From assembly GCA_038891095.1 (NCBI GenBank), contig JAWAEV010000001.1:318705-382704 (forward strand): 64,000 nt of DNA. The letters are read 5' to 3'. This document shows, piece by piece, positions 1 to 64,000 of the stretch. The DNA comes from Candidatus Altiarchaeota archaeon. Lineage in GTDB: Archaea > Altiarchaeota > Altiarchaeia > IMC4 > QMZM01. Every line of letters begins with the position of its first letter. Position 1 is the stretch's first letter. A program made the translations under genes and the position numbers. Below the pieces are notes generated by a model. That model worked only from the letters and a program-made list of their open reading frames with translations. It searched no databases and was not told where the DNA came from.

Positions 1-180
1 AAAAGGGAAGATGCTAAAAAACTCTTAGGTAAAAGAGTTGAATGGATAAGTAAAACAGGTAAAAAAATTTCAGGAAAAATTTTAAGAGTTCATGGTAATA
101 GAGGTGCAGTAATAGTGAAATTTGAAAGAGGACTTCCAGGACAAGCATTAACAACAAGTGTAGAAATTTTTGATAAATAA
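1..180 (+). CDS. rpl35ae: 50S ribosomal protein L35Ae, 3' part (runs off the window start)
   Basis: Frame +1 reads [59 protein letters not shown]; GKI..HG..G.V...F...LP is the L35Ae signature. Not in the ORF track. Confidence 0.9.
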
Positions 181-181
181 T

Positions 182-315
182 GCCGCTGTAGCGCAGACTG
201 GGAGCGCAATCGGCTGAAGACCGCAAAATTCAAAAAATTTTTAAAGTTGCAGAATAATTCTTTTCCATTGCGGTCTGTTACCGATGTGTCGTGGGTTCAA
301 ATCCCACCGGCGGCA
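182..315 (+). tRNA. tRNA-Phe(GAA) with 60-nt intron at 37/38 (intron 220-279)
   Basis: Acceptor GCCGCTG/CGGCGGC, D-stem GCGC/GCGC, anticodon stem ATCGG/CCGAT with CT-GAA-G, T-arm GTGGG-TTCAAAT-CCCAC; the intron ends pair (CCGCAA/TTGCGG) as a relaxed bulge-helix-bulge. Confidence 0.93.
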
Positions 316-421
316 TTTTTCTAATTTAGAGTTAAAGATTTAGCTATAAGAATGCTGCGTCTCCTTCTGCATTTTTATTTAATTTATAAAACTGAAATGT
401 AATTTTTAACAATTTGGAAAA

Positions 422-1744
422 ATGAAAAAGAAGGTTTTAATTTTAGGAGCTGCTGGAATGGATTACCATGTGTTTAATACTGTTTTTCGTGATAATCCTA
501 ACTATGAAGTTGTTGGATTTACAATGGCTGCAGAGCAAAATCTTGGAACTGTTGGAGAGCTGAGAAATTATCCAAAAGAGTTAGCTGGTAAATTATATCC
601 TAATGGAATACCCACTTATAGAGAGGAGGATATGGAGAAAGTTATAAAAGAAAAAAATGTAGATATGGTTGTGCTTGCTTATTCTGATATTTCTCATAAC
701 TATGTTATGCATTTAGCTTCAAGGGCATTAGCAAGTGGTTCTGACTTTAAGTTAATTGGCACAAAACATGCAATGCTAAAATCAAAAAAGCCCATTGTCG
801 CAGTTTGTGCTGTTCGTACAGGTTGTGGTAAAAGCCAATTTTCACAAAAAATTACTGAAATTTTAAAGAAAGAATTTGGTAAGAAGGTTGTTGCCATTAG
901 AGAGCCAATGCCGTATGGAAATTTAATTGAACAGAAATGTATGAGATTTTCATCTTATGAAGATTTAGATAAGTATAAATGCACAATTGAAGAGAGAGAA
1001 GAATATGAGGCATATATTGAAAAAGGCTTAACAATTTATAGTGGAGTTGACTATGGAGAAATTTTGAAAGAAGCTGAAAAAGAAGCTGAAATTATTGTTT
1101 GGGATGGTGGTAATAATGAAATTTCATTTTATGTTCCAAATTTACAGATTGTAATTGCTGATCCACATCGCGCAGGACATGAGTTGCTTTATCACCCTGG
1201 TGAAGTAAATGCAAGAATTGCAAATGTTGTTATTATAAACAAAGTTAATACTGCTAAAAAAGAGAATGTTAAAATTGTTAAGGAGAATATAAGAAAGATT
1301 AATCCAAGAGCTGAAATTATTGAGGCTTCTTCTGTTGTGAAAGTAGAACAACCTGAGAAGGTAAAAGGTAAAAAAGTTCTGGTTATTGAGGATGGGCCAA
1401 CTTTAACTCATGGAGATATGCCCTATGGAGCAGCAACAGTTGCAGCAAGAGAACTTAACTGCGAGATAGTTGATCCAAGAGAAAATGCAGTTGGCTCAAT
1501 AAAAGAAACTTATAAAAATTTCCCACATCTTGATAAGATATTACCAGCAATGGGGTATAGCAAAGAGCAAATGAAAGAGCTTGAAGATACCATAAATAAA
1601 ACTGAATGTGATTTTGTTCTTGTTGGAACTCCAATAAATTTATCAAAATTACTTAAGATTAATAAACCTGCTGTAAGAGTTAGGTATGGCCCAGATGAAA
1701 AAACAGTAGATAGATTGAGAGAAATTCTTAAAAGAGTCATATAG
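422..1744 (+). CDS. COG2403 P-loop protein (cyclic 2,3-diphosphoglycerate synthetase-like / arginine synthetase ArcE family)
   Basis: VLILGAAG..H.FN..FRDNP.YEVV.F, RTGCGKSQ P-loop, REPMPYG, WDGGNN, EDGPTLTHG.M.YG, PAMGYS motifs. Confidence 0.8.
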   Translation: MKKKVLILGAAGMDYHVFNTVFRDNPNYEVVGFTMAAEQNLGTVGELRNYPKELAGKLYPNGIPTYREEDMEKVIKEKNVDMVVLAYSDISHNYVMHLASRALASGSDFKLIGTKHAMLKSKKPIVAVCAVRTGCGKSQFSQKITEILKKEFGKKVVAIREPMPYGNLIEQKCMRFSSYEDLDKYKCTIEEREEYEAYIEKGLTIYSGVDYGEILKEAEKEAEIIVWDGGNNEISFYVPNLQIVIADPHRAGHELLYHPGEVNARIANVVIINKVNTAKKENVKIVKENIRKINPRAEIIEASSVVKVEQPEKVKGKKVLVIEDGPTLTHGDMPYGAATVAARELNCEIVDPRENAVGSIKETYKNFPHLDKILPAMGYSKEQMKELEDTINKTECDFVLVGTPINLSKLLKINKPAVRVRYGPDEKTVDRLREILKRVI

Positions 1745-1842
1745 CTGTAATTTATATACATCCAAACCCATTAATATTATACACTGAAGTTAATGCTGAA
1801 AATATAACTAAAAATTCTTTATTTTAAATGAGGTGACTCCTT

Positions 1843-2388
1843 ATGCTCAAGAAAAAAAGCAAGAAAGAGGATCTAATGCACTTATCAAAAGTTGATGAAA
1901 AATCTAAAGAGAAAACTGATGAAAAAAATTTGGAGGAAAAGTTAAAGGAGTGTGAAGATCAGCTACTTAGACTAAGGGCAGAATTTGAAAATTATAAAAA
2001 ACAGCTTGATACACAATACATGGAAAATGTAAAAAATGCAAATGCTTCCCTAATAAAAGAAATTTTGCCAGTTATTGATGAATTTGAAATTGCAATTGAA
2101 AATATAAGGAAAAAGGATGAAAAAACCGCAGAGGGTATTGAATTGATCTACAAAAAAATGATGAAAATTCTCGAGCAAAATGGTTTAAAAGCAATTGACT
2201 CTGTTGGAAAAAAATTTGATCCTTACTACCATGAGGTATTAATGAATGAAAATTCAGAAAAGGAAGATGGCATAATTCTTGAGGAATTCCAGAAAGGTTA
2301 TCTATTTAATGGAAAAGTTATAAGACATTCTAAGGTTAAAATTTCTTGTCATATAGAGGATCAAAAAGGAGGTAATAAAAATGGCTGA
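1843..2388 (+). CDS. grpE: nucleotide exchange factor GrpE
   Basis: [24 protein letters not shown] motifs; GAGGTGA RBS; first gene of grpE-dnaK-dnaJ. Confidence 0.97.
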
Positions 2389-4246
2389 AAAAATTAAAAA
2401 AGAAAAGATTATTGGTATCGATTTAGGGACATCGAACTCTCAAGCAGCAGTTATTTTAGGTGGAAAACCAACGATAATACCATCAGCTGAAGGAGCAACT
2501 TATGCTGGGAAAATGTTTCCTTCTGTTGTTGCATTTACAAAAGATGGTCAAATTTTAGTTGGTGAACCAGCGAGAAGACAAGCAGTTAGTAATCCTGAAG
2601 GCACTGTAACTGAAGCAAAAAGAAAGATGGGTCAGGATTACAAATACAAAATTTTTGGTAAAGAGTATACACCACAACAAATTTCTGCATTTATTCTACA
2701 AAAGATAAAAACTGATGCTGAGACATTTCTTGGAGAAAAAATTAGAAAAGCAGTAATAACAGTTCCTGCATATTTCAATGACAACCAAAGGCAAGCAACA
2801 AAAGATGCTGGAGCAATAGCTGGCTTGGAGGTTGTTCGTATCATCAACGAGCCTACTGCTGCATCTCTTGCATATGGAATTGATAAAGCTGAAGAAGAAC
2901 ATAAAATTCTTGTTTTTGATTTAGGTGGTGGTACACTTGATGTAACAATTCTTGAGTTTGGGAATGGTGTTTTTGAAGTGAAAGCAACTTCTGGGGATAC
3001 ACAATTAGGTGGCACAGATATGGATAGAGTACTCATGAAATGGCTAACAAGTGAATTTGAAAAAGAAACAGGAATTGATCTGAGTAAGGATAAAGTTGCA
3101 ATTCAGCGTGTTAAAGAAGCTGTTGAAAAAGCAAAAATAGAGTTATCAACTGTTATGGAAACTGAGATAAATTTACCATATATAACTGCTGATGCTTCTG
3201 GGCCAAAACACTTAATTAAGAAACTAACAAGAGCAAAATTAGAGGAGCTGGTAATGCCAATTATCGAACGCTGCAAAAAACCAATGGAACAAGCATTGAA
3301 AGATGCAAAATTAAGTAAGGAGGAAATAACTAAGGTAATTCTTGTAGGAGGTCCAACAAGAATGCCAATAGTTCAAAAATTTGTTGAGGATTTTATTGGC
3401 AAGAAAGTTGAAAGAGGGGTTGATCCAATGGAATGTGTTGCTATTGGAGCTGCAATTCAGGGTGGTGTTCTTGCAGGTGAAGTTAAAGATATAGTTCTTT
3501 TAGATGTCACACCTTTAACATTAGGTGTTGAAACCCTAGGTGGAATTGCAACTCCTTTAATTCCAAGGAATACGACCATACCAACAAGAAAATCCCAAAT
3601 TTTTACAACTGCTGAAGATTTTCAAACAGCAGTTACAATCCATGTCGTTCAAGGTGAAAGACCTCTAGCTAAGGATAATACATCCTTAGGACAATTTAAT
3701 TTAGTTGGGATTCCACCAGCTCCAAGAGGTGTTCCACAAATAGAAGTAACATTTGATATTGATGCGAATGGAATTTTGAATGTAACTGCAAAGGATTTAG
3801 GAACTGGAAAAGAGCAAAAGATAACTATAACAGCATCGACAAAACTTTCAAAAGATGAAATAGAAAGGATGATAAAAGAGGCAGAAAAATATGCTGAAGA
3901 GGACAGGAAGAGAAAGGAGATAATTGAAACTAAAAATAATGCAGAGTCATTAATTTATGCAACAGAGAAGACACTATCAGAATTTTCAGATAAAATTTCT
4001 AAAGAACAAAAAGAAAGCATAAATGAGAGGATTAAAGAGCTGAAGGATGCTATCTCTAAGGACAATATAGGTGAGATAAAGAAGAAAATGGATGAATTAA
4101 GTAAAGAGGTGCAAAGAGTTGGAGCAAGTATATATCAACAAGTACAACAAACAAAAGAATCACAAAAACAAGAAGTAGATGATGGAAAAGAAAAAGAAAA
4201 AAATGTTGTTGATGCAGAATATGAAGTTGAAGATGAAAAAAAGTAA
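2381..4246 (+). CDS. dnaK: chaperone DnaK (Hsp70)
   Basis: [38 protein letters not shown]. Confidence 0.99.
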
Positions 4247-4257
4247 AAATTTGAAGA

Positions 4258-5385
4258 ATGGTAAAAAGGGATTACTATGAAATTCTTGGAGTTAGGAGAA
4301 ATGCAACCACTGATGAAATAAAAAAAGCTTATAGAGAACTTGCAAAGAAGTATCATCCTGATGTTAACAAAAATCCTGATGCTGAGGAAAAATTTAAAGA
4401 AATTTCTGAAGCTTATGAGGTTCTTTCTGATGAAAATAAAAGAAGGCAATATGATATTTATGGTCATTCTGTTACAGAAGATTTCTTTGGCAAGGGTGGA
4501 TTTTCATGGGAAAATTTCACACATTTTTCTGATATTGAAGATATCTTTGGTGAGGATATTTTTGATATGTTCTTTGGAGGTTTTGGAAGTAGATTTAAGA
4601 GAGATAGCAAAAGAAAAGGTAGAGATTTAAGATATGACTTAGAGATAAGTCTTGAAGATGCCGCCTCTGGAGTAAAAACTGAGATAAATGTTCCAAGAAC
4701 TGAAATTTGTAAAGCATGTAATGGCACAGGTGCAAGTTCTTTAGAAAAGATAAAAACATGTCCAAAATGTAATGGAACTGGCCAAGAAAAACATGAAAGA
4801 AGAACGCCATTTGGATTTTTTTCATCAATAACTCTATGTAATAGATGTGGTGGTGAAGGTAAAATAATTGAAGAAGCTTGTAAAATTTGTGATGGCTCAG
4901 GAAGAGTGCAAAAAACAAGAAAAATAATGGTAAAAATTCCTGCAGGTGTTGATTCTGGCTCAAGATTGAGAATTCCAAATGAAGGCGAGCCCGGTTATAA
5001 AGGCGGACCAAATGGTGATTTATACATTGTAATTCATGTAATGCCACATGAATTTTTCAAAAGGGATAATGATAACTTAATATGTGAAGTGCCTTTGACA
5101 TTCTCGCAAGCAGCACTTGGGGATGAAATAGAGGTACCAACACTAAAGAAAAAAATTAAGGTTAAAATTCCATCAGGCACACAAACAGGGACAATTTTTA
5201 GGTTAAGAGGCGAAGGAATGCCAAATATTGAAACTAAAGAAAAAGGAGATTTACTTGTCAAGGTAAGGGTTGAAACACCAAGAAAACTTAGCAAAGAAGA
5301 GAGAGAAATCTTCGAAAGACTAAGAGAAATTGAGAAAAAAAGTAGAAAAGATTTTTTCAGTAAATTTAAAGAGAAATTTTTTTAA
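4258..5385 (+). CDS. dnaJ: chaperone DnaJ
   Basis: J domain with HPD, G/F region, four CxxCxGxG zinc-finger repeats. Confidence 0.99.
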
Positions 5386-5414
5386 CTTTTAACTTTAAAA
5401 TTTAATTTTTTTAT

Positions 5415-5579
5415 ATGCTAAAACATCCAAGTATAAGGGGGGAGATAGAAAAAGACAACACTGACAGAATTATTCTGATTACTGCAGCGATTTTGATATT
5501 TTTTGTTTTCTTAATATGGTTTTTCTTTGGCTACAAATATGTTTGGATTCCATCAGAGCAAAGCTTCAGTTCAATTTAG
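5415..5579 (+). CDS. putative 54-aa single-pass membrane protein
   Basis: MLKHPSIRGEIEKDNTDRIILITAAILIFFVFLIWFFFGYKYVWIPSEQSFSSI*; fills the gap after dnaJ and has one clear hydrophobic helix. Confidence 0.5.
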   Translation: MLKHPSIRGEIEKDNTDRIILITAAILIFFVFLIWFFFGYKYVWIPSEQSFSSI

Positions 5580-5882
5580 TTTTTTTAGTAAATTCGAGAC
5601 AAATGAAATTCCCTCATTAAGGATAGCCTCTCCTTTTTTTGTTATTACATAGTATCGACGAGGCCTTCCACTCTTGTCATTTAGCTTTGATGTTACATAT
5701 CCGGAGCTTTGTAATCTGTATAGAACAACATAAGAAGAAATTTTTCCAATTTTAAAGCCAAATTTTCTCTCTATTTCATTTGGAATTTCATATGCGTACA
5801 TTGGCTTCTTTTTCAGTAAAGCCAGTATATAAAGCCACAGTGTTTCTTTTGTAATTTTCCTTCTCAATCTGTTTAACGGCAT
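5571..5882 (-). CDS. PadR-family transcriptional regulator
   Basis: ILALL.KKPMYAYEI, Y.VLYRL...GYV, RRYY.IT.KG winged-helix pattern. Confidence 0.9.
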   Translation of the reverse strand: MPLNRLRRKITKETLWLYILALLKKKPMYAYEIPNEIERKFGFKIGKISSYVVLYRLQSSGYVTSKLNDKSGRPRRYYVITKKGEAILNEGISFVSNLLKKLN

Positions 5883-5949
5883 TTTATTTATTAATTTGTT
5901 TTATGAATATATAATATTTTATATCTGTGAAATATATAATTAGAATAAA

Positions 5950-7038
5950 ATGGTAAAAGAAATAAGAGTTGCGATTATAGGAGTTGGTAATTGTGCATCA
6001 TCTCTTGTTCAAGGTGTTTGCTATTATAAAAACATTGATGGTAATTCTCCACCAGTTTCTGGTCTTATGCATAATGTTCTTGGAGGTTATAAAATTTCTG
6101 ATATAAAATTTGTTGCTGCATTTGATGTCGATAAGAAAAAAGTTGGTAAAGATCTAAGTGAAGCTATCTTCTCTAAACCAAATTGCACAAAAAAATTTTC
6201 AGATGTTCCAAAGCTAAATGTCATTGTTAATAAAGGACCAGTGCTTGATGGAATTTCAGAAACAACAAGAAAAATTTTTGAAATTGATGAAAAACAAAAG
6301 CCAGTTGATGTTGCTGATGTTCTTAAAAAAAGCAAGGCAGAAATTGCAATAAATTATCTTCCTGTTGGTTCAGAAGAAGCAACTCGCTACTATGCAAATG
6401 AATGTTTGAAAGCAAATGTTGCATTTATAAATGCTATGCCTGTTTTTATAGCATCTTCAAATGAATGGGTAAAAAAATTTCAAGATAGAAAGTTACCATT
6501 AATTGGCGATGACATTAAATCACAAGTAGGAGCAACAATTTTGCACAGAAGTTTAGTAAAATTATTCTCTGATAGGGGTGTAAAAATTGAAAATACTTAT
6601 CAACTAAATTTTGGCGGAAATACTGACTTTTTAAATATGTTAGAAAGACAAAGATTAAAATCAAAAAAAATTTCAAAAACTGAAGCAGTGCAATCTCAAC
6701 TCCCAAAAAGAATTTCAGAAGAAAATATTCATATAGGCCCAAGTGATTATGTTCCTTGGTTAAAAGACAAAAAAATTGCTTTTATAAGAATTGAAGGTAA
6801 AAAATTTGGGGATATACCGATAACTCTTGAATGTAGGCTCGAGGTTGAAGATTCACCTAACTCTGCTGGGGTTATGGTAGATGCAATAAGATGTGCAAAA
6901 TTAGCACTAGATAGAGGAGTGGGCGGTGTGTTAATATCTGCATCGGCATATTTCATGAAACATCCACCACAACAATTCTCTGATTCAGTTGCAAGAGAGA
7001 TGTTAGAAGAATTTATAAATGGCGAAAGAGAAAGATAA
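5950..7038 (+). CDS. ino1: myo-inositol-1-phosphate synthase
   Basis: [45 protein letters not shown]. Confidence 0.97.
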
Positions 7039-7052
7039 ATAGAAAAGCAAAA

Positions 7053-7640
7053 ATGCTGAAATCAAAAACAGATATTGAAAAATTGACTGTAAAATTAGGT
7101 ATAGTATTTTCTCAATTTAGATTATCACCAAATACATGGACTCTCTTGTCTTTAATTTTTGCTTTTTTTGGATTTCTTAGCTTAACTGTTTGTCATGATA
7201 TTATAAAAGGATTAACTTTCTTTGCACTTTCTGGATTTTTAGATATGGTAGATGGCGCAGTTGCAAGAGTTACTGGAAGAGCAACAAATTTTGGAGCTTT
7301 TTTAGATGGTATAACGGATAGATATGTAGAATTTTTTCTTTATTTTGGACTTTTGATTTTTGGGGTTAATGGCTTATATATAGCACTTTTGATTTTCGGT
7401 GCAATAATGCCAAGTTTTGTGACAGCATACTCATGTTATAGAAATGTCATAACAGAAAAAGATGAGCACAAAAAAATGGCTGGTTTAATCGAAAGAGCAG
7501 AAAGGCTTATGTTGATTTATTTTTCTATGCTGCTTGGAATTTTCGATTTAATTTTTTTAGATTATGGAACTTTAATTACTGCTATACTAAGCAATATTAC
7601 TGCACTTCAAAGAATTTTATTTGTTTTTAGGCATAGGTAG
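7053..7640 (+). CDS. CDP-alcohol phosphatidyltransferase (probable archaetidylinositol phosphate synthase)
   Basis: D..DG..AR......FGAFLD...DR signature; directly downstream of ino1. Confidence 0.9.
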   Translation: MLKSKTDIEKLTVKLGIVFSQFRLSPNTWTLLSLIFAFFGFLSLTVCHDIIKGLTFFALSGFLDMVDGAVARVTGRATNFGAFLDGITDRYVEFFLYFGLLIFGVNGLYIALLIFGAIMPSFVTAYSCYRNVITEKDEHKKMAGLIERAERLMLIYFSMLLGIFDLIFLDYGTLITAILSNITALQRILFVFRHR

Positions 7641-7676
7641 AGATATATTTAAAGAAAATTACAATAGTTCTATGAT

Positions 7677-8048
7677 ATGATAACTCCTGAAAGACTTACT
7701 AAGGAAAGATTAGTAAGAGAACTAATAAAGAAACACAAAAATTTTTTAGAAGAATATAGGAAAAGATTTGAGTTTTTGGAGAGGATGAGAATTTTGAAAG
7801 ATAAGCAAGAACAGATAGAGCATTGGCTGAGCAAAAGTAAAAATTCTGAAGAAGAGGAAAAATATATAAAAGAACTTCAGGATGTTGATAAGGAATTAGA
7901 AATTTTAAGAAAAGAATTAAATTTAGAAGATAAAACAAATGAAAAAATAAGTGAGCACTCGATACTAAAAAACAAGATTGTTAATGAAGAGAATGCAATT
8001 GCTTACTGGGAAGAAAAATTAAAAAGTTTTAGCAAAGAGAATGGATGA
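7677..8048 (+). CDS. hypothetical coiled-coil protein
   Basis: 123-aa E/K-rich helical ORF overlapping the next start. Confidence 0.7.
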   Translation: MITPERLTKERLVRELIKKHKNFLEEYRKRFEFLERMRILKDKQEQIEHWLSKSKNSEEEEKYIKELQDVDKELEILRKELNLEDKTNEKISEHSILKNKIVNEENAIAYWEEKLKSFSKENG

Positions 8049-8949
8049 AGCTAAATTAAAAAAAGATATAAAAGCTCTAAGAGATGAGATAGCAAAGGAA
8101 AACAAACAGATAAAAAATATTTACTATGAGATGCGAGTTTATAATAAGAAGGCTAATGAATTCAGAGAAGCAAGGGATAACGCAAATAAAAAAAGTAAAG
8201 AATTAAGAGAAAAAGTAAAGAGTATAATTGACGAGCGAAAGGAAATAGAAAAAAAAATTAAAGAGTTAAAAGAGAGTAAAAATAAGCTGATAGAGAAAGT
8301 GAAATTCTTAAGCAAGGAGCTAAGCGATAAAAAAGATGTGCGAAATTCTCTAAATAAATTCGCTAAAGGAAATTTTATACTGCTTATGGATGCGTATGTT
8401 GAGAGATATGAAAAAATTCTGAAAAAAAATATGCCGCTTGAAGATGAGATAAAACTCTTTGAAAAAATTTTTGATATTAGGGAGAGACTCATAAAGGCAA
8501 AAGAGGCTGATTCTTTACATAAGGAGATTCTTGAAGAATACAAAAAGGCAAAGTCTATTGATGAGGAAATTTCTGTTATAAATGAAAAGATTAGAGACTA
8601 TGTAAATGAGTCAAAGAAGAAACATGAAGAAGCAAAAAATATATTTTCAGAAATTGATAAATTGCGAGAGATTGGCGATGAAAATCACAAAAAGTTAATT
8701 GCAGTATATGAAGAAATGAAACCATTTAAAGAGAAAATAAGAAGTATAAAAGAGAGAATAAGGAAAATTCAATCTGAGTTAGAACCATTAAATGAGCAAT
8801 TAAGAGAACTTCATAAGAGCAAACAAGAAGCTGAAAAAGAAGAAACTCTTATGGAAGCAAAAAAGAAAATAAAGGAAAGTAGGAGATTAGATATAAGAGA
8901 ATTTAGACTTCTTCTTGAAAGAGGGGAAATAAATCTTGGAGAATCATGA
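8041..8949 (+). CDS. archaeal coiled-coil protein (COG1340-like)
   Basis: 302 aa of heptads with R..RD..N, AD..H.E and terminal K....LD..E...L patterns. Confidence 0.7.
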   Translation: MDEAKLKKDIKALRDEIAKENKQIKNIYYEMRVYNKKANEFREARDNANKKSKELREKVKSIIDERKEIEKKIKELKESKNKLIEKVKFLSKELSDKKDVRNSLNKFAKGNFILLMDAYVERYEKILKKNMPLEDEIKLFEKIFDIRERLIKAKEADSLHKEILEEYKKAKSIDEEISVINEKIRDYVNESKKKHEEAKNIFSEIDKLREIGDENHKKLIAVYEEMKPFKEKIRSIKERIRKIQSELEPLNEQLRELHKSKQEAEKEETLMEAKKKIKESRRLDIREFRLLLERGEINLGES

Positions 8950-10080
8950 CATAAGAAATTGTATTTCTTCCTCAGTTAAATTGAAATGCTCCATTAGTTC
9001 CTCTTTTTTAATTTTATTTTTTTCTATAAGAATTTTATAAAGTGGTAAAAATTTCTCTATTATTGCTTTTTCAGAATCATGAATTTCTTTTGAAAGCTTT
9101 TCTGCAATGCTCTTTTTTAAATTTCTCTCACTTTTTGTTTGTGCCATATGAATTATATAAAAGGGAAATCTATATCTCGCAAAGTGTATTTTATCACCCC
9201 TTGAAACATTAACACCAGCACTCATTAGAGTATTTGCATAGCCCAAAAATCCCCAATGCTGCCTCTCTTGAATTCTTCCAATGAAGATATCTGCCTTTGA
9301 GATATAGTTATAAACTTTTGCTAAATTTTCTTTTTCAAATACAAAGGATGGCACATTTTCATCAATCCACAGTAAGATATCTCTTGGCTGCTGATCAACA
9401 TCATAAACTGACCTAATGGCTTCTTTTATATCTTTTCTTATCAGAATTTTACTTAGTAGAGAGTATATATCGGTGATTTTATCTCTTTGTACTAATAAAG
9501 ACAAATCTTTATCAGAAATTCTATTTTTTCCTTTCGTTATCATTTCCAAATCAATAACTGCTGCCCTTATATCGCCCTGAGAATTTTCTGCTATTTTGCT
9601 CAATAAATTTTTCTCTACATATATGCCCTCACTTTTACAAATTTTTTCAAGTAATGCAGTAATTGAACTTGACATTGGTTTTCTCATTTGGACTTTTTCA
9701 CAAATTTTTTTTATTGTTGATAATCTCTTTGATCCAATGTCAGATGTTATCACAACCGTTGGAGCATTTGTTTCTTTGAGAAAATTAGTAACTTTGCTTA
9801 TATCATCTATATTCTCAACATCATCAAAAACTATAAGTCTTTTCTTCCCGAACAAATTCTGAGTTTCTGAAACATTTAGCAAATTTGGTAAATCTTCATT
9901 TTTTACAAAAAATGGTTCGAATTTTTCTGAGAGCAGTTGCACAAGGGTTGTTTTTCCACAACCATGCGGGCCATAAAGAAGAATTGGCTTCTTCCAGTGA
10001 TAACTCTGTAATTTTTTCACAACAGATGAATTTCCAATAAATTCATTAAAGTTTTTTGGTCTATATTTCTCTATCCACAT
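8944..10080 (-). CDS. rfcL: replication factor C large subunit
   Basis: MWIEKYRPK, GPHGCGKT, GDIRAAV.DL, WIDEN, KADIF.GR. Confidence 0.93.
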   Translation of the reverse strand: MWIEKYRPKNFNEFIGNSSVVKKLQSYHWKKPILLYGPHGCGKTTLVQLLSEKFEPFFVKNEDLPNLLNVSETQNLFGKKRLIVFDDVENIDDISKVTNFLKETNAPTVVITSDIGSKRLSTIKKICEKVQMRKPMSSSITALLEKICKSEGIYVEKNLLSKIAENSQGDIRAAVIDLEMITKGKNRISDKDLSLLVQRDKITDIYSLLSKILIRKDIKEAIRSVYDVDQQPRDILLWIDENVPSFVFEKENLAKVYNYISKADIFIGRIQERQHWGFLGYANTLMSAGVNVSRGDKIHFARYRFPFYIIHMAQTKSERNLKKSIAEKLSKEIHDSEKAIIEKFLPLYKILIEKNKIKKEELMEHFNLTEEEIQFLMS

Positions 10081-10173
10081 TCTTAAAAAACGAAACTATT
10101 TTATATATTAAAAACATATGTTTTAAAGGAGAATTAATCAAAATTTAGCATAAAATCTAAGAGGTGATAAGAA

Positions 10174-11082
10174 ATGTTTACGCCTGAATTTTTATTGCGA
10201 AATTTTGTATATGAGTTGAGAATTTTTACATGGAATGTATTTCAGTTATTTGTTGCTGTTGTTGTTGGCTTGATTCTTGGCTGGCTTGTCTCAAAGGTTG
10301 TTAATAGGTTATTAAAACTGGCAGAACTCCAAAGAACATTACTTAGATATGGAGCAATAACAACCATCTTCTGGGATTCTGCTGTTGGCTTTCTATCGCA
10401 TTATTTTATGTGGCTAACACTCATACTAATTATATATGCTGTATTTCCAGGAAATTTATTAATAAAAGCACTTGCTGAATTCTTTGTGAAATTATTTGGC
10501 TTTATCATATTTACATTAGTTGGAATACTACTTAGTGGTGTTCTCTACAAGATATCAAAGCATACATTAATTGCAATTGGTTTGGAAGAGGAACTAGAAA
10601 AACATAAAATTGCTGATAAACTTGGGGGAGTCTCATTGATAAACATACTTGCAGGGATTCTCAAGTGGTTTGTAATTATAGTTTTTGTAAAGCAAGGGGT
10701 AGAACTTCTTGGATTGGGAGCACTTACTGATGTAACGCATCAGCTCTATAATTACATTCCACAGGCAATTTTGGGAATTTTAATTTTGTTAGCAACTCTA
10801 ATTCTCGCTGATTTAGCATCTTCAAACATAAGGAAAAGAGCATATGGTTTTGCAGATGCTCTTGGTATGGCTACTGAAGTTGTGATAATTTTCTTTGGAA
10901 TCATAATCGCTCTCCCAAGATTGTTAGGTGTGTCAGATCCACAAGGTCAGATATTTCTACAATCAATATCAGTAATGACAGATTCTTTTAAACTTTTAAT
11001 GTTAGGAGTTTCAGCAGGAATAGCACTTGCGATTGGTTTGGGTTTAAAGGATTATGTGGCAAAGATGAGCAAGAAGTTGTAA
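10174..11082 (+). CDS. multi-pass membrane protein with MscS-associated TM-helix repeats
   Basis: Repeated hydrophobic units (YIPQAILGILIL; ALAIGLG.KD); GAGGTGA RBS. Confidence 0.7.
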   Translation: MFTPEFLLRNFVYELRIFTWNVFQLFVAVVVGLILGWLVSKVVNRLLKLAELQRTLLRYGAITTIFWDSAVGFLSHYFMWLTLILIIYAVFPGNLLIKALAEFFVKLFGFIIFTLVGILLSGVLYKISKHTLIAIGLEEELEKHKIADKLGGVSLINILAGILKWFVIIVFVKQGVELLGLGALTDVTHQLYNYIPQAILGILILLATLILADLASSNIRKRAYGFADALGMATEVVIIFFGIIIALPRLLGVSDPQGQIFLQSISVMTDSFKLLMLGVSAGIALAIGLGLKDYVAKMSKKL

Positions 11083-11141
11083 GGAAACAGTTCTCTACTT
11101 TTTTATTTTTTAATGAACTTAATGCGTATATTTCTTTTAGA

Positions 11142-11669
11142 TTAAATCATAAAAATTTTTTCTATCTCCTCTAAATTTTTCACAACTTTTATGCCTTGCA
11201 CTTTTGAAATTTTTTTTACATTGTAAATGTCAATATCTCTTATTTGCAATGTAATCTTTCTGCCATCTGGAGCTTTGGTTCTTTCAACTTTTCTGAAATC
11301 TGTAGGTAAGAGAATTACCTCTAAAGAATTTTTTAGTCCTTGTGAGACAATATTACTTATCAGAGAATCTGCTATTCCATAAGCAATTTTTGCTGTTGTA
11401 TTTGCTGAGCAAGGCATAACAAAAATTTTATCAAATTCTCTATTTGCAATTTTTCCTATAAAAGGAAAACTATGGCCTTGATCTTTCTCAAGAATAATCC
11501 TCTCTGAAATTTTTTTTATTTTCTCATAAAAGCCATACATTCTTAAAACTTCAAAACCAGCATTTGAGATTGCAATTGTTATCTCATTATTTTTTGAAAT
11601 TTTTTCCATTAACTCAATTGTCTCTTCAAGTAAATGCCCTGAACCAGTTATACACCATAAAATCTTCAT
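11142..11669 (-). CDS. archaeal flavoprotein (AfpA-like, HFCD family)
   Basis: KILWCITGSGH, PCSANTTAKIAYGIADSL, LPTD. Confidence 0.85.
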   Translation of the reverse strand: MKILWCITGSGHLLEETIELMEKISKNNEITIAISNAGFEVLRMYGFYEKIKKISERIILEKDQGHSFPFIGKIANREFDKIFVMPCSANTTAKIAYGIADSLISNIVSQGLKNSLEVILLPTDFRKVERTKAPDGRKITLQIRDIDIYNVKKISKVQGIKVVKNLEEIEKIFMI

Positions 11670-11704
11670 TTTTATATATTAGTTGAGCATATCATATATT
11701 CAAA

Positions 11705-13129
11705 ATGAAGGATATTAATGAAAATTTTTTAAGAAAAGCAAATGAAATTGCAAGGGAGATTATAAAAAGGAATAATTTTCTTGTTGTAAGTCATTATGAT
11801 GCTGATGGTGTTTCAGCATGCGCAATAATAATTGATCTCCTAAAAAATTTAAAAAAAGATGTTGACTTTAGGATAATAAAACAATTGGACTCAACAACGA
11901 TAGATGAATTTAAAAACAGTAGGGATAAGACGATAATTTTTACTGATATGGGATCTGGCCAGATTTCGCTTATAGAAAAATCAGGAATAGGAGATTTTTT
12001 TATTTTAGATCATCATATGCCAGAAAAAGAGAATGAGAGGCAATTAAATCCAATGTTTTATGGCTATGATGGTGGTTTAGAAATAAGTGGCTCAGGTGTT
12101 GCATATATGGTAGTAAGAGCATTAAATTTTAGGAATATGGCACATATTGCAGTTGTTGGATCTGTTGGAGATATGCAAGACTCGCAAGGAAAATTAGAGT
12201 CTTTAAATAGAGTTATAGCCATGGATGCTATAAATGAAGGAACTTTAAAAATTGAAAAAGATATAAGACTCTTTGGTAGGCAATCCAGACCATTAGCGCA
12301 GATGTTAGCATATGCGTCTGATCCTCTATTGCCTGGGATTTGTGGTGATGAAACTGCTGCTTTTAATTTTCTTCAAAATTTAGGTATAAAATTGAAAAGA
12401 GATGATGGCTTGTGGAAACATTATATTGACCTTAACAAAGAAGAAAAGGAAAAAATAATTTCTGGAATTTATATGTATCTACTTGACTGTGATGTTCCAG
12501 AGTATATAATACAAGGAATTTTTGGTGAGGTTTATACTCTTCTGAAAGAAGAAGAAAGGACAGAGTTAAGAGATGCTAAAGAATTTGCAACTTTGTTAAA
12601 TGCATGTGGCAGACAAAACAGCTCTGAAACAGGAGTATATATCTGTTTAGGTGATAGAAAAGAATATCTAAAAAAAGCAAAGAATCTTCTTGAAAAGCAC
12701 AGAAAAGCATTAAGACAAGGAATTACATATATGAAAGAGAAGGGTGTTTCTGAAATGTCCCACTTATACTACTTTGATGCTTCGGGTATTATAGATGAGA
12801 ATATCGTTGGTGTTATCTCCGGCATGGGCTATGGAGCAAAAATCTTTCCTCCTGATAAACCAATAATCTCATTTGCAGATGATAAAGACAATGAATCAAT
12901 GGCAAAAGTTTCTGCAAGAGCGAACTGGTCCTTAGTGAGAGAGGGCATCCATTTAGGAAATGCTCTTAGAGTTGCAAGTAGATTTATCGGAGGTGAAGGT
13001 GGTGGCCATAACATTGCAGCTGGTGCAAAAATACCAAAGGATAAAAAGGGTGAGTTTCTAGAAAAATTGAATGAAATTTTTAAAGAGCAAATTAGTAAAA
13101 AAATTAGGAAATGTAATTTATATAGCTGA
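11705..13129 (+). CDS. recJ: RecJ-like DHH phosphoesterase
   Basis: SHYDADG, TDMGSG, LDHH, GSVGD, GGGH..AAGA (DHHA1). Confidence 0.9.
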   Translation: MKDINENFLRKANEIAREIIKRNNFLVVSHYDADGVSACAIIIDLLKNLKKDVDFRIIKQLDSTTIDEFKNSRDKTIIFTDMGSGQISLIEKSGIGDFFILDHHMPEKENERQLNPMFYGYDGGLEISGSGVAYMVVRALNFRNMAHIAVVGSVGDMQDSQGKLESLNRVIAMDAINEGTLKIEKDIRLFGRQSRPLAQMLAYASDPLLPGICGDETAAFNFLQNLGIKLKRDDGLWKHYIDLNKEEKEKIISGIYMYLLDCDVPEYIIQGIFGEVYTLLKEEERTELRDAKEFATLLNACGRQNSSETGVYICLGDRKEYLKKAKNLLEKHRKALRQGITYMKEKGVSEMSHLYYFDASGIIDENIVGVISGMGYGAKIFPPDKPIISFADDKDNESMAKVSARANWSLVREGIHLGNALRVASRFIGGEGGGHNIAAGAKIPKDKKGEFLEKLNEIFKEQISKKIRKCNLYS

Positions 13130-13205
13130 AATCTAATTAAAGTTTACTAATTCTGGATGGTTTGTCCATATGGACTACCATGCCAATTAGGCTCCAGAGT
13201 AGATT
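13117..13205 (+). promoter_or_regulatory. TATA box plus structured 5' leader of the rps15 operon
   Basis: TTTATATA at ~13117-13124; hairpin CTAATT..GG-ATGGT..GTCC-ATAT-GGAC..ACCAT..CC-AATTAG at 13147-13190. Confidence 0.45.
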
Positions 13206-13275
13206 AAATTTACCATTCCAATTAATTAGTATGCATTATTAGCGTTTTTATTAAAATTTATTTTACTTAGTTAAA

Positions 13276-13728
13276 TTGGCACGGATGCACATAAGAAGGA
13301 AGGGTAAATCTGGCTCAAAAAGACCAGGAATTAAGGGTAGGTTAGCTTTTGTTAATTATACTAAGGAGGAAATTGAAGAGCTTATATTAAAATTAAGAAA
13401 AGAGGGAAACTCCCCTTCAAAAATAGGATTAATTTTAAGAGATACTTACGGTATACCTTCAGTTAAAGATATTACTGGTAAAAAAATTAGTTTCTTTTTA
13501 GAGAAAAATTCACTAAGTCCTGAATTACCAGAGAATCTTGAAAATTTAATTAAGAAAGCTGTAAATTTGAGAAAACACTTAGAAAAAAATAAAAAGGACA
13601 TTCACAACAGAAGAAGTCTGCAATTGATTGAGTCTAAGATTCATAGATTAGTGAAGTATTATAAGAGAGAAGGTAAACTCCCAGGTGATTGGGTCTATGA
13701 ACCTGAAAAAGTTAAATTGAAGGTATAA
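13276..13728 (+). CDS. rps15: 30S ribosomal protein S15 (uS15), TTG start
   Basis: [39 protein letters not shown]. Confidence 0.98.
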
Positions 13729-13729
13729 A

Positions 13730-13960
13730 ATGCACAAAGCATTGCTTTTAACAGAATCAAAAGATGCTAAAAATATAGCAAAATCATTAGATATTGACAA
13801 TTTAAACAGAGAGAATTTAAAGGTAAGTACAAAACTTTTCAAAGGTAGAATAAGAACAAAGGTTAAAGCAGATAAGATATCAACGCTGCTAAGCACATTG
13901 GATGACATTATAAGATGCCAAATAATTGCTGAAAAAAATATAAAGAATGGCAACTGTTAA
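13730..13960 (+). CDS. pcc1: KEOPS complex subunit Pcc1
   Basis: IAKSL..DN ... A....TL.ST.DD; conserved position between S15 and S3Ae. Confidence 0.75.
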   Translation: MHKALLLTESKDAKNIAKSLDIDNLNRENLKVSTKLFKGRIRTKVKADKISTLLSTLDDIIRCQIIAEKNIKNGNC

Positions 13961-14501
13961 GAAAGGGTGGAAAGAAAAGAAAATTTACAGAATAATTGCT
14001 CCGGATAGCTTTAATCAGCAAGAAATAGGTGCAACTTTTTCTTCTGATGAAAAAAAACTTATAGGTAGAAATATTGAAGTTTCTCTGCGAGATTTAACAG
14101 ATGATAAAACAAAACAGCACATTAAGGTTGTTTTTGAGATTTTTAATGTTGAAAATGGAGTTGCAAAAACAAAATTCAAGAAATTTTATACAAGTGCTCA
14201 GTATTCAAGATCTAAAATAAAAAAAGGTATAAGCAAAATAGAGACAAAAATGAAGTTAAAACTCTTAGATGCCAATATTTGGTTGAGAAGTGTAATTGCA
14301 ACAAATAAAAAAATTCAGACATCAAAAGCTACTGATATGAATAAAAAAGCTATTGAAATTATTGAAAAAAACAAGGATATGAAATTCAACGATTTTCTGC
14401 ACATTGCTTTGTTTGGAAAATTAGCAAGTGAAATTTATTATAGTGTAAAGAAAATTTCGCCTGTGAAAAGAGTTGAAATTGAAGAACTTAGGTTGATATG
14501 A
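13947..14501 (+). CDS. rps3ae: 30S ribosomal protein S3Ae (eS1)
   Basis: WK.K..Y.IIAP..F, LIGR.IEVSL.DLT, KKI.P.KRVEI. Confidence 0.93.
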   Translation: MATVKKGWKEKKIYRIIAPDSFNQQEIGATFSSDEKKLIGRNIEVSLRDLTDDKTKQHIKVVFEIFNVENGVAKTKFKKFYTSAQYSRSKIKKGISKIETKMKLKLLDANIWLRSVIATNKKIQTSKATDMNKKAIEIIEKNKDMKFNDFLHIALFGKLASEIYYSVKKISPVKRVEIEELRLI

Positions 14502-14833
14502 GTTGCTTTTCTGCTAAATCTAAAATAACAACTCTTCCAGGCTATTCTTGAAAAAATTTTGAGTTTTAAATTAACTTTTTTATATCTTTTGGTTTGCACC
14601 CTGAAGAAGATGAAACAATTAAAACTGTTAAATTAGTATAAATTCTATAATTTTGAAAAATTTGCCAATCAAATTTTCTAAACTACTAACTCTACAGTGA
14701 AGACAATATTTAGCCCAAAAAGAAGTTCAATCTTTCCAAGGTTTAAAACCATATTTCAAAACTGAAAAATTTTCCATGACTGTAAAGTTAAGAGTTTTGC
14801 CTATTTTTTTATTTAACAAATTTTTATAGTTCT

Positions 14834-16261
14834 TCAAAATTTTTGATCTCCTTTGGAATTTTCATCCTCAAAACTTTCGCAGAACTTTATTGCCTTTGGA
14901 ATTCTCTCAATTACATCTGTTGCAGTGAAATAATAACTAAAATCTTTCAGTGCAATATCGCCAGCAAGACCATTTATAAATGCTCCTGCAGATGCAGCAT
15001 AAAATCTATCTGCTTTAACTGATAAAGCTGCAATAACTCCCGCGAGCACATCACCTGTGCCACCAACAGTCATTCCTGGATTTCCTGTTCTATTGAGTTT
15101 TGTTCTATGCCCATCAGAAATTATGTCAATATTGCCTTTTAAAACAATTATAGCTTTGAATTTTTTTGCAAACTTTTCAACTAATTTAACTCTCTCAGAA
15201 AAATTTTCACTAAATTCAGAAAAAAGAATTTTAAATTCATTAGCATGTGGCGTAAGTATCATGTTTTCCTTTATCTCTCTTGGATTGATTAATTTTAGGG
15301 CGTCTGCATCCACGATAACGGTTTTTTTTGTTTCATTTAAAAATTTTTTCACTGCAATTCTTGTCTTTTCTTCTAAGCCTAAACCATTTCCAATAACCGC
15401 AACATCAAAGTCTATTTCTGAAATTAAATCTAAGTCATCAGAATATAAAAAAAATTCTGAATTTAAAGTGTTGATAATGATATTTTCATCATATGGAATT
15501 TTTTCAGCAACATATTTTGGGCATGCTACAATTGAGATATCAGCACCTGCTTTTAATGCTGCTTTTGCAACTAAAATTGGAGCTCCAATAAAATTTTTAC
15601 TGCCACCTATAATGAGAATTCTACCAAAGTCTCCCTTATGCTCATCTCCCTTTCTTTTTGGTAGTGCATAAAGAACATCTCCAGGACCAACAAATGTCTC
15701 TGCCTCCTTTGGAATTCCTATTGAAACAACTTTTGCATTCTCTGTCTTTTTTATATGAAATGAAATGACCTTATCAGCCTTAATTCCTGGCGTTGGAATA
15801 TCTGCAGATATTTTGAAAATTTTTAGAGAGTTTATAAAGTTAACTAATGTTTTTACTGGCTCTCTGAGCTCGCCTTTTGCTCCAACTCCAAGAATTGCAT
15901 CTATTATAGCATCACAGTTGTAAAGTTTTTCCTTTAATTTAAAAACATCTGATGAATCTGAAATTTCAAAAATTTCTATGCTTGGCAGCTTTATTAATAA
16001 TTCAAAATTTTTTTGGGCTTCTTTTGTTCTTTCTCCTTTAATTGCAAATACTTTTACTTTCTTGCCAAAAGATGCTAAATGCCTTGCAGCAACAAAACCA
16101 TCACCGCCATTATTCCCAGTACCACAAAATATCGCAACTGAAGAGAAATTCTCAGCTTCTTTCGCAAGTTCTCTACCAGCATTTTCCATTAATAACTCAG
16201 TAGAAATTCCTAAATATTTGGAATTTATATCAATGATTTTTGTAAGTTCTGAGATTTCCAT
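14834..16261 (-). CDS. nnr: bifunctional NAD(P)HX epimerase/dehydratase
   Basis: LMENAG, GNNGGDG (YjeF_N); HKGDFG, TPHANEF, GGTGDVLAG (YjeF_C). Confidence 0.96.
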   Translation of the reverse strand: MEISELTKIIDINSKYLGISTELLMENAGRELAKEAENFSSVAIFCGTGNNGGDGFVAARHLASFGKKVKVFAIKGERTKEAQKNFELLIKLPSIEIFEISDSSDVFKLKEKLYNCDAIIDAILGVGAKGELREPVKTLVNFINSLKIFKISADIPTPGIKADKVISFHIKKTENAKVVSIGIPKEAETFVGPGDVLYALPKRKGDEHKGDFGRILIIGGSKNFIGAPILVAKAALKAGADISIVACPKYVAEKIPYDENIIINTLNSEFFLYSDDLDLISEIDFDVAVIGNGLGLEEKTRIAVKKFLNETKKTVIVDADALKLINPREIKENMILTPHANEFKILFSEFSENFSERVKLVEKFAKKFKAIIVLKGNIDIISDGHRTKLNRTGNPGMTVGGTGDVLAGVIAALSVKADRFYAASAGAFINGLAGDIALKDFSYYFTATDVIERIPKAIKFCESFEDENSKGDQKF

Positions 16262-16267
16262 TATGGA

Positions 16268-18445
16268 TTAAATATAAGCTGGGACTTTTTTCTTTTCTTC
16301 ATCCTTAGATTTTTCTTTAAAAAACTCAAATTGCTTTATATCTTGTTCTGAAATAGATGGCTTTATCTTCTCTAATGCCTTTTCAAAATGTTCCATGGTA
16401 ACTTTTGATGCTTTTATATCTTCTCTCAAAGCAATCATTGCAGCTTCTCTACAAACTGCTTCAATATCAGCTCCACTATAACCATGAGTTCTCTTTGCAA
16501 GTTCTTCAAGTTTTACATTCTCAATTGGCATTTTTCTTGTATGAACTTTGAATATTGAAAGCCTTGCTTTTTCATCTGGCGCTGGCACAAGTATTTTTGA
16601 GTCAAATCTTCCAGGCCTTAGTAATGATGGATCAAGAATATCTGGCCTATTAGTTGCACCAATAATAACAACATTTTCAATATTTTCAATTCCATCCATT
16701 TCTGTAAGAAGCTGATTTACAACTGTTTCAGTTACATGAGAGCCTGCGTAAATACCTCTTCTTGGAGCTAAAGCATCAATTTCATCAAATAAAACTATGC
16801 AAGGAGCAACTTGCTTTGCCTTTTTAAAAACTTCCCTAACTCCGCGCTCGCTTTCACCTACCCACATTGAAAGCAACTCAGGACCCTTAACAGCAATAAA
16901 ATTTGACTCTGATTCAGATGCAACTGCCTTTGCAAGAAGAGTTTTTCCACAACCTGGTGGCCCATATAAGAGTATTGCCTTAGGAGCTCTTATTCCCATT
17001 CTCTTAAAAACATTAGGATGCTTTAATGGCCATTCTATTGCCTCTCTAAGTTCTCTCTTAACATCCTCTAAGCCACCAATGTCATTCCATTTAACTTCAG
17101 GGACTTCAATTAAAACTTCTCTTAATGCTGATGGTGTAACAATTTTTAATGCTTCCATAAAATCTCTCCTTTCAACTCTTAGCTTATCTAAAATTTCTGC
17201 AGGGATTGTATCTTTTTCAAGATCAATTTTTGGCAAAATTCTTTTCAATGTCTGCATTGCTGCTTCTCTTGCCAAAGCAGCTAAATCCGCCCCAACAAAG
17301 CCATGAGTTATCTTGGCTATTTCTGCTAAGGAGACATCATCTGCTAATGGCATACCTCTTGTATGAATTTGCAAAATTTCCTTTCTTCCATTTCTATCTG
17401 GAACACCTATCTCAATTTCTCTATCAAATCTTCCTGGTCGGCGAAGAGCAGGGTCAATTGAATTTGGTTGATTTGTTGCTGCTATCACAATAACATTCCC
17501 TCTAGTTGTAAGTCCGTCCATTAAAGCTAAAAGTTGAGCAACAACTCGCCTTTCAACCTCTCCACGAGTTTCTTCTCTCTTAGGAGCAATTGAATCGATT
17601 TCATCTATGAAAATTATTGCTGGAGCATTATCTTGAGCTTCCTTGAATATGTCTCTTAACTTTCTTTCTGATTCCCCATAAAATTTATCCATAATTTCAG
17701 GCCCATTAATTGGTATGAAATAAGCATTTGATTCAGACGCAACAGCTTTTGCTATTAGAGTTTTTCCTGTGCCAGGAGGGCCAAAAAGCAAAACACCTTT
17801 GGGAGGAGTTATTCCAAGTTTTTCAAAAAGCTCAGGATGCTTCATTGGCAATTCAACCATTTCTCTAATACGAGAAATCTCCTCTTTTAAGCCACCAATA
17901 TCTTCATATCTAACAGTTGGAATTCTTTTTAACTCAACTGGTTTTGATTTTATTTCTATTTTTGTCTCTTCTTGAACTTGAACTATACCTTTAGGAGAAG
18001 TGTCTGCAACAACAAATGGGATAGCATCACCTAAAATTCCAATTGATAAGTTATCTTCCAAAACTAAAGGCCTACCTAAGAGTCTTTGTTTTAAATGAAT
18101 TGAGAAATCCTCACCAAATCTTATCTCATGTCTTACAGGAGCAATAACAACCTTCTTTGCTGGCTCAACTTTTGCTTTCTTAACAGTCACTTTATCTCCA
18201 AGTGAAACACCGGAGTTTTGCCTTATCAAACCGTCCATTCTTATAATTCCTTCACCATAATCCTGTGGATGCAAAGGCCAAACTATTGCACTTGTTATTT
18301 TTTTACCAGAAATTTCAATTATATCGCCAGATGTTATCTTTAGCTTTTCCATTGAGTCACTATCAATTCTCACGATACCACGACCAACATCACTTTGTAG
18401 TGCTTCAGCAACCTTTAGTTCAATTTTTTCAAATTTTTCAACCAT
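16268..18445 (-). CDS. cdc48: Cdc48/VAT AAA ATPase
   Basis: N domain, two AAA modules ([16 protein letters not shown]), pore loops KFYGESE and MWVGESE, C-terminal HbYX (AYI); start moved to MVEKFEK. Confidence 0.97.
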
Positions 18446-18486
18446 ATTAATTATAATACAGATTAGATAAAGATAAATTTGATGTT

Positions 18487-19710
18487 TCACCAATATTCAT
18501 TCTTCATTAGCTCTCTTAACAAAATTGTTGCATATGCCCCTTTCGGTATTGAGAATTTAATTACAACTTTTTTACAATCTTTTGAGAATTCATCATCTGC
18601 TATAGCTAAAATTTCAAAATCTTTAAATTCAAAGAAACTATCTCTTTCACTACCTTCAGAACTCATTTCAGGTATTTCCTTGATAAGGAAATCCTCCTTT
18701 TTTATTCCTTCATTCTCAAGAATTTTTTCTGTTATTTCATCAATATTACTCTTATACCCAACTAAAGGTAACTTCTCAGGATAGATTTCTTTCTTTATGC
18801 AAAAACTTAAGGCTTTGTTAAAAATATATGCCTGATAAGCATGGATGAACATCAACCTGAGTTTTTTTGGAAGTTTTCTTAGAGCACCAATATAATCGTT
18901 CTTTGCTTTTATAAGATGGTTTAGCATTGTTATCTCGTAGCTTAAATTTTTGGGAAAAATTTTTATAGCCTCTCTAAAATCTTGTTTCTCTGAAAGAAAT
19001 TTTCTTGCATTTCTTGATTTTTCAGATTCAGACTGAGAATACTCTGCGAGATATAGCATTACAGCTTCTTTAAAATTTTTCTTTAAAATTTCTTTGCCAA
19101 CAAGATGTGTTATTGGTCTTTGTATTCCAAATCTCTGCAAACCAAAAAAACCTGGAATTTTAAAATTTAATTCTTTTATTGTGGCATTTATATTTTCTTT
19201 TATTTCATTCTCACTTTTATGAATTTCTCTTATAGTTATTGTAAATCTATTTCCAAGCAGGTCCCCAAGATTAATTCTTTCTTTCTCATATTTTGGATCT
19301 CTTATTTCAATATCTTTAATTTTGATCTTCATTAAATTTTCAATTGGAACATTCCATAATGAAACTCTCTGTGTTGTTATCGCTCTTTTATCTTTTGTTC
19401 CTGAAAAGCCAAATCTTTTCCTACTAACTCTTAACCTCTTTGAAATTTCCCTTATGGCTCTTAGAGTATCCCAATTATATTTCCACAAAGTGAAGTGCAC
19501 ATAGCTTGTTATTTCTTTTTTATCATTAGAATTTTTATCTTCTGTATTCAAAGAAAGAATTTTATCCTCAGGATAAATTTCTTCAACTATAAAATCTTCA
19601 GGCAATTTTTTTATTTTTCCTCCAATACCTTCTGTTTTTGTAGCATAAACTTCTAAACCTACAATTTTTTCAAGTTTTGGCGGTGTATTTTCTATTATTT
19701 CTGCAATCAT
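18487..19710 (-). CDS. truD: tRNA pseudouridine(13) synthase TruD
   Basis: [39 protein letters not shown]. Confidence 0.97.
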
Positions 19711-19737
19711 TCTAAATTACATTAATAATATAATAAT

Positions 19738-20040
19738 ATGGAAGAATTTTCTAAATTACAAAAGCAAGTTTTTGAGTATGATGAGAAAAATAATTGGCTA
19801 GCAGACGATAGCAGAGAAATTGTTTTGCATATGCAAGAAGAACTTGGAGAAATAGCAAGAGAAATTTTAAGATTTTGTGAATATAAAAAGGATAAAATTT
19901 TTTTAAAGGAGAAATTATCAGAAGAAATCTCTGACCTTTTTTACTTAACTCTAAAATTGGCAAACAAATTTCAAATTCAATTAGATGAATCCTGGAGCAA
20001 TATGTGGGAGAGATATAAAGCGAAAGTTAGTAGAAAGTAG
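19738..20040 (+). CDS. MazG-like nucleotide pyrophosphohydrolase
   Basis: EELGEIA ... EEISDL acidic pair motifs. Confidence 0.85.
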   Translation: MEEFSKLQKQVFEYDEKNNWLADDSREIVLHMQEELGEIAREILRFCEYKKDKIFLKEKLSEEISDLFYLTLKLANKFQIQLDESWSNMWERYKAKVSRK

Positions 20041-20041
20041 A

Positions 20042-20728
20042 ATGCCACAAAAATCTTTACTGATTTCGGAGGAACAATTTGAAAAATTAAAAAAATCAAA
20101 AATTGTTAGGAAAGGAAATTTAAAATCAGAATATGAAAAGTTAAGGGGCAAAATTGATAAATCAACAGTTGTTGTTTATGAAGGTAAACATGGGCTCACA
20201 TTGCTTATACAAAATTTAACTCCTTTAGTTGAAAAGAAGGTCGATGATATAATTGGAAAAGAAAAAAAGAGGGTTATTGAGATTGATGATAGCGGCTGGG
20301 GCGAGCCAATTGGTGGAGTTTTTATTGTAGGTAGGGATTTAGAAACTGGTAAAATTTCAAAGCAAGAAATTCCAGTAAATTTTTTTCAAGAGCCAAATTT
20401 TAAGGCAGGTAAGTACTATATCGAAACGATACGCGCTGTAAATGCTATACTCTATGAGCTTGATGCAGAACCAACAAAAACACTTATAAAAATTTGCCCA
20501 GGAGAAATTTTTTCACATGTTTATAGATTTCTTGAAAATAATGGATATGAATGTAAAAAAGTTAAAATTCGTGGCGAAACGCAAAGAATTGCAGAAAAGG
20601 CCTTTGATTCTTATCTAAAAAAAATAGGTTGTCCCAGAGGCTATAAAAAGATGAAAAAATGGTTGGAAGAAAATAGAGAAGAAAGAGAAAAATTTGCAAA
20701 AACTGGTTGGAAAGAATTCAGAAAATGA
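20042..20728 (+). CDS. uncharacterised RNase H-fold protein (RNase HII/HIII-like first motif)
   Basis: IEIDDSGWGEPIGGVFIVG resembles the DE.G.G...GP motif; the N-terminal region resembles the RNase HIII TBP-like domain; start taken at MPQK. Confidence 0.55.
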   Translation: MPQKSLLISEEQFEKLKKSKIVRKGNLKSEYEKLRGKIDKSTVVVYEGKHGLTLLIQNLTPLVEKKVDDIIGKEKKRVIEIDDSGWGEPIGGVFIVGRDLETGKISKQEIPVNFFQEPNFKAGKYYIETIRAVNAILYELDAEPTKTLIKICPGEIFSHVYRFLENNGYECKKVKIRGETQRIAEKAFDSYLKKIGCPRGYKKMKKWLEENREEREKFAKTGWKEFRK

Positions 20729-21822
20729 ATGAAAAACTTGATCCCTGGGAAGTTGAAAGTATAGAGAATTATGAAAAACTATTTAAGGAATTTGGTATAG
20801 AGCCTTTTAGTAAATTTAAAGAGAAATTTTCTGAGAATAAGTATATGAGGCGTGGTATAATTTTTGGTCATAGAAACTTTGAAAGAATAGCAAATGCTAT
20901 AGAAAATAAAAATAAATTTTGTATGATAACAGGACTCATGCCATCTGGGAAATTTCATTTTGGGCATAAGATTGTTGCTGAGCAGATAATATGGTATCAA
21001 AAGCTAAATGCTAAGATTTATGTATGTGCTGCCGACATTGAATCATATCTAATGAGAAATGTAAAATTTGATGAAGCAAGAAAAATTGCAATTAATGAAT
21101 ATCTAAGAAATTACATTGCTTTAGGTTTAACTGAAAAAAATTTGACTTTTTGGTTTCAATCAGATTATAAAGTTCCTTATTACAGACTTAGAGATGTTTT
21201 CTCTAAAAAAGTCACATTCAATGAGTTAAATGCTGTATATGGCTCTTTAGAGCCAAGAAAAATTTTTTCTTCCCTTACACAAGTTGCTGACATACTACAT
21301 ATGCAATTAAAAGAATTTGAAGGTCCCATGCCAACTGTAGTCCCTGTTGGCGCAGATCAAGATCCACATATAAGACTTACAAGAGATATAGCAGCAAGAT
21401 TTAGCAAAGAATATGAATTTATTTTACCATCTTCAACATATCATAAATTTATGCCTGGTTTGCAAGGAGGTAAGATGTCATCATCTGATGAGAAATCTTA
21501 CATTGCTCTCACTGACAAACCAGAAAAAGCAAGAAAAAAAATTATGGAAGCAAAAACTGGTGGTAGAGCAACAATTGAAGAGCAAAGGAAAAAAGGCGGC
21601 ATCCCTGAGCAATGTATGATTTTTGAAATTTACAAATTCCACTTAATTGAAGATGATAAAGAACTTGAGAAAATTTATAATGAATGTAAAACTGGAAAAT
21701 TACTTTGCGGAGAAGATAAAAAAAGATGCTCTGAACTTATGGAAAAATTCTTAAAGGAACATCAAAAAAAATTGAAAAGTCAAAAAACTGAAAAAATTGT
21801 TGAGAAAATTTTAAATATTTAA
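20725..21822 (+). CDS. trpS: tryptophan--tRNA ligase
   Basis: PSGKFHFGH, PVGADQDPH, KMSSS, TGGR. Confidence 0.97.
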   Translation: MNEKLDPWEVESIENYEKLFKEFGIEPFSKFKEKFSENKYMRRGIIFGHRNFERIANAIENKNKFCMITGLMPSGKFHFGHKIVAEQIIWYQKLNAKIYVCAADIESYLMRNVKFDEARKIAINEYLRNYIALGLTEKNLTFWFQSDYKVPYYRLRDVFSKKVTFNELNAVYGSLEPRKIFSSLTQVADILHMQLKEFEGPMPTVVPVGADQDPHIRLTRDIAARFSKEYEFILPSSTYHKFMPGLQGGKMSSSDEKSYIALTDKPEKARKKIMEAKTGGRATIEEQRKKGGIPEQCMIFEIYKFHLIEDDKELEKIYNECKTGKLLCGEDKKRCSELMEKFLKEHQKKLKSQKTEKIVEKILNI

Positions 21823-22023
21823 TTCAGATTATGTATAGATTCTTCTGATGGATAAACTTGTATAGACCAAACAAATGACTTTGCAAGTTGTTTACTTAAT
21901 TCTACATTCAGTTCTCAATGTTAATTCCTAATTATTTAAGGGCTTCTTTTTCTATAGCCCATGCGCGATTATTTTAATCTCTATGTCATCAAACTTAGAT
22001 TGAAGAAAATTAAGAAAATGAAG

Positions 22024-22626
22024 TTATGTAAATATTCCTTGCTCTCTGCATTCAAATTTTTCAATGCCCGTTGTTGTTTTAGTTATTTTCTCATATAACG
22101 AATTTCCTTTTGAATCAATAGCAACTATTAAAGGACCAAAATTTTTAACTTCAAGCTCATAAACAGCTTCTGCTAAGCCTAAATCCTCCCAATAAACATT
22201 TTTTATTTTTTTAATCTGTTTAGTTGTAATAGCTCCACAACCACCAGTCATTGCTAAATAAACACAAGAATTCTTCATTGCTTTTACAACTTCTCCACTC
22301 ATACCACCTTTACCAATTATTGCTCTAATTTTGAATTTTTTTATTATCTTCTTAGCATAGGGGTTTAGCCTTGTTGAAGTTGTAGGTCCAATTGAGAAAA
22401 TTCTAAAATTGTTTTTTTCTTTTTTTGCTATTGGTCCAGAATGGAGAATAACAGAATTTTTCAATTTGAAAGGCAGTTCTTTTCTTTTTTCCAAAAATTT
22501 TAAAATTCTGATGTGTGCTTTATCTCTTGCTGTAAAAATTATTCCTGAAATATATACTATATCAGCAACTTTTAGCTCTTTTATTCTTTCTTCGTTTATA
22601 GGAACATTTAATTTGAATTTTTTCAT
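22024..22626 (-). CDS. class I fumarate hydratase, beta subunit
   Basis: TARDKAH, GPTTS.R, IGKGG, DLG..EA, GPLIVAIDSKG. Confidence 0.93.
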   Translation of the reverse strand: MKKFKLNVPINEERIKELKVADIVYISGIIFTARDKAHIRILKFLEKRKELPFKLKNSVILHSGPIAKKEKNNFRIFSIGPTTSTRLNPYAKKIIKKFKIRAIIGKGGMSGEVVKAMKNSCVYLAMTGGCGAITTKQIKKIKNVYWEDLGLAEAVYELEVKNFGPLIVAIDSKGNSLYEKITKTTTGIEKFECREQGIFT

Positions 22627-22627
22627 T

Positions 22628-23491
22628 CTATGAAAATTTAACTTTTCCATTTGAGGAGATTCTAACATTTGCTCTTCTCATTGCCCAACATCCAAAAGAA
22701 ATAGCAATTGGCAAACTTGCTATATGAGTATCTGCAGTTTCTATCGCAACTTTCAAACAAGTTATATCACCACCTAAACCCATTGTACCAATTCCTAATT
22801 TATTTATCTCATTTAAAATTTCTTCTTCAAGTTTTGCAATCTCTCTATTCTTATTTTTTTCATCTAATTTCCTTAGTAATGCTATCTTAGCTAACTTCAT
22901 TGCTTGTTCTGAGCTGCCACCAATACCAACTCCGAGAATTATTGGCGGACAAGAATTTTTTGATTTCTCTTTAACTTTTTCAAGAATGAATTTTTTTATT
23001 CCTTCAGTAGTTTCATTTGGACTTAGATTTTTATAGGAATTCATATTTTCAGAACCAGCACCTTTAGCAATTAAACTTATTTCAATTTCTCTTTTATTTG
23101 GGATAAATTCGAAATTTATCTCTGGCTGCTTATTTCCCAAATTTGAATTTCTTGGCTTTCTATTTATTGCATCAACTAAATTTTCTCTCAGTGGAATTTT
23201 TTTTGTTGCGATTACTATTGCACTTTTTATTGCTCTCTCAATCTCTGTAATCTTTGTTTCATCACCAAGTCTTACATAAAATGTAAGAAGTCCTGTATCC
23301 TGACAAATTGGTAAAGAATTTTTCCTTGCAAATTTTACATTCTTTAAAATTTCTCCTAATTGGATTCTCGCTAATTCATTTGTTTCTCTTTTATAAGCCT
23401 CTCTTAACTTTTTTTCAACATCTCTTGGTAATGAAGTTTCCACTCTCTTAATCAATTCAAAAATTTCATTAACAAGCTTTGTCTTTTTCAT
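22628..23491 (-). CDS. class I fumarate hydratase, alpha subunit
   Basis: PICQDTG, KGAGSEN, CPP..LGVGIGG, HIASLP, CWA.R. Confidence 0.95.
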   Translation of the reverse strand: MKKTKLVNEIFELIKRVETSLPRDVEKKLREAYKRETNELARIQLGEILKNVKFARKNSLPICQDTGLLTFYVRLGDETKITEIERAIKSAIVIATKKIPLRENLVDAINRKPRNSNLGNKQPEINFEFIPNKREIEISLIAKGAGSENMNSYKNLSPNETTEGIKKFILEKVKEKSKNSCPPIILGVGIGGSSEQAMKLAKIALLRKLDEKNKNREIAKLEEEILNEINKLGIGTMGLGGDITCLKVAIETADTHIASLPIAISFGCWAMRRANVRISSNGKVKFS

Positions 23492-25107
23492 GGATATTCT
23501 ATACTACTTCTGTATAAAATTGAAAATATTGGTAATATGAAGAATAGTATTGCAAAGACAAATTTAATTTCATATGTAAGGCCTAAAATGTTCTCTTTCA
23601 AGAGATAAAACCCATTGACTGCCCCTAAGATAAAGCCAATTAATGCTCCACCAAGTACATCCACAATAGAGTGAACTCTTAGCTTAACTCTTGAATAAAC
23701 ATAGAGAACTCCTAATGGCAAAAGAATTAAAGATAAAAAAGGCCCTGCTCTTGGGATAAAGTAAACAAATGTTATTGCACCAATTGAAGTAAGGGAATGT
23801 AAAGAAGGGAATCCATACTTTACTATTGGTGTGTTAATATAAGGCACTTTCCTTTCTGTTTTGAATATATACTTTAGAATAAGACCTATTATCACTGAGG
23901 AAATTATGAATATTAAAGCTGAAGAGAATATATGAAAAATTTCATCAATTTTTGGATAGAGATATGAAGCGTACATAAGAGCAATTAAAAGAAATGGTAC
24001 CTCTGGCATTTTGTCTATAAAGTTGTAAATAGCAAAATTTTTACTTTCTTTATCAACAAATTTTTTAAATTTTATTGTAAAAATCTGCTCACTCTTTTCT
24101 TTATCTCCTTTTTTTATTATGCGCTCATAGTATGGTAAGTAAATAAAATGGCTAAATGAAACTTCAGCATTAAAAGTTTTACTTAGCATGTCTCTTACTT
24201 TTTCAGGATCATAATTTTTTTTCTCAGGTTTAAAATTTTCTGGCAAGTTATTTGATTTTTGTAGATATGCATCTAGATTATATGAACTTTTAATTTTTGT
24301 TAATTTTCTATTTAGAATAACATACTTTTTTGTAGCAATTTTAGAGGCATAAGAAATTTCAGTTGGTTTCATCTTTAGAATCTCTGCAAAAGAATCTGTT
24401 AGTATTATAATTATCGAGAGAAGTTCATCAGCTATAACCTGGAGAATGCCTCTTCCATATGTTTTTACTTTAATAAGTTCATTGCTTTCCAAAATAGAAA
24501 GCTCCTCCTTAGGAATTTCTTCATAACTCAAAGCTTTTTTAACTGAAATGTCAAAAAGAATTTTTCTTGCTGATTCTGGAAGCTGTAAAACTCTTTTCAA
24601 GTATTCTTCCTTTGAAATTTTATTTCCATCCAACTTATAAATTTCAGCTGTAGTTAGATCAACATAAAGCTTATCTTTTCTGTCTTTTTCTCTTATTTCG
24701 TAAACTCCAAGAACTCTTGCTTTTCTTTCTATTTTCTCATCCGCTGTTGGGAGTATATCAGTAGAAAAACATTCAGAAATTTCCTCCTCTTTCTCTTCAA
24801 CTTCAAGTTCACTTTCATTAAGAACTGCAATAAAATGCTCTCTTGCAAATTTTTCTAAATTCTCTTTCAATGGAAATTTAGTTATAATTAGACCTTTATC
24901 TGCTTTATTTGTATTTATGAATAAAAGGAAATTTTCAAGTTCTTCTATAGATAAGTCCTGTTCATTTACTAATATAGCAACTTTTGATATGGCTCCAAAA
25001 GCATCTTCACATTCAGCAATGTACCTATGCTCAGGAAAATTGTTTATTGATATTAAGAATAGATTAAATTTTTCTTTAAGTAAATTTTTGATAGAATTTT
25101 CATCCAT
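23488..25107 (-). CDS. fusion: restriction-endonuclease-like (Mrr-type) N-domain + unknown domain + C-terminal PAP2 membrane phosphatase
   Basis: C-terminal KYIFKTER, FPSLH and SRVKLRVHSIVD are PAP2 motifs 1-3 within TM helices; N-terminal EELENF...KADKGLIIT....FAREH.I.VL resembles Mrr_cat. Confidence 0.7.
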   Translation of the reverse strand: MDENSIKNLLKEKFNLFLISINNFPEHRYIAECEDAFGAISKVAILVNEQDLSIEELENFLLFINTNKADKGLIITKFPLKENLEKFAREHFIAVLNESELEVEEKEEEISECFSTDILPTADEKIERKARVLGVYEIREKDRKDKLYVDLTTAEIYKLDGNKISKEEYLKRVLQLPESARKILFDISVKKALSYEEIPKEELSILESNELIKVKTYGRGILQVIADELLSIIIILTDSFAEILKMKPTEISYASKIATKKYVILNRKLTKIKSSYNLDAYLQKSNNLPENFKPEKKNYDPEKVRDMLSKTFNAEVSFSHFIYLPYYERIIKKGDKEKSEQIFTIKFKKFVDKESKNFAIYNFIDKMPEVPFLLIALMYASYLYPKIDEIFHIFSSALIFIISSVIIGLILKYIFKTERKVPYINTPIVKYGFPSLHSLTSIGAITFVYFIPRAGPFLSLILLPLGVLYVYSRVKLRVHSIVDVLGGALIGFILGAVNGFYLLKENILGLTYEIKFVFAILFFILPIFSILYRSSIEYP

Positions 25108-25156
25108 TGTTAGAAATTATGTTCAGAAGTTAAATATAGTATCAAGAGCGTTAATA

Positions 25157-26005
25157 TTACTTTTCAGAAAAAATCTCTCTTATCTTTGCAATACTTCCAA
25201 GTATGCTGGATGTTTCAATTGGAAGGAAAATTTTTGTTGCTTTTCCATCTGCTATCTTTTCCAAAGTTTCAAGATATTTAACTGCTATTAAATCATTTGT
25301 TGGGACTCCCCTATGAATAGCATCATATACCATATGAATTGCTTTGCTTTTTCCTTCTGCTTCTAATATCGCAGCTTGCTTTTCACCTTCTGCTTTTAAA
25401 ATTGCTGCTTGTTTAAAACCTTCTGCTTCTAATATTGCTGCTCTTCGCATTCTTTCAGCTTTCATTTGTTTAGTCATTGCATCTGCGATATCTTTTGGTG
25501 GTTCAATTTTCTTTATTTCAACCTTAGTAATTTTTAAACCCCATTCATCAGTTACTTTCTCTAAGGTTTGTGTTAGAGTTAAATTTATTGAATCTCTTGA
25601 AGATAGTGTTTGATCCAAATCCATTGCACCAATAGTATTCCTTAAGGCAGTTTGAGCTAACATAGATGTCGCAAGAGAAAAATTTTCTATATTGTATATT
25701 GACTTTTTAGGATCAAATATTCTGAAATAGATAACTGCATCAGCAATAACAGTTGCGTTGTCCTTAGTAATAACCTCTTGTGGAGGCACATCAATAATTC
25801 TCTCTCTTATATCAACAACATATAGCTTCTCTATAAACGGGAGAACAAAAACAATTCCTTGATCAACTGTTTTTTTATATTTACCAAAACGCTCTATAAT
25901 GCCTCTCTCAAAAGGGCGTATAACTTTAATATTTCTCACTACCAAAAATACTAAAACAATTGTTAATATAAGAAAAAAAAATATGAATAATTGTAAAAGT
26001 GCCAT
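25157..26005 (-). CDS. SPFH/Band 7 (stomatin/QmcA-like) membrane protein
   Basis: N-terminal TM, ERFGKY, PPQEVITKDN, QMKAER..RAAILEAEG. Confidence 0.95.
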   Translation of the reverse strand: MALLQLFIFFFLILTIVLVFLVVRNIKVIRPFERGIIERFGKYKKTVDQGIVFVLPFIEKLYVVDIRERIIDVPPQEVITKDNATVIADAVIYFRIFDPKKSIYNIENFSLATSMLAQTALRNTIGAMDLDQTLSSRDSINLTLTQTLEKVTDEWGLKITKVEIKKIEPPKDIADAMTKQMKAERMRRAAILEAEGFKQAAILKAEGEKQAAILEAEGKSKAIHMVYDAIHRGVPTNDLIAVKYLETLEKIADGKATKIFLPIETSSILGSIAKIREIFSEK

Positions 26006-26136
26006 TTTTTATATTAACATGTGACAATTTATATAGAGAATTGATGAATAAAAATTAAATTTTTATATGCTTTTAAGATTTAGCTTATTAATTTCTGCTT
26101 CAATAGATTTTATATCCACATAAGATTAATTAAAAA

Positions 26137-26562
26137 ATGAGGATAGAGTTGAGATATAGAAACATAGAAGCCAGGAGATTTTCATTTGCAAATATGCCAG
26201 TCGACATAAATAATAACTCTACTGTTGTTTCTGTTTTGGAAGATGAAGGGAATCTAAAGGTTGACTTTGTTTTCACTTCAAATTATGAACCAAATGTAGG
26301 ACTTATAAGAATTGAAGGGGAGTTAATAGTCAACGATACTAAAGAGAATATAAAGAAAGTTATTGAAGAATGGAAAAAGTCAAATAACAAAAACTTACCT
26401 GAAAATTTTGCTGAAGAGATACATAATGCCATACTTACAAATTGTATTGTTGAAGCGACAATACTTTCAAGAGATGTCCAATTGCCAATACCAATACCTA
26501 CTCCAAAAATATCAATAAAAGAAAAAAAGCAAAAAAATGAGGAAAGAGTTTATATAAGGTAA
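26137..26562 (+). CDS. conserved hypothetical archaeal protein
   Basis: 141-aa ORF leading the L31e-aIF6 run; F.FTS.Y.P..G.I.IEG and C-terminal LP.P.P.P. Confidence 0.75.
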   Translation: MRIELRYRNIEARRFSFANMPVDINNNSTVVSVLEDEGNLKVDFVFTSNYEPNVGLIRIEGELIVNDTKENIKKVIEEWKKSNNKNLPENFAEEIHNAILTNCIVEATILSRDVQLPIPIPTPKISIKEKKQKNEERVYIR

Positions 26563-26563
26563 A

Positions 26564-26836
26564 ATGAAAAAGAAGGAAAAAACGCAAAAGGAAGATGAAA
26601 GGGTTTATATGGTACCATTAGGTAATGCATTTCAAACTCCAAAAACAAGGAGAGCAAGAAAAGCGATAAATATGATTAGAGAATTTCTGAAAAGACACAC
26701 AAAAACAGAAAATATAAAAATTGACGCTTCACTAAATGAAAAAATTTGGGAGAGGGGTATAAAAAAACCTCCAAGAAGAATAAAAGTGAAGGTTATAAAA
26801 AAAGATACTGAAACAATTGCAAGTCTTGCTGAATAA
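26564..26836 (+). CDS. rpl31e: 50S ribosomal protein L31e
   Basis: ERVY.VPL, RARKAI..IREFL.RH, LNEKIWERGI.KPP.RI.V. Confidence 0.97.
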   Translation: MKKKEKTQKEDERVYMVPLGNAFQTPKTRRARKAINMIREFLKRHTKTENIKIDASLNEKIWERGIKKPPRRIKVKVIKKDTETIASLAE

Positions 26837-26837
26837 A

Positions 26838-27488
26838 ATGCATTTTCAACAATTAAGTATTAATGGTGAAGACTTTATTGGTTTATTTGGATTAGCAACT
26901 GACAGCTATGCTTTACTCTCTGTAAATTTTCCAAAAATTTTTGTTTTAGATGTCCCAGAAATTAGGACAAAAATTTATGGTAGTGGTCTAATAGGGCTTT
27001 TTTGCGCTGGTAATTCTAATGGTTTGTTATTGCCATACTTTGTATCAAGGGAAAATTTATCATTTTTCAAAAAATCTCTGAAAGATGTAAATATAGCTCT
27101 TCTAAATTCTGAGTATACTGCAATTGGAAATTTAATTGCCTGTAATGATAAAGCAGCAATTGTTAGTGATAGACTTGACAAGAAAGATATTGATTTAATT
27201 TCAAATGTGCTAAATGTTGAGGTTTTTCAGAGAAAAATTTCTGAGCATAGTGAAGTTGGCTCTTGTTGTGTTGCTACAAATAAGGGCTTTATTGCTCATT
27301 GGAACGCTGAGAATGAAATAAAAGAGCTAGAAGAAATTTTTAAGGTCCCTGGAAGTGTTAGTACTGTAAATTTTGGTTTTCCATTCCCAAGAGCAGGGAT
27401 AATAGCAAATTCTAATGGCTATATAGTAGGTAAAACCACATCTGGAATTGAGTTAGGTCGCATAGATGAAGCCTTAGGTTTTTTGTAG
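26838..27488 (+). CDS. eif6: translation initiation factor 6 (aIF6)
   Basis: GNSNG.LLP, GNLI.CND, VGS..VATNKG, TVNFG, TSGIELGRI..ALG. Confidence 0.95.
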   Translation: MHFQQLSINGEDFIGLFGLATDSYALLSVNFPKIFVLDVPEIRTKIYGSGLIGLFCAGNSNGLLLPYFVSRENLSFFKKSLKDVNIALLNSEYTAIGNLIACNDKAAIVSDRLDKKDIDLISNVLNVEVFQRKISEHSEVGSCCVATNKGFIAHWNAENEIKELEEIFKVPGSVSTVNFGFPFPRAGIIANSNGYIVGKTTSGIELGRIDEALGFL

Positions 27489-27493
27489 ATGAA

Positions 27494-28585
27494 ATGCAAA
27501 AAACTGGAATAGCAAACTTACCATTGCATTATGGAAAAGCTCCAAAATGGCTTTTTCAAAGGATGGTAGAACTCTCTGCGAAAATTTCCGAAATTATAAT
27601 CTATGAATATTCACAAGAAGAATTTTTAAAAAGACTTTCGGATCCTTACTGGTTTCAGGCATTTTCTTGTGTTTTGGGTTATGACTGGCACAGCTCTGGA
27701 ACAACTACTGTGACATGTGGTGCACTAAAAGAAGCACTTAAAAAAGAAAATTTAGGAGTTGCTGTCTGCGGAGGAAAAGGAAAGGTATCAAGAAAAACTC
27801 CTGATGAAATAATTTTAAATGCAGAAAATTTTTCATTATCTACAGAAAAAATAGATAAGTTAAAATATGCAAGTAAAATGGCTGCAAAAGTTGATAACTG
27901 TTGCATTCAAGATTGCTATCAACTTTATCATCATTCATTTTTCTTTGATGAAAAAGGAAATTGGGCTGTTGTTCAGCAAGGTATGAATGATAACTTTGCA
28001 AGAAGATATCATTGGCTTTCTTCTGACTTAGGTAGCTTTGTAAATGAGCCTCATACTGCTATATGCTGTGAAAGAAAAGAAAAAGATGTGTTAGATATGA
28101 CTGCCAAAAACTCTGAAGAAGCAAGAAAAATTTCTGTTGATCTTGTTAATGAAAATCCGGAGAAATTACTAAAATTTTCAGGAAAACAAAAAACTCTTTC
28201 TTGCTATGAAGAACTTACAATGCCTCGTCATCACGAAATTTATAGAATTGATCTAAAAAAGCAAGATATTGAAGCCTTAAAGAAAGCTTATGAAATTCAA
28301 CCAAAAAATTATGAAGAGCTAGTTTCATTGCAAGGGATTGGAGCTAAAAGAATTAGAGCTCTTGCGTTAATCTCAGAATTGATTTATGGTGCTAAGCCAT
28401 CATGGCAAGATCCTGTGAAATTTTCATTTTCGCATGGCGGAAAAGATGGCTCTCCTTTCCCAGTAAAGAGAAAAATTTATGATAAGTCAATCTCAACTTT
28501 AAAAGAAGCAATAGAGCAAGCAAAAATTGGGAATAAGGAAAAACTCTATGCTATAAAAAGACTAAATGAATTTTTACATTGCTGA
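27494..28585 (+). CDS. DUF763 domain protein
   Basis: LPLHYGKAP.WLF.RM, DWHSSGTTT, HGGKDG.PFPV. Confidence 0.92.
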   Translation: MQKTGIANLPLHYGKAPKWLFQRMVELSAKISEIIIYEYSQEEFLKRLSDPYWFQAFSCVLGYDWHSSGTTTVTCGALKEALKKENLGVAVCGGKGKVSRKTPDEIILNAENFSLSTEKIDKLKYASKMAAKVDNCCIQDCYQLYHHSFFFDEKGNWAVVQQGMNDNFARRYHWLSSDLGSFVNEPHTAICCERKEKDVLDMTAKNSEEARKISVDLVNENPEKLLKFSGKQKTLSCYEELTMPRHHEIYRIDLKKQDIEALKKAYEIQPKNYEELVSLQGIGAKRIRALALISELIYGAKPSWQDPVKFSFSHGGKDGSPFPVKRKIYDKSISTLKEAIEQAKIGNKEKLYAIKRLNEFLHC

Positions 28586-28840
28586 CTATTCTAAAATTTT
28601 GTAAACAACATCATTTGGTCTGACTCTTTCATTTACTTTAATACCAATTTCTTGTCCGGCTTTTGCTACTTGGACTGGATTTCTTTCAATTTGCATCGAC
28701 TCAACAACTTGCTCTATATTAGTTGTATGCCCCTCAATTGAAATTTTATCCCCAACTCTAAGCTCTTCTTCAAGTTTTATCCCAGCAACTCCAACTTTGG
28801 AAAAATATGTAAAAACAACTCCAACTCTTTTCTTTTCCAT
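28586..28840 (-). CDS. small translation-factor beta-barrel-like protein (EF-Tu domain II / U32 C-terminal-like)
   Basis: VG.V..YFSKVGVA.I, L.VGD.I.I.G.TT...Q.VESMQI, VRPND.VY; start taken at MEKKRV. Confidence 0.85.
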   Translation of the reverse strand: MEKKRVGVVFTYFSKVGVAGIKLEEELRVGDKISIEGHTTNIEQVVESMQIERNPVQVAKAGQEIGIKVNERVRPNDVVYKILE

Positions 28841-28887
28841 TTTTATTTTTAATTTGTTATAGTTAAAATAGGGATAGAAAATATAAA

Positions 28888-29157
28888 ATGCAAATTGAAA
28901 TTGCAGATATATTAAATTTTGTTTATTTAATTTATAACGCCCTCCGCAAAGGAATTCAATTAATTCTTGAAGAAACAATAATAAAGGCTTCTCCTAAATT
29001 AGCAGAAAAATATGCAGACGCTCTCTCATTGTTAATAACAATAACTGCAATTTGGCTCATAATAGAATTCTCAACAAGTTTGAAGAATATTGTAAAGGCG
29101 GTTGTTATTTTTGGTTGGATTTTACTTATAATTAGTATTGCAATAAGTATTTTTTAA
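28888..29157 (+). CDS. hypothetical small membrane protein
   Basis: 89 aa with two C-terminal hydrophobic helices. Confidence 0.65.
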   Translation: MQIEIADILNFVYLIYNALRKGIQLILEETIIKASPKLAEKYADALSLLITITAIWLIIEFSTSLKNIVKAVVIFGWILLIISIAISIF

Positions 29158-29159
29158 AT

Positions 29160-29338
29160 TTAGCACCTCGATATATTTTTTGACCCATCTATTCAAAGAC
29201 TTAAAACATTTTATCAGTTCTTTTCCTGAGATTGTTAAAGAGTACTCGACTCGGGAATCCTATTAAAACCTCTCTAAAAGATTTCCATTTCTTTCCTAAA
29301 ATTTTTATTATATTAGTTAGAGGGCATGTTTTTTCCAT
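29160..29338 (-). pseudogene. decayed HxlR/DUF24 (MarR-type) regulator
   Basis: The minus strand gives MEKTCPLTNIIKILGKKWK (HxlR N-terminus), then in another frame RVEYSLTISGKELIKCFKSLNRW (HxlR C-terminus); the central HTH is missing and the frame is shifted. Confidence 0.75.
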
Positions 29339-29408
29339 CTTTGTTATTTTTCTTTTTTTGAGATATTTTCATGATATATGCTCTTCATTTTTTGTTGTTA
29401 ATATTTAA

Positions 29409-29423
29409 GTATACATTATATAT
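29409..29423. promoter_or_regulatory. GTATA-N5-TATAT operator-like site
   Basis: GTATAcattaTATAT between the HxlR remnant and cytochrome b5; matches sites at 38089 and 54144. Confidence 0.5.
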
Positions 29424-29489
29424 TTACTTTAAAAAGGTAATTAACAATACTATAAAAAGTTACTATTAGGTATTAGGGGGAATTAAAAA

Positions 29490-29894
29490 ATGGGAACAGG
29501 AAATTTGATAAAAGGAATTTTGGTATTTGCAGTTGTTATAATTGTTGGATTAGGTATTTGGTTTTTTGTTATAAACACAGGAAACACTTCAAAAACATCT
29601 CCTCCCGAAACAGACCTTAGTGAAGTGAAATTCTACACTTTGCAAGATGTCTCAAAGCATAACACGAAGGAAGATTGTTGGATGGTGATTGATAAGAGGG
29701 TATATGATGTCACAAATTTTATTGCTCTTGGGAAGCATGGTCCTGCAATACTAGAAGGCTGCGGAAAAGATGCAACTAAATTATTTAACAGTAGGACAAG
29801 GGATGATGGAACAAAAATTGGTTCTGGAACACCACACTCAGAAACTGCAAGAAATCTCACAAGAAATTATTACATTGGAAACTTGAAAGAATAG
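29490..29894 (+). CDS. membrane-anchored cytochrome b5-like heme-binding protein
   Basis: N-terminal TM; YT..DV.KHN...DCW.VI...VYDVT.F...H......CGKDAT..F, HS..A.......IG. Confidence 0.92.
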   Translation: MGTGNLIKGILVFAVVIIVGLGIWFFVINTGNTSKTSPPETDLSEVKFYTLQDVSKHNTKEDCWMVIDKRVYDVTNFIALGKHGPAILEGCGKDATKLFNSRTRDDGTKIGSGTPHSETARNLTRNYYIGNLKE

Positions 29895-29922
29895 ATGGAA
29901 AGAATATGATATTTTTTATACA

Positions 29923-31245
29923 ATGAAAAGAGAGGATAAAAACAAAATAGTAAAAACAATCATATTTGTTTCCATATCTTTTTCTCTATTTTTTATTTTT
30001 TATACTGTTTTTGCCCATACAAATTCCAGTAGGGTCTCAGCAAACTATTTTTTGTATTTAATGGGAAGATTAATGGGCCTTATCAGTTTTCTTTTTTTGT
30101 CTATTCTTATAATTTCTGGTGACACAGCAAGATTCTTTGATAGATTTTTTGGGATGGATAGGATAATAAAATTTCAGAGAAAATTTTCTTTGATAATTTG
30201 TATATTTGTTGTACTGCATCCTGTATTTTTTATTGCAGCAGAGAGTGTACCTGCTCTTGATTATCTGCTGCCAAACTTCTCAGTACTTCCTTTAGCTTTG
30301 GGCACATTGTCTTTTTATATTTTTATTGTTATACTGATAGCATCAAGACTATATAAGAGAATATCATATGATGGATGGCAATATCTCCATGTTCTGACAT
30401 ATATTCTTTTCTTTTTCGTTTTGTATCATGCTGTAAATATTGGTTCTTCTTACAATTCCTCGGCACTTGTAAAAACAATTTATTTTTTCATGTTGATTTT
30501 TGTGTTGATAGGTATAGTATATAGAACAAATTATAAGCTCAAGCAAAGAGGTTTGAAATTTTTTGTTAAAAATATTGAATGGGAAACAAAAGACGCTTTT
30601 ACTTTAACTTTAAAGCCAAACAAACAATTTTCATTCAAAGCAGGACAATTTTGTTTTTTGAGACTGAAAAAAGATAAGTTGTATGCAAGACATCCATTTA
30701 CAATATCTAGCTCTCCAAAGGAAGAAAATTTGAGCTTTACAATGAAGTTGACAGGTAGATTTACAAAAGCGGCTTCGGAGTTAAAAAAAGGGGAAGAAGT
30801 TATTGTAGACGGTCCTTTTGGTATATTCACAATTGAAGATCATGAAAAAGACTTAGTATTCATTGCAGGCGGTGTTGGAATTGCTCCTTTTATGAGTATG
30901 ATAAAAAATCAACTTGAGAGTGAGAAAAAACAGAACGTCCTTTTGTTGTATGGCTCAAAAACGAAAGACGATATAATATTCAAAAAACAATTGGATAGTG
31001 TAAAAAAGGTTTGGTTTAAGAAAGTGTATGTGTTGGATAAAGTTGATAGTAATGATACTTCTACAGAAAAATTTGAAAAAGGGCCTATAAGAAAAGAAAT
31101 GATAGAAAGTTATGTTAAAGATGTGAAAAATTCATTGTTTTACATTTGTGGTCCAGAACCTATGAAGGAATATGTGAAAAAAATATTGCTATCCGAACTA
31201 AAAGTCAGTAAAAATAACATAAGGATTGAAAGTTTCTTTTGGTGA
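29923..31245 (+). CDS. ferric reductase-like TM domain + FAD/NAD(P)H-binding oxidoreductase
   Basis: TM His residues (VVLHP, WQYLH, LYHA), HPFTISS, DGPFG, IAGGVGIAP, YICGP, terminal ESF. Confidence 0.9.
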   Translation: MKREDKNKIVKTIIFVSISFSLFFIFYTVFAHTNSSRVSANYFLYLMGRLMGLISFLFLSILIISGDTARFFDRFFGMDRIIKFQRKFSLIICIFVVLHPVFFIAAESVPALDYLLPNFSVLPLALGTLSFYIFIVILIASRLYKRISYDGWQYLHVLTYILFFFVLYHAVNIGSSYNSSALVKTIYFFMLIFVLIGIVYRTNYKLKQRGLKFFVKNIEWETKDAFTLTLKPNKQFSFKAGQFCFLRLKKDKLYARHPFTISSSPKEENLSFTMKLTGRFTKAASELKKGEEVIVDGPFGIFTIEDHEKDLVFIAGGVGIAPFMSMIKNQLESEKKQNVLLLYGSKTKDDIIFKKQLDSVKKVWFKKVYVLDKVDSNDTSTEKFEKGPIRKEMIESYVKDVKNSLFYICGPEPMKEYVKKILLSELKVSKNNIRIESFFW

Positions 31246-31262
31246 GTTCCATATCTTAAAAA

Positions 31263-31781
31263 TCATTTACTTGAATGTAAAGATTTGATTCGCTCCTCGC
31301 CATTTATCTTTTCTATGACTTCTAATGTTCCTTTTGGAACTAAATTTTTCCATTTTCTTCCTGATATGATTCTTTTTCTTATCTCTGTGCCAGAATAGTT
31401 CTTTCTGTTGAAAAGAGGAGTTGTTCTAACCTCGTAATTTCTATCTTTGAATAGTCTTTTTTCTAATTTTCCATTTGTGTAAACAACATCAAATTTTCCA
31501 ACAATTTTCTCGACATGAGAGACCCATTTTTTGTCATCTCCAATGTCTGGAATTTCGAAAATTTCATAAGGAATAGAGATATTTCCTCGCAATGATTTTT
31601 CAATCATCTCCCCTCTCTCAAAAGCTGAGAAAGGATTTTCTTCTGTATTTTTAAATTGCGAACTACCTATACCAATTTTTATCTTTATTATATCTTTTGA
31701 ATTTGATGCTTTTTTTATCAACATTAAATGTCCTAAGTGAAATGGTTGAAACCTTCCTATGATCAATGCTATTTTTTTCAT
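31263..31781 (-). CDS. nadM: nicotinamide-nucleotide adenylyltransferase
   Basis: GRFQPFHLGH, NPFSA.ER, SGTEIR; start at MKKIAL. Confidence 0.95.
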   Translation of the reverse strand: MKKIALIIGRFQPFHLGHLMLIKKASNSKDIIKIKIGIGSSQFKNTEENPFSAFERGEMIEKSLRGNISIPYEIFEIPDIGDDKKWVSHVEKIVGKFDVVYTNGKLEKRLFKDRNYEVRTTPLFNRKNYSGTEIRKRIISGRKWKNLVPKGTLEVIEKINGEERIKSLHSSK

Positions 31782-31871
31782 ACAATTTAACTTCTGAATA
31801 TTATATATAAGTGAGATTCCGGAGAAAATTAATTGGAAGCACTCGTTTTTAGGTATATAAAAACACTTAAG

Positions 31872-33386
31872 ATGGAAATTGGTCAAGTAATTGGAGCAAC
31901 AACATTGAGAGCATTTCGCTTTGTTATAAAAGAGGGCCAAGAAAAATATGCTAAGAGAGATGAATTTGTTTCTGTAAAAGAATCCGTAACTGGAAAGGAA
32001 GTTTTAGGTGTAATAAAAGAGATCACAATCTCAAATGAACTCTTGCCGGAAGAATTTGGTAGAGATTTAAGGTTGGAGGAAATTGCTCTTAATGAGGGCG
32101 AGTATCCTGTGCCAACAGTCAAAATTCTTGGCTATGAGGAAGATGGTAGCATAGAGCTTCCAAGATATGGTATTAAGCCTGGAACAAGCGTTGAATTAGC
32201 AAGTGATGAAACTCTGAGAAAAATTTTAAGGCAAAATGAAAAAAAATCTGCATTTATTGGCACTTTATCAACAAGAAAGTCTGTGCCAGTTTACATTTCA
32301 CTGAATGATATGATCTCAAGACATTGCGCAATTCTTGCGATGACAGGAGCTGGAAAAAGTTACACTGTTGGTGTTATCATTGAAGAAATAATGAAAAAGA
32401 AGGGCTCAGTGATTGTTGTTGATCCTCATGGTGAATATAAAAATATAAAAATTGAAGGTTCAAAAACAAAAGTCTATAACATTAAAGGTGAGAATAAGAT
32501 AAAGGTTGAGGCTTCTTCTCTAAGAATAGGTGATTTTTCAAATTTAATTCCAGACATTACTGATCCTCAAAGAGACCTCTTAGATGAAATACTTAGCAGA
32601 ATTTCAAAATTCTATGAAAAATTTAATTTAGATGCAATCATAAAAATTTTAAATTTGCTTTATGATATTAAGGAGGGCCTACCCTCTTCTGGAGAGGAGA
32701 TAATTCCTGATAGGGGACTTAAAGATTTAGCAAAAAAAGTTTCTACTGCGACGATTGGAGCATTACTTAGGAGAGTTGAAAGGTTAAGAAGAATGGAAAT
32801 TTTTGATGTAGAAGGCACAGCAATTGAAGAAATTGTTGCAAGAAATCAATTAACTGTTTTAGATCTTTCTGATGCAGATGAGAGAGTTTCTGAGACAATA
32901 GTTGCATCTATTGCAAGAAAAATTTTTGATATGCGAAGGAGATATGTTAAGGATAATGAAGGTGGTTTGGATATACCAACTTTTCTAATAATTGAGGAAG
33001 CACATAATTTTGCTCCAAGAGTTACTGAAGAGAGAGAGGTTTTATCAAAGTATGTATTGAGAAAAATTGCAAGAGAAGGAAGAAAATTTGGCGTAGGCCT
33101 TTGTATAGTCTCACAGCGTCCTGGGAAATTAGATTCTGACATTCTTTCCCAATGTAACACACAGATAATAATGAAAATTGTAAATCCTTCTGATCAGGAA
33201 TATATAAGGCAATCTGTAGAGAGTGTAACAGAAGATATAGTTAGAGATTTACCTTCTTTGGCAAGAGGGGAAGCAATAATTGTTGGCTCTGCAATAAAAT
33301 TGCCAGTGACTGTTAAAATAAGAAAAAGAGAGACTGAAGTTTTGGGTAATGATATTGATATAGTTGATGCTTGGAGTAAAGAATGA
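31872..33386 (+). CDS. herA: HerA-family ATPase (HAS barrel + DUF87)
   Basis: IGQVIG, RHCAILAMTGAGKS, DPHGEY, IEEAH, IAREGRKFG, SQRP. Confidence 0.88.
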   Translation: MEIGQVIGATTLRAFRFVIKEGQEKYAKRDEFVSVKESVTGKEVLGVIKEITISNELLPEEFGRDLRLEEIALNEGEYPVPTVKILGYEEDGSIELPRYGIKPGTSVELASDETLRKILRQNEKKSAFIGTLSTRKSVPVYISLNDMISRHCAILAMTGAGKSYTVGVIIEEIMKKKGSVIVVDPHGEYKNIKIEGSKTKVYNIKGENKIKVEASSLRIGDFSNLIPDITDPQRDLLDEILSRISKFYEKFNLDAIIKILNLLYDIKEGLPSSGEEIIPDRGLKDLAKKVSTATIGALLRRVERLRRMEIFDVEGTAIEEIVARNQLTVLDLSDADERVSETIVASIARKIFDMRRRYVKDNEGGLDIPTFLIIEEAHNFAPRVTEEREVLSKYVLRKIAREGRKFGVGLCIVSQRPGKLDSDILSQCNTQIIMKIVNPSDQEYIRQSVESVTEDIVRDLPSLARGEAIIVGSAIKLPVTVKIRKRETEVLGNDIDIVDAWSKE

Positions 33387-33391
33387 ACTAT

Positions 33392-33488
33392 ATTTCTAAA
33401 TTTAAAAGTAAAACCAACTTACTAAGTAGGAACATAGAAAAGATCTTCGATATAGTTCTAGTTACTCCTACTTTTATCATTTAGAAAT
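33392..33488. repeat. long imperfect inverted repeat between convergent herA and tRNA-Ser
   Basis: ATTTCTAAATTTAAAAGTA vs TACTTTTATCATTTAGAAAT, with nested AAGTAGGA/TCCTACTT. Confidence 0.5.
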
Positions 33489-33616
33489 TTCTTTTTCTTT
33501 TGTGAATGAAAGCACTTTATTTTTTAAAAAAAAGGCTTCTAATGATAAAAAATTAAGAATGTAATGCGCTTATATCTCAAGTAAAAAGATATAAAGAAGG
33601 GATAGCGTTAGTGATC

Positions 33617-33659
33617 TCTATTTCTTTCCCTCAATTTTCTCTATTTAAAAAGAAATAGA
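33617..33659 (-). terminator. hairpin just downstream of tRNA-Ser
   Basis: TCTATTTCTTT (33617-33627) pairs with AAAGAAATAGA (33649-33659), 5 nt from the tRNA 3' end. Confidence 0.35.
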
Positions 33660-33664
33660 AAGTT

Positions 33665-33752
33665 CGCCGAGGTTGGGATTTGAACCCAAGCCCCCCAGTT
33701 GGAGGACAAGCTCTCAAGGCTTGCGCGTTAGTCCGAACTCCGCCACCTCGGC
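33665..33752 (-). tRNA. tRNA-Ser(TGA)
   Basis: GCCGAGG acceptor, CAAGC-CT-TGA-GA-GCTTG anticodon arm, long variable arm, TTGGG-TTCAAAT-CCCAA, G discriminator. Confidence 0.95.
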
Positions 33753-33822
33753 ATTTAAACTTATGACTACATTAAAAAATCAAACTTCAATTTAATATTA
33801 TGAAATTATATGAAAATATGAA

Positions 33823-34455
33823 ATGATTTCAGAGATAATAAATAACTCGCTCTCTTCGAATACATATATTTTGTTTGATGAAAAAACAGCAATAATTGAT
33901 CCAGGAATTTCAGAGAAAAAATTGTTAGGTAAAATTAATGAAACAGCTGTGAGTTATATAATTTTAACACATTGTCATTATGACCATATCGCTTGTGCAA
34001 AAAAATTAAAAGAAATTACAAATGCAAAAGTTTTAGCTCATTACTTCTCTGAGGAAATTTTTAGAAGTTCTCTCAGGAAAAAAATTATACTTTCCGAACT
34101 TTTTAGTGCAGAGGATATTAAACTTGAAATTGACATAAAATTGAAAGAAGGTGACGAAATAAATTTAGGTTATATGAAATTAAAAATTCTTCATACTCCA
34201 GGACATACAAAAGATAGCATTTGCCTCTATGAAGAAAAAACAAAGTCATTATTTTCTGGAGATACTGTCTTTAAAGACAGTATCGGTAGAGCGGACTTTC
34301 CAACTGGTAATTTTAAAGAGCTTAAAATTTCAATAGAAAAATTGATTAATTTAGATGAAAATTGTGGCATAGAAAAAATTTATCCCGGACATGGAGAAAC
34401 TTTCACTTCCAGAGATATAAAAGAAATTTACAAATACTTTTTCAAAGATGGTTAG
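33823..34455 (+). CDS. MBL-fold metallo-hydrolase (glyoxalase II-like)
   Basis: THCHYDH, HTPGH, FSGD, PGHG. Confidence 0.93.
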   Translation: MISEIINNSLSSNTYILFDEKTAIIDPGISEKKLLGKINETAVSYIILTHCHYDHIACAKKLKEITNAKVLAHYFSEEIFRSSLRKKIILSELFSAEDIKLEIDIKLKEGDEINLGYMKLKILHTPGHTKDSICLYEEKTKSLFSGDTVFKDSIGRADFPTGNFKELKISIEKLINLDENCGIEKIYPGHGETFTSRDIKEIYKYFFKDG

Positions 34456-36160
34456 AATTGCGGTTTTGGATAAGGACAGATGCAATAGCAAAGATTGTGG
34501 ATTTCTTTGCATAAAAATTTGCCCAAAAGTTAAAACAGGTAATGAAACTATTGTTGTTGATAAAGAAACAAACAAACCAATAATTTATGAGTCATTATGT
34601 TCCGGATGTGGAATTTGCGTTAAGAAATGCCCTTATGAAGCAATACAGATAATAAACCTTCCTGAAGAACTTTCAGAACCAGTACACCAATATGGAGTTA
34701 ATGGATTTAGGCTTTATAATTTACCTTCGCCAAGAGAAGGCATTGTCGGAATTCTTGGAAGCAATGGGATTGGAAAAACAACATTGCTTAGGATTCTTGC
34801 TGGTGAAATAAAGCCTAACTTAGGCAAAGAAATTGCAACTTGGGATGAGATTATTGATAAATTTCGTGGCAAGGAAATTCAAGACTATCTAAAGAAACTC
34901 TCTGAAAAGAAAATAAGAGTTGTGCATAAACCACAATTCGTTGACATTATAGCAAGAAAATTAAAAGGTGAAGTCTCTGAAATTCTAAGCAAAGTTGATG
35001 AAAATTCTAAACTAAATGAAATTGCAGAGAAGCTAAACATGGAAAATTCTCTAAGAAAAAAAATTTCTGAACTTAGTGGTGGTGAGCTTCAAAAAGTTGC
35101 AATTGCAGCTGCACTGCTAAGAGATGCTGATGTTTATCTTTTTGATGAACCTTCTGCTTATCTTGATATAAAAGAAAGATTGAATATTGCAAAGGTCATT
35201 CGTGAGTTAAATGGAGTAGTTTTTGTTGTTGAGCATGATCTAGTTATTCTTGACTATTTATCAGATTATGTGCATGTTGTTTATGGCTCACCAAGAGCTT
35301 ATGGAATTGTCTCAAATATAAAAAGCGTGAGAGTAGGGATAAATGAGTATCTTCTCGGATTTTTAAAGTCAGAAAGAATTCGATTTAGAGATGAGGTAAA
35401 ATTTGATGTGACACCAAGAAAAATTAAAAAAGAACTTCTGCCATTAGTTTCATATCCAAAATTATCTAAGAAATATGAAAATTTTGAGCTAGAAATTTCA
35501 GAAGGAGAATTACATATGAAAGAGACTATTGGAATTCTCGGCCAAAATGCAACAGGAAAAACAACATTCATGAAAATTCTTGCATCTGAAATTGAGCATG
35601 AAAATGGAAAACTTGAACTTGGACTTAAAATTGCTTATAAACCACAATACATATCAACATCTGAAAATTTAGTTTCAAATTTGAGTATAAAAGAGGAAAT
35701 AGCACAGCATTTTAATCTAAAATTCCTTATGAATAAAAAAATTTCTGAGCTTAGTGGTGGCGAGCTTCAAAAAGTTGCAATTGCAGATTGTCTATCAAAA
35801 GATGCAGACATTTACTTGCTTGACGAACCATCTGCTTATCTTGACATTGAAGAGCGCTTAAAACTTTCAAAATATTTAGAAAAATTTTCAGAAGAAAAAT
35901 CTGTAGCAATGCTTATAGTTGACCATGATATCTTGCTAATTGACACACTCTCAAATAAGTTGATTATATTCTCAAAGGAATCTCAGAATAAAGGTAAGGC
36001 CTCTAAACCAATGGAGCTAAGAGATGGTATGAACACTTTTCTCAAGGAAATGAATTTGACATTTAGAAGAGATCCTGAAACAGGAAGACCAAGAGCAAAT
36101 AAACCTGATAGTGTTAAAGACAGAGAGCAGAGAGAAATTGGCGAATATTACTATGTTTAA
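34448..36160 (+). CDS. rli1: ribosome recycling ATPase ABCE1/Rli1
   Basis: N-terminal 2x[4Fe-4S] Cys motifs, two ABC domains (LSGGELQ), TFRRDPETGRPRANK. Confidence 0.97.
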   Translation: MVRIAVLDKDRCNSKDCGFLCIKICPKVKTGNETIVVDKETNKPIIYESLCSGCGICVKKCPYEAIQIINLPEELSEPVHQYGVNGFRLYNLPSPREGIVGILGSNGIGKTTLLRILAGEIKPNLGKEIATWDEIIDKFRGKEIQDYLKKLSEKKIRVVHKPQFVDIIARKLKGEVSEILSKVDENSKLNEIAEKLNMENSLRKKISELSGGELQKVAIAAALLRDADVYLFDEPSAYLDIKERLNIAKVIRELNGVVFVVEHDLVILDYLSDYVHVVYGSPRAYGIVSNIKSVRVGINEYLLGFLKSERIRFRDEVKFDVTPRKIKKELLPLVSYPKLSKKYENFELEISEGELHMKETIGILGQNATGKTTFMKILASEIEHENGKLELGLKIAYKPQYISTSENLVSNLSIKEEIAQHFNLKFLMNKKISELSGGELQKVAIADCLSKDADIYLLDEPSAYLDIEERLKLSKYLEKFSEEKSVAMLIVDHDILLIDTLSNKLIIFSKESQNKGKASKPMELRDGMNTFLKEMNLTFRRDPETGRPRANKPDSVKDREQREIGEYYYV

Positions 36161-36381
36161 ATTTCAACTTCAAATCCTTTCTCTTTTAAAATTCTAATTA
36201 ATTCTTCTAAATTTTTTCCTTGCTTTTTGATTCCTTGCCTTAATGTTGTTATTCTACCAAGAGTATTTCTCATAACAGGATTTTTTACACCTAAAAAACC
36301 TCGTTCATAAAGTATTTCAATTAGCTCAGGGTATTGATCTGTGAGTTCAAAAATGCTCTTATCAATACTTATCTTTTTCAT
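36157..36381 (-). CDS. DUF1858 small protein
   Basis: SIFEL...YPELIEIL...GF....NP.MRNT.GR..TL; typical partner of DUF438 proteins. Confidence 0.85.
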   Translation of the reverse strand: MKKISIDKSIFELTDQYPELIEILYERGFLGVKNPVMRNTLGRITTLRQGIKKQGKNLEELIRILKEKGFEVEI

Positions 36382-37538
36382 AGCAATCTTTTTTCACCTT
36401 CAAGTTTTCTTATCTCTGTGATATCTTGTATTACTTCTAATGTGCCTAAATACACTCCATTTTGGTCTCTTATAGCGAAATATCTTATATGCACAAATCT
36501 ACCTTTAAAATTTATCCAAAATTCTGCAACATCTCTTTTGCCTGATTTAAAATCATTTAATATTTCTTCAACTTTATCTAAGCTTTGTGGTGGATGACAA
36601 TTCCTTACATTTCTCTTAAGAACTGCTCTTGGTCTTAGGAATATTCTATTTTTTGTTTCTGAGAAATATGCAACTGTGTCATTTTTATCAATGAATGTTA
36701 TATCAACTGGTAAATTATTCAATATGTTCACCAACTCTTCTAATGATAATTCTCCTGAAGGAAATTCTATTATTCCGTCATGGTAAACTGGCTCCTCAAC
36801 TGTTGTTCTTTTGATTTCTTCAACAAGTTTTTCTATGTCTTTTGGAGCTTCTATATAACAGTAGCCAACATCCCTACTCTGTTTTAGAATTTCTATCCAA
36901 TCATCAATTTTTAGTTTTTCTAAAGACACTGGAAACAAAATGTTCTCTTCTTTGAAAATCATCCCCTCAATTTCTTCAATTAGAGGTTTTAAAAAATGTG
37001 TTAGGTCTTCAGTTTCAACAATGTCAACTTTATTAATCGCATCTCTTAACATCTGCCTTATATCATTGTGCTTACCCCACATAACTTTTGATGGTCCATA
37101 AAATCCCGCTCTCTCTAAGTAGGGGAAAAGCAATTGCTCTTTTCTTGTATAATGCTTATCTATATCTCTGAGTTTGTATAACAATTCTCTAATTTTCTCT
37201 TTTTTTCTTTCTCCCTTTAGTTGAGATAAAATTTTTTCTATTTCTCTATTCTCAAGTTTAAAAATGTATATTGGATGCGCATTTGAAACTTCTTTTAGCT
37301 CCTGCTTTAATGCTGTTTCGAAAAGCAGTGCATGTACATTACAAAATTTTTTTATTTCCTCAACTGTGATGCCTTCATTTATCAATGATTGCTCAATTTC
37401 AGCGATTTCATGAGAGGTTATTGTGCCAATTTCTTTAAGTAGGATTTCTTCTGCTTTTTCAAAACTTAAGCCTTGATGTAGTTGCTTTATTATTTCTTTT
37501 ACAACTTCTTTCTTTTTGTTTTTAAGAATTTCGGCCAT
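36378..37538 (-). CDS. DUF438 + hemerythrin-like + PAS domain protein
   Basis: FCNVHA, HYTRKEQLLFP, VMW.KH, MIFKEENILFP; PAS_10-like PVDITFID...CHPP.S. Confidence 0.9.
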   Translation of the reverse strand: MAEILKNKKKEVVKEIIKQLHQGLSFEKAEEILLKEIGTITSHEIAEIEQSLINEGITVEEIKKFCNVHALLFETALKQELKEVSNAHPIYIFKLENREIEKILSQLKGERKKEKIRELLYKLRDIDKHYTRKEQLLFPYLERAGFYGPSKVMWGKHNDIRQMLRDAINKVDIVETEDLTHFLKPLIEEIEGMIFKEENILFPVSLEKLKIDDWIEILKQSRDVGYCYIEAPKDIEKLVEEIKRTTVEEPVYHDGIIEFPSGELSLEELVNILNNLPVDITFIDKNDTVAYFSETKNRIFLRPRAVLKRNVRNCHPPQSLDKVEEILNDFKSGKRDVAEFWINFKGRFVHIRYFAIRDQNGVYLGTLEVIQDITEIRKLEGEKRLL

Positions 37539-38076
37539 TTCTTCTAAGATAAATTTTTCCTAATTTTTCAACTAAGTTGTGATATTTCCTATGAACACCT
37601 TCGCCAATTTCTTCTCTTTCAAATTTTTTAAATTTATTAAAAAGCTCATTTTGAGTTTTATCTGAGAGATGTGCATCTGCCACCATGTAGAGAATATTAT
37701 TCTCCTTAGATATATGTTCCCTCAGAAGAGTTATATAGCTAATTGCATTTTTTTCTATCTTTTCTTTATCTTTTTGTTCAATACCACTTGCTATTTCTCT
37801 CACATATGCTCTACCAATTTCATGTTCAGTGAGCATTACACCTATTGGACCATCTTCCTTTGGAATTCCTGCTCTCTCCATTGCAGGAAATAATAAATCT
37901 TCCTCTTTATGATGATGACACTTATCAGCAAATGTTCTAATGAAATCAACTATTTCAGCTAAATGCTCGTAGTTAACTTCTTTTTCTATTTTTGAATTTT
38001 CAGAAATTTTTTCTAAGATATCCAACATTTTTTCTATAATTTTATGCTCCTCCTTGAGTATTTTTGTAATTTTCAT
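37522..38076 (-). CDS. hemerythrin HHE domain protein
   Basis: EEH, HHHKEEDLLFP, GPI.VM..EH, HI.KEN.ILY. Confidence 0.92.
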   Translation of the reverse strand: MKITKILKEEHKIIEKMLDILEKISENSKIEKEVNYEHLAEIVDFIRTFADKCHHHKEEDLLFPAMERAGIPKEDGPIGVMLTEHEIGRAYVREIASGIEQKDKEKIEKNAISYITLLREHISKENNILYMVADAHLSDKTQNELFNKFKKFEREEIGEGVHRKYHNLVEKLGKIYLRRNGRNS

Positions 38077-38088
38077 TTTTGTATTTAA

Positions 38089-38103
38089 GTATACTTTGTA
38101 TAC
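38089..38103. promoter_or_regulatory. perfect GTATA-N5-TATAC palindrome upstream of the hemerythrin operon
   Basis: GTATActttgTATAC, 12 bp from the start codon at 38076. Confidence 0.55.
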
Positions 38104-38456
38104 CTAAGCTTATACTATTAAGAATTTCACATTTATAAATTAAATCTTTCTAAACTTTTCTTAGGATAAAATTATCATTTAAAATATTGCCAAAGAACTC
38201 TAACAAAGATATGTTTTTGGCTATCTCATCAACATTAATTGAAATTTTAAGGGGATAATAAAGACAGAGACTACATATGATCGATATTGCGAGAAATTAG
38301 AAAGGTGCCTTTTAATAAAATTCAAAAAGAGATCAACTTTTGGGGAGAACTTATATATAGCTACTTAAACATTTAGATGCTCGATACTAAGAAAATTCTA
38401 ATTTATAAAGGCATCTGCTTAATAAAATACTAAATTTTCTTAGAGAGGTGAAGCAA

Positions 38457-38576
38457 ATGAAGAAATTTGAAGATGAAGAGGAAGATGAGGAAACATATGA
38501 TGAAGAGGAAACATATGATGAAGAAGAGGTAGACGAAGATTTAAGCGAAGAAGACGAAGAAAGCGACTGGGAATAA
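38457..38576 (+). CDS. 39-aa extremely acidic peptide
   Basis: MKKFEDEEEDEETYDEEETYDEEEVDEDLSEEDEESDWE*; GAGGTGA RBS just upstream and TTTATAAA at ~38402. Confidence 0.65.
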   Translation: MKKFEDEEEDEETYDEEETYDEEEVDEDLSEEDEESDWE

Positions 38577-38654
38577 ATTATGTGAGTTCTTCTCATAAGA
38601 AAATTGTAGCTATTTCCTCTCTTCTTTTTTATTTTTTAGCATTTTCCTCTTCAT

Positions 38655-39107
38655 ATGGAATTTGTAAAAGAAAAAAATATTTGCATAAGGAAATTTAAAT
38701 ATTCTGATTTATTTGATGTTGTTAACATAGAGTATTCTGTATTCAAAGAGTATGAACACTTTGGACTTTATGACTTTCATTTTTATCATAAATATTACCC
38801 TTCTTGTTTTCTTGTTGCTCAGAATTTAAAGACAAAAAAGATCATTGGATATGTTATATTTACTCCATATGGACATATAATTTCAATTGCAGTTGATCGA
38901 AAATACCAACACACTGGTGTTGGTAGGAGATTACTTCTAAAGGCTTTTAGTATTTCAAGAAGAGTATGGCTCGAGGTTGATGAACACAATAAAAAAGCGA
39001 TAAATTTTTATAAACATCTTGGGTTTCGGGAGAGAAAAATTGTTCAAAATTACTATAAAGAAGGTGAGAATGCTATTATTATGGAAAAAATTCTCAATAA
39101 GTTCTGA
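38655..39107 (+). CDS. RimI/Ard1-like GNAT N-acetyltransferase
   Basis: HIISIAV...YQ..GVG..LL, LEV...N..AI.FY..LGF, YY..GENA..M. Confidence 0.9.
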   Translation: MEFVKEKNICIRKFKYSDLFDVVNIEYSVFKEYEHFGLYDFHFYHKYYPSCFLVAQNLKTKKIIGYVIFTPYGHIISIAVDRKYQHTGVGRRLLLKAFSISRRVWLEVDEHNKKAINFYKHLGFRERKIVQNYYKEGENAIIMEKILNKF

Positions 39108-40386
39108 GGTAGCCCCAGTTGTGTAATTTGTCGCTGTCTTCATACCATCTATCCCCAATGTCTTTTCTATAAAACATATTTGGAATTATTATATTGTTAA
39201 TTTTACTATACATTCTATGTTGCGCCTCTCTCATAGTAGAGCCACAACCAACTACTACAAGGACAACTCCGCAATGACCAGTGATAACCCACTCGTTATT
39301 AACTTTCTTTACATCCTCAATATGAATTCCGCACATGTCAGGTTTTTTGAAAATTATAACTGCATCTTTTGAATGGGTTTCAAAACTTTCTTTATCATTA
39401 AATGGAAAAGGCGGCACAACAATCCTCGCACCGACTTGAAAACCACTTCTTGTTTTTAATTGAAATTTCTCACCTTTTGCTAACTTATAAAGAAATTCTC
39501 CCATTTGAGTTAACATGCCTTCTCTTTGGATACTTATTGTCGGATATCCAAATCTTGATGTAAATTCTAAAGGATAGATACCATAGTTATTCACAATGCA
39601 GTTTATATCAATATACCCAACATAATGCTCTTCTCTCAGTTTTGGCTCCATTTTTTTTAATGTTGCATTGAATAGTTTATTTGGCTCTGACCAAAACATA
39701 CTTGTGCCCATTTCACCAGTTGATGGTCCGAGATTTCCAGGAAACAATTTTTTATGCTCAAAATTTACATTTATTGGATAAATAAATTCATTACCATTGA
39801 AAAATGCTCCAACAGCAACTTCGACACCTGAAATTTTTTTCTGAAGTTGAAACTCCTTTATTTTGTTAGACCATTGCCTTTTATAGTGCTCCAAAACCTG
39901 GAGTACATCTCTGCCATCTTCTTCTTCGCCAACAAAGAGCATCTGTTTGAAATTTTGAGCTTCACCACTTGGCTTTATGACATATTTTCCAGGATTATTT
40001 TGCACAAATGAAATTGCATCTTCAAATGAATTAAAACTTTGATATGGAATTATTGGCACGCCTGCATTTTTTAATTCTTCTTGTCCAAAATTTCTATCAT
40101 CTTCTAACTTATCTGTATAAGGAGTCCCACCAACAACAAGTTTGCCTTCTTCTCTCAATTTTTTTGCTTTAGTTCCCTGTCCTAAAACATCATCAAATAC
40201 AATAACATCTGCCCAAGCAACTTCTTTCTGCCAGTCATCAGTCTTTGGAACAAAACCGTCGCCAATATCTTTCTCTGACTCTGTTTCGATGAAATACTTT
40301 ACATTATGTCCTTCTTTTGCAACTTCCCATGCAATATCAGTAATCAACGCATCAATTGAGATAAAGAGAAAATTTTTTGGCTCCAT
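39094..40386 (-). CDS. phosphoribosylamine--glycine ligase-like ATP-grasp protein (divergent PurD)
   Basis: LEDDR.FG, YVIKP.G, HKKLF.GN.GPSTGEMG, LEFTSRFG.P, YRKDIG. Confidence 0.8.
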   Translation of the reverse strand: MEPKNFLFISIDALITDIAWEVAKEGHNVKYFIETESEKDIGDGFVPKTDDWQKEVAWADVIVFDDVLGQGTKAKKLREEGKLVVGGTPYTDKLEDDRNFGQEELKNAGVPIIPYQSFNSFEDAISFVQNNPGKYVIKPSGEAQNFKQMLFVGEEEDGRDVLQVLEHYKRQWSNKIKEFQLQKKISGVEVAVGAFFNGNEFIYPINVNFEHKKLFPGNLGPSTGEMGTSMFWSEPNKLFNATLKKMEPKLREEHYVGYIDINCIVNNYGIYPLEFTSRFGYPTISIQREGMLTQMGEFLYKLAKGEKFQLKTRSGFQVGARIVVPPFPFNDKESFETHSKDAVIIFKKPDMCGIHIEDVKKVNNEWVITGHCGVVLVVVGCGSTMREAQHRMYSKINNIIIPNMFYRKDIGDRWYEDSDKLHNWGYLRTY

Positions 40387-40540
40387 AGAAATTTAAATTT
40401 TATATTTATTTATTATACTAGAAAATAAAAAAATTATCCAAAAATCTTAATCAAAAATAAATTGCAATAAAAAATTATTGTGTGATTTAAAAATTTCCCT
40501 TTTTATATTCAGCTACATAAATTTAATTTAATGAGGTAAA

Positions 40541-41629
40541 ATGTTAAAATCTCTGATAAATGAAGTATTTAAGAAGGATGATGAAAAAGCAAGTGGTGAA
40601 TCTCAGGAATTTTTTGGATCTGAGAGGATTAGGATAACGATTCTTGGAACTGGGGGTGCAGGAAATAATACTGTTAATAGACTTTGTAGAATTGGAATTT
40701 CAGGTGTTGATTTAGTGGCTTGTAATACAGATATGCAAGATCTGAAGAAAATTGATGATAAAATCCAGAAAGTTCTTATTGGGGAGAAGCTTACTCATGG
40801 CTTAGGAGCAGGAGGCTTTCCAGATATTGGAGAAAAAGCAGCTGAAATGTCAAAAGAGAAAATTGCAAAAGCACTTGAAGGGACTCACCTTCTTTTTTTA
40901 ACTGCAGGCATGGGTGGTGGTACTGGCACAGGGTCTGCACCGGTTATAGCACAAATCGCTCATGACTTAGGAGCAATTGTTGTTGCAGTTGTGACATTTC
41001 CGTTTAAACTTGAGCGTGCTAGGCTTGAGAAAGCAAGACAAGGAATTGACAACTTAAGAAAGGTCTCAGATACTGTGATAATAATTGATAATAATAAACT
41101 AGTTGAGTATGTACCGAATTTACCAATAGATAAAGCATTTATGGTTGCTGATGAAGTTATCGCAAGAGCAGTTAAGGGAATTAGCGATACTATTCTTGAA
41201 CCCTCACTTATAAATTTGGATTTTGCAGATATAAAAGCAGTTATGAGCCATGGAAAAATAGCGATGATGAGTATTGGTGATGGTCAAGGACCAAATAGGG
41301 TTGAGATGGCAGTTAAAAATACTCTCTCCCAGCCATTGTTAGATGTTGACTATACTGGGGCAAAAGGTGCACTTATCCATGTTACTGGTGGTGAGAGCAT
41401 GACAATTGGAGAAGCAACAATGGTAGGGAAGCTATTGACTAAGGATATGAGCCATGATGCAAATGTAACATTTGGTGCGAGAGTTGATCCTAAGCTGAAG
41501 GATAAGTTAGAAGTTTTTGGGATTTTCACAGGTGTTAGGTCACCAAACATTCTTGGGCGAGAAGAAATTTTAGCAGGTCAAGAGCTATACACTCCTAAGA
41601 TTGATAGCTGGGATATAGAAACCCTTTAA
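40541..41629 (+). CDS. ftsZ: cell division protein FtsZ
   Basis: GGAGNN, GMGGGTGTG, INLDFAD. Confidence 0.97.
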   Translation: MLKSLINEVFKKDDEKASGESQEFFGSERIRITILGTGGAGNNTVNRLCRIGISGVDLVACNTDMQDLKKIDDKIQKVLIGEKLTHGLGAGGFPDIGEKAAEMSKEKIAKALEGTHLLFLTAGMGGGTGTGSAPVIAQIAHDLGAIVVAVVTFPFKLERARLEKARQGIDNLRKVSDTVIIIDNNKLVEYVPNLPIDKAFMVADEVIARAVKGISDTILEPSLINLDFADIKAVMSHGKIAMMSIGDGQGPNRVEMAVKNTLSQPLLDVDYTGAKGALIHVTGGESMTIGEATMVGKLLTKDMSHDANVTFGARVDPKLKDKLEVFGIFTGVRSPNILGREEILAGQELYTPKIDSWDIETL

Positions 41630-41637
41630 TTTCTATA

Positions 41638-41742
41638 ATGAAAAAGAAGAAAAAGCCAAAACAAGAGTCGGAAGAAGACATTTTAGATGACAATTTACCC
41701 GAGAGGGAAGAAGAGGAAGATGATGCTATAAAAGGTATATGA
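41638..41742 (+). CDS. 34-aa basic-head/acidic-tail peptide
   Basis: MKKKKKPKQESEEDILDDNLPEREEEEDDAIKGI*, 8 bp after the ftsZ stop. Confidence 0.45.
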   Translation: MKKKKKPKQESEEDILDDNLPEREEEEDDAIKGI

Positions 41743-41778
41743 AGTACTATAAAAAATTTATTCCTAATTTTCTTTTTT

Positions 41779-43194
41779 ATGACTCTAAAGGTTTTTAATA
41801 CTTTAACAAGGCAGAAGGAAAAATTTATTCCTTTAAAGGGAAAGAGAGTTAACATGTTTGTTTGTGGTCCTACTGTTTATGATTTCTCACATTTAGGACA
41901 TGCAAGAACTTATGTTGCATTTGATGTAATCGCAAGATATCTTCGTTATAAAGGCTATAGTGTTTTCTATTTGATGAATATAACTGACATCGATGATAAA
42001 ATTATCAATAGAGCAAATGAGAAAAAAATTTCAGCAGAAAAACTTGCAGAAGAGTTTTTAATTGAATTTTTCAAAGATATAAAAGCTCTGAAAATTGAAT
42101 CAGTTAATTTATATCAAAAAGCAACAGATTTTATTCCAGAAATAATATCACAAGTCAATGGCCTTGTAGAAAAAGGTTATGCCTATGAAGTTAATGGTGA
42201 TGTTTATTATGAAGTGAAAAAATTTTCTGAGTTTGGAAAACTCTCTAAGCAGTCATTAGAAGAGCTAATTGCAGGCGCAAGGGTAGAAGTTGATAAAAAA
42301 AAGAAGAATCCTGAAGATTTTGTTTTATGGAAAAAACAAAAAAAGGGGGAGCCATTCTGGAACTCACCTTGGAGTAATGGCAGACCAGGTTGGCATATTG
42401 AGGATACTGCAATTTCAATTACGCATTTTGGAGAGCAATATGATATCCATGGTGGAGCAATTGATTTAATTTTTCCACATCATGAAGCGGAAATTGCAAT
42501 TGCTGAATCACTCACTGGAAAAAAACCATTTGTTAAATATTGGCTTCATACTGGATTTTTAAAAGTAAATGGGGAAAAAATGTCAAAATCCTTAGGGAAT
42601 TTCATAACGATAAGAGAATTGCTTAAAAGATATGATGCAATGGTCCTAAGATTTTTCCTTTTGTATACTCATTACAGGAGTCCAATAGATTTCACATATG
42701 AGTTCTTAGATGAAGCAAAAAATGCATGGCAATACATAAAAGACACTTTTTCAAGAATTGAAGAGATAACAAAAGTCAAAAAAGATAAAAGCAAGATCAG
42801 CAAAACAGATAAGAAGATTCTCCTTCTGATGAAAAAAACAAAAGATGAATTTATAAAATCCATGGATGACGACTTTAACACAAGAGAAGCTATCTCAAAG
42901 ATTTTTGACTTCACAAGAGAAGTAAATAAATTTATAGACGAAATTTCAGAGACTGCTGCGAATAAAATTTTGAATTTTTATATTGAGTTATGCAACATAC
43001 TTGGTCTGGAATTTTATGAAAGAAAGGAAAGCTCAATGGAAGATAAACTAATTCAGATTATTGTGATGATAAGAGAAAAACTAAGGGCAAAAAAAGATTT
43101 TGAAACATCAGATCTGATAAGGGAGAAATTAAAGGAAATTGGTATAATTTTAGGTGATGACAAAGGTGGTGTAAAGGTGATAAAAAAATATTAA
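41779..43194 (+). CDS. cysS: cysteine--tRNA ligase
   Basis: CGPTVYD..HLGHAR, GRPGWHIE, FPHHE, KMSKS. Confidence 0.97.
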   Translation: MTLKVFNTLTRQKEKFIPLKGKRVNMFVCGPTVYDFSHLGHARTYVAFDVIARYLRYKGYSVFYLMNITDIDDKIINRANEKKISAEKLAEEFLIEFFKDIKALKIESVNLYQKATDFIPEIISQVNGLVEKGYAYEVNGDVYYEVKKFSEFGKLSKQSLEELIAGARVEVDKKKKNPEDFVLWKKQKKGEPFWNSPWSNGRPGWHIEDTAISITHFGEQYDIHGGAIDLIFPHHEAEIAIAESLTGKKPFVKYWLHTGFLKVNGEKMSKSLGNFITIRELLKRYDAMVLRFFLLYTHYRSPIDFTYEFLDEAKNAWQYIKDTFSRIEEITKVKKDKSKISKTDKKILLLMKKTKDEFIKSMDDDFNTREAISKIFDFTREVNKFIDEISETAANKILNFYIELCNILGLEFYERKESSMEDKLIQIIVMIREKLRAKKDFETSDLIREKLKEIGIILGDDKGGVKVIKKY

Positions 43195-43538
43195 CATGTT
43201 AAGTGAAAGGCTGCGATAACTTTCTCTTTTCCTGCTTTTTCATTGAAAATTTTCACTGCCTCATTTGTTGTTTTTATTATGACATCAATACCTTTAGCTT
43301 TTATTCTCTTGATAACATCTTCTGGAACTTGCATTAAGCCATTATAACCAGTGCCGATAATCAATGTGAAATTCTCATATTTATTTTCAAAAATTTCAGG
43401 AATATCCTCTAAGCACAGTTCATGGCCTTCTTTTCTGAACCAATTCTCTCTAATCCTATCTGGGAGTATTATTAGATCTTTTTTGTATTCCTTTCCATTA
43501 ATGACAATTCTACCAAATTTATATGAATCTATTTTCAT
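43191..43538 (-). CDS. Mth938-like (DUF498) protein
   Basis: IDSY.FG.I.ING..Y..D, IIGTG..G, T.EA...FN, FHLTC. Confidence 0.92.
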   Translation of the reverse strand: MKIDSYKFGRIVINGKEYKKDLIILPDRIRENWFRKEGHELCLEDIPEIFENKYENFTLIIGTGYNGLMQVPEDVIKRIKAKGIDVIIKTTNEAVKIFNEKAGKEKVIAAFHLTC

Positions 43539-43585
43539 TATAACTAACACATTAAATTATAAGATTAGCTACAGTATATAAAAAG

Positions 43586-44860
43586 ATGGGCTATGTCAGT
43601 AGATACCAATCTTGGGAAAGGCCAAGATGTAAAATTTTTAAAGAAATGCAGAAAATGTATCCTCGTAGCAAGGAATTATGCTTGATATGCAAAGGAGGTA
43701 GATTGTTATGCGGATTGCCAAATTGTCCAATAATAGAGAAAATTTCAATTCAAATTCCTATAAAAAGAAGGATTTCAAGAGAAATTTTTGGACCATCTCC
43801 GTCAATTTTTGTTGGTTGGCACAACTATCCAAGAGTATTTATTGGTCCAATGACATCCTTAAATAGTGAAAAAGCTGAGATAATAGACAATCCAAGACTT
43901 TGGTATGGAGCCAATTTTTCTGAGATAATAGAGATGCGTTCATTGCTTGTTAGATCAAAAAGAAAGCAAAAAGTTGATGAGAAAAACAAATTTCTGCAAG
44001 ACTCACAAGAAATTGCACTATCAGTAAAACCAATAGACATTGAAACAAAATTTAAAAAAGAGCCAACATATAAAATTTCATTTTCTGCAATTTCCCAACC
44101 AATTGGACCTTCGGGAGAAATAGAAAATTTTAAAATAGTTGAAAATCCAAAAATTCCAAAGAAAGTTGATACATTAATCTCAGAAAAAGTAAATGCAAAA
44201 GACGCTGTGTTTCAACTATATAATGACAAATTTGATGTTTATTATTTAGCTACTGCTCTCTCATCTGGAGTTTTTGGTAGAGAAGAAAATAGAAGAATTG
44301 TGCCAACAAGATGGTCAATAACGGCAATTGATGACATCATTGCAAAGGAGTTAATGAAAAAAATAAGGCAATATCCTGAAATAAATGAATTTCTTGCTTA
44401 TTCAAATGAATATCTCTTTAATCACTTTGAAATTCTTTTGATGCCAGGTAGATGGGAATTTGAACAATTTGAGGCGTGGGCCCCAAAAACTCTTTGGACA
44501 CAAACAGTCTCAAGACCAGTTATTGTTGAAGAACATGAACCATTTAAAGGCAGGAAAACATATGCAATAAAGGAAGGTGGCGGCTATTATGCAGGTAGAC
44601 TTGCTGTAGTTGAAGCATTAGAAAAAATTAAAAGGCAGGCAAAGGTTATAGTTTTTAGAGAAATTTCTGAAGGTTATATAATGCCTGTTGGTGTTTGGGA
44701 AGTAAGGGAAAATGTAAGAAAAGCATTTAATAACCCTCCAGAAAAATTCTCAAATTTAAATGAAGCATTAAAGTATATAAACTCAAAATTGACTATACCA
44801 ATAAAGGAATACATAAAGAGAAGTGAGATATTAAAGCAAAAGAGAATAAATGAATATTAA
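43586..44860 (+). CDS. Nre-family archaeal DNA repair protein
   Basis: C..CKG...LCG...CP, SIFVG...YP, VPTRWSITA.DD, PVGVW.VRE, C-terminal PIP-like QKRINEY. Confidence 0.92.
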   Translation: MGYVSRYQSWERPRCKIFKEMQKMYPRSKELCLICKGGRLLCGLPNCPIIEKISIQIPIKRRISREIFGPSPSIFVGWHNYPRVFIGPMTSLNSEKAEIIDNPRLWYGANFSEIIEMRSLLVRSKRKQKVDEKNKFLQDSQEIALSVKPIDIETKFKKEPTYKISFSAISQPIGPSGEIENFKIVENPKIPKKVDTLISEKVNAKDAVFQLYNDKFDVYYLATALSSGVFGREENRRIVPTRWSITAIDDIIAKELMKKIRQYPEINEFLAYSNEYLFNHFEILLMPGRWEFEQFEAWAPKTLWTQTVSRPVIVEEHEPFKGRKTYAIKEGGGYYAGRLAVVEALEKIKRQAKVIVFREISEGYIMPVGVWEVRENVRKAFNNPPEKFSNLNEALKYINSKLTIPIKEYIKRSEILKQKRINEY

Positions 44861-44862
44861 AA

Positions 44863-45663
44863 ATGCCAACCGTTGAATTTAAATTTAAAGAATTGTGTAG
44901 TTTTCTTGGGAAAAATTTCAAACCAGATGAGTTAAAGGAGAGAATTTCAATGTTAGGAGTAGATTTAGAAAGAATAGATGAAAACAAAATAGTGATGGAA
45001 ATTTTCCCCAACAGGCCAGATTTACTGAGTATTGAAGGTTTTTCTAGAGCATTAAAAGGAGTTCTTAATATTGAGAGCGGGCTAAAGTATTACCATTTAT
45101 TTGATTCTGACACAAAAATTTTTGTTGATAAAAGCGTTGAAAATGTAAGACCATATATCGTTGGAACAATTATCAAAAATATTTCAATGGATGAAAATTT
45201 TTTAATTTCACTTATGGATTTGCAAGAGAAGTTGCATGTAACTCATGGAAGAAACCGTAGAAAAGTTGCAATTGGGGTTCATGACTTTTCAAAAGTTAAA
45301 CCAAATTTCACTTATAAAGCAGTTAAGCCAAAAGAAATCTCGTTTTTGCCTTTGGACATGTCTGAAGAAATGACTTTAGAAAAAATTTTAAAGAAACATC
45401 CTAAAGGAAAAGAGTATTCTTTTATCCTTGAAGGAAAAGAACGATATCCTGTTCTCATAGATAAAAATAAAAATGTCCTTTCATTTCCGCCAATTATAAA
45501 TGCAGAGCTCACAAGAGTAACTTACGAGACAAAAGAAATTTTCATTGATATTACTGGTCTGGATGAAATTGCAATAAATCAGGCTTTAAATATAGTAACA
45601 ACATCAATAGCAGAAAGATCTAAAGAAGCTAAAATTTACTCTGTTGAGATAATAAAAGTATAA
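44863..45663 (+). CDS. pheT: phenylalanine--tRNA ligase beta subunit, N-terminal half only (B1 + B3/B4)
   Basis: MPTVE, PNRPDLLS.EG, QEKLH.T.GRNR.KVAIG.HD, SFPPIIN; stops at 266 aa with no B5 or C-terminal domains. Confidence 0.85.
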   Translation: MPTVEFKFKELCSFLGKNFKPDELKERISMLGVDLERIDENKIVMEIFPNRPDLLSIEGFSRALKGVLNIESGLKYYHLFDSDTKIFVDKSVENVRPYIVGTIIKNISMDENFLISLMDLQEKLHVTHGRNRRKVAIGVHDFSKVKPNFTYKAVKPKEISFLPLDMSEEMTLEKILKKHPKGKEYSFILEGKERYPVLIDKNKNVLSFPPIINAELTRVTYETKEIFIDITGLDEIAINQALNIVTTSIAERSKEAKIYSVEIIKV

Positions 45664-45691
45664 ATTCTCTTTTTTCTATTTTAATAATGAT

Positions 45692-48574
45692 ATGAAAATT
45701 CAAAAGGTAAAGACATTGGCATTTGCTATTTCTCAACAAAGGGAAGAACAAATTGAAAAAGAGTTGAAGAGTAAATCAGATAAAAAAATTTTAGGTTTTT
45801 TTAGTAGTTATGATGTCTCAGAAATAATCCATGCCTATGCTCCAATAGGAAAATTTAAAGTTTCTCGCTTAGAAAATGTTGCCAAAGGAGTCCTTAGAGA
45901 AAAAGAATTTGAAACAATTGAGAACTACTTTTATATTGATCTCACCAATCTTGAGATCTTCTATTTTGATGTAAAGACTAAGGAGATCATAAGATATGAG
46001 ATCTTACAAAAATGTTTCGACTTGAGTGAGGGCGCAATAGTAACACTAGGTAACATTTTGAGATATGGTGAAACTCTTCTTGAAAAGTTGGATTACAACA
46101 ATGTACAAGAACTTGCTAATTTGGGACTTATAAAAATTTTTAAGCCAAAGTTAAAGGAGATTTCAGCTCTGCTCATTGATGAGTTAAGTCCTGAATCAAA
46201 AAGAAAAACAATTGTGAAAGATAGGGTAAAAGTTTCTTTTCATATACCCTACTTCTCCAACAGTGGATATAACTTAGAAAATTTTCTCTATGTTGAAGAT
46301 AAAAAAGTGCCAAGTTATCAAGTTCAGCACATAAAGTATTCAATAGTAAAAATTTCTGAAGTTATAAAGCACGTTTTTCAAGCAGAAAATTCTCTAACAG
46401 GAATTATCTTCATGCCATTTTTGGAATGCAAATATTTAGAAAGAGGAAAAATCAAAACATTTGATAGAAAATTTCCTATTTTTCTCATTAATGAAACAGC
46501 ACAAAAGAAAGAAGCATCTGAAGTAATAATTCCACTGGCATTGTCAACTGAGCTCGATGCCCCTGAAAGTGTGCCAATAGAACATCCAACAATAAATTTT
46601 TCTGATGTTGTCGATCTTGAAAATGTAAAGGAAGAAATTAGAGATGAAATTATCTATCCCTTACAAAATCCTGAAATTTCAAAAAAATTTGGAAAAAAAG
46701 CCGGTGGTGGAATCCTTCTCTATGGGCCACCGGGTTGTGGAAAAACTCTAATAGCAAAAGCGGCAATTGGGGAATGTAACGCCTCCTTCTTTAATATTAA
46801 CATTTCAGATTTAGTTTCAAGAGGAATTGAAGTAGCACCAAAAATTTTACATGATATTTTTGAAAGAGCAGTAAAAGAAGCCCCTTCTGTTATTTTTATT
46901 GACGAAATTGATGCGATTGGTGGTAAGAGAACTGCTGAAGAACAACATTTTGCAAGGGTAATTATTGACCAACTACTTATGGAGATTGATGGAGTTGAAA
47001 GTATGAAAGAGAGTATACTTTTCATCGCAGCAACAAATGCTCCGTGGGCAATTGATCCTGCATTGAGAAGAAGTGAGAGATTCACAAAGCAGATTTTCAT
47101 ACCTCCGCCTGATTTTGCGACAAGAGTTAAACTTTTTGAGAAGTATACTCTTGACAAAGAACTAGAGGATAATGTAAATTTTGAAGAACTTGCTAAATTA
47201 ACAGAGGGTTATGCATCATCAGATATAAAAGCAATATGTGATGAAGCAGTCAAAATTCCATGGGAAGAAACAATTCACGGCTTAAAAGAAAGAAAAATTT
47301 CGCATGAGGATTTTATAAATGCAATCTCAAAACAAAAATCTTCACTTATACCATGGTTTAAAGTCGCAAGAAGAGAGTTTGAAAAAAGTGGGGAGCTCTC
47401 ACTCTTCAAAGAATTTTCAGAATTCATTCTAAAGTATTCTGGTGGAGTTGATGAATCAAAAAAGCCAGAAATGACATTTGACGATGTTGCTGATTTAGAG
47501 ATGGTTAAAGATGAGTTAAGGAAGAGGGTAATATATCCAATAAAAAATCAAGATTTAGCTGAAAAAATTGGAATTGAGAAAAGTGCAGGAATCCTCCTTT
47601 ATGGCCCGCCTGGCTGTGGGAAAACACATATAGCAAAAGCAATAGTTGGCGAATGCAATGCAACTTTTTTCAATGTTCGCATTACAGATATTCTCTCAAA
47701 TGAAGGTGGAGAACCAGAAAGGATAATTCAAGAGATATTTGAGAGAGCAGAGAAAAATGCGCCTGCTATAATCTTTATTGATGAAATTGATGCTCTGCTT
47801 GGTAGGAGGGATCTTGATAGAGAAGAAAAAAGGGTTCTTGCTCAATTTCTTATTGAGATGGATGGCTTTGAAAAGAAAAAAGGAGTTTTTGTTATTGCTG
47901 CAACAAATGCTCCGTGGGCAATTGATCCTGCGTTAAGAAGAGCAGGAAGATTTACTTCACAAATTTTTGTTCAACCACCAAATTTTGAAGCAAGAGTAAA
48001 ATTATTTGAAATGTTTCTAAAAGACAAAAAAATTTCAAATGATGTCAATATAGAAAAACTCGCAGAGTTGACTGATGGTTATGCATCCTCTGATATAAAA
48101 GCAATATGTGATTTGGCATTTGACATATCTTTGGAGGATGTAATCAACACAGGTCATAGTAGAGAGATAACACAAAGCGACCTTATAACAGCAATTTCGA
48201 AGCAAAAGTCATCTTTAGCTTCATGGTATAAGATGGCTAAAAAACAAATATTAGAGTGCGATGAAAAAGAGATTTATATTGATCTCATGAGGAATATCGA
48301 TGAATTTGAAAAAAAATTTATTGAAAAGCAGGACATAAAAGAGATACTTGATATGGAAAAAGTAAAGCTTGGGATTTTAAGTGCTAAAGATAAGGAAACA
48401 AAATTAAGTCAACTATATGAAGAAAAAAATAATATAGAGAGAATGATTGAAGAAGCGAGACAAAGGTATTACACAAGAAAAATTGATGAAGAAAGTTTTA
48501 GGAGGATAATAAAAGATTATGAAGAGAGGCTAATTGCTCTTGATATTGAGATAAAAAGATTAAAAGAAAATTAA
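45692..48574 (+). CDS. double-AAA ATPase with novel N-terminal domain and C-terminal coiled coil
   Basis: Two modules with [28 protein letters not shown]; the ~290-aa N-terminus is not a Cdc48 N domain. Confidence 0.9.
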   Translation: MKIQKVKTLAFAISQQREEQIEKELKSKSDKKILGFFSSYDVSEIIHAYAPIGKFKVSRLENVAKGVLREKEFETIENYFYIDLTNLEIFYFDVKTKEIIRYEILQKCFDLSEGAIVTLGNILRYGETLLEKLDYNNVQELANLGLIKIFKPKLKEISALLIDELSPESKRKTIVKDRVKVSFHIPYFSNSGYNLENFLYVEDKKVPSYQVQHIKYSIVKISEVIKHVFQAENSLTGIIFMPFLECKYLERGKIKTFDRKFPIFLINETAQKKEASEVIIPLALSTELDAPESVPIEHPTINFSDVVDLENVKEEIRDEIIYPLQNPEISKKFGKKAGGGILLYGPPGCGKTLIAKAAIGECNASFFNINISDLVSRGIEVAPKILHDIFERAVKEAPSVIFIDEIDAIGGKRTAEEQHFARVIIDQLLMEIDGVESMKESILFIAATNAPWAIDPALRRSERFTKQIFIPPPDFATRVKLFEKYTLDKELEDNVNFEELAKLTEGYASSDIKAICDEAVKIPWEETIHGLKERKISHEDFINAISKQKSSLIPWFKVARREFEKSGELSLFKEFSEFILKYSGGVDESKKPEMTFDDVADLEMVKDELRKRVIYPIKNQDLAEKIGIEKSAGILLYGPPGCGKTHIAKAIVGECNATFFNVRITDILSNEGGEPERIIQEIFERAEKNAPAIIFIDEIDALLGRRDLDREEKRVLAQFLIEMDGFEKKKGVFVIAATNAPWAIDPALRRAGRFTSQIFVQPPNFEARVKLFEMFLKDKKISNDVNIEKLAELTDGYASSDIKAICDLAFDISLEDVINTGHSREITQSDLITAISKQKSSLASWYKMAKKQILECDEKEIYIDLMRNIDEFEKKFIEKQDIKEILDMEKVKLGILSAKDKETKLSQLYEEKNNIERMIEEARQRYYTRKIDEESFRRIIKDYEERLIALDIEIKRLKEN

Positions 48575-48577
48575 GAC

Positions 48578-49465
48578 CTACATTCTTTTATATCTTTCTA
48601 TAATAGCATCCCATGTTGGTAGATTAGTTTGACAACCCCATTTTTCAACTATGAAGGAAGCAGTTACATTTCCAATTTTTACAGCGTCGTAAAGCTCAAA
48701 ACCTTTTAGATATGCTGTAATAAAACCTGCATTAAATGCATCTCCTGCTCCAGAAGTATCAACAACTTTTGTCTGATATGCAGGAATTCTTATCTGTGTT
48801 TGTTTTGAGTAAACATCACATCCTTTTGAACCGATTGTTATAATAAAAACTTCAGGTCCTAAATTTGAATTCAATTTGAATCCAAGTTTTTCTAAATGAT
48901 CTAATTCATGTTTATTCATGATAAGAATATCGACTCTTTTTAAAATTGTATAAAAGTCATCAGGAATTTTATCGAATTTAAAAACACCATAGCCTGGGTT
49001 ATAAACAAGAAGTTTATTTCTACAAAATTTTGAAACTTTTTTTTGCAATTTTAGATAAGTCCTTGCCATATATATGCATTTTGAATTTTCTATAAGCTCT
49101 TCATCAACCTCTAAGTCATTAAGGCAAGATGTAACCCCTCTATAGAAGAAGCTTATGCTCTTATCATTAGCTTTGAAAAATAAACTCCTGGTAGTGTCAC
49201 CAAAAACACCTTTAAAGAAGAGTTTAACTCCTAAATTTCTCATGTAGTTAACATAATCTTCAGCATCTGTTCCTATTACTGAAAAAAGCCCAACTTTCAA
49301 GCCAAGATTTGTTGCAACAACTGCAGTATTCGCACCCATACCACCATAAAAACTTTGAGAACGCAGTATTTCTGCAGCATTGTTTATCTTTGGTATGGAA
49401 TCAACTTCATAGAAATGATCAATTGCAGTATCACCAAAAACTAAAAGGTCAAGTTTTTCATTCAT
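48578..49465 (-). CDS. PfkB-family carbohydrate/nucleoside kinase
   Basis: GG.GANTAV, NPG, N..E, VDTSGAGDAFNAG. Confidence 0.92.
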   Translation of the reverse strand: MNEKLDLLVFGDTAIDHFYEVDSIPKINNAAEILRSQSFYGGMGANTAVVATNLGLKVGLFSVIGTDAEDYVNYMRNLGVKLFFKGVFGDTTRSLFFKANDKSISFFYRGVTSCLNDLEVDEELIENSKCIYMARTYLKLQKKVSKFCRNKLLVYNPGYGVFKFDKIPDDFYTILKRVDILIMNKHELDHLEKLGFKLNSNLGPEVFIITIGSKGCDVYSKQTQIRIPAYQTKVVDTSGAGDAFNAGFITAYLKGFELYDAVKIGNVTASFIVEKWGCQTNLPTWDAIIERYKRM

Positions 49466-49505
49466 GATATTTAATTAAGAATTTGTTAAAATTAATCATT
49501 ATAAA

Positions 49506-50183
49506 ATGAAAGTCGTAATTTCTCTTGGAGGTTCTTTACTATGCCCAAAAAATTTTGACTATGTCTTTGCAGAGAAATTCTCAAAATTTATAAAAGATAT
49601 GAGTGAAAAGCATAAATTTGTCATTGTTACAGGTGGGGGAAAAATAGCAAGAAGATTTATTGCAAGAGCAAGAAAAGAAAAAGCAAATGAGTTTCTTTGT
49701 GATTTAGAAGGTATAAAAGCAACTCACATAAATGCTAAGAAACTTTCTGAATTTTTTTATAGAAAAAAAGTGGAAATCCCGAAAAATTTTTCAGATGCAA
49801 TGAAAGTGTTCAAGAAAAGAGGCATTGTTGTCATGGGTGGCACATCTCCAGGACATTCGACTGATGCTGTCGCAGCACTTATGGCAGAATGCATAAATGC
49901 TGACTTGCTTATAAATGCGACAAATGTATCTGGGGTTTATAATAAAAATCCAAGAAAATATAAAGATGCACGACTCTATAAAAAAATTTCGATTAAAGGC
50001 CTTATGAAAATGCTCGCAAACTATTCATCAAAAGCAGGAAAATATGAATTAATTGATTTCATTGCCTTGCAAATAATTCAAAGATCAAAAATAAAAACAA
50101 TTTTTTTAGATGGAAAAAATTTAGAAAATTTAAAGAAAGCAATTGAAGGAAAAAAATTTGTTGGCACAACAATCACATTTTAA
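49506..50183 (+). CDS. pyrH: UMP kinase
   Basis: VISLGGS, TGGG..AR, GGT.PGHSTD, TNV.GVY..NP. Confidence 0.95.
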   Translation: MKVVISLGGSLLCPKNFDYVFAEKFSKFIKDMSEKHKFVIVTGGGKIARRFIARARKEKANEFLCDLEGIKATHINAKKLSEFFYRKKVEIPKNFSDAMKVFKKRGIVVMGGTSPGHSTDAVAALMAECINADLLINATNVSGVYNKNPRKYKDARLYKKISIKGLMKMLANYSSKAGKYELIDFIALQIIQRSKIKTIFLDGKNLENLKKAIEGKKFVGTTITF

Positions 50184-50192
50184 GAGAAACTG

Positions 50193-51113
50193 TCAATCTA
50201 TATAACTCAACCAGTCTTCATATCTTTTATTTTCACCATGAACTATATTAAGATACTCCTTTTGAATTTCTCTTGTTATGTTACCAACAATTCCTTTTCC
50301 TATTTTAATAAAATCTGCTTCTCTTATTGGGATTATTTCAGCAGCAGTCCCTGAAAGAAATGCTTCATCACAACTATAGAGAAATCCTCTAGTAATATTT
50401 TGCTCTGAAACATCATATCCTAAATCATTAGCAATTTTTATTATTGAATCTCTTGTTATTCCTGGTAATATGCTCGCTGAGACTGGGGGAGTATAAATTT
50501 TTTTATCTTTAATAAGGAATATATTCTCCCCACTTGCTTCAGAGATAAATCCATTAGAATCTAAAATAATTGCCTCATCATAGCCAAGGTTAATAGCTTC
50601 TGACCTGCATAAAATTGAATTTATATATTGACCAGTTGCTTTTGCATTCATAGGTAGAGAATTTTGGGGAATTCTATAGAATGAAGAAATCTTCACTCTT
50701 ATCCCATTTTCAAAATTTTCTTTTTTAAAATATTCTCCTTCTAAAGAGGCGATTGCAACATCAACAGGGCAATTTCTTGGTATGATATCCATAGTACCAT
50801 AGCCGTAATAAGCTATTATCCTTATATAGCACTCAGCTAAACCATTAACACTTATGAGGTCTTTTATAGCATTGCATAGCTCTTCCTTAGAGTAGGGAAT
50901 TTTCATCAGATAAATTTTTGCAGAATTTTCAAGTCTTTCTATATGGTCATTTAATCTAAAGATAGCACTACCTCTTTTTGTTTTATAACAACGAAGGCCC
51001 TCGAAAACTCCTGAACCATAATGCAATCCATGGCTGAGAACATGTATTTTTGCATCTTTCCAATCAACAAATTTACCATTCATCCATATCTTTTTTGTTT
51101 CTTTTAGCAACAT
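50193..51113 (-). CDS. ilvE: branched-chain amino acid aminotransferase
   Basis: HGLHYGSGVFEG, AKATGQY.NS, E.SGENIF, LPGITR, GTAAEI. Confidence 0.96.
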   Translation of the reverse strand: MLLKETKKIWMNGKFVDWKDAKIHVLSHGLHYGSGVFEGLRCYKTKRGSAIFRLNDHIERLENSAKIYLMKIPYSKEELCNAIKDLISVNGLAECYIRIIAYYGYGTMDIIPRNCPVDVAIASLEGEYFKKENFENGIRVKISSFYRIPQNSLPMNAKATGQYINSILCRSEAINLGYDEAIILDSNGFISEASGENIFLIKDKKIYTPPVSASILPGITRDSIIKIANDLGYDVSEQNITRGFLYSCDEAFLSGTAAEIIPIREADFIKIGKGIVGNITREIQKEYLNIVHGENKRYEDWLSYID

Positions 51114-51114
51114 T

Positions 51115-52125
51115 TTAATTATCAAGTTTTATTTTTTTACCATTTTTAATAACAATTACTCCTCTCTCATGAATAACTTTACCAATTCTCATTATACCAT
51201 AGCCGCGAGAATACTTCATCAAAATTCTATTAGCATTTTTTTCATCTGCAATTATACAGAAGCCAACTCCCATATTAAAAGTTTGCAACATTTCCTTTAA
51301 TGAGATATTTCCAAATCTTTGTATTCTCTGAAAAACTTTTGGTGTTTTTGGTAGGTTATCTAAGATAAAACCAAAACTCGTTATCCTTTGCAAATTTCTG
51401 AAACCACCACCAGTTATATTAGCTAGTCCATTAACTTCGAACTCTTTTAAAATTTCTAAAATTAAGTTAGAATAAATTTTTGTTGGTTTTAATAGGTCTA
51501 TCTGCATATTTTCTGGAAGAACTTTTCTTGCTAAACTCAAACCATTTGAATGAATTCCAGATGATTTAACTCCAAGAACAATGTCATTAGGGGAAATTTT
51601 TCTACCGTCAATAACTTTTTCTTTCTTTACAACTCCTATAGCTGCTCCTGCTAAGTCAAAGCCCTTACCTTTAACACCTTTGATTATATCTGGAAGAGAA
51701 GCTGTTTCTCCACCAACAACCGCAATATTCGCAATTTTAGCTCCCTTATAAATACCTTTTGCTATCTCTTTTAGAATATTTTTGTCGACTTTTTCTAATG
51801 CAATATAATCAACCATTGCAACTGGCTCAGCACCTAAGCAAATTAAATCATTGACGAGCATTGCAACTAAGTCAATCCCTATAGTATCATATTTATCAAA
51901 TTTTTGAGCAATTAGAACTTTAGTGCCAACACCATCAGTTGTAAATGCAAGTAAATTTTCATTTCCTATGTCAATTAAATTTGCGAATGTTCCAATATCC
52001 AATTGAACTTCTCCAAATTTATCCCTCCTAAATTTAAAAGTTTTCTCAAGAATTTCCACTATGCTATCCTTTGAATCTTCCAACTTTGCTATGTTAACAC
52101 CTGCTTTTGCATATGTCATCTCCAT
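51115..52125 (-). CDS. purM: phosphoribosylformylglycinamidine cyclo-ligase
   Basis: TYAKAGV, TDGVGTK, GGETA, SSGIHSNG, TFNMG.GF. Confidence 0.97.
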   Translation of the reverse strand: MEMTYAKAGVNIAKLEDSKDSIVEILEKTFKFRRDKFGEVQLDIGTFANLIDIGNENLLAFTTDGVGTKVLIAQKFDKYDTIGIDLVAMLVNDLICLGAEPVAMVDYIALEKVDKNILKEIAKGIYKGAKIANIAVVGGETASLPDIIKGVKGKGFDLAGAAIGVVKKEKVIDGRKISPNDIVLGVKSSGIHSNGLSLARKVLPENMQIDLLKPTKIYSNLILEILKEFEVNGLANITGGGFRNLQRITSFGFILDNLPKTPKVFQRIQRFGNISLKEMLQTFNMGVGFCIIADEKNANRILMKYSRGYGIMRIGKVIHERGVIVIKNGKKIKLDN

Positions 52126-52139
52126 ACCATTATAACTTA

Positions 52140-52889
52140 TTAAAATTTCAAATTAAAGAATTCTATCGCATTTTTTGTTGTTATTTCAGTAACATTCTCA
52201 AGAGGAATTTTCTTTATCTCAGCAATTTTTTCTGCAGCGAATTTCACATTTGTTGGAACATTTCTTGTCTTTGGAATTGGAGAAAGGAACGGAGCATCAG
52301 TTTCAATTACAATTTTTTCAATTGGAATTTTCTCAGCCAAAATTTTTTTATTTTTTGAGTAAACAATACTTGTTGGAATTGAGATGATACAACCAATTTT
52401 TATTGCTTCATTCGCTAATTCAACAGAGCCACTAAAGCAATGCATCATGGCTTTTATATTCTCTTCCTTCAGAACTTCTATAACATCTTTCTCAGCATCT
52501 CTTGAGTGAATAACCATAGGTAAAGAGAGTTCCTTAGCTAATGATATGAACTTCTGAAAATTTTCCATTTCTAATTTTTTCTTTTCATTATCCTTCACCC
52601 AATAGTAATCCAAACCGACCTCGCCTATAGCAACAATTCTCTTTTTATACTTCTTTATCAACTTTATAGTTTCATCTATTTTTTTGCTATTAAATTCATC
52701 TGCTGCAAAACCAAAACTTGCAAAAATATTTTTATGCTTTTCTAAAATTCTTATAGTCTTTTTAATACTTTCAGGGCCAAGTGCGGAAGTTATAATGAAA
52801 ATTTCTTCAGATTTTGCTTTTTCAATTACTTTATCTCTGTCATTATCAAATTGCTCAAAATCTAAATGGGCATGTACATCAATGAGCAT
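52140..52889 (-). CDS. tatD: TatD-family deoxyribonuclease
   Basis: DVHAHL, IGEVGLD, IHSR, HCFSG, ETDAPF. Confidence 0.95.
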   Translation of the reverse strand: MLIDVHAHLDFEQFDNDRDKVIEKAKSEEIFIITSALGPESIKKTIRILEKHKNIFASFGFAADEFNSKKIDETIKLIKKYKKRIVAIGEVGLDYYWVKDNEKKKLEMENFQKFISLAKELSLPMVIHSRDAEKDVIEVLKEENIKAMMHCFSGSVELANEAIKIGCIISIPTSIVYSKNKKILAEKIPIEKIVIETDAPFLSPIPKTRNVPTNVKFAAEKIAEIKKIPLENVTEITTKNAIEFFNLKF

Positions 52890-52890
52890 T

Positions 52891-53559
52891 TTACTTTAAA
52901 ATTTTTCCTGTTTTTGTATACCACATATAGAGATCTAATTCTGCTAAGCTCATATTCAATTTTTTTGCAATATAACTAAGAATTTTTTCAATTTCAATAT
53001 ATCCTCTCTTTGTTAAATTCTTTGGTTTTTCATTTATTATGTTATATTCAAAAAGCAAATTCAATATATGTCTGTCTATAATTGCAATTTCCTTGTAACC
53101 AATATTTCTCAAAAAATGACTTGCCTCTTTATAGCCCAACCCTTTTATATTTTTAACTAAAAATTCTCTCGCTTCCTCAGCTTTTAAATTTTTTAATTTT
53201 TCATTTATATCAAAATGATCTCTTGCAAGACATATATATTTTGCTCTTTGTGGATAGAATCTATGTCCTTTTTCTTTAAGAGATTCTCTCAGCTTTTTTT
53301 CAGAAAAATTAAGAAATCCGAATCCCTTTTTCTCATCTGATAGTTCCTCTTGTATAGAAAGCGCTCTATCTGCTCTCCAATTTGCTGTTAGGATACAAAA
53401 ACATAACTCGGAAAAGACAAGTTTTTTACTCTTACCAATATTTTTAAATTCAGTGATTCTTCTTCTAACTAAATCTCTTAAATTTTCATCTCTTTCTAAA
53501 TTTTTAATTCTCTCAATAAGTTTTTTAACATTAGCTTTACTAAATTTAATATTCTTCAC
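52891..53559 (-). CDS. ogg: 8-oxoguanine N-glycosylase/DNA lyase (Ogg2 type)
   Basis: [14 protein letters not shown]...[25 protein letters not shown], terminal GKILK. Confidence 0.95.
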
Positions 53560-54124
53560 ACTTTATCTCAAAATAATTTTTGCTGTGATGACAAGAAGGA
53601 CATTTTTCTGGCGGTTCTTCACCAAAATGTACATAGCCACACTCTCTACAAACCCAAAAAACTTTCTTTTCTTTTTTAAAGAAAGTCCCTGCTTCTATCT
53701 GATCTAAAATTTTCTTGTATCTCTCTTCATGATGTTTTTCAGCAATTGCAATTGCTCTTAATCTTTTAGCAATCTCTCCATAACCTTCTTTTTCTGCAAT
53801 ATCGGCAAATTCAGGATACATCTTTGTATACTCATAATTCTCCCCAGCAATTGCTGCTTTTAGATTTTCAACAGTGCTACCAATTGTTATTGGCACTACG
53901 GCACTAACTTTAATTTCATCTATAGCTCTGCTCTTTTCTTTCAACTCATTAATCGAGTTAAAAAGAAAACTTGCATGCTCTCTTTCATTTTCTGCAGTAA
54001 TTAGAAAAATTTCAGAAACTTTCTCAAAACCCTCTTTTTTTGCAATTTTTGCGTATAAAGTATAACGATTTCTTGCTTGGCTCTCCCCAATAAATGCCTT
54101 TGCTAAATTTTCAATCGTTTTCAT
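53546..54124 (-). CDS. rbr: rubrerythrin
   Basis: [20 protein letters not shown]...MY, E..H, C..CG...CP.C. Confidence 0.97.
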
Positions 54125-54143
54125 TTTTCAAAATATAATTAAA

Positions 54144-54158
54144 GTATACTTTTTATAT
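54144..54158. promoter_or_regulatory. GTATA-N5-TATAT operator-like site overlapping the rubrerythrin promoter
   Basis: GTATActtttTATAT, 19 bp upstream of the rbr start. Confidence 0.5.
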
Positions 54159-54170
54159 CTCAGTCTATAT

Positions 54171-55475
54171 TTAAAAATTATCTTTTAGAATAAGATAGAT
54201 GTCGTTTAATGCAAGTTCACTCTGTAGAGGTTTACATTCATTTTTAATTTTTTCATAAGTCTCGCTTTTAATTAAATTCTGAAACTCGATTTTTAAATTT
54301 TTACAGGCAATCTCCAAAGCTTTATAACTCTCAGAATCATATCTCAAAAAGCAAAAAATTTTCTTGTAAGAATTTTTATGTGCTCTCAAATAATTCGCAA
54401 TTCTCTTAGATGTAACTTCAATGTACCTTTTTTTTATTTCCTTAGTCTCTAATTTTTCATCCCAGTCATATGCATTAAAAGGATAAAAATTTTCAAATTC
54501 TATTGGGACTACCCCAGGAGAAGAGATAAAAACCTCGTGGATTTTTTCATAGTTCCGCAATCTTTTCAATACACTTGAAATTTTTTTATGAGTATCTGAT
54601 AAAGAGTATGGCTTTTTATATGAGCACGGTAAAAAAAGTAAAATTTTTTTTTCTTTTGGAGGATTATACCACCTTTGTAAATAATCCTGCCATACTTCAT
54701 AGAATGGGTTTGTTAAATATTCCTCAGAAACTCCAATTAATGGTTTTTGTAATTCTTTTGGAAATCTTGGAAAAAAATGAAATGTTTCTGGATCTATCTC
54801 AATATTCTTCTCCTTTGTATACTCTTGCGTTATTTTGTAAAATTCTTCCTTTGAAAGAAAATTCCATTCACCTTTAAGCCACATTTCTATAAGTTCAGAA
54901 TTTTTATGCGGCAGTAAATTTATCAAAACAATTGAATCTGAAAATTTTTTTGCATATTCTACAGAAGTTCTAAGGGATTTTTCTACATTTTTTACAAAAG
55001 GTAAATTAACTAACAAATATGTTCTTAGCTTTGCTCCAGAACTATGGATAATTTTTTCAGCATTTTCAAAGTCCTTTAGAGAAAAACCTTTCTTTAATTT
55101 TCTGAGAATTTTATCATCAGCTATCTCTAAACCAATAGCAACAGTTAGTGATAACCCACAAAAATCAGACAAATTTTCTTTTGTTATAAATTCTGGCCTT
55201 GATTCAATAGTTATCCTTTCTATATTGCGCTTTTTACATTTATCTATGAAATACTTTCTCGCTTTCTTAGGAATTTGCCTTTCATCTAAAAAACTTCCTG
55301 AGCCAAAAATTTTTATTTCATCCGCTCTGCTATCAAGTCTTTCAAAAAAATCATCAAATTTCTTTTTTAAATTTTCAAAAGTTGGAGTTACACCTATAAT
55401 TTTTCCATAACCGCAGAAGATACATTTATGCCAAGAGCATTGCCCAGAATTAAGGACCATCACAGCAGTTGACAT
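54171..55475 (-). CDS. fusion of archaeosine radical-SAM RaSEA-like domain and ArcS-type DUF5591 domain
   Basis: N-terminal CSWHKCIFCGY, KIFGSGSFLD, ESRPEFI, AIGLE; C-terminal PCSYKKPYSLSDTH (PCx3KPYx2Sx2H) and SSPGVVP.E....YP...YD. Confidence 0.82.
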   Translation of the reverse strand: MSTAVMVLNSGQCSWHKCIFCGYGKIIGVTPTFENLKKKFDDFFERLDSRADEIKIFGSGSFLDERQIPKKARKYFIDKCKKRNIERITIESRPEFITKENLSDFCGLSLTVAIGLEIADDKILRKLKKGFSLKDFENAEKIIHSSGAKLRTYLLVNLPFVKNVEKSLRTSVEYAKKFSDSIVLINLLPHKNSELIEMWLKGEWNFLSKEEFYKITQEYTKEKNIEIDPETFHFFPRFPKELQKPLIGVSEEYLTNPFYEVWQDYLQRWYNPPKEKKILLFLPCSYKKPYSLSDTHKKISSVLKRLRNYEKIHEVFISSPGVVPIEFENFYPFNAYDWDEKLETKEIKKRYIEVTSKRIANYLRAHKNSYKKIFCFLRYDSESYKALEIACKNLKIEFQNLIKSETYEKIKNECKPLQSELALNDIYLILKDNF

Positions 55476-55479
55476 CTTA

Positions 55480-56931
55480 TCAATAGGTACCTTTCATCAT
55501 CTTTTGCTCTTCTCTTATCCTTTCCAGTTCTTCTCTTATCTTTCTAACTTTTTCTTCCTCTTCCTCAATTTTAACTTTTTCAAGCGCACTCTTTGTGAGT
55601 TCTAATAACTTTCCACCAAAAATTTGAGTACGAATTTTCACAAGACCTTCCTTCTCTAAATCCTTTGCAAGTTTATTTATTGTCCGCTCGTCAGTATTTA
55701 AAGCTTTAATTGCATCTTCAAATTTCATAGTTTTCTTGCTTTTAAGTAAATTGAAAAGGTCTTCTTTTGTTTTCTCACTTAGGCTTCTCTCTTCTTTCTC
55801 TTTTTCCTCTTTTTCAATTTCCTCAACAGATGGAATTTCAACTATTTCATTAGTAGCAACAGAGGTAGCTGCTGATTCTTTCGTTTTTTCATCTAAAGCT
55901 ACAGGAATCTCTTCAGAAAATCTTTTTTCTGGAGTTACTTCAAGTTGCTTTTCTTCTTTAATTTCAACCTTTTCTTCAGGTAAAATTTTCTTTAAAAGTT
56001 CTTCTTCCCGCAATTTCTCCGCTGTAGATTCAATTTTTTTAGATATTTCAGAAAGCTTCTCCTTATCCTCTTTAGTTTGAGTTACAAGCTCTTTTATCTT
56101 CTCTTCCTCAACCTTCTCTTCTTTTAGTTTTTCTTCCTCTGGAATTTCTTCTTTTTCATGAACTTCAGGTACCTTAATCTTTTCAACTTTTTCTTCCTCA
56201 GTGAAAAGAAATCTCAAGTCTTCTTCCCTATCTTTTATCCTTCTTTCTTCTTCTTCAAACAATTTTCTTAGCTTATTTACTTCCTTTTTTATTAGATTTT
56301 CGTTCTCATTGAGTTTAATCTCTCTGAATTTCAACTCCTCAGCTTTTCTCTTTAATTCATATTCCTTCTCCTCAATTTTTTCTTCTCTTATGCGCAATTC
56401 TCTTTCTTTCTCTGAAAGCTCAGCTTCTTTCTCATAAACTCTCTTTTCTCTTTCAATAATTTCTTTCTCTTTTTTTTCAACACCCTTTTCTCTGCTTAGT
56501 AACTCTAACTCAATTCTTTTAAGTTCATCTCTTTTGCTTTCAATTTCCTCTCTCTTCGTTTTACTTTCTTTATCTAAATCTACCTTTTCTTTTCTAATTT
56601 TTTTAGCTTCTACCTCTTTTTCTTTCTTTTCGATTTTTTTCTCTCTCTCTGAAAGCTCTTTTTCTCTTTCATCTAAAGTTTTCTTTTGCTCTTCAACACT
56701 CTTCCTGAGTTTCTCAACCTCTAATCTCAATTTTTCAATATCTTTTTTACTTTCCTCTATTTCTTTAGCAGTCTTTTCTAACTCTTCAGACTTTTTTTTA
56801 AGCTCAAACTCATCACCAAAAAATAGCTCAAGTTCTTTTGCCTCCTCCTGCAATTCTTGTTCTCTTTTCTTTAGTTCTTCTTCCCATTTCTTTAGTTCTT
56901 CTTCACTTTTTATCTTATTTTCTTCTTCCAT
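55480..56931 (-). CDS. long E/K-rich coiled-coil protein with C-terminal winged helix
   Basis: ~250 aa of heptad repeats, acidic linker, then K..MKFEDAIKAL......I..LAK.LEKEGLV.I. Confidence 0.7.
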   Translation of the reverse strand: MEEENKIKSEEELKKWEEELKKREQELQEEAKELELFFGDEFELKKKSEELEKTAKEIEESKKDIEKLRLEVEKLRKSVEEQKKTLDEREKELSEREKKIEKKEKEVEAKKIRKEKVDLDKESKTKREEIESKRDELKRIELELLSREKGVEKKEKEIIEREKRVYEKEAELSEKERELRIREEKIEEKEYELKRKAEELKFREIKLNENENLIKKEVNKLRKLFEEEERRIKDREEDLRFLFTEEEKVEKIKVPEVHEKEEIPEEEKLKEEKVEEEKIKELVTQTKEDKEKLSEISKKIESTAEKLREEELLKKILPEEKVEIKEEKQLEVTPEKRFSEEIPVALDEKTKESAATSVATNEIVEIPSVEEIEKEEKEKEERSLSEKTKEDLFNLLKSKKTMKFEDAIKALNTDERTINKLAKDLEKEGLVKIRTQIFGGKLLELTKSALEKVKIEEEEEKVRKIREELERIREEQKMMKGTY

Positions 56932-56959
56932 ACCATATTAAAATAGGTTTTTATTCTTT

Positions 56960-59173
56960 TTATACTTTTTTGTATGAAGATTTTATAACTTTTCTTATAT
57001 TTTCGGCCTTTACTTTGCCTATGCCATCAACTTTCATTAGCTCTTCCTCAGAGGCATTTATAACATTTTCAACTGAGCCAAATTTCTCAAGTAATCTCCT
57101 TGCTAAAACAGCAGATATATTTGGGAGTGATTCAACAACATATAATTGTTGCTCTTCTAAGGACAATGGTTTTTTCTCCCCATGTAGTGGAATTGGCTTA
57201 ATTTCAGGAAATTGCTCTCTTTTTGCTATTAAGAGAAGAAAATTTGCAGTATCCTCCTCATCTTTTGAGTATAAAATGTAGGTACCATAATCTAAAGCCA
57301 ATGATGTTATTGCACCACGGATTGCATTCGGGTGCAATTCTCTTAATGAATAAATTTCTGAGTCGCCTTCGATAATAAGTATTGCTATTGGAAAATTCCT
57401 TGTCATATCTGCGACTTGGGAGAAAAGTCTCTTGTCAATGATTGATTGTAAAAAATCCTTAACTGTTTTTCTTTCGACACAAACTCTCTCACTAAGGATA
57501 AAATCTCCAACTTGTAAACTTCTTATCTCAATTTCAGCATTTTCATTTAGAATTTCGAAAATTCTTGAATTTCTCTCACGAGAGTCAACAAAAATTTTAA
57601 CTTTTTTCTCATTTTCATTTGAATTTTCATTGCTATACTTAAGCAAACTTTGCTGTCCTGTAAAGCTAAAGCTTTCTTTCATTTTTCTTACCAGCTCTTT
57701 CATTTTTCTTTCTTTATGATAACTCGCCCATAAATAACTTTCATCTCTTGTTTTTTTAGCAATTAATATAATCACCTTCCCTGCTTTTGTTCTTCCTGTT
57801 CTGCCACGCCTTTGTATTGCTCTTATTTCTGAAGGTATAGGCTCATAAAAAATAACAAAGTCAACTCTTGGGATATCTAAACCTTCTTCAGCAACTGAAG
57901 TTGCAACAAGAGCATCATACTTCCCATTTTTAAAATTTTCTAAAATTTTTATCTGCTCTTTTTGAGACATGCCCTTTTTTTCACCCTTAGTTGCTTGGCC
58001 AATAAAATCCCTTGCGAATAAGTTGCTTTCATTTAGACTTTCGATTATCTTCTCAACAGAGTCGCGATATTGAGTAAAAATTAATATCTTTTTACCTTTA
58101 TTTGCAGAAACAATTTTTTTCAGTTCCTCAAGTTTTGGATGGTCAACCTTTAAGATATGTAGATCATGGACAATTTTTGTTAAATTTTTAATTCTTTCAT
58201 CAGAGAAAATTCTTTTTATTGCTTTTGTCCTTTGTTTTTGTAATCTTTCTAAGTAATTACAAAGAGAAGAAATTCCCTGTGTTTCTAAAAGTTCAAGGGC
58301 ATGACTTAGCTTTAATGCAGACGCAACTATTGACGCTTGATCGAAAGAGTCCATGCCTTGAGAAATCTCTTTTCTTATTTTTGATTGCACTTCAAGAAGC
58401 AATCTCTTATTAACCTTCTTTAGTTCAGATGTTGTGATATATGAAAATTTTTTCAACTCATTCAAATTTTCCTTTAGAATTTCTTCAATAATTTTCTTAA
58501 CTTTCAAAAATTCCTCTGGGAGTTCAACATAACGAAATTCTATTTTTGTTTTTTGTATATATGGTTTAACATCATGATCAGTCTCAGTTCTTGCCTCAAC
58601 TTGTTCTATAAACAAATTTTTGCAAATTTCATTTATAGTAGTAATATCACTAGAAGGTGATGCTGTCAGAGCAAGAATCAGAGCATTCTTTGATTTTTTT
58701 ATATACTCTTTGGCAATAGAAACATATGAGTAATTACCAACAGCTCTATGAGCCTCATCAAAAATTACCAATGAGAAATTCTCTAAGCTTAAACCACGGA
58801 AAATCTCATTTTCTATTGTCTGAGGAGTTGCAAAAATAACTTTACTTTTATTTAAAATTTCTTCCCTATTTTTTATTGGTACTATACCCGTGAGAACGCT
58901 ATCTTCTGTTATTGGAAAATTGAAAATTTCTGAAAAAGTCTTTCTATGCTGCACAGCTAATGGCTTTGTTGGAGCTAAAAACAAAATTTTAGATTCAGGA
59001 AAATTTTGCAACCTATGAGCTGAAACCATTGCTGCAATTATCGTCTTACCTAAGCCTGTTGGTAAAACAACTAAAGTATTTTTGTTTATAGCTAAAGAAA
59101 CAATTGATTCTTGATAGCTTCTTAGATTTACAGAATTTTCCTTTATTAGAGGATGTCTAACAAACATTCTCAA
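56960..59173 (-). CDS. hef: Hef (FANCM-like DEAH helicase + ERCC4 nuclease)
   Basis: LPTGLGKT, DEAH, QRRGRTGR, VDSRE, GDF...VERKT, HhH repeats. Confidence 0.96.
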   Translation of the reverse strand: MRMFVRHPLIKENSVNLRSYQESIVSLAINKNTLVVLPTGLGKTIIAAMVSAHRLQNFPESKILFLAPTKPLAVQHRKTFSEIFNFPITEDSVLTGIVPIKNREEILNKSKVIFATPQTIENEIFRGLSLENFSLVIFDEAHRAVGNYSYVSIAKEYIKKSKNALILALTASPSSDITTINEICKNLFIEQVEARTETDHDVKPYIQKTKIEFRYVELPEEFLKVKKIIEEILKENLNELKKFSYITTSELKKVNKRLLLEVQSKIRKEISQGMDSFDQASIVASALKLSHALELLETQGISSLCNYLERLQKQRTKAIKRIFSDERIKNLTKIVHDLHILKVDHPKLEELKKIVSANKGKKILIFTQYRDSVEKIIESLNESNLFARDFIGQATKGEKKGMSQKEQIKILENFKNGKYDALVATSVAEEGLDIPRVDFVIFYEPIPSEIRAIQRRGRTGRTKAGKVIILIAKKTRDESYLWASYHKERKMKELVRKMKESFSFTGQQSLLKYSNENSNENEKKVKIFVDSRERNSRIFEILNENAEIEIRSLQVGDFILSERVCVERKTVKDFLQSIIDKRLFSQVADMTRNFPIAILIIEGDSEIYSLRELHPNAIRGAITSLALDYGTYILYSKDEEDTANFLLLIAKREQFPEIKPIPLHGEKKPLSLEEQQLYVVESLPNISAVLARRLLEKFGSVENVINASEEELMKVDGIGKVKAENIRKVIKSSYKKV

Positions 59174-59322
59174 TAATAAATTTGAATCTCTTACTCTTTA
59201 TTTGCTAAATGAGGATAAATTTTGTGTTTTTATAAATTTGTTATAGCAAAATATTGGTTTGCATGGAGGTATGTAAGTTAGCCCACTACATAAAAAAATA
59301 AGAATTCTTTTAGGAGATTAGT

Positions 59323-59420
59323 TAGCCCCGGCAGGATTCGAACCTGCGTCTTCGGGTATCTCCAAATTTTATTTTTAACTCTCCAAAGCCCGACAGATTT
59401 GGCCGCTGTCCTACGGGGCT
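59323..59420 (-). tRNA. tRNA-Gln(TTG) with 25-nt intron (59358-59382)
   Basis: AGCCCCG/CGGGGCT acceptor with the A1-U72 pair typical of archaeal tRNA-Gln; TCGGG-CT-TTG-G[intron]A-CCCGA; GCAGG-TTCGAAT-CCTGC. Confidence 0.92.
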
Positions 59421-59424
59421 ATCA

Positions 59425-59497
59425 TGCGTCCGCCGGGATTTGAACCCGGGTAACAAGCTTGGAAGGCTTGTGTCCTACCAGGCTAGACTACAGACGC
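59425..59497 (-). tRNA. tRNA-Gly(TCC)
   Basis: GCGTCTG/CGGACGC, CAAGC-CT-TCC-AA-GCTTG, CCGGG-TTCAAAT-CCCGG. Confidence 0.96.
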
Positions 59498-59553
59498 TCC
59501 TATTATATACTAAAGTATAAATAAATTATAAACAAAAAAATTATGAAAAAAAT

Positions 59554-60231
59554 ATGAAAATGAGGCCCATTGTTGTGATAAATTTTAAGACATATAAAGA
59601 ATCCACTGGGGAACTTGGATTAAAACTCGCTAAGATTTGTGATGATACTGCGAAAGAGTATAAATTAGATATTTTCATTGCACCACAAGTTTCTGATATC
59701 TACAGAATTTCAAAAAATGTGAAAATTCCTGTATTTGCTCAACATATTGACGCTATTTCATATGGCTCAAACACAGGGCATGTACTTGCAGAAGCTATAA
59801 AAGAAGCTGGTGCCTCTGGGAGTTTGATAAATCATTCAGAAAAGAGACTAACTTTAGCAGATATTGAATTTTGTGTTAGGAAGTTGAAAGAACTTTCAAT
59901 GAGCTCAATAGTATGCAGCAATAACATTGAAACCACAAAAGCTATAGCTGCTCTTGAGCCTGATTTTGTAGCAATTGAACCACCTGAATTAATTGGTTCA
60001 GGTATACCAGTTTCAAAGGCTCAACCAGATATTGTCTCTAATGCTGTTGACGCTGCCAGAGAGGTATCAAAAAAAGTCAAAATTTTATGTGGTGCTGGCA
60101 TAAGCACTTGGGAGGATCTAAAAGCAGCTATTGATTTAGGCACAGATGGAGTTTTACTAGCATCAGGAATAGTAAAAGCAAAGGATCAAAAAAATGCTCT
60201 GTTAAATCTAATTGGACCATTAAAAAATTAA
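59554..60231 (+). CDS. tpiA: triosephosphate isomerase (archaeal type)
   Basis: INFKTY, AQHID, NHSE, EPPELIG, CGAGI, GVLLAS. Confidence 0.97.
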   Translation: MKMRPIVVINFKTYKESTGELGLKLAKICDDTAKEYKLDIFIAPQVSDIYRISKNVKIPVFAQHIDAISYGSNTGHVLAEAIKEAGASGSLINHSEKRLTLADIEFCVRKLKELSMSSIVCSNNIETTKAIAALEPDFVAIEPPELIGSGIPVSKAQPDIVSNAVDAAREVSKKVKILCGAGISTWEDLKAAIDLGTDGVLLASGIVKAKDQKNALLNLIGPLKN

Positions 60232-61601
60232 AAGAATAGATCTCTTTCACCATTTTCTATTCTTTTCAATCTGATTTTTGTCTCATTGCGCATTTTTCTG
60301 TCAGAAATTTCTCTTAGATACTTTTTAATCACTTTTAAACCAATTTTTTTTATCTCAGGGTGTGCATAGTCTTCAAGGTATTCTTTGAATGTTAGGATAG
60401 CATTCGGCCTACAAAGATTATGAATTTTTCCAGATTTCAAAAGCTTCATAATTGTTTCTCCAGTTCTATTAACTCTGTAGCATGCAGTACAAAAACTTGG
60501 CAAGAGACCTTGCTTTAAAACTGACAAAAGAACTTCATCAACTTTTCTATGGTCCTGAATAGAAAATTGCTCTAAAGTATCTTCTTTGCCATAACCACCA
60601 GGATTTGTTCTTGAAGCAGCACTCGTTTGTGAGATACCTATTTCAAATGCTTTTGCCCTTATTTCTGGTCTTTCTCTTGTTGAAATTATCATCCCTGTAT
60701 ATGGAACAGCCATTCTTAAAATTGAAATAACTTTTAGCAACTGATCTTCATTAATTTTATAAGGTAGTTCAAGATCAACTGTTGGCGCTGGTTGAAATCT
60801 TGGAACTGAAATTGTATGCGGACCAACATTATACTCTCTATCAAGATACTGCGAATGAGAAACTAAAGCTAAAGTATCAAATTTATAATCAAACAAACCA
60901 TAAAGAACACCTAAACCAACATCATCTATTCCTGCTTTCATAGCTCTATCATGAGCAAAAATTTGTCTTTCATAATCTGCCTTAGGACCATGATGAAATT
61001 TCTCATATGTTTTCCTATGATATGTTTCTTGGAAGAGTTGATATGTACCAATTCCTGCTTCTTTTAGCTTTCTATAATTCTCAACTGTTGTTGCTGAAAT
61101 ATTTACATTAACTCTTCTTATCTCGCCTTTGCCAGATTTTGTCTTATAAATTGTTTTTATAGCATCAACCACATAATCAATCGTATTTAAAGGATGTTCA
61201 CCACATTCTAACAGAATTCTTTTGTGTCCCATATTTATGAGAATTTTTGTTTGCTCTTCAATTTCTTTGAGTGTTAATTTTTTTCTCCCTGCAGGATTTC
61301 TTTTATGAAAACCACAATAATCACAATCGTTGATACAGAAATTTGATATATAGAGTGGTGCAAAAAAAACAAGTCGTTCTCCATAAATTTCTTTTTTAAT
61401 TTTACCAGAAATTCTAAACATCCTTGCTATTAGATTTTTATCCTCAGTGTTTAGAAGGGTGGCAACTTCCTCTAAACTTAAACCTTTCTTCTTAGAAGCT
61501 TTTTTCAAAATTTCAAGAACAATTTTTTTTGTTGGATTTTTTGTTTCTTCTAAGATGTTAGTTATTTCCTTTTCATTTACAACATCTTTAATATTTGGCA
61601 T
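60228..61601 (-). CDS. hydG: [FeFe]-hydrogenase maturase HydG (radical SAM)
   Basis: CINDCDYC, IRRVNVN, LFQETY, GPHTISVPR, C-terminal CTAC-x22-C (Cx2Cx22C), GERDLFF. Confidence 0.93.
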   Translation of the reverse strand: MPNIKDVVNEKEITNILEETKNPTKKIVLEILKKASKKKGLSLEEVATLLNTEDKNLIARMFRISGKIKKEIYGERLVFFAPLYISNFCINDCDYCGFHKRNPAGRKKLTLKEIEEQTKILINMGHKRILLECGEHPLNTIDYVVDAIKTIYKTKSGKGEIRRVNVNISATTVENYRKLKEAGIGTYQLFQETYHRKTYEKFHHGPKADYERQIFAHDRAMKAGIDDVGLGVLYGLFDYKFDTLALVSHSQYLDREYNVGPHTISVPRFQPAPTVDLELPYKINEDQLLKVISILRMAVPYTGMIISTRERPEIRAKAFEIGISQTSAASRTNPGGYGKEDTLEQFSIQDHRKVDEVLLSVLKQGLLPSFCTACYRVNRTGETIMKLLKSGKIHNLCRPNAILTFKEYLEDYAHPEIKKIGLKVIKKYLREISDRKMRNETKIRLKRIENGERDLFF

Positions 61602-61602
61602 T

Positions 61603-62901
61603 TTAAATTCCTATATCAGTTGGCGCTCTTCCAAGAGAATATAACAAATTTAATGTTCTTTCTATATTTCTTTCAATACTATCTTTATCTCCTGCTCTGT
61701 TTGGATAAATTGAATAAAGTCGTTTGTATTTCTTTGGAGTTAAATTTATCATTAAGGAATTTGCACCAGAGAGTAAGGCTAATTTTGCGCCCTTTTCTTT
61801 GTATAATGTCTCTAATGCAGTCGTAACTAATATTTTAGCATTTGGATTAATAAATCTACTTACTGCGATAACCTTCAAAACAGTGTTAAGTTCTATTGTA
61901 CTAAAATTTGCTAATGGCGTTTTAGGGTTTGGTATAAAAGGTCCAATTGACCACATTTCTGCATTTAAATTTTTTGTCATGAAGATATCATTCATCAAAT
62001 CTTCTTCTTTTTGTCCAGGTAGTCCTATAAGGAATCCTGTTGCAATTAAATATCCAACTTTATTTGCATATTTCAAAATTTGAATTCTTCTCCTAAAATT
62101 CTCTTTTGGACCTGAATGTAGTTTCTTGTATATATGTAAATTTGAAGTTTCAAATCTAAGTAATATTCCTCTTGCTCCTGCAGAATACATTTTTTTATAG
62201 CATTCAATGCTTCTATTGCCAATGCTCATAAACAAAAGCGCAGGGCATCTAAGCTTTATCTTTCTTATAATCTCACAAAGCATTTCATCAGTGTAATAAA
62301 GATCCTCACCAGATTGCAAAACAAGTGCTTTGAAGCCTAACTTATTAACAGCATAATCAGCTATTTCTAAAATTTCATCAATGCTCATTCTATAACGCTT
62401 TAAATTTTTATTCCCTTTTCTTATACCACAATAAAGGCAATTATTCCTGCAATAATTTGAGAATTCTATTATGCCGTGAACACAGCACGAATTCTTCAAA
62501 TTTTTTCTTCTTATGTTGTTTGCAGTTTTAAATAAAAGCTCAAGCTCTTCTTTTTTATTTGTTTTTAGCAATTTCAAAATTTCTTCTCTTTTCAGAGGAA
62601 TTTCCTTTTTTACCTTTTCAATTATTTTTGTAAATTCTGTTTTCTTAGATAGCTTCCTTATGTTTGATATCTTAGAATCAATTTTTTTAAGATCAAAAAA
62701 TGTCTTTTTCCATTCTTTTAGTATTAGTAAAGCATCCTGCTTTGGTATTTTTTGAACTATAAAACCTCCTTGAGCATAAACATAATCTCCTAAGTCAATA
62801 TCAGAAAATTCATTTAGGACTTTTCTTTTTTCTCCAAAATAATCAACTATTGCAAATCTATCCTGAAGAGAGATAACTTTTCCAGGTATCGCATAACACA
62901 T
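61603..62901 (-). CDS. HypC-domain / HydE-like radical SAM fusion
   Basis: N-terminal MCYAIPGKV....AIVDY.G..R.V......GDYV (HypC/HupF); then IEFSNYCRNNCLYCG.R, VLQSGED, LRFET, GPFIP.P.TPL, TTALET, GAN..M.NLTP..Y...YSIYP (HydE). Confidence 0.88.
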   Translation of the reverse strand: MCYAIPGKVISLQDRFAIVDYFGEKRKVLNEFSDIDLGDYVYAQGGFIVQKIPKQDALLILKEWKKTFFDLKKIDSKISNIRKLSKKTEFTKIIEKVKKEIPLKREEILKLLKTNKKEELELLFKTANNIRRKNLKNSCCVHGIIEFSNYCRNNCLYCGIRKGNKNLKRYRMSIDEILEIADYAVNKLGFKALVLQSGEDLYYTDEMLCEIIRKIKLRCPALLFMSIGNRSIECYKKMYSAGARGILLRFETSNLHIYKKLHSGPKENFRRRIQILKYANKVGYLIATGFLIGLPGQKEEDLMNDIFMTKNLNAEMWSIGPFIPNPKTPLANFSTIELNTVLKVIAVSRFINPNAKILVTTALETLYKEKGAKLALLSGANSLMINLTPKKYKRLYSIYPNRAGDKDSIERNIERTLNLLYSLGRAPTDIGI

Positions 62902-63083
62902 AATTAAAGTATTAAATTCGTTACTGAAATTTTAGATATAGTAAATTTAGCGCATGACATTTAAATTAAAAATTTTAAAATTTTATGAAATTCAAGTACA
63001 TGTATTTATTTTTCACTATCATCCAGCTGTTATTTTAAATTTATTTTCAACACACTAATTAGCACTTATTTTAATGAATTCTC

Positions 63084-63830
63084 TTAAGGTTTTAGCACAA
63101 CTAAACCAACATCCTTTCTTATTTCAATTGGATGTATATTCTCTGAGTGCTTAGTATAGCGCATTTTCTGTATTGTCAGGTTGCGGGAGTATTCACCGCC
63201 AACTACCATATACCTTAGAATTATTAAACCATCTACTAAAAATTCAGAGATAGTATCTCTTGAGAAACCACCATGAGACCCGCCAACAAGTTCAGATGTT
63301 AGTATGGATGTACAAGGCAATTTTTTTAGCTCATCAATAATTTTATGCACAAAAATTCTTGTTGCTATAACAATGTTATACTTAGGGCTTGGAACTAGTC
63401 TATCCAACTTGTTTGTTATCATATAATACGTGTCAATGTCTTCCCATGCAATCGGATGCGAAATTATAGATGAAAGAGAATCAACAACAACCCTTGAGAT
63501 ATTACTTGATTTTATTTCTTGTACCATATCATCAAATTTGAATTCTTTTATATCAAAAGAGCTTATCTTTAAAGTTCCGTTATTAATGTATTGCCGAACA
63601 TCCCATCCAAATTTTTCACATTGTAGGAGTATATCATCTAAATTTTGCTCAAATGAAACATATAAACCTCGCTCATTATTTTTTGCTCCTTCAATTAAAA
63701 ATTGCAATCCAAAAATTGTCTTTCCTGTTCCTGGCTCTCCTGAAACCAAAATTGTTGAACCTCTTGGAAAGCCATCTTCAATCAACTCATCCAAACCAGG
63801 TATTCCAGTTTTTACTCTCTCAATTTTCAT
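63084..63830 (-). CDS. KaiC/RAD55-like RecA-superfamily ATPase
   Basis: TGIPGLDEL, GEPGTGKT, SFEQ, VVVDSL, KMRYTKH. Confidence 0.92.
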   Translation of the reverse strand: MKIERVKTGIPGLDELIEDGFPRGSTILVSGEPGTGKTIFGLQFLIEGAKNNERGLYVSFEQNLDDILLQCEKFGWDVRQYINNGTLKISSFDIKEFKFDDMVQEIKSSNISRVVVDSLSSIISHPIAWEDIDTYYMITNKLDRLVPSPKYNIVIATRIFVHKIIDELKKLPCTSILTSELVGGSHGGFSRDTISEFLVDGLIILRYMVVGGEYSRNLTIQKMRYTKHSENIHPIEIRKDVGLVVLKP

Positions 63831-63849
63831 TTCTTTATGTATGAGATTT

Positions 63850-64000
63850 CTATAAATTTACATAAATACTCACAGGAAATGAAATTAAATTCCAACCAAA
63901 ATAAAATGGAAATGAAAAGATAACTCTCTGCTTGCCATCGCAAGTGTATTTGCAACTCCAAGTGCTTAGATCATTCCAATTATCACTTGTATTGCAAGTG
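63850..64000 (-). CDS. C-terminus of a Cys-containing, probably secreted/surface protein (partial)
   Basis: ...TCNTSDNWNDLSTWSCKYTCDGKQRVIFSFPFYFGWNLISFPVSIYVNL*; GWNLISFP is a motif common in archaeal extracellular proteins. Confidence 0.55.
   Translation of the reverse strand, partial: TCNTSDNWNDLSTWSCKYTCDGKQRVIFSFPFYFGWNLISFPVSIYVNL

Follow-up and report, generated by a model that had tools for sequence, protein, structure and literature searches.

A HydG protein and a fusion of a HypC-like domain with a HydE-like radical-SAM enzyme (HypC::HydE) probably constitute a maturation module for [NiFe] hydrogenase, in which radical-SAM chemistry of the [FeFe] type would replace HypD, HypE and HypF. 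This reading was drawn from genomic evidence, namely sequence, synteny and phyletic pattern. We found no published description of HydG and HypC::HydE replacing HypDEF. Both genes lie in the window, the whole stretch of 64,000 nucleotides that was analysed, which belongs to an archaeal genome of 0.96 Mb (93.65% complete).

Two coupled genes encode a HypC::HydE fusion and HydG

The fusion gene (61603-62901, minus strand), identified by its open reading frame and by Pfam and NCBIfam matches, encodes 432 aa. A single nucleotide (61602, minus strand) separates its stop codon from the ATG of hydG (60228-61601, minus strand). These were the two coupled reading frames with a 1-nt gap of the original prediction, and both were found at the positions given there. 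The module is flanked by a triose-phosphate-isomerase-like gene on one side and a KaiC/RadA-like gene on the other.

In Pfam, the fusion consisted of HupF_HypC (aa 1-63), Radical_SAM (aa 145-304) and BATS (aa 322-407), and its AF2 model reached a pLDDT of 93 and a pTM of 0.92. All motifs previously quoted for it were found, namely MCYAIPG (aa 1-7), DYVYAQGG (last residue aa 46), CRNNCLYC (aa 151-158) and YSIY (aa 396-399). Database labels on the fused proteins read 'HydE' or 'biotin synthase', which can mislead the reader to assume [FeFe] maturation.

The hydG product (457 aa) scored 556 bits with TIGR03955, against a cut-off of 312, and aligned over its full length with T. italicus HydG (4wcx; 558.6 bits). 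An identity as ThiH was rejected, as the score of 294 bits was below the cut-off of 380. Three motifs were found on the minus strand: the radical-SAM CX3CX2C motif (CINDCDYC, aa 89-96; 61314-61337); GPHTIS (aa 260-265; 60807-60824), which is identical to that of 4wcx and contains the His that we take to be the dangler Fe ligand; and the C-terminal Cx2Cx22C auxiliary-cluster motif (aa 371-397; 60411-60491). The predicted HydG was complete. From its sequence, we infer that it is a tyrosine lyase with an Fe(CO)2(CN)-cysteine product.

The N-terminal domain resembles HypC

The HypC-like domain (aa 1-80; 62662-62901, minus strand) was recognized by Pfam, the AF2 model and alignment with T. kodakarensis HypC (2z1c). 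PF01455 (HupF_HypC) matched aa 1-63 with 49.6 bits, above the gathering threshold of 28.5. The stricter NCBIfam profile for HypC, TIGR00074, gave 33.5, under its cut-off of 48.

The alignment with 2z1c (aa 1-66, E 1.4e-10) retained Cys2 (62896-62898, minus strand), which in HypC is the iron-binding thiolate. Gln44, within YAQGG (62764-62778, minus strand), occupied the position of the chaperone His of the T. kodakarensis protein, so this His is missing from the fusion. The conserved His in the GDxVLVHxG stretch of HypC is presumably His51 of E. coli. A HypC-like N-terminus with Cys2 kept and Gln in place of His was what had been predicted.

Twelve positions (M1, C2, Y3, I5, P6, G7, G38, Y40, A43, Q44, G45 and G46) were unvarying in 16/16 aligned fusions, and a Met-Cys start was present in all 29 listed fusion N-termini. 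The position of Gln44 was Gln throughout the main fused clade, and Y, H, Y and Y in a minor clade of four. Key residues of the HypC part are thus unvarying across phyla, as opposed to those of a non-conserved, dispensable extension.

The AF2 model placed strands at aa 7-13, 16-21, 24-29, 40-44 and 47-52, followed by a helix at aa 54-79 (block pLDDT 84-94). This predicted fold fits the small beta-barrel and C-terminal helix of HypC.

The HydE-like domain has a rebuilt product site

The radical-SAM barrel (aa 89-427; 61621-62637, minus strand) was aligned to T. maritima HydE (TmHydE). The fusion scored 283 bits with the HydE profile TIGR03956, against a cut-off of 254.6; many other fused members fell just under it (218-254 bits). 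In a phmmer search, TmHydE was the best match (PDB 7o1o, 246.6 bits). TmHydE entries were also the top Foldseek matches (E about 2e-31, 38-40% identity, TM 0.91-0.96), and the next was PylB with 26% identity. Identities as PylB (167 bits against a cut-off of 348), BioB (104 against 225) and HmdB (87 against 321) were rejected on the NCBIfam profiles. This agreed with the HydE-like barrel of the original prediction, and not with a grouping with PylB or BioB.

In a tree built with the HypC part removed, a single branch with an SH-aLRT support of 100 separated all 28 fused sequences from 65 unfused HydE sequences. The fused HydE sequences are a separate clade. The same 28 and 65 sequences were compared residue by residue, in TmHydE numbering unless fusion numbering is given.

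C151, C155 and C158 of the radical-SAM CX3CX2C motif (fusion numbering; 62428-62451, minus strand) were unvarying in both sets. So were Met316 and Met384 of the fusion, in the segment 61744-61959 (minus strand), which correspond to M224 and M291 of TmHydE. E58 and Y306 were likewise retained in all fused and unfused sequences. Passages of two HydE papers describe M224 and M291 as the carriers of Fe(I)(CO)2(CN) (PMC10114646, PMC11826987). One of them assigns R54, T134 and R155 to the product site, in contact with the cyanides of a computed di-iron product (PMC11826987).

These product-site residues differed between the two sets. R54 was Arg in 65/65 unfused sequences and His (His142 of the fusion) in 28/28 fused ones. 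T134 was Thr in 63/65 unfused and F, I or C in 28/28 fused sequences (Phe in the window). R155 was Arg in 64/65 unfused and G or A in 28/28 fused sequences (Gly in the window). In addition, G226 was Gly in 65/65 unfused and S or T in 28/28 fused sequences. Cys140 of the fusion, within the clade-specific C139-C140-V-H142 (62476-62487, minus strand), was found in 28/28 fused and 0/65 unfused sequences. Ser318 and Ser382, near Met316 and Met384, stand where unfused HydE has Gly and Val. The position of K309 was Lys in only 7/28 fused sequences; in TmHydE this Lys has been proposed as a radical relay.

In the fused HydE, then, the substrate side is conserved, whereas R54, T134 and R155 of the product site have given way to other residues and Cys140-x-His142 has been added.

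Fusion genomes contain a [NiFe] hydrogenase and lack HypD

The absence of hydA, hydF, hypD, hypE, hypF and hydrogenase genes from the window, as previously noted, was upheld, although the genome contains one [NiFe] hydrogenase operon on another contig (C5), unlinked to the module. In the window genome, no Fe_hyd_lg_C match (HydA) and no HydF above cut-off (GTPase-domain matches only) were detected, so neither gene was found elsewhere in this genome. HypD had no match there, and HypF and HypE had none above cut-off. The best HypE candidate (41.6 bits) was rejected: its N-terminus looked PurM-like by eye, and its C-terminus was without the Cys motif. Of the nickel chaperones, HypA was absent from this genome and HypB gave nothing above cut-off. 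The fused HypC was the only one.

The operon on C5 has the order beta-gamma-small-large. The large subunit (PF00374, 115 bits) contains the N- and C-terminal Cys pairs in RICGVC and DPCISCSTH; the small subunit matched Oxidored_q6, gamma NAD_binding_1 and DHODB_Fe-S_bind, and beta Fer4_22. From this architecture we take the enzyme to be of the group 3b type.

The fusion turned out to be a conserved family, which occurs among DPANN archaea and in many phyla of bacteria. The original description, 'in an archaeon', was too narrow, as the family is mostly bacterial and horizontally spread. A census covered 29 fusion genomes, five from the window's phylum and 24 from other phyla. The latter comprised every match of full length within the top 80 of at least 567 that were confirmed. 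Nearly all were metagenome bins of uneven completeness. In counts that are not independent, because the genomes are linked by descent or gene transfer, a [NiFe] large subunit above the Pfam cut-off was present in 29/29, HypD in 0/29 and HydA in 13/29; HypF above cut-off was found in 0/25 tested. HydG above cut-off was missing from three of the 24 outside genomes (G070, G083 and G084).

Among 26 control genomes with unfused HydE, ten had a [NiFe] large subunit, and all ten of these had HypD. In the 61 genomes of the window's phylum, HypD was present in 22 and HydG in seven above cut-off plus one partial; none of the 61 had both.

The fusion is often linked to [NiFe] hydrogenase genes

At 13 of the 24 outside loci, which come from the top 80 of at least 567 matches, the fusion lay in or beside [NiFe] hydrogenase genes, nine in group-3b-type and four in group-4-type operons. 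No hydrogenase gene was near it at the other 11. A hypA-like reading frame lay just upstream of the fusion at 8/24 loci (tblastn; three checked against Pfam), and hydG adjoined it at 11/24 outside loci and at 4/4 in-phylum loci. The operon order in other genomes was large subunit, HycI-type protease, hypA, fusion, hydG.

At the 13 linked loci, the neighbours were hydrogenase subunits, protease, hypA, hydG and rex (tblastn with the window's seven proteins, and reading frames read at eleven loci); no recurrent unassigned gene was seen in these data. Fifteen HypC-HydE-HydG triple fusions of 805-946 aa were also found, two of which were verified domain by domain.

Proposed pathway

HydG would cleave tyrosine and build the cysteine-bound Fe(CO)2(CN) on its C-terminal cluster, as suggested by its full-length, motif-complete similarity to characterised HydG. 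The HydE-like domain would take this unit and strip the cysteine by 5'-deoxyadenosyl-radical chemistry, since the SAM cluster, E58, Y306, M291 and M224 are conserved. In canonical HydE, the product site would hold a di-iron product before HydF. With this site rebuilt and Cys140-x-His142 gained in the fused enzyme, the iron probably stays mononuclear and passes to Cys2 of its own HypC domain.

The HypC domain may then pass the Fe-carbonyl-cyanide on to the large subunit in its apo form, which in this genome would be the group-3b-type one on C5. This step is suggested by the known role of HypC and by the operon order in other genomes. Nickel insertion and then C-terminal processing would follow.

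Two CO and one CN in the product of HydG stand against one CO and two CN at the [NiFe] site. This mismatch counts against the module as a replacement of HypDEF. Conversion of Fe(CO)2(CN) to Fe(CN)2(CO) might be achieved if the second cyanide released by HydG displaced one CO; alternatively, the ligand set may be different. The missing HydG in 3/24 genomes, the unlinked module in its own genome, the low frequency of K309 (7/28 fused sequences) and the HypD-less relatives described below also count against it.

On balance, we favour a tyrosine-fed pathway independent of HypDEF, in which the rebuilt site of HydE, with Cys140-x-His142, would act as a HypD-like scaffold for the fused HypC. It would have spread by gene transfer among DPANN archaea and over ten phyla of bacteria, and HydG would be shared with [FeFe] maturation where both occur.

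Alternative explanations

The mismatch in ligand counts also fits a module that supplies only part of the cofactor (CO or an Fe-CO intermediate), with the scaffold and cyanides given by unrecognised proteins, so that HypDEF is only partially replaced. Further factors were hinted at by five other members of the window's phylum (genomes G031, G036, G050, G051 and G056; 70-92% complete). Each has a 3b-type large subunit, and none gave HypD, HydG, HydE or HypE above cut-offs. In four of the five, a clear standalone HypC lay beside the large subunit; G031 gave weak HypC-like matches only (28.7 and 27.3 bits). The module therefore cannot be deduced merely from a [NiFe] hydrogenase in the absence of HypD, and other factors may operate in these genomes. 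Two fusion genomes (G033 and G037) also had an extra standalone HypC adjoining the large subunit. On the other hand, HydG yields not only CO but also CN. Of HypE and HypF, to our knowledge the only cyanide source for [NiFe], HypF was absent from 25/25 tested fusion genomes and HypE from the window genome. Nor did a recurrent unassigned gene appear at the 13 linked loci. We regard partial supply as unlikely.

It is more doubtful still that the Fe-CO/CN unit, or another product, goes to a different metalloenzyme and that the association with [NiFe] hydrogenase is indirect. The position of the window's module, away from the hydrogenase and between the triose-phosphate-isomerase-like and KaiC/RadA-like genes, and the 11/24 loci without a hydrogenase gene nearby would be expected from this. 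The universal large subunit and the complete lack of HypD in the census would not, and the operon order at other loci mirrors that of hyp operons. The fused domain is moreover a HypC, for which we know of no client other than the [NiFe] large subunit.

The original prediction had also considered that HypC might substitute for HydF as the carrier in [FeFe] hydrogenase maturation. The radical-SAM domain and HydG do exceed the curated HydE and HydG thresholds, HydA occurs in 13/29 fusion genomes, and many HydA-bearing archaea are described as lacking HydEFG (PMC11216029). But HydA is missing from the window genome and from 16/29 fusion genomes. Of the 13 with HydA, eight also carry an unfused HydE, placed among canonical HydE in the tree; seven of these eight have HydF, and seven have exactly one HydG above cut-off. 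Where located, canonical hydE, hydF and hydA were on contigs other than that of the fusion, which is linked to [NiFe] genes at 13/24 loci. The residues of the di-iron product site, R54, T134 and R155, are all replaced. These results make the HydF substitute very improbable. The other route of the original prediction, in which the HypC domain passes HydG-derived Fe/CO/CN to a [NiFe] enzyme, is strongly supported by census, synteny, paralogy and active site.

That the absences of HypD/E/F and HydA/F are artefacts of incomplete bins (93.65% complete for the window genome, 60-92% for many others) and the fusion an ordinary HydE with an accidental domain is scarcely credible, given HypD absent from 29/29 fusion genomes and present in 10/10 controls with a large subunit, HypC residues unvarying across phyla, the active-site signature of the fused clade, and the triple fusions.

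Comparison with known systems

If the module matures [NiFe] hydrogenase, the iron-carbonyl-cyanide part of the enzyme would have a second, hitherto unrecognised biosynthetic route, and a large set of uncultivated anaerobes would build the cofactor differently. A review of [NiFe] maturation leaves the anoxic origin of the CO ligand open, and in its passages on the subject HydG and radical SAM are not mentioned. With tyrosine, this ligand would have a defined source that isotope labels can trace, and the two hydrogenase classes would be joined by a direct biosynthetic bridge. A ligand-synthesis module of two genes, or even one (the triple fusion), could simplify heterologous production of [NiFe] hydrogenase.

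The module shares with the HypABCDEF pathway of E. coli and T. kodakarensis an OB-fold chaperone of the HypC type, which has the essential Cys at its N-terminus, and a likely [NiFe] large subunit client. Elsewhere, its operon also includes hypA and a HycI-type protease. It differs in that its genomes are without the HypD scaffold and without cyanide synthesis from carbamoyl phosphate by HypE/HypF. The HypC His is replaced by Gln, chaperone and radical-SAM enzyme are one covalently joined protein, and the ligands would derive from tyrosine.

With the HydE/HydF/HydG pathway (T. maritima HydE, T. italicus HydG), it shares a HydG canonical in all motifs and a HydE-like domain with the fold, SAM cluster, E58, Y306, M224 and M291 of TmHydE. 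The differences are that its own genome has neither HydF nor HydA and that the HydE-like domain has other residues in place of R54, T134 and R155, with Cys140-x-His142 in addition. As a clade, the fused proteins are separate from canonical HydE, with which they co-exist in [FeFe]-hydrogenase genomes.

PylB, BioB and HmdB have the same (beta-alpha)8 radical-SAM barrel with a BATS domain, but the fusion scores under all three curated cut-offs, and its fold similarity to PylB is lower (26% identity). HypX, the aerobic CO-ligand synthase, likewise supplements the standard Hyp set with a chemistry of its own for making a diatomic ligand. It uses a formyl donor, makes CO only, still needs HypCDEF and has no sequence kinship to radical-SAM enzymes.

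The fusion gene and hydG in the window

The fusion gene (61603-62901, minus strand) is an open reading frame of 432 aa, and a spacer of 1 nt separates its stop from the start of hydG (60228-61601, minus strand; 457 aa). In Pfam, HupF_HypC matched aa 1-63 of the fusion at 49.6 bits (gathering threshold 28.5), together with Radical_SAM and BATS. An alignment with T. kodakarensis HypC spanned 66 residues of the N-terminus; Cys2 was kept and Gln44 stood opposite the His of that protein, which bears out the predicted HypC domain with Gln in place of His.

The fusion scored 283 bits with the HydE equivalog model of NCBI (cut-off 254.6), and its scores with the PylB, BioB, ThiH and HmdB models were all far under their cut-offs. 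This kept the barrel on the HydE side, apart from PylB and BioB. The second protein reached 556 bits with the HydG model (cut-off 312) and aligned end to end with the crystallised HydG of T. italicus, with the SAM motif, GPHTIS and the C-terminal auxiliary Cx2Cx22C intact as predicted. On these profile and alignment results, the original prediction of a HypC-HydE fusion followed by hydG after a 1-bp gap was therefore correct in every detail checked.

The AF2 model of the fusion (pLDDT 93, pTM 0.92) placed a five-stranded domain, a long helix and the barrel in that order, and entries of T. maritima HydE (TmHydE) were its top structural matches. A predicted complex between the HypC domain (aa 1-82) and the [NiFe] large subunit on contig C5 of the same genome scored 0.03 and 0.01 where 0.32 was the mark, and was given no weight for or against contact.

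In the RNA-library run X6, a single 160-nt contig matched 60499-60658 with one mismatch, along with two short partial pieces, which is too little to claim transcription of the module. Window DNA was present in four runs from the same study, at word shares of 0.54-1.00, and, at a small share, in a second study; all of these runs were labelled hot-springs metagenome. Elsewhere on the minus strand, 54171-59173 holds three neighbouring genes, for a radical-SAM-like protein rich in Cys (434 aa), a coiled-coil protein rich in Glu and Lys (483 aa) and a Hef-like helicase-nuclease (737 aa).

A family of fusions

Of 3352 database matches to the fusion, the best 120 were all about 390-730 aa long and all contained PF01455 and PF04055. 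Their sources include archaea (Aenigmarchaeota, Woesearchaeota, Altiarchaeota, Nanoarchaeota and Undinarchaeota) and bacteria (Margulisiibacteriota, Saganbacteria, Omnitrophica, Elusimicrobiota and Nitrospirota). The HypC::HydE fusion is a family and no accident: the two-domain build that had been predicted recurs across both domains of life. MCYxIPG, YxGE and GxYxYAQGG were invariant at the N-terminus of 16 aligned fusions.

A search of longer proteins gave 15 HypC-HydE-HydG triple fusions of 805-946 aa. Two were checked, and in each the HydE part (about aa 100-410) and the HydG part (about aa 450-922) were over the cut-offs.

A minor fused sub-clade (L033, L036, L037 and L039) starts with MCLTIP. 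Where HypC has its His, these proteins have Tyr or His instead of Gln, and the residue at position R244 is Ser or Thr. HydG was not found in two of its four genomes (G083 and G084). In the Scalindua locus L025 (8411-9722), the intact fusion has upstream of it a 52-aa remnant of the HypC-like N-terminus, and on the opposite strand is a 400-aa gene resembling archaeal-type S-adenosylmethionine synthetase.

Maturases and hydrogenase in the same genome

The original prediction had seen no hydF, hydA, hypD/E/F or hydrogenase gene in the window. Profile searches of the whole genome (958,546 bp, 15 contigs, 93.65% complete, 0.48% contamination) extended this: they found neither an [FeFe] hydrogenase catalytic domain (HydA) nor HypA or HypD, no HypB over the cut-off, and one [NiFe] large subunit, on contig C5. 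The search for HydF yielded only GTPase-domain matches of 45 bits or less (cut-off 326); the best of them lies some 10.4 kb upstream of the window (G000:C1:307732-308316), and its matched stretch contains a single TGA and a single TAG. HypF was likewise not found, with two weak short matches to N-terminal and C-terminal parts only. The best match to HypE, at 51115-52125 of the window, was rejected at 41.6 bits (cut-off 251.6); its N-terminus looked PurM-like by eye, and a Cys motif is lacking at the C-terminus. The sole HypC of the genome is the fused one, and tblastn found no counterpart there of the mini-HypA seen at other loci.

The C5 large subunit (426 aa; RICGVC...DPCISCSTH) ends in an extension of 9 residues, which would have to be trimmed off. 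Its gene belongs to a four-gene operon with an Oxidored_q6 small, an NAD-binding Fe-S gamma and a Fer4_22 beta subunit. The layout is group-3b-type, '3b' being the label that we take to apply. Two points count against a role of the module in maturing this enzyme: the module is not linked to the operon, and no nickel chaperone was found in the genome. A 125-aa ORF (G000:C5:47420-47797) follows the large subunit. It had no Pfam match, and all that it shared with a locus ORF that looked by eye like a HycI-type protease was a weak GN..(E/D)D motif (E 0.028); to call it a protease is therefore just a guess.

Census of the phylum

Among 61 species genomes of the phylum, the fusion followed by hydG occurred in five: that of the window (G000), G033, G037, G039 and G042. 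All five had a [NiFe] large subunit, none had HypD, and two had HydA (G033 and G039). HypD was present in 22/61 genomes and HydG in seven over the cut-off plus one partial, and the two never co-occurred. G044 and G047 had HydG and HydA and lacked the [NiFe] large subunit. Of these two, the HydE search covered G047, where an unfused HydE was present; in G044, HydG lies at a contig end.

Five other genomes (G031, G036, G050, G051 and G056) had a 3b-type large subunit, and profile searches found in them no HypD, HydG, HydE or HypE over the cut-offs. A standalone HypC beside the large subunit was clear in four of them, G031 giving weak HypC-like matches only. This HypC is canonical and follows the large subunit in G050 (L095), G051 (L096) and G036 (L100), where the large subunit stops at its C-terminal His (...DPCITCSVH) with no extension; G031 and G056 have a short one. 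The same kind of unextended large subunit followed by a canonical standalone HypC was seen in G033 (L099) and G037 (L098), together with the fusion and HydG. The five genomes with neither HypD nor HydG are either incomplete bins or users of yet another cofactor route, and they count against the reading proposed below.

A 447-aa open frame in G015, a genome from the window genome's own family, was rejected as a radical-SAM fusion, the HypC match and HypD being in one frame (G015:C6:2283-3488). It may be a HypC-HypD fusion.

Census outside the phylum

A scan of one genome per species gave, among the matches listed, at least 24 further full-length fusion loci and at least 56 unfused HydE loci. 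The 24 listed fusion loci came from Woesearchaeota, Micrarchaeota, Omnitrophota, Brevinematales, Nitrospirae, Falkowbacteria, Planctomycetota (including Scalindua), Margulisiibacteriota, a gammaproteobacterial bin, Chitinispirillaceae, Elusimicrobiales, Thermodesulfobacteriota, Patescibacteria, Saccharibacteria and two 'uncultured bacterium' bins.

The counts describe related, mostly incomplete bins, with the loci a sample from the matches listed. A [NiFe] large subunit over the cut-off was present in all 24 listed fusion genomes, and neither HypD nor HypF over the cut-off in any (0/24 each). HydG was over the cut-off in 21/24 and HydA was present in 11/24; HydF was over the cut-off in five and near it in two, all of these with HydA. 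The control was 26 genomes with unfused HydE among the matches listed. HydA was found in 23 of them and HydF over the cut-off also in 23; ten had a [NiFe] large subunit, and every one of these ten had HypD.

Operon context of the fusion

A 3b-type operon (beta, gamma, small, large) adjoined the fusion in 9/24 listed loci, directly upstream on the same strand in seven (L016, L019, L020, L022, L025, L026 and L028) and convergent in two (L033 and L036). In four others (L024, L027, L030 and L034) the fusion came after a group-4-type membrane-bound hydrogenase. The large subunits of the latter were 359-393 aa where complete, the L024 copy being cut at the contig start. All four ended in DPCxxCTER, and Pfam assigned Complex1_49kDa and the NiFeSe N-terminus to those of L030 and L027. 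At L030:6949-7851 and L034:6946-7851, a NuoB-like small subunit carries a C-terminal GNAT domain (Oxidored_q6 and Acetyltransf_1/10 by Pfam in L030).

Between the large subunit and the fusion were a HycI-type protease (by Pfam in L016, by eye elsewhere) and a hypA-like ORF. The latter was full length (110-114 aa) in L024, L030 and L034. In four loci a mini-HypA of 80-87 aa lies directly upstream of the fusion (L016:3709-3954, L022:2381-2623, L028:9644-9886 and L027:9556-9798). It starts with MHE, covers positions 1-70 of the 112 in Pfam HypA, and is without the zinc-binding CxxC...CxxC half that the full-length proteins have.

hydG adjoined the fusion in 11/24 listed loci. In two loci of Omnitrophota (L016:5392-6024 and L028:11411-12079), an ORF of 210-222 aa between them resembles, by eye, a Rex-like redox-sensing repressor.

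A separate HydE paralogue and an apparently shared HydG

Radical-SAM domains trimmed of the HypC part were placed in a maximum-likelihood tree (93 rows; L035 left out as truncated). A branch with SH-aLRT 100 separated all 28 fused sequences from the rest, and inside this clade archaeal and bacterial members were intermixed. Eight fusion genomes (G065, G068, G070, G072, G074, G076, G077 and G080) had a second, unfused HydE, and these copies grouped among the canonical ones.

HydA was present in all eight, HydF in seven, and exactly one HydG over the cut-off in seven. The sole HydG adjoins the fusion and [NiFe] genes in G074, and canonical hydE (and hydF) in G068, G076 and G077. With a single HydG in genomes that have both HydE types, it thus seems that the same HydG supplies two distinct enzymes of the HydE type.

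Active site of the fused HydE

The 28 fused and 65 unfused sequences were compared by phmmer alignment to TmHydE, the numbering offset being checked on nine identity-matching residues. The SAM-cluster Cys, E58, V105, L157, M224, M291, T268, T269 and Y306 were conserved in all or nearly all of both sets.

Six positions differed in 28/28 fused sequences. R54, an R in 65/65 unfused sequences, was H. T134 (T in 63/65) was F, I or C, and R155 (R in 64/65) was G or A. G226 (G in 65/65) became S or T, and V289 (V in 60/65) became S, T or A. The position of H52, which is Cys140 in the window fusion, was Cys in every fused and in no unfused sequence (0/65).

In PMC10114646 and PMC11826987, M291 and M224 bear the Fe(I)(CO)2(CN) fragment once the cysteine is removed, and in the computed di-iron product the cyanides are contacted by R54, T134, R155 and T269. 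By these roles, the substrate side is thus kept in the fused HydE, and the would-be di-iron product site has been rebuilt with potential metal ligands.

Proposed mechanism and comparison with known maturation

We propose that HydG and the fusion stand in for HypDEF in [NiFe] hydrogenase maturation. HydG would make a cysteine-Fe(CO)2(CN) unit, and the HydE-like domain would strip off the cysteine by radical chemistry. The iron unit would stay mononuclear and might pass from Met384 and Met316 to Cys140/His142 and on to Cys2 of the tethered HypC. The HypC domain could then load the apo large subunit, to be followed by nickel insertion and proteolysis. The chemistry of HydG and HydE is established for the canonical enzymes only. 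The proposal leaves unexplained how 2 CO and 1 CN would be converted to 1 CO and 2 CN.

The original prediction knew of no characterised HypC-HydE fusion, and our literature search agreed: in the portions available of the sources, including PMC11216029, PMC12134894, PMC12727194, PMC10114646 and PMC11826987, neither such a fusion nor HydG in [NiFe] maturation was described. HypC goes unmentioned in the main text of the 2024 survey of archaeal [FeFe] hydrogenases, and Table S3 of PMC11216029, with its archaeal maturase hits, may include fusions.

The proposal is of high interest: it goes against the view of HypCDEF as universal for [NiFe] hydrogenases, and it gives the CO ligand a source that could be traced. 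At the hydrogenase-linked loci, the gene order resembles that of a hyp operon (large subunit, protease, hypA, hypC::hydE, hydG), with hydE and hydG standing where hypDEF would be.
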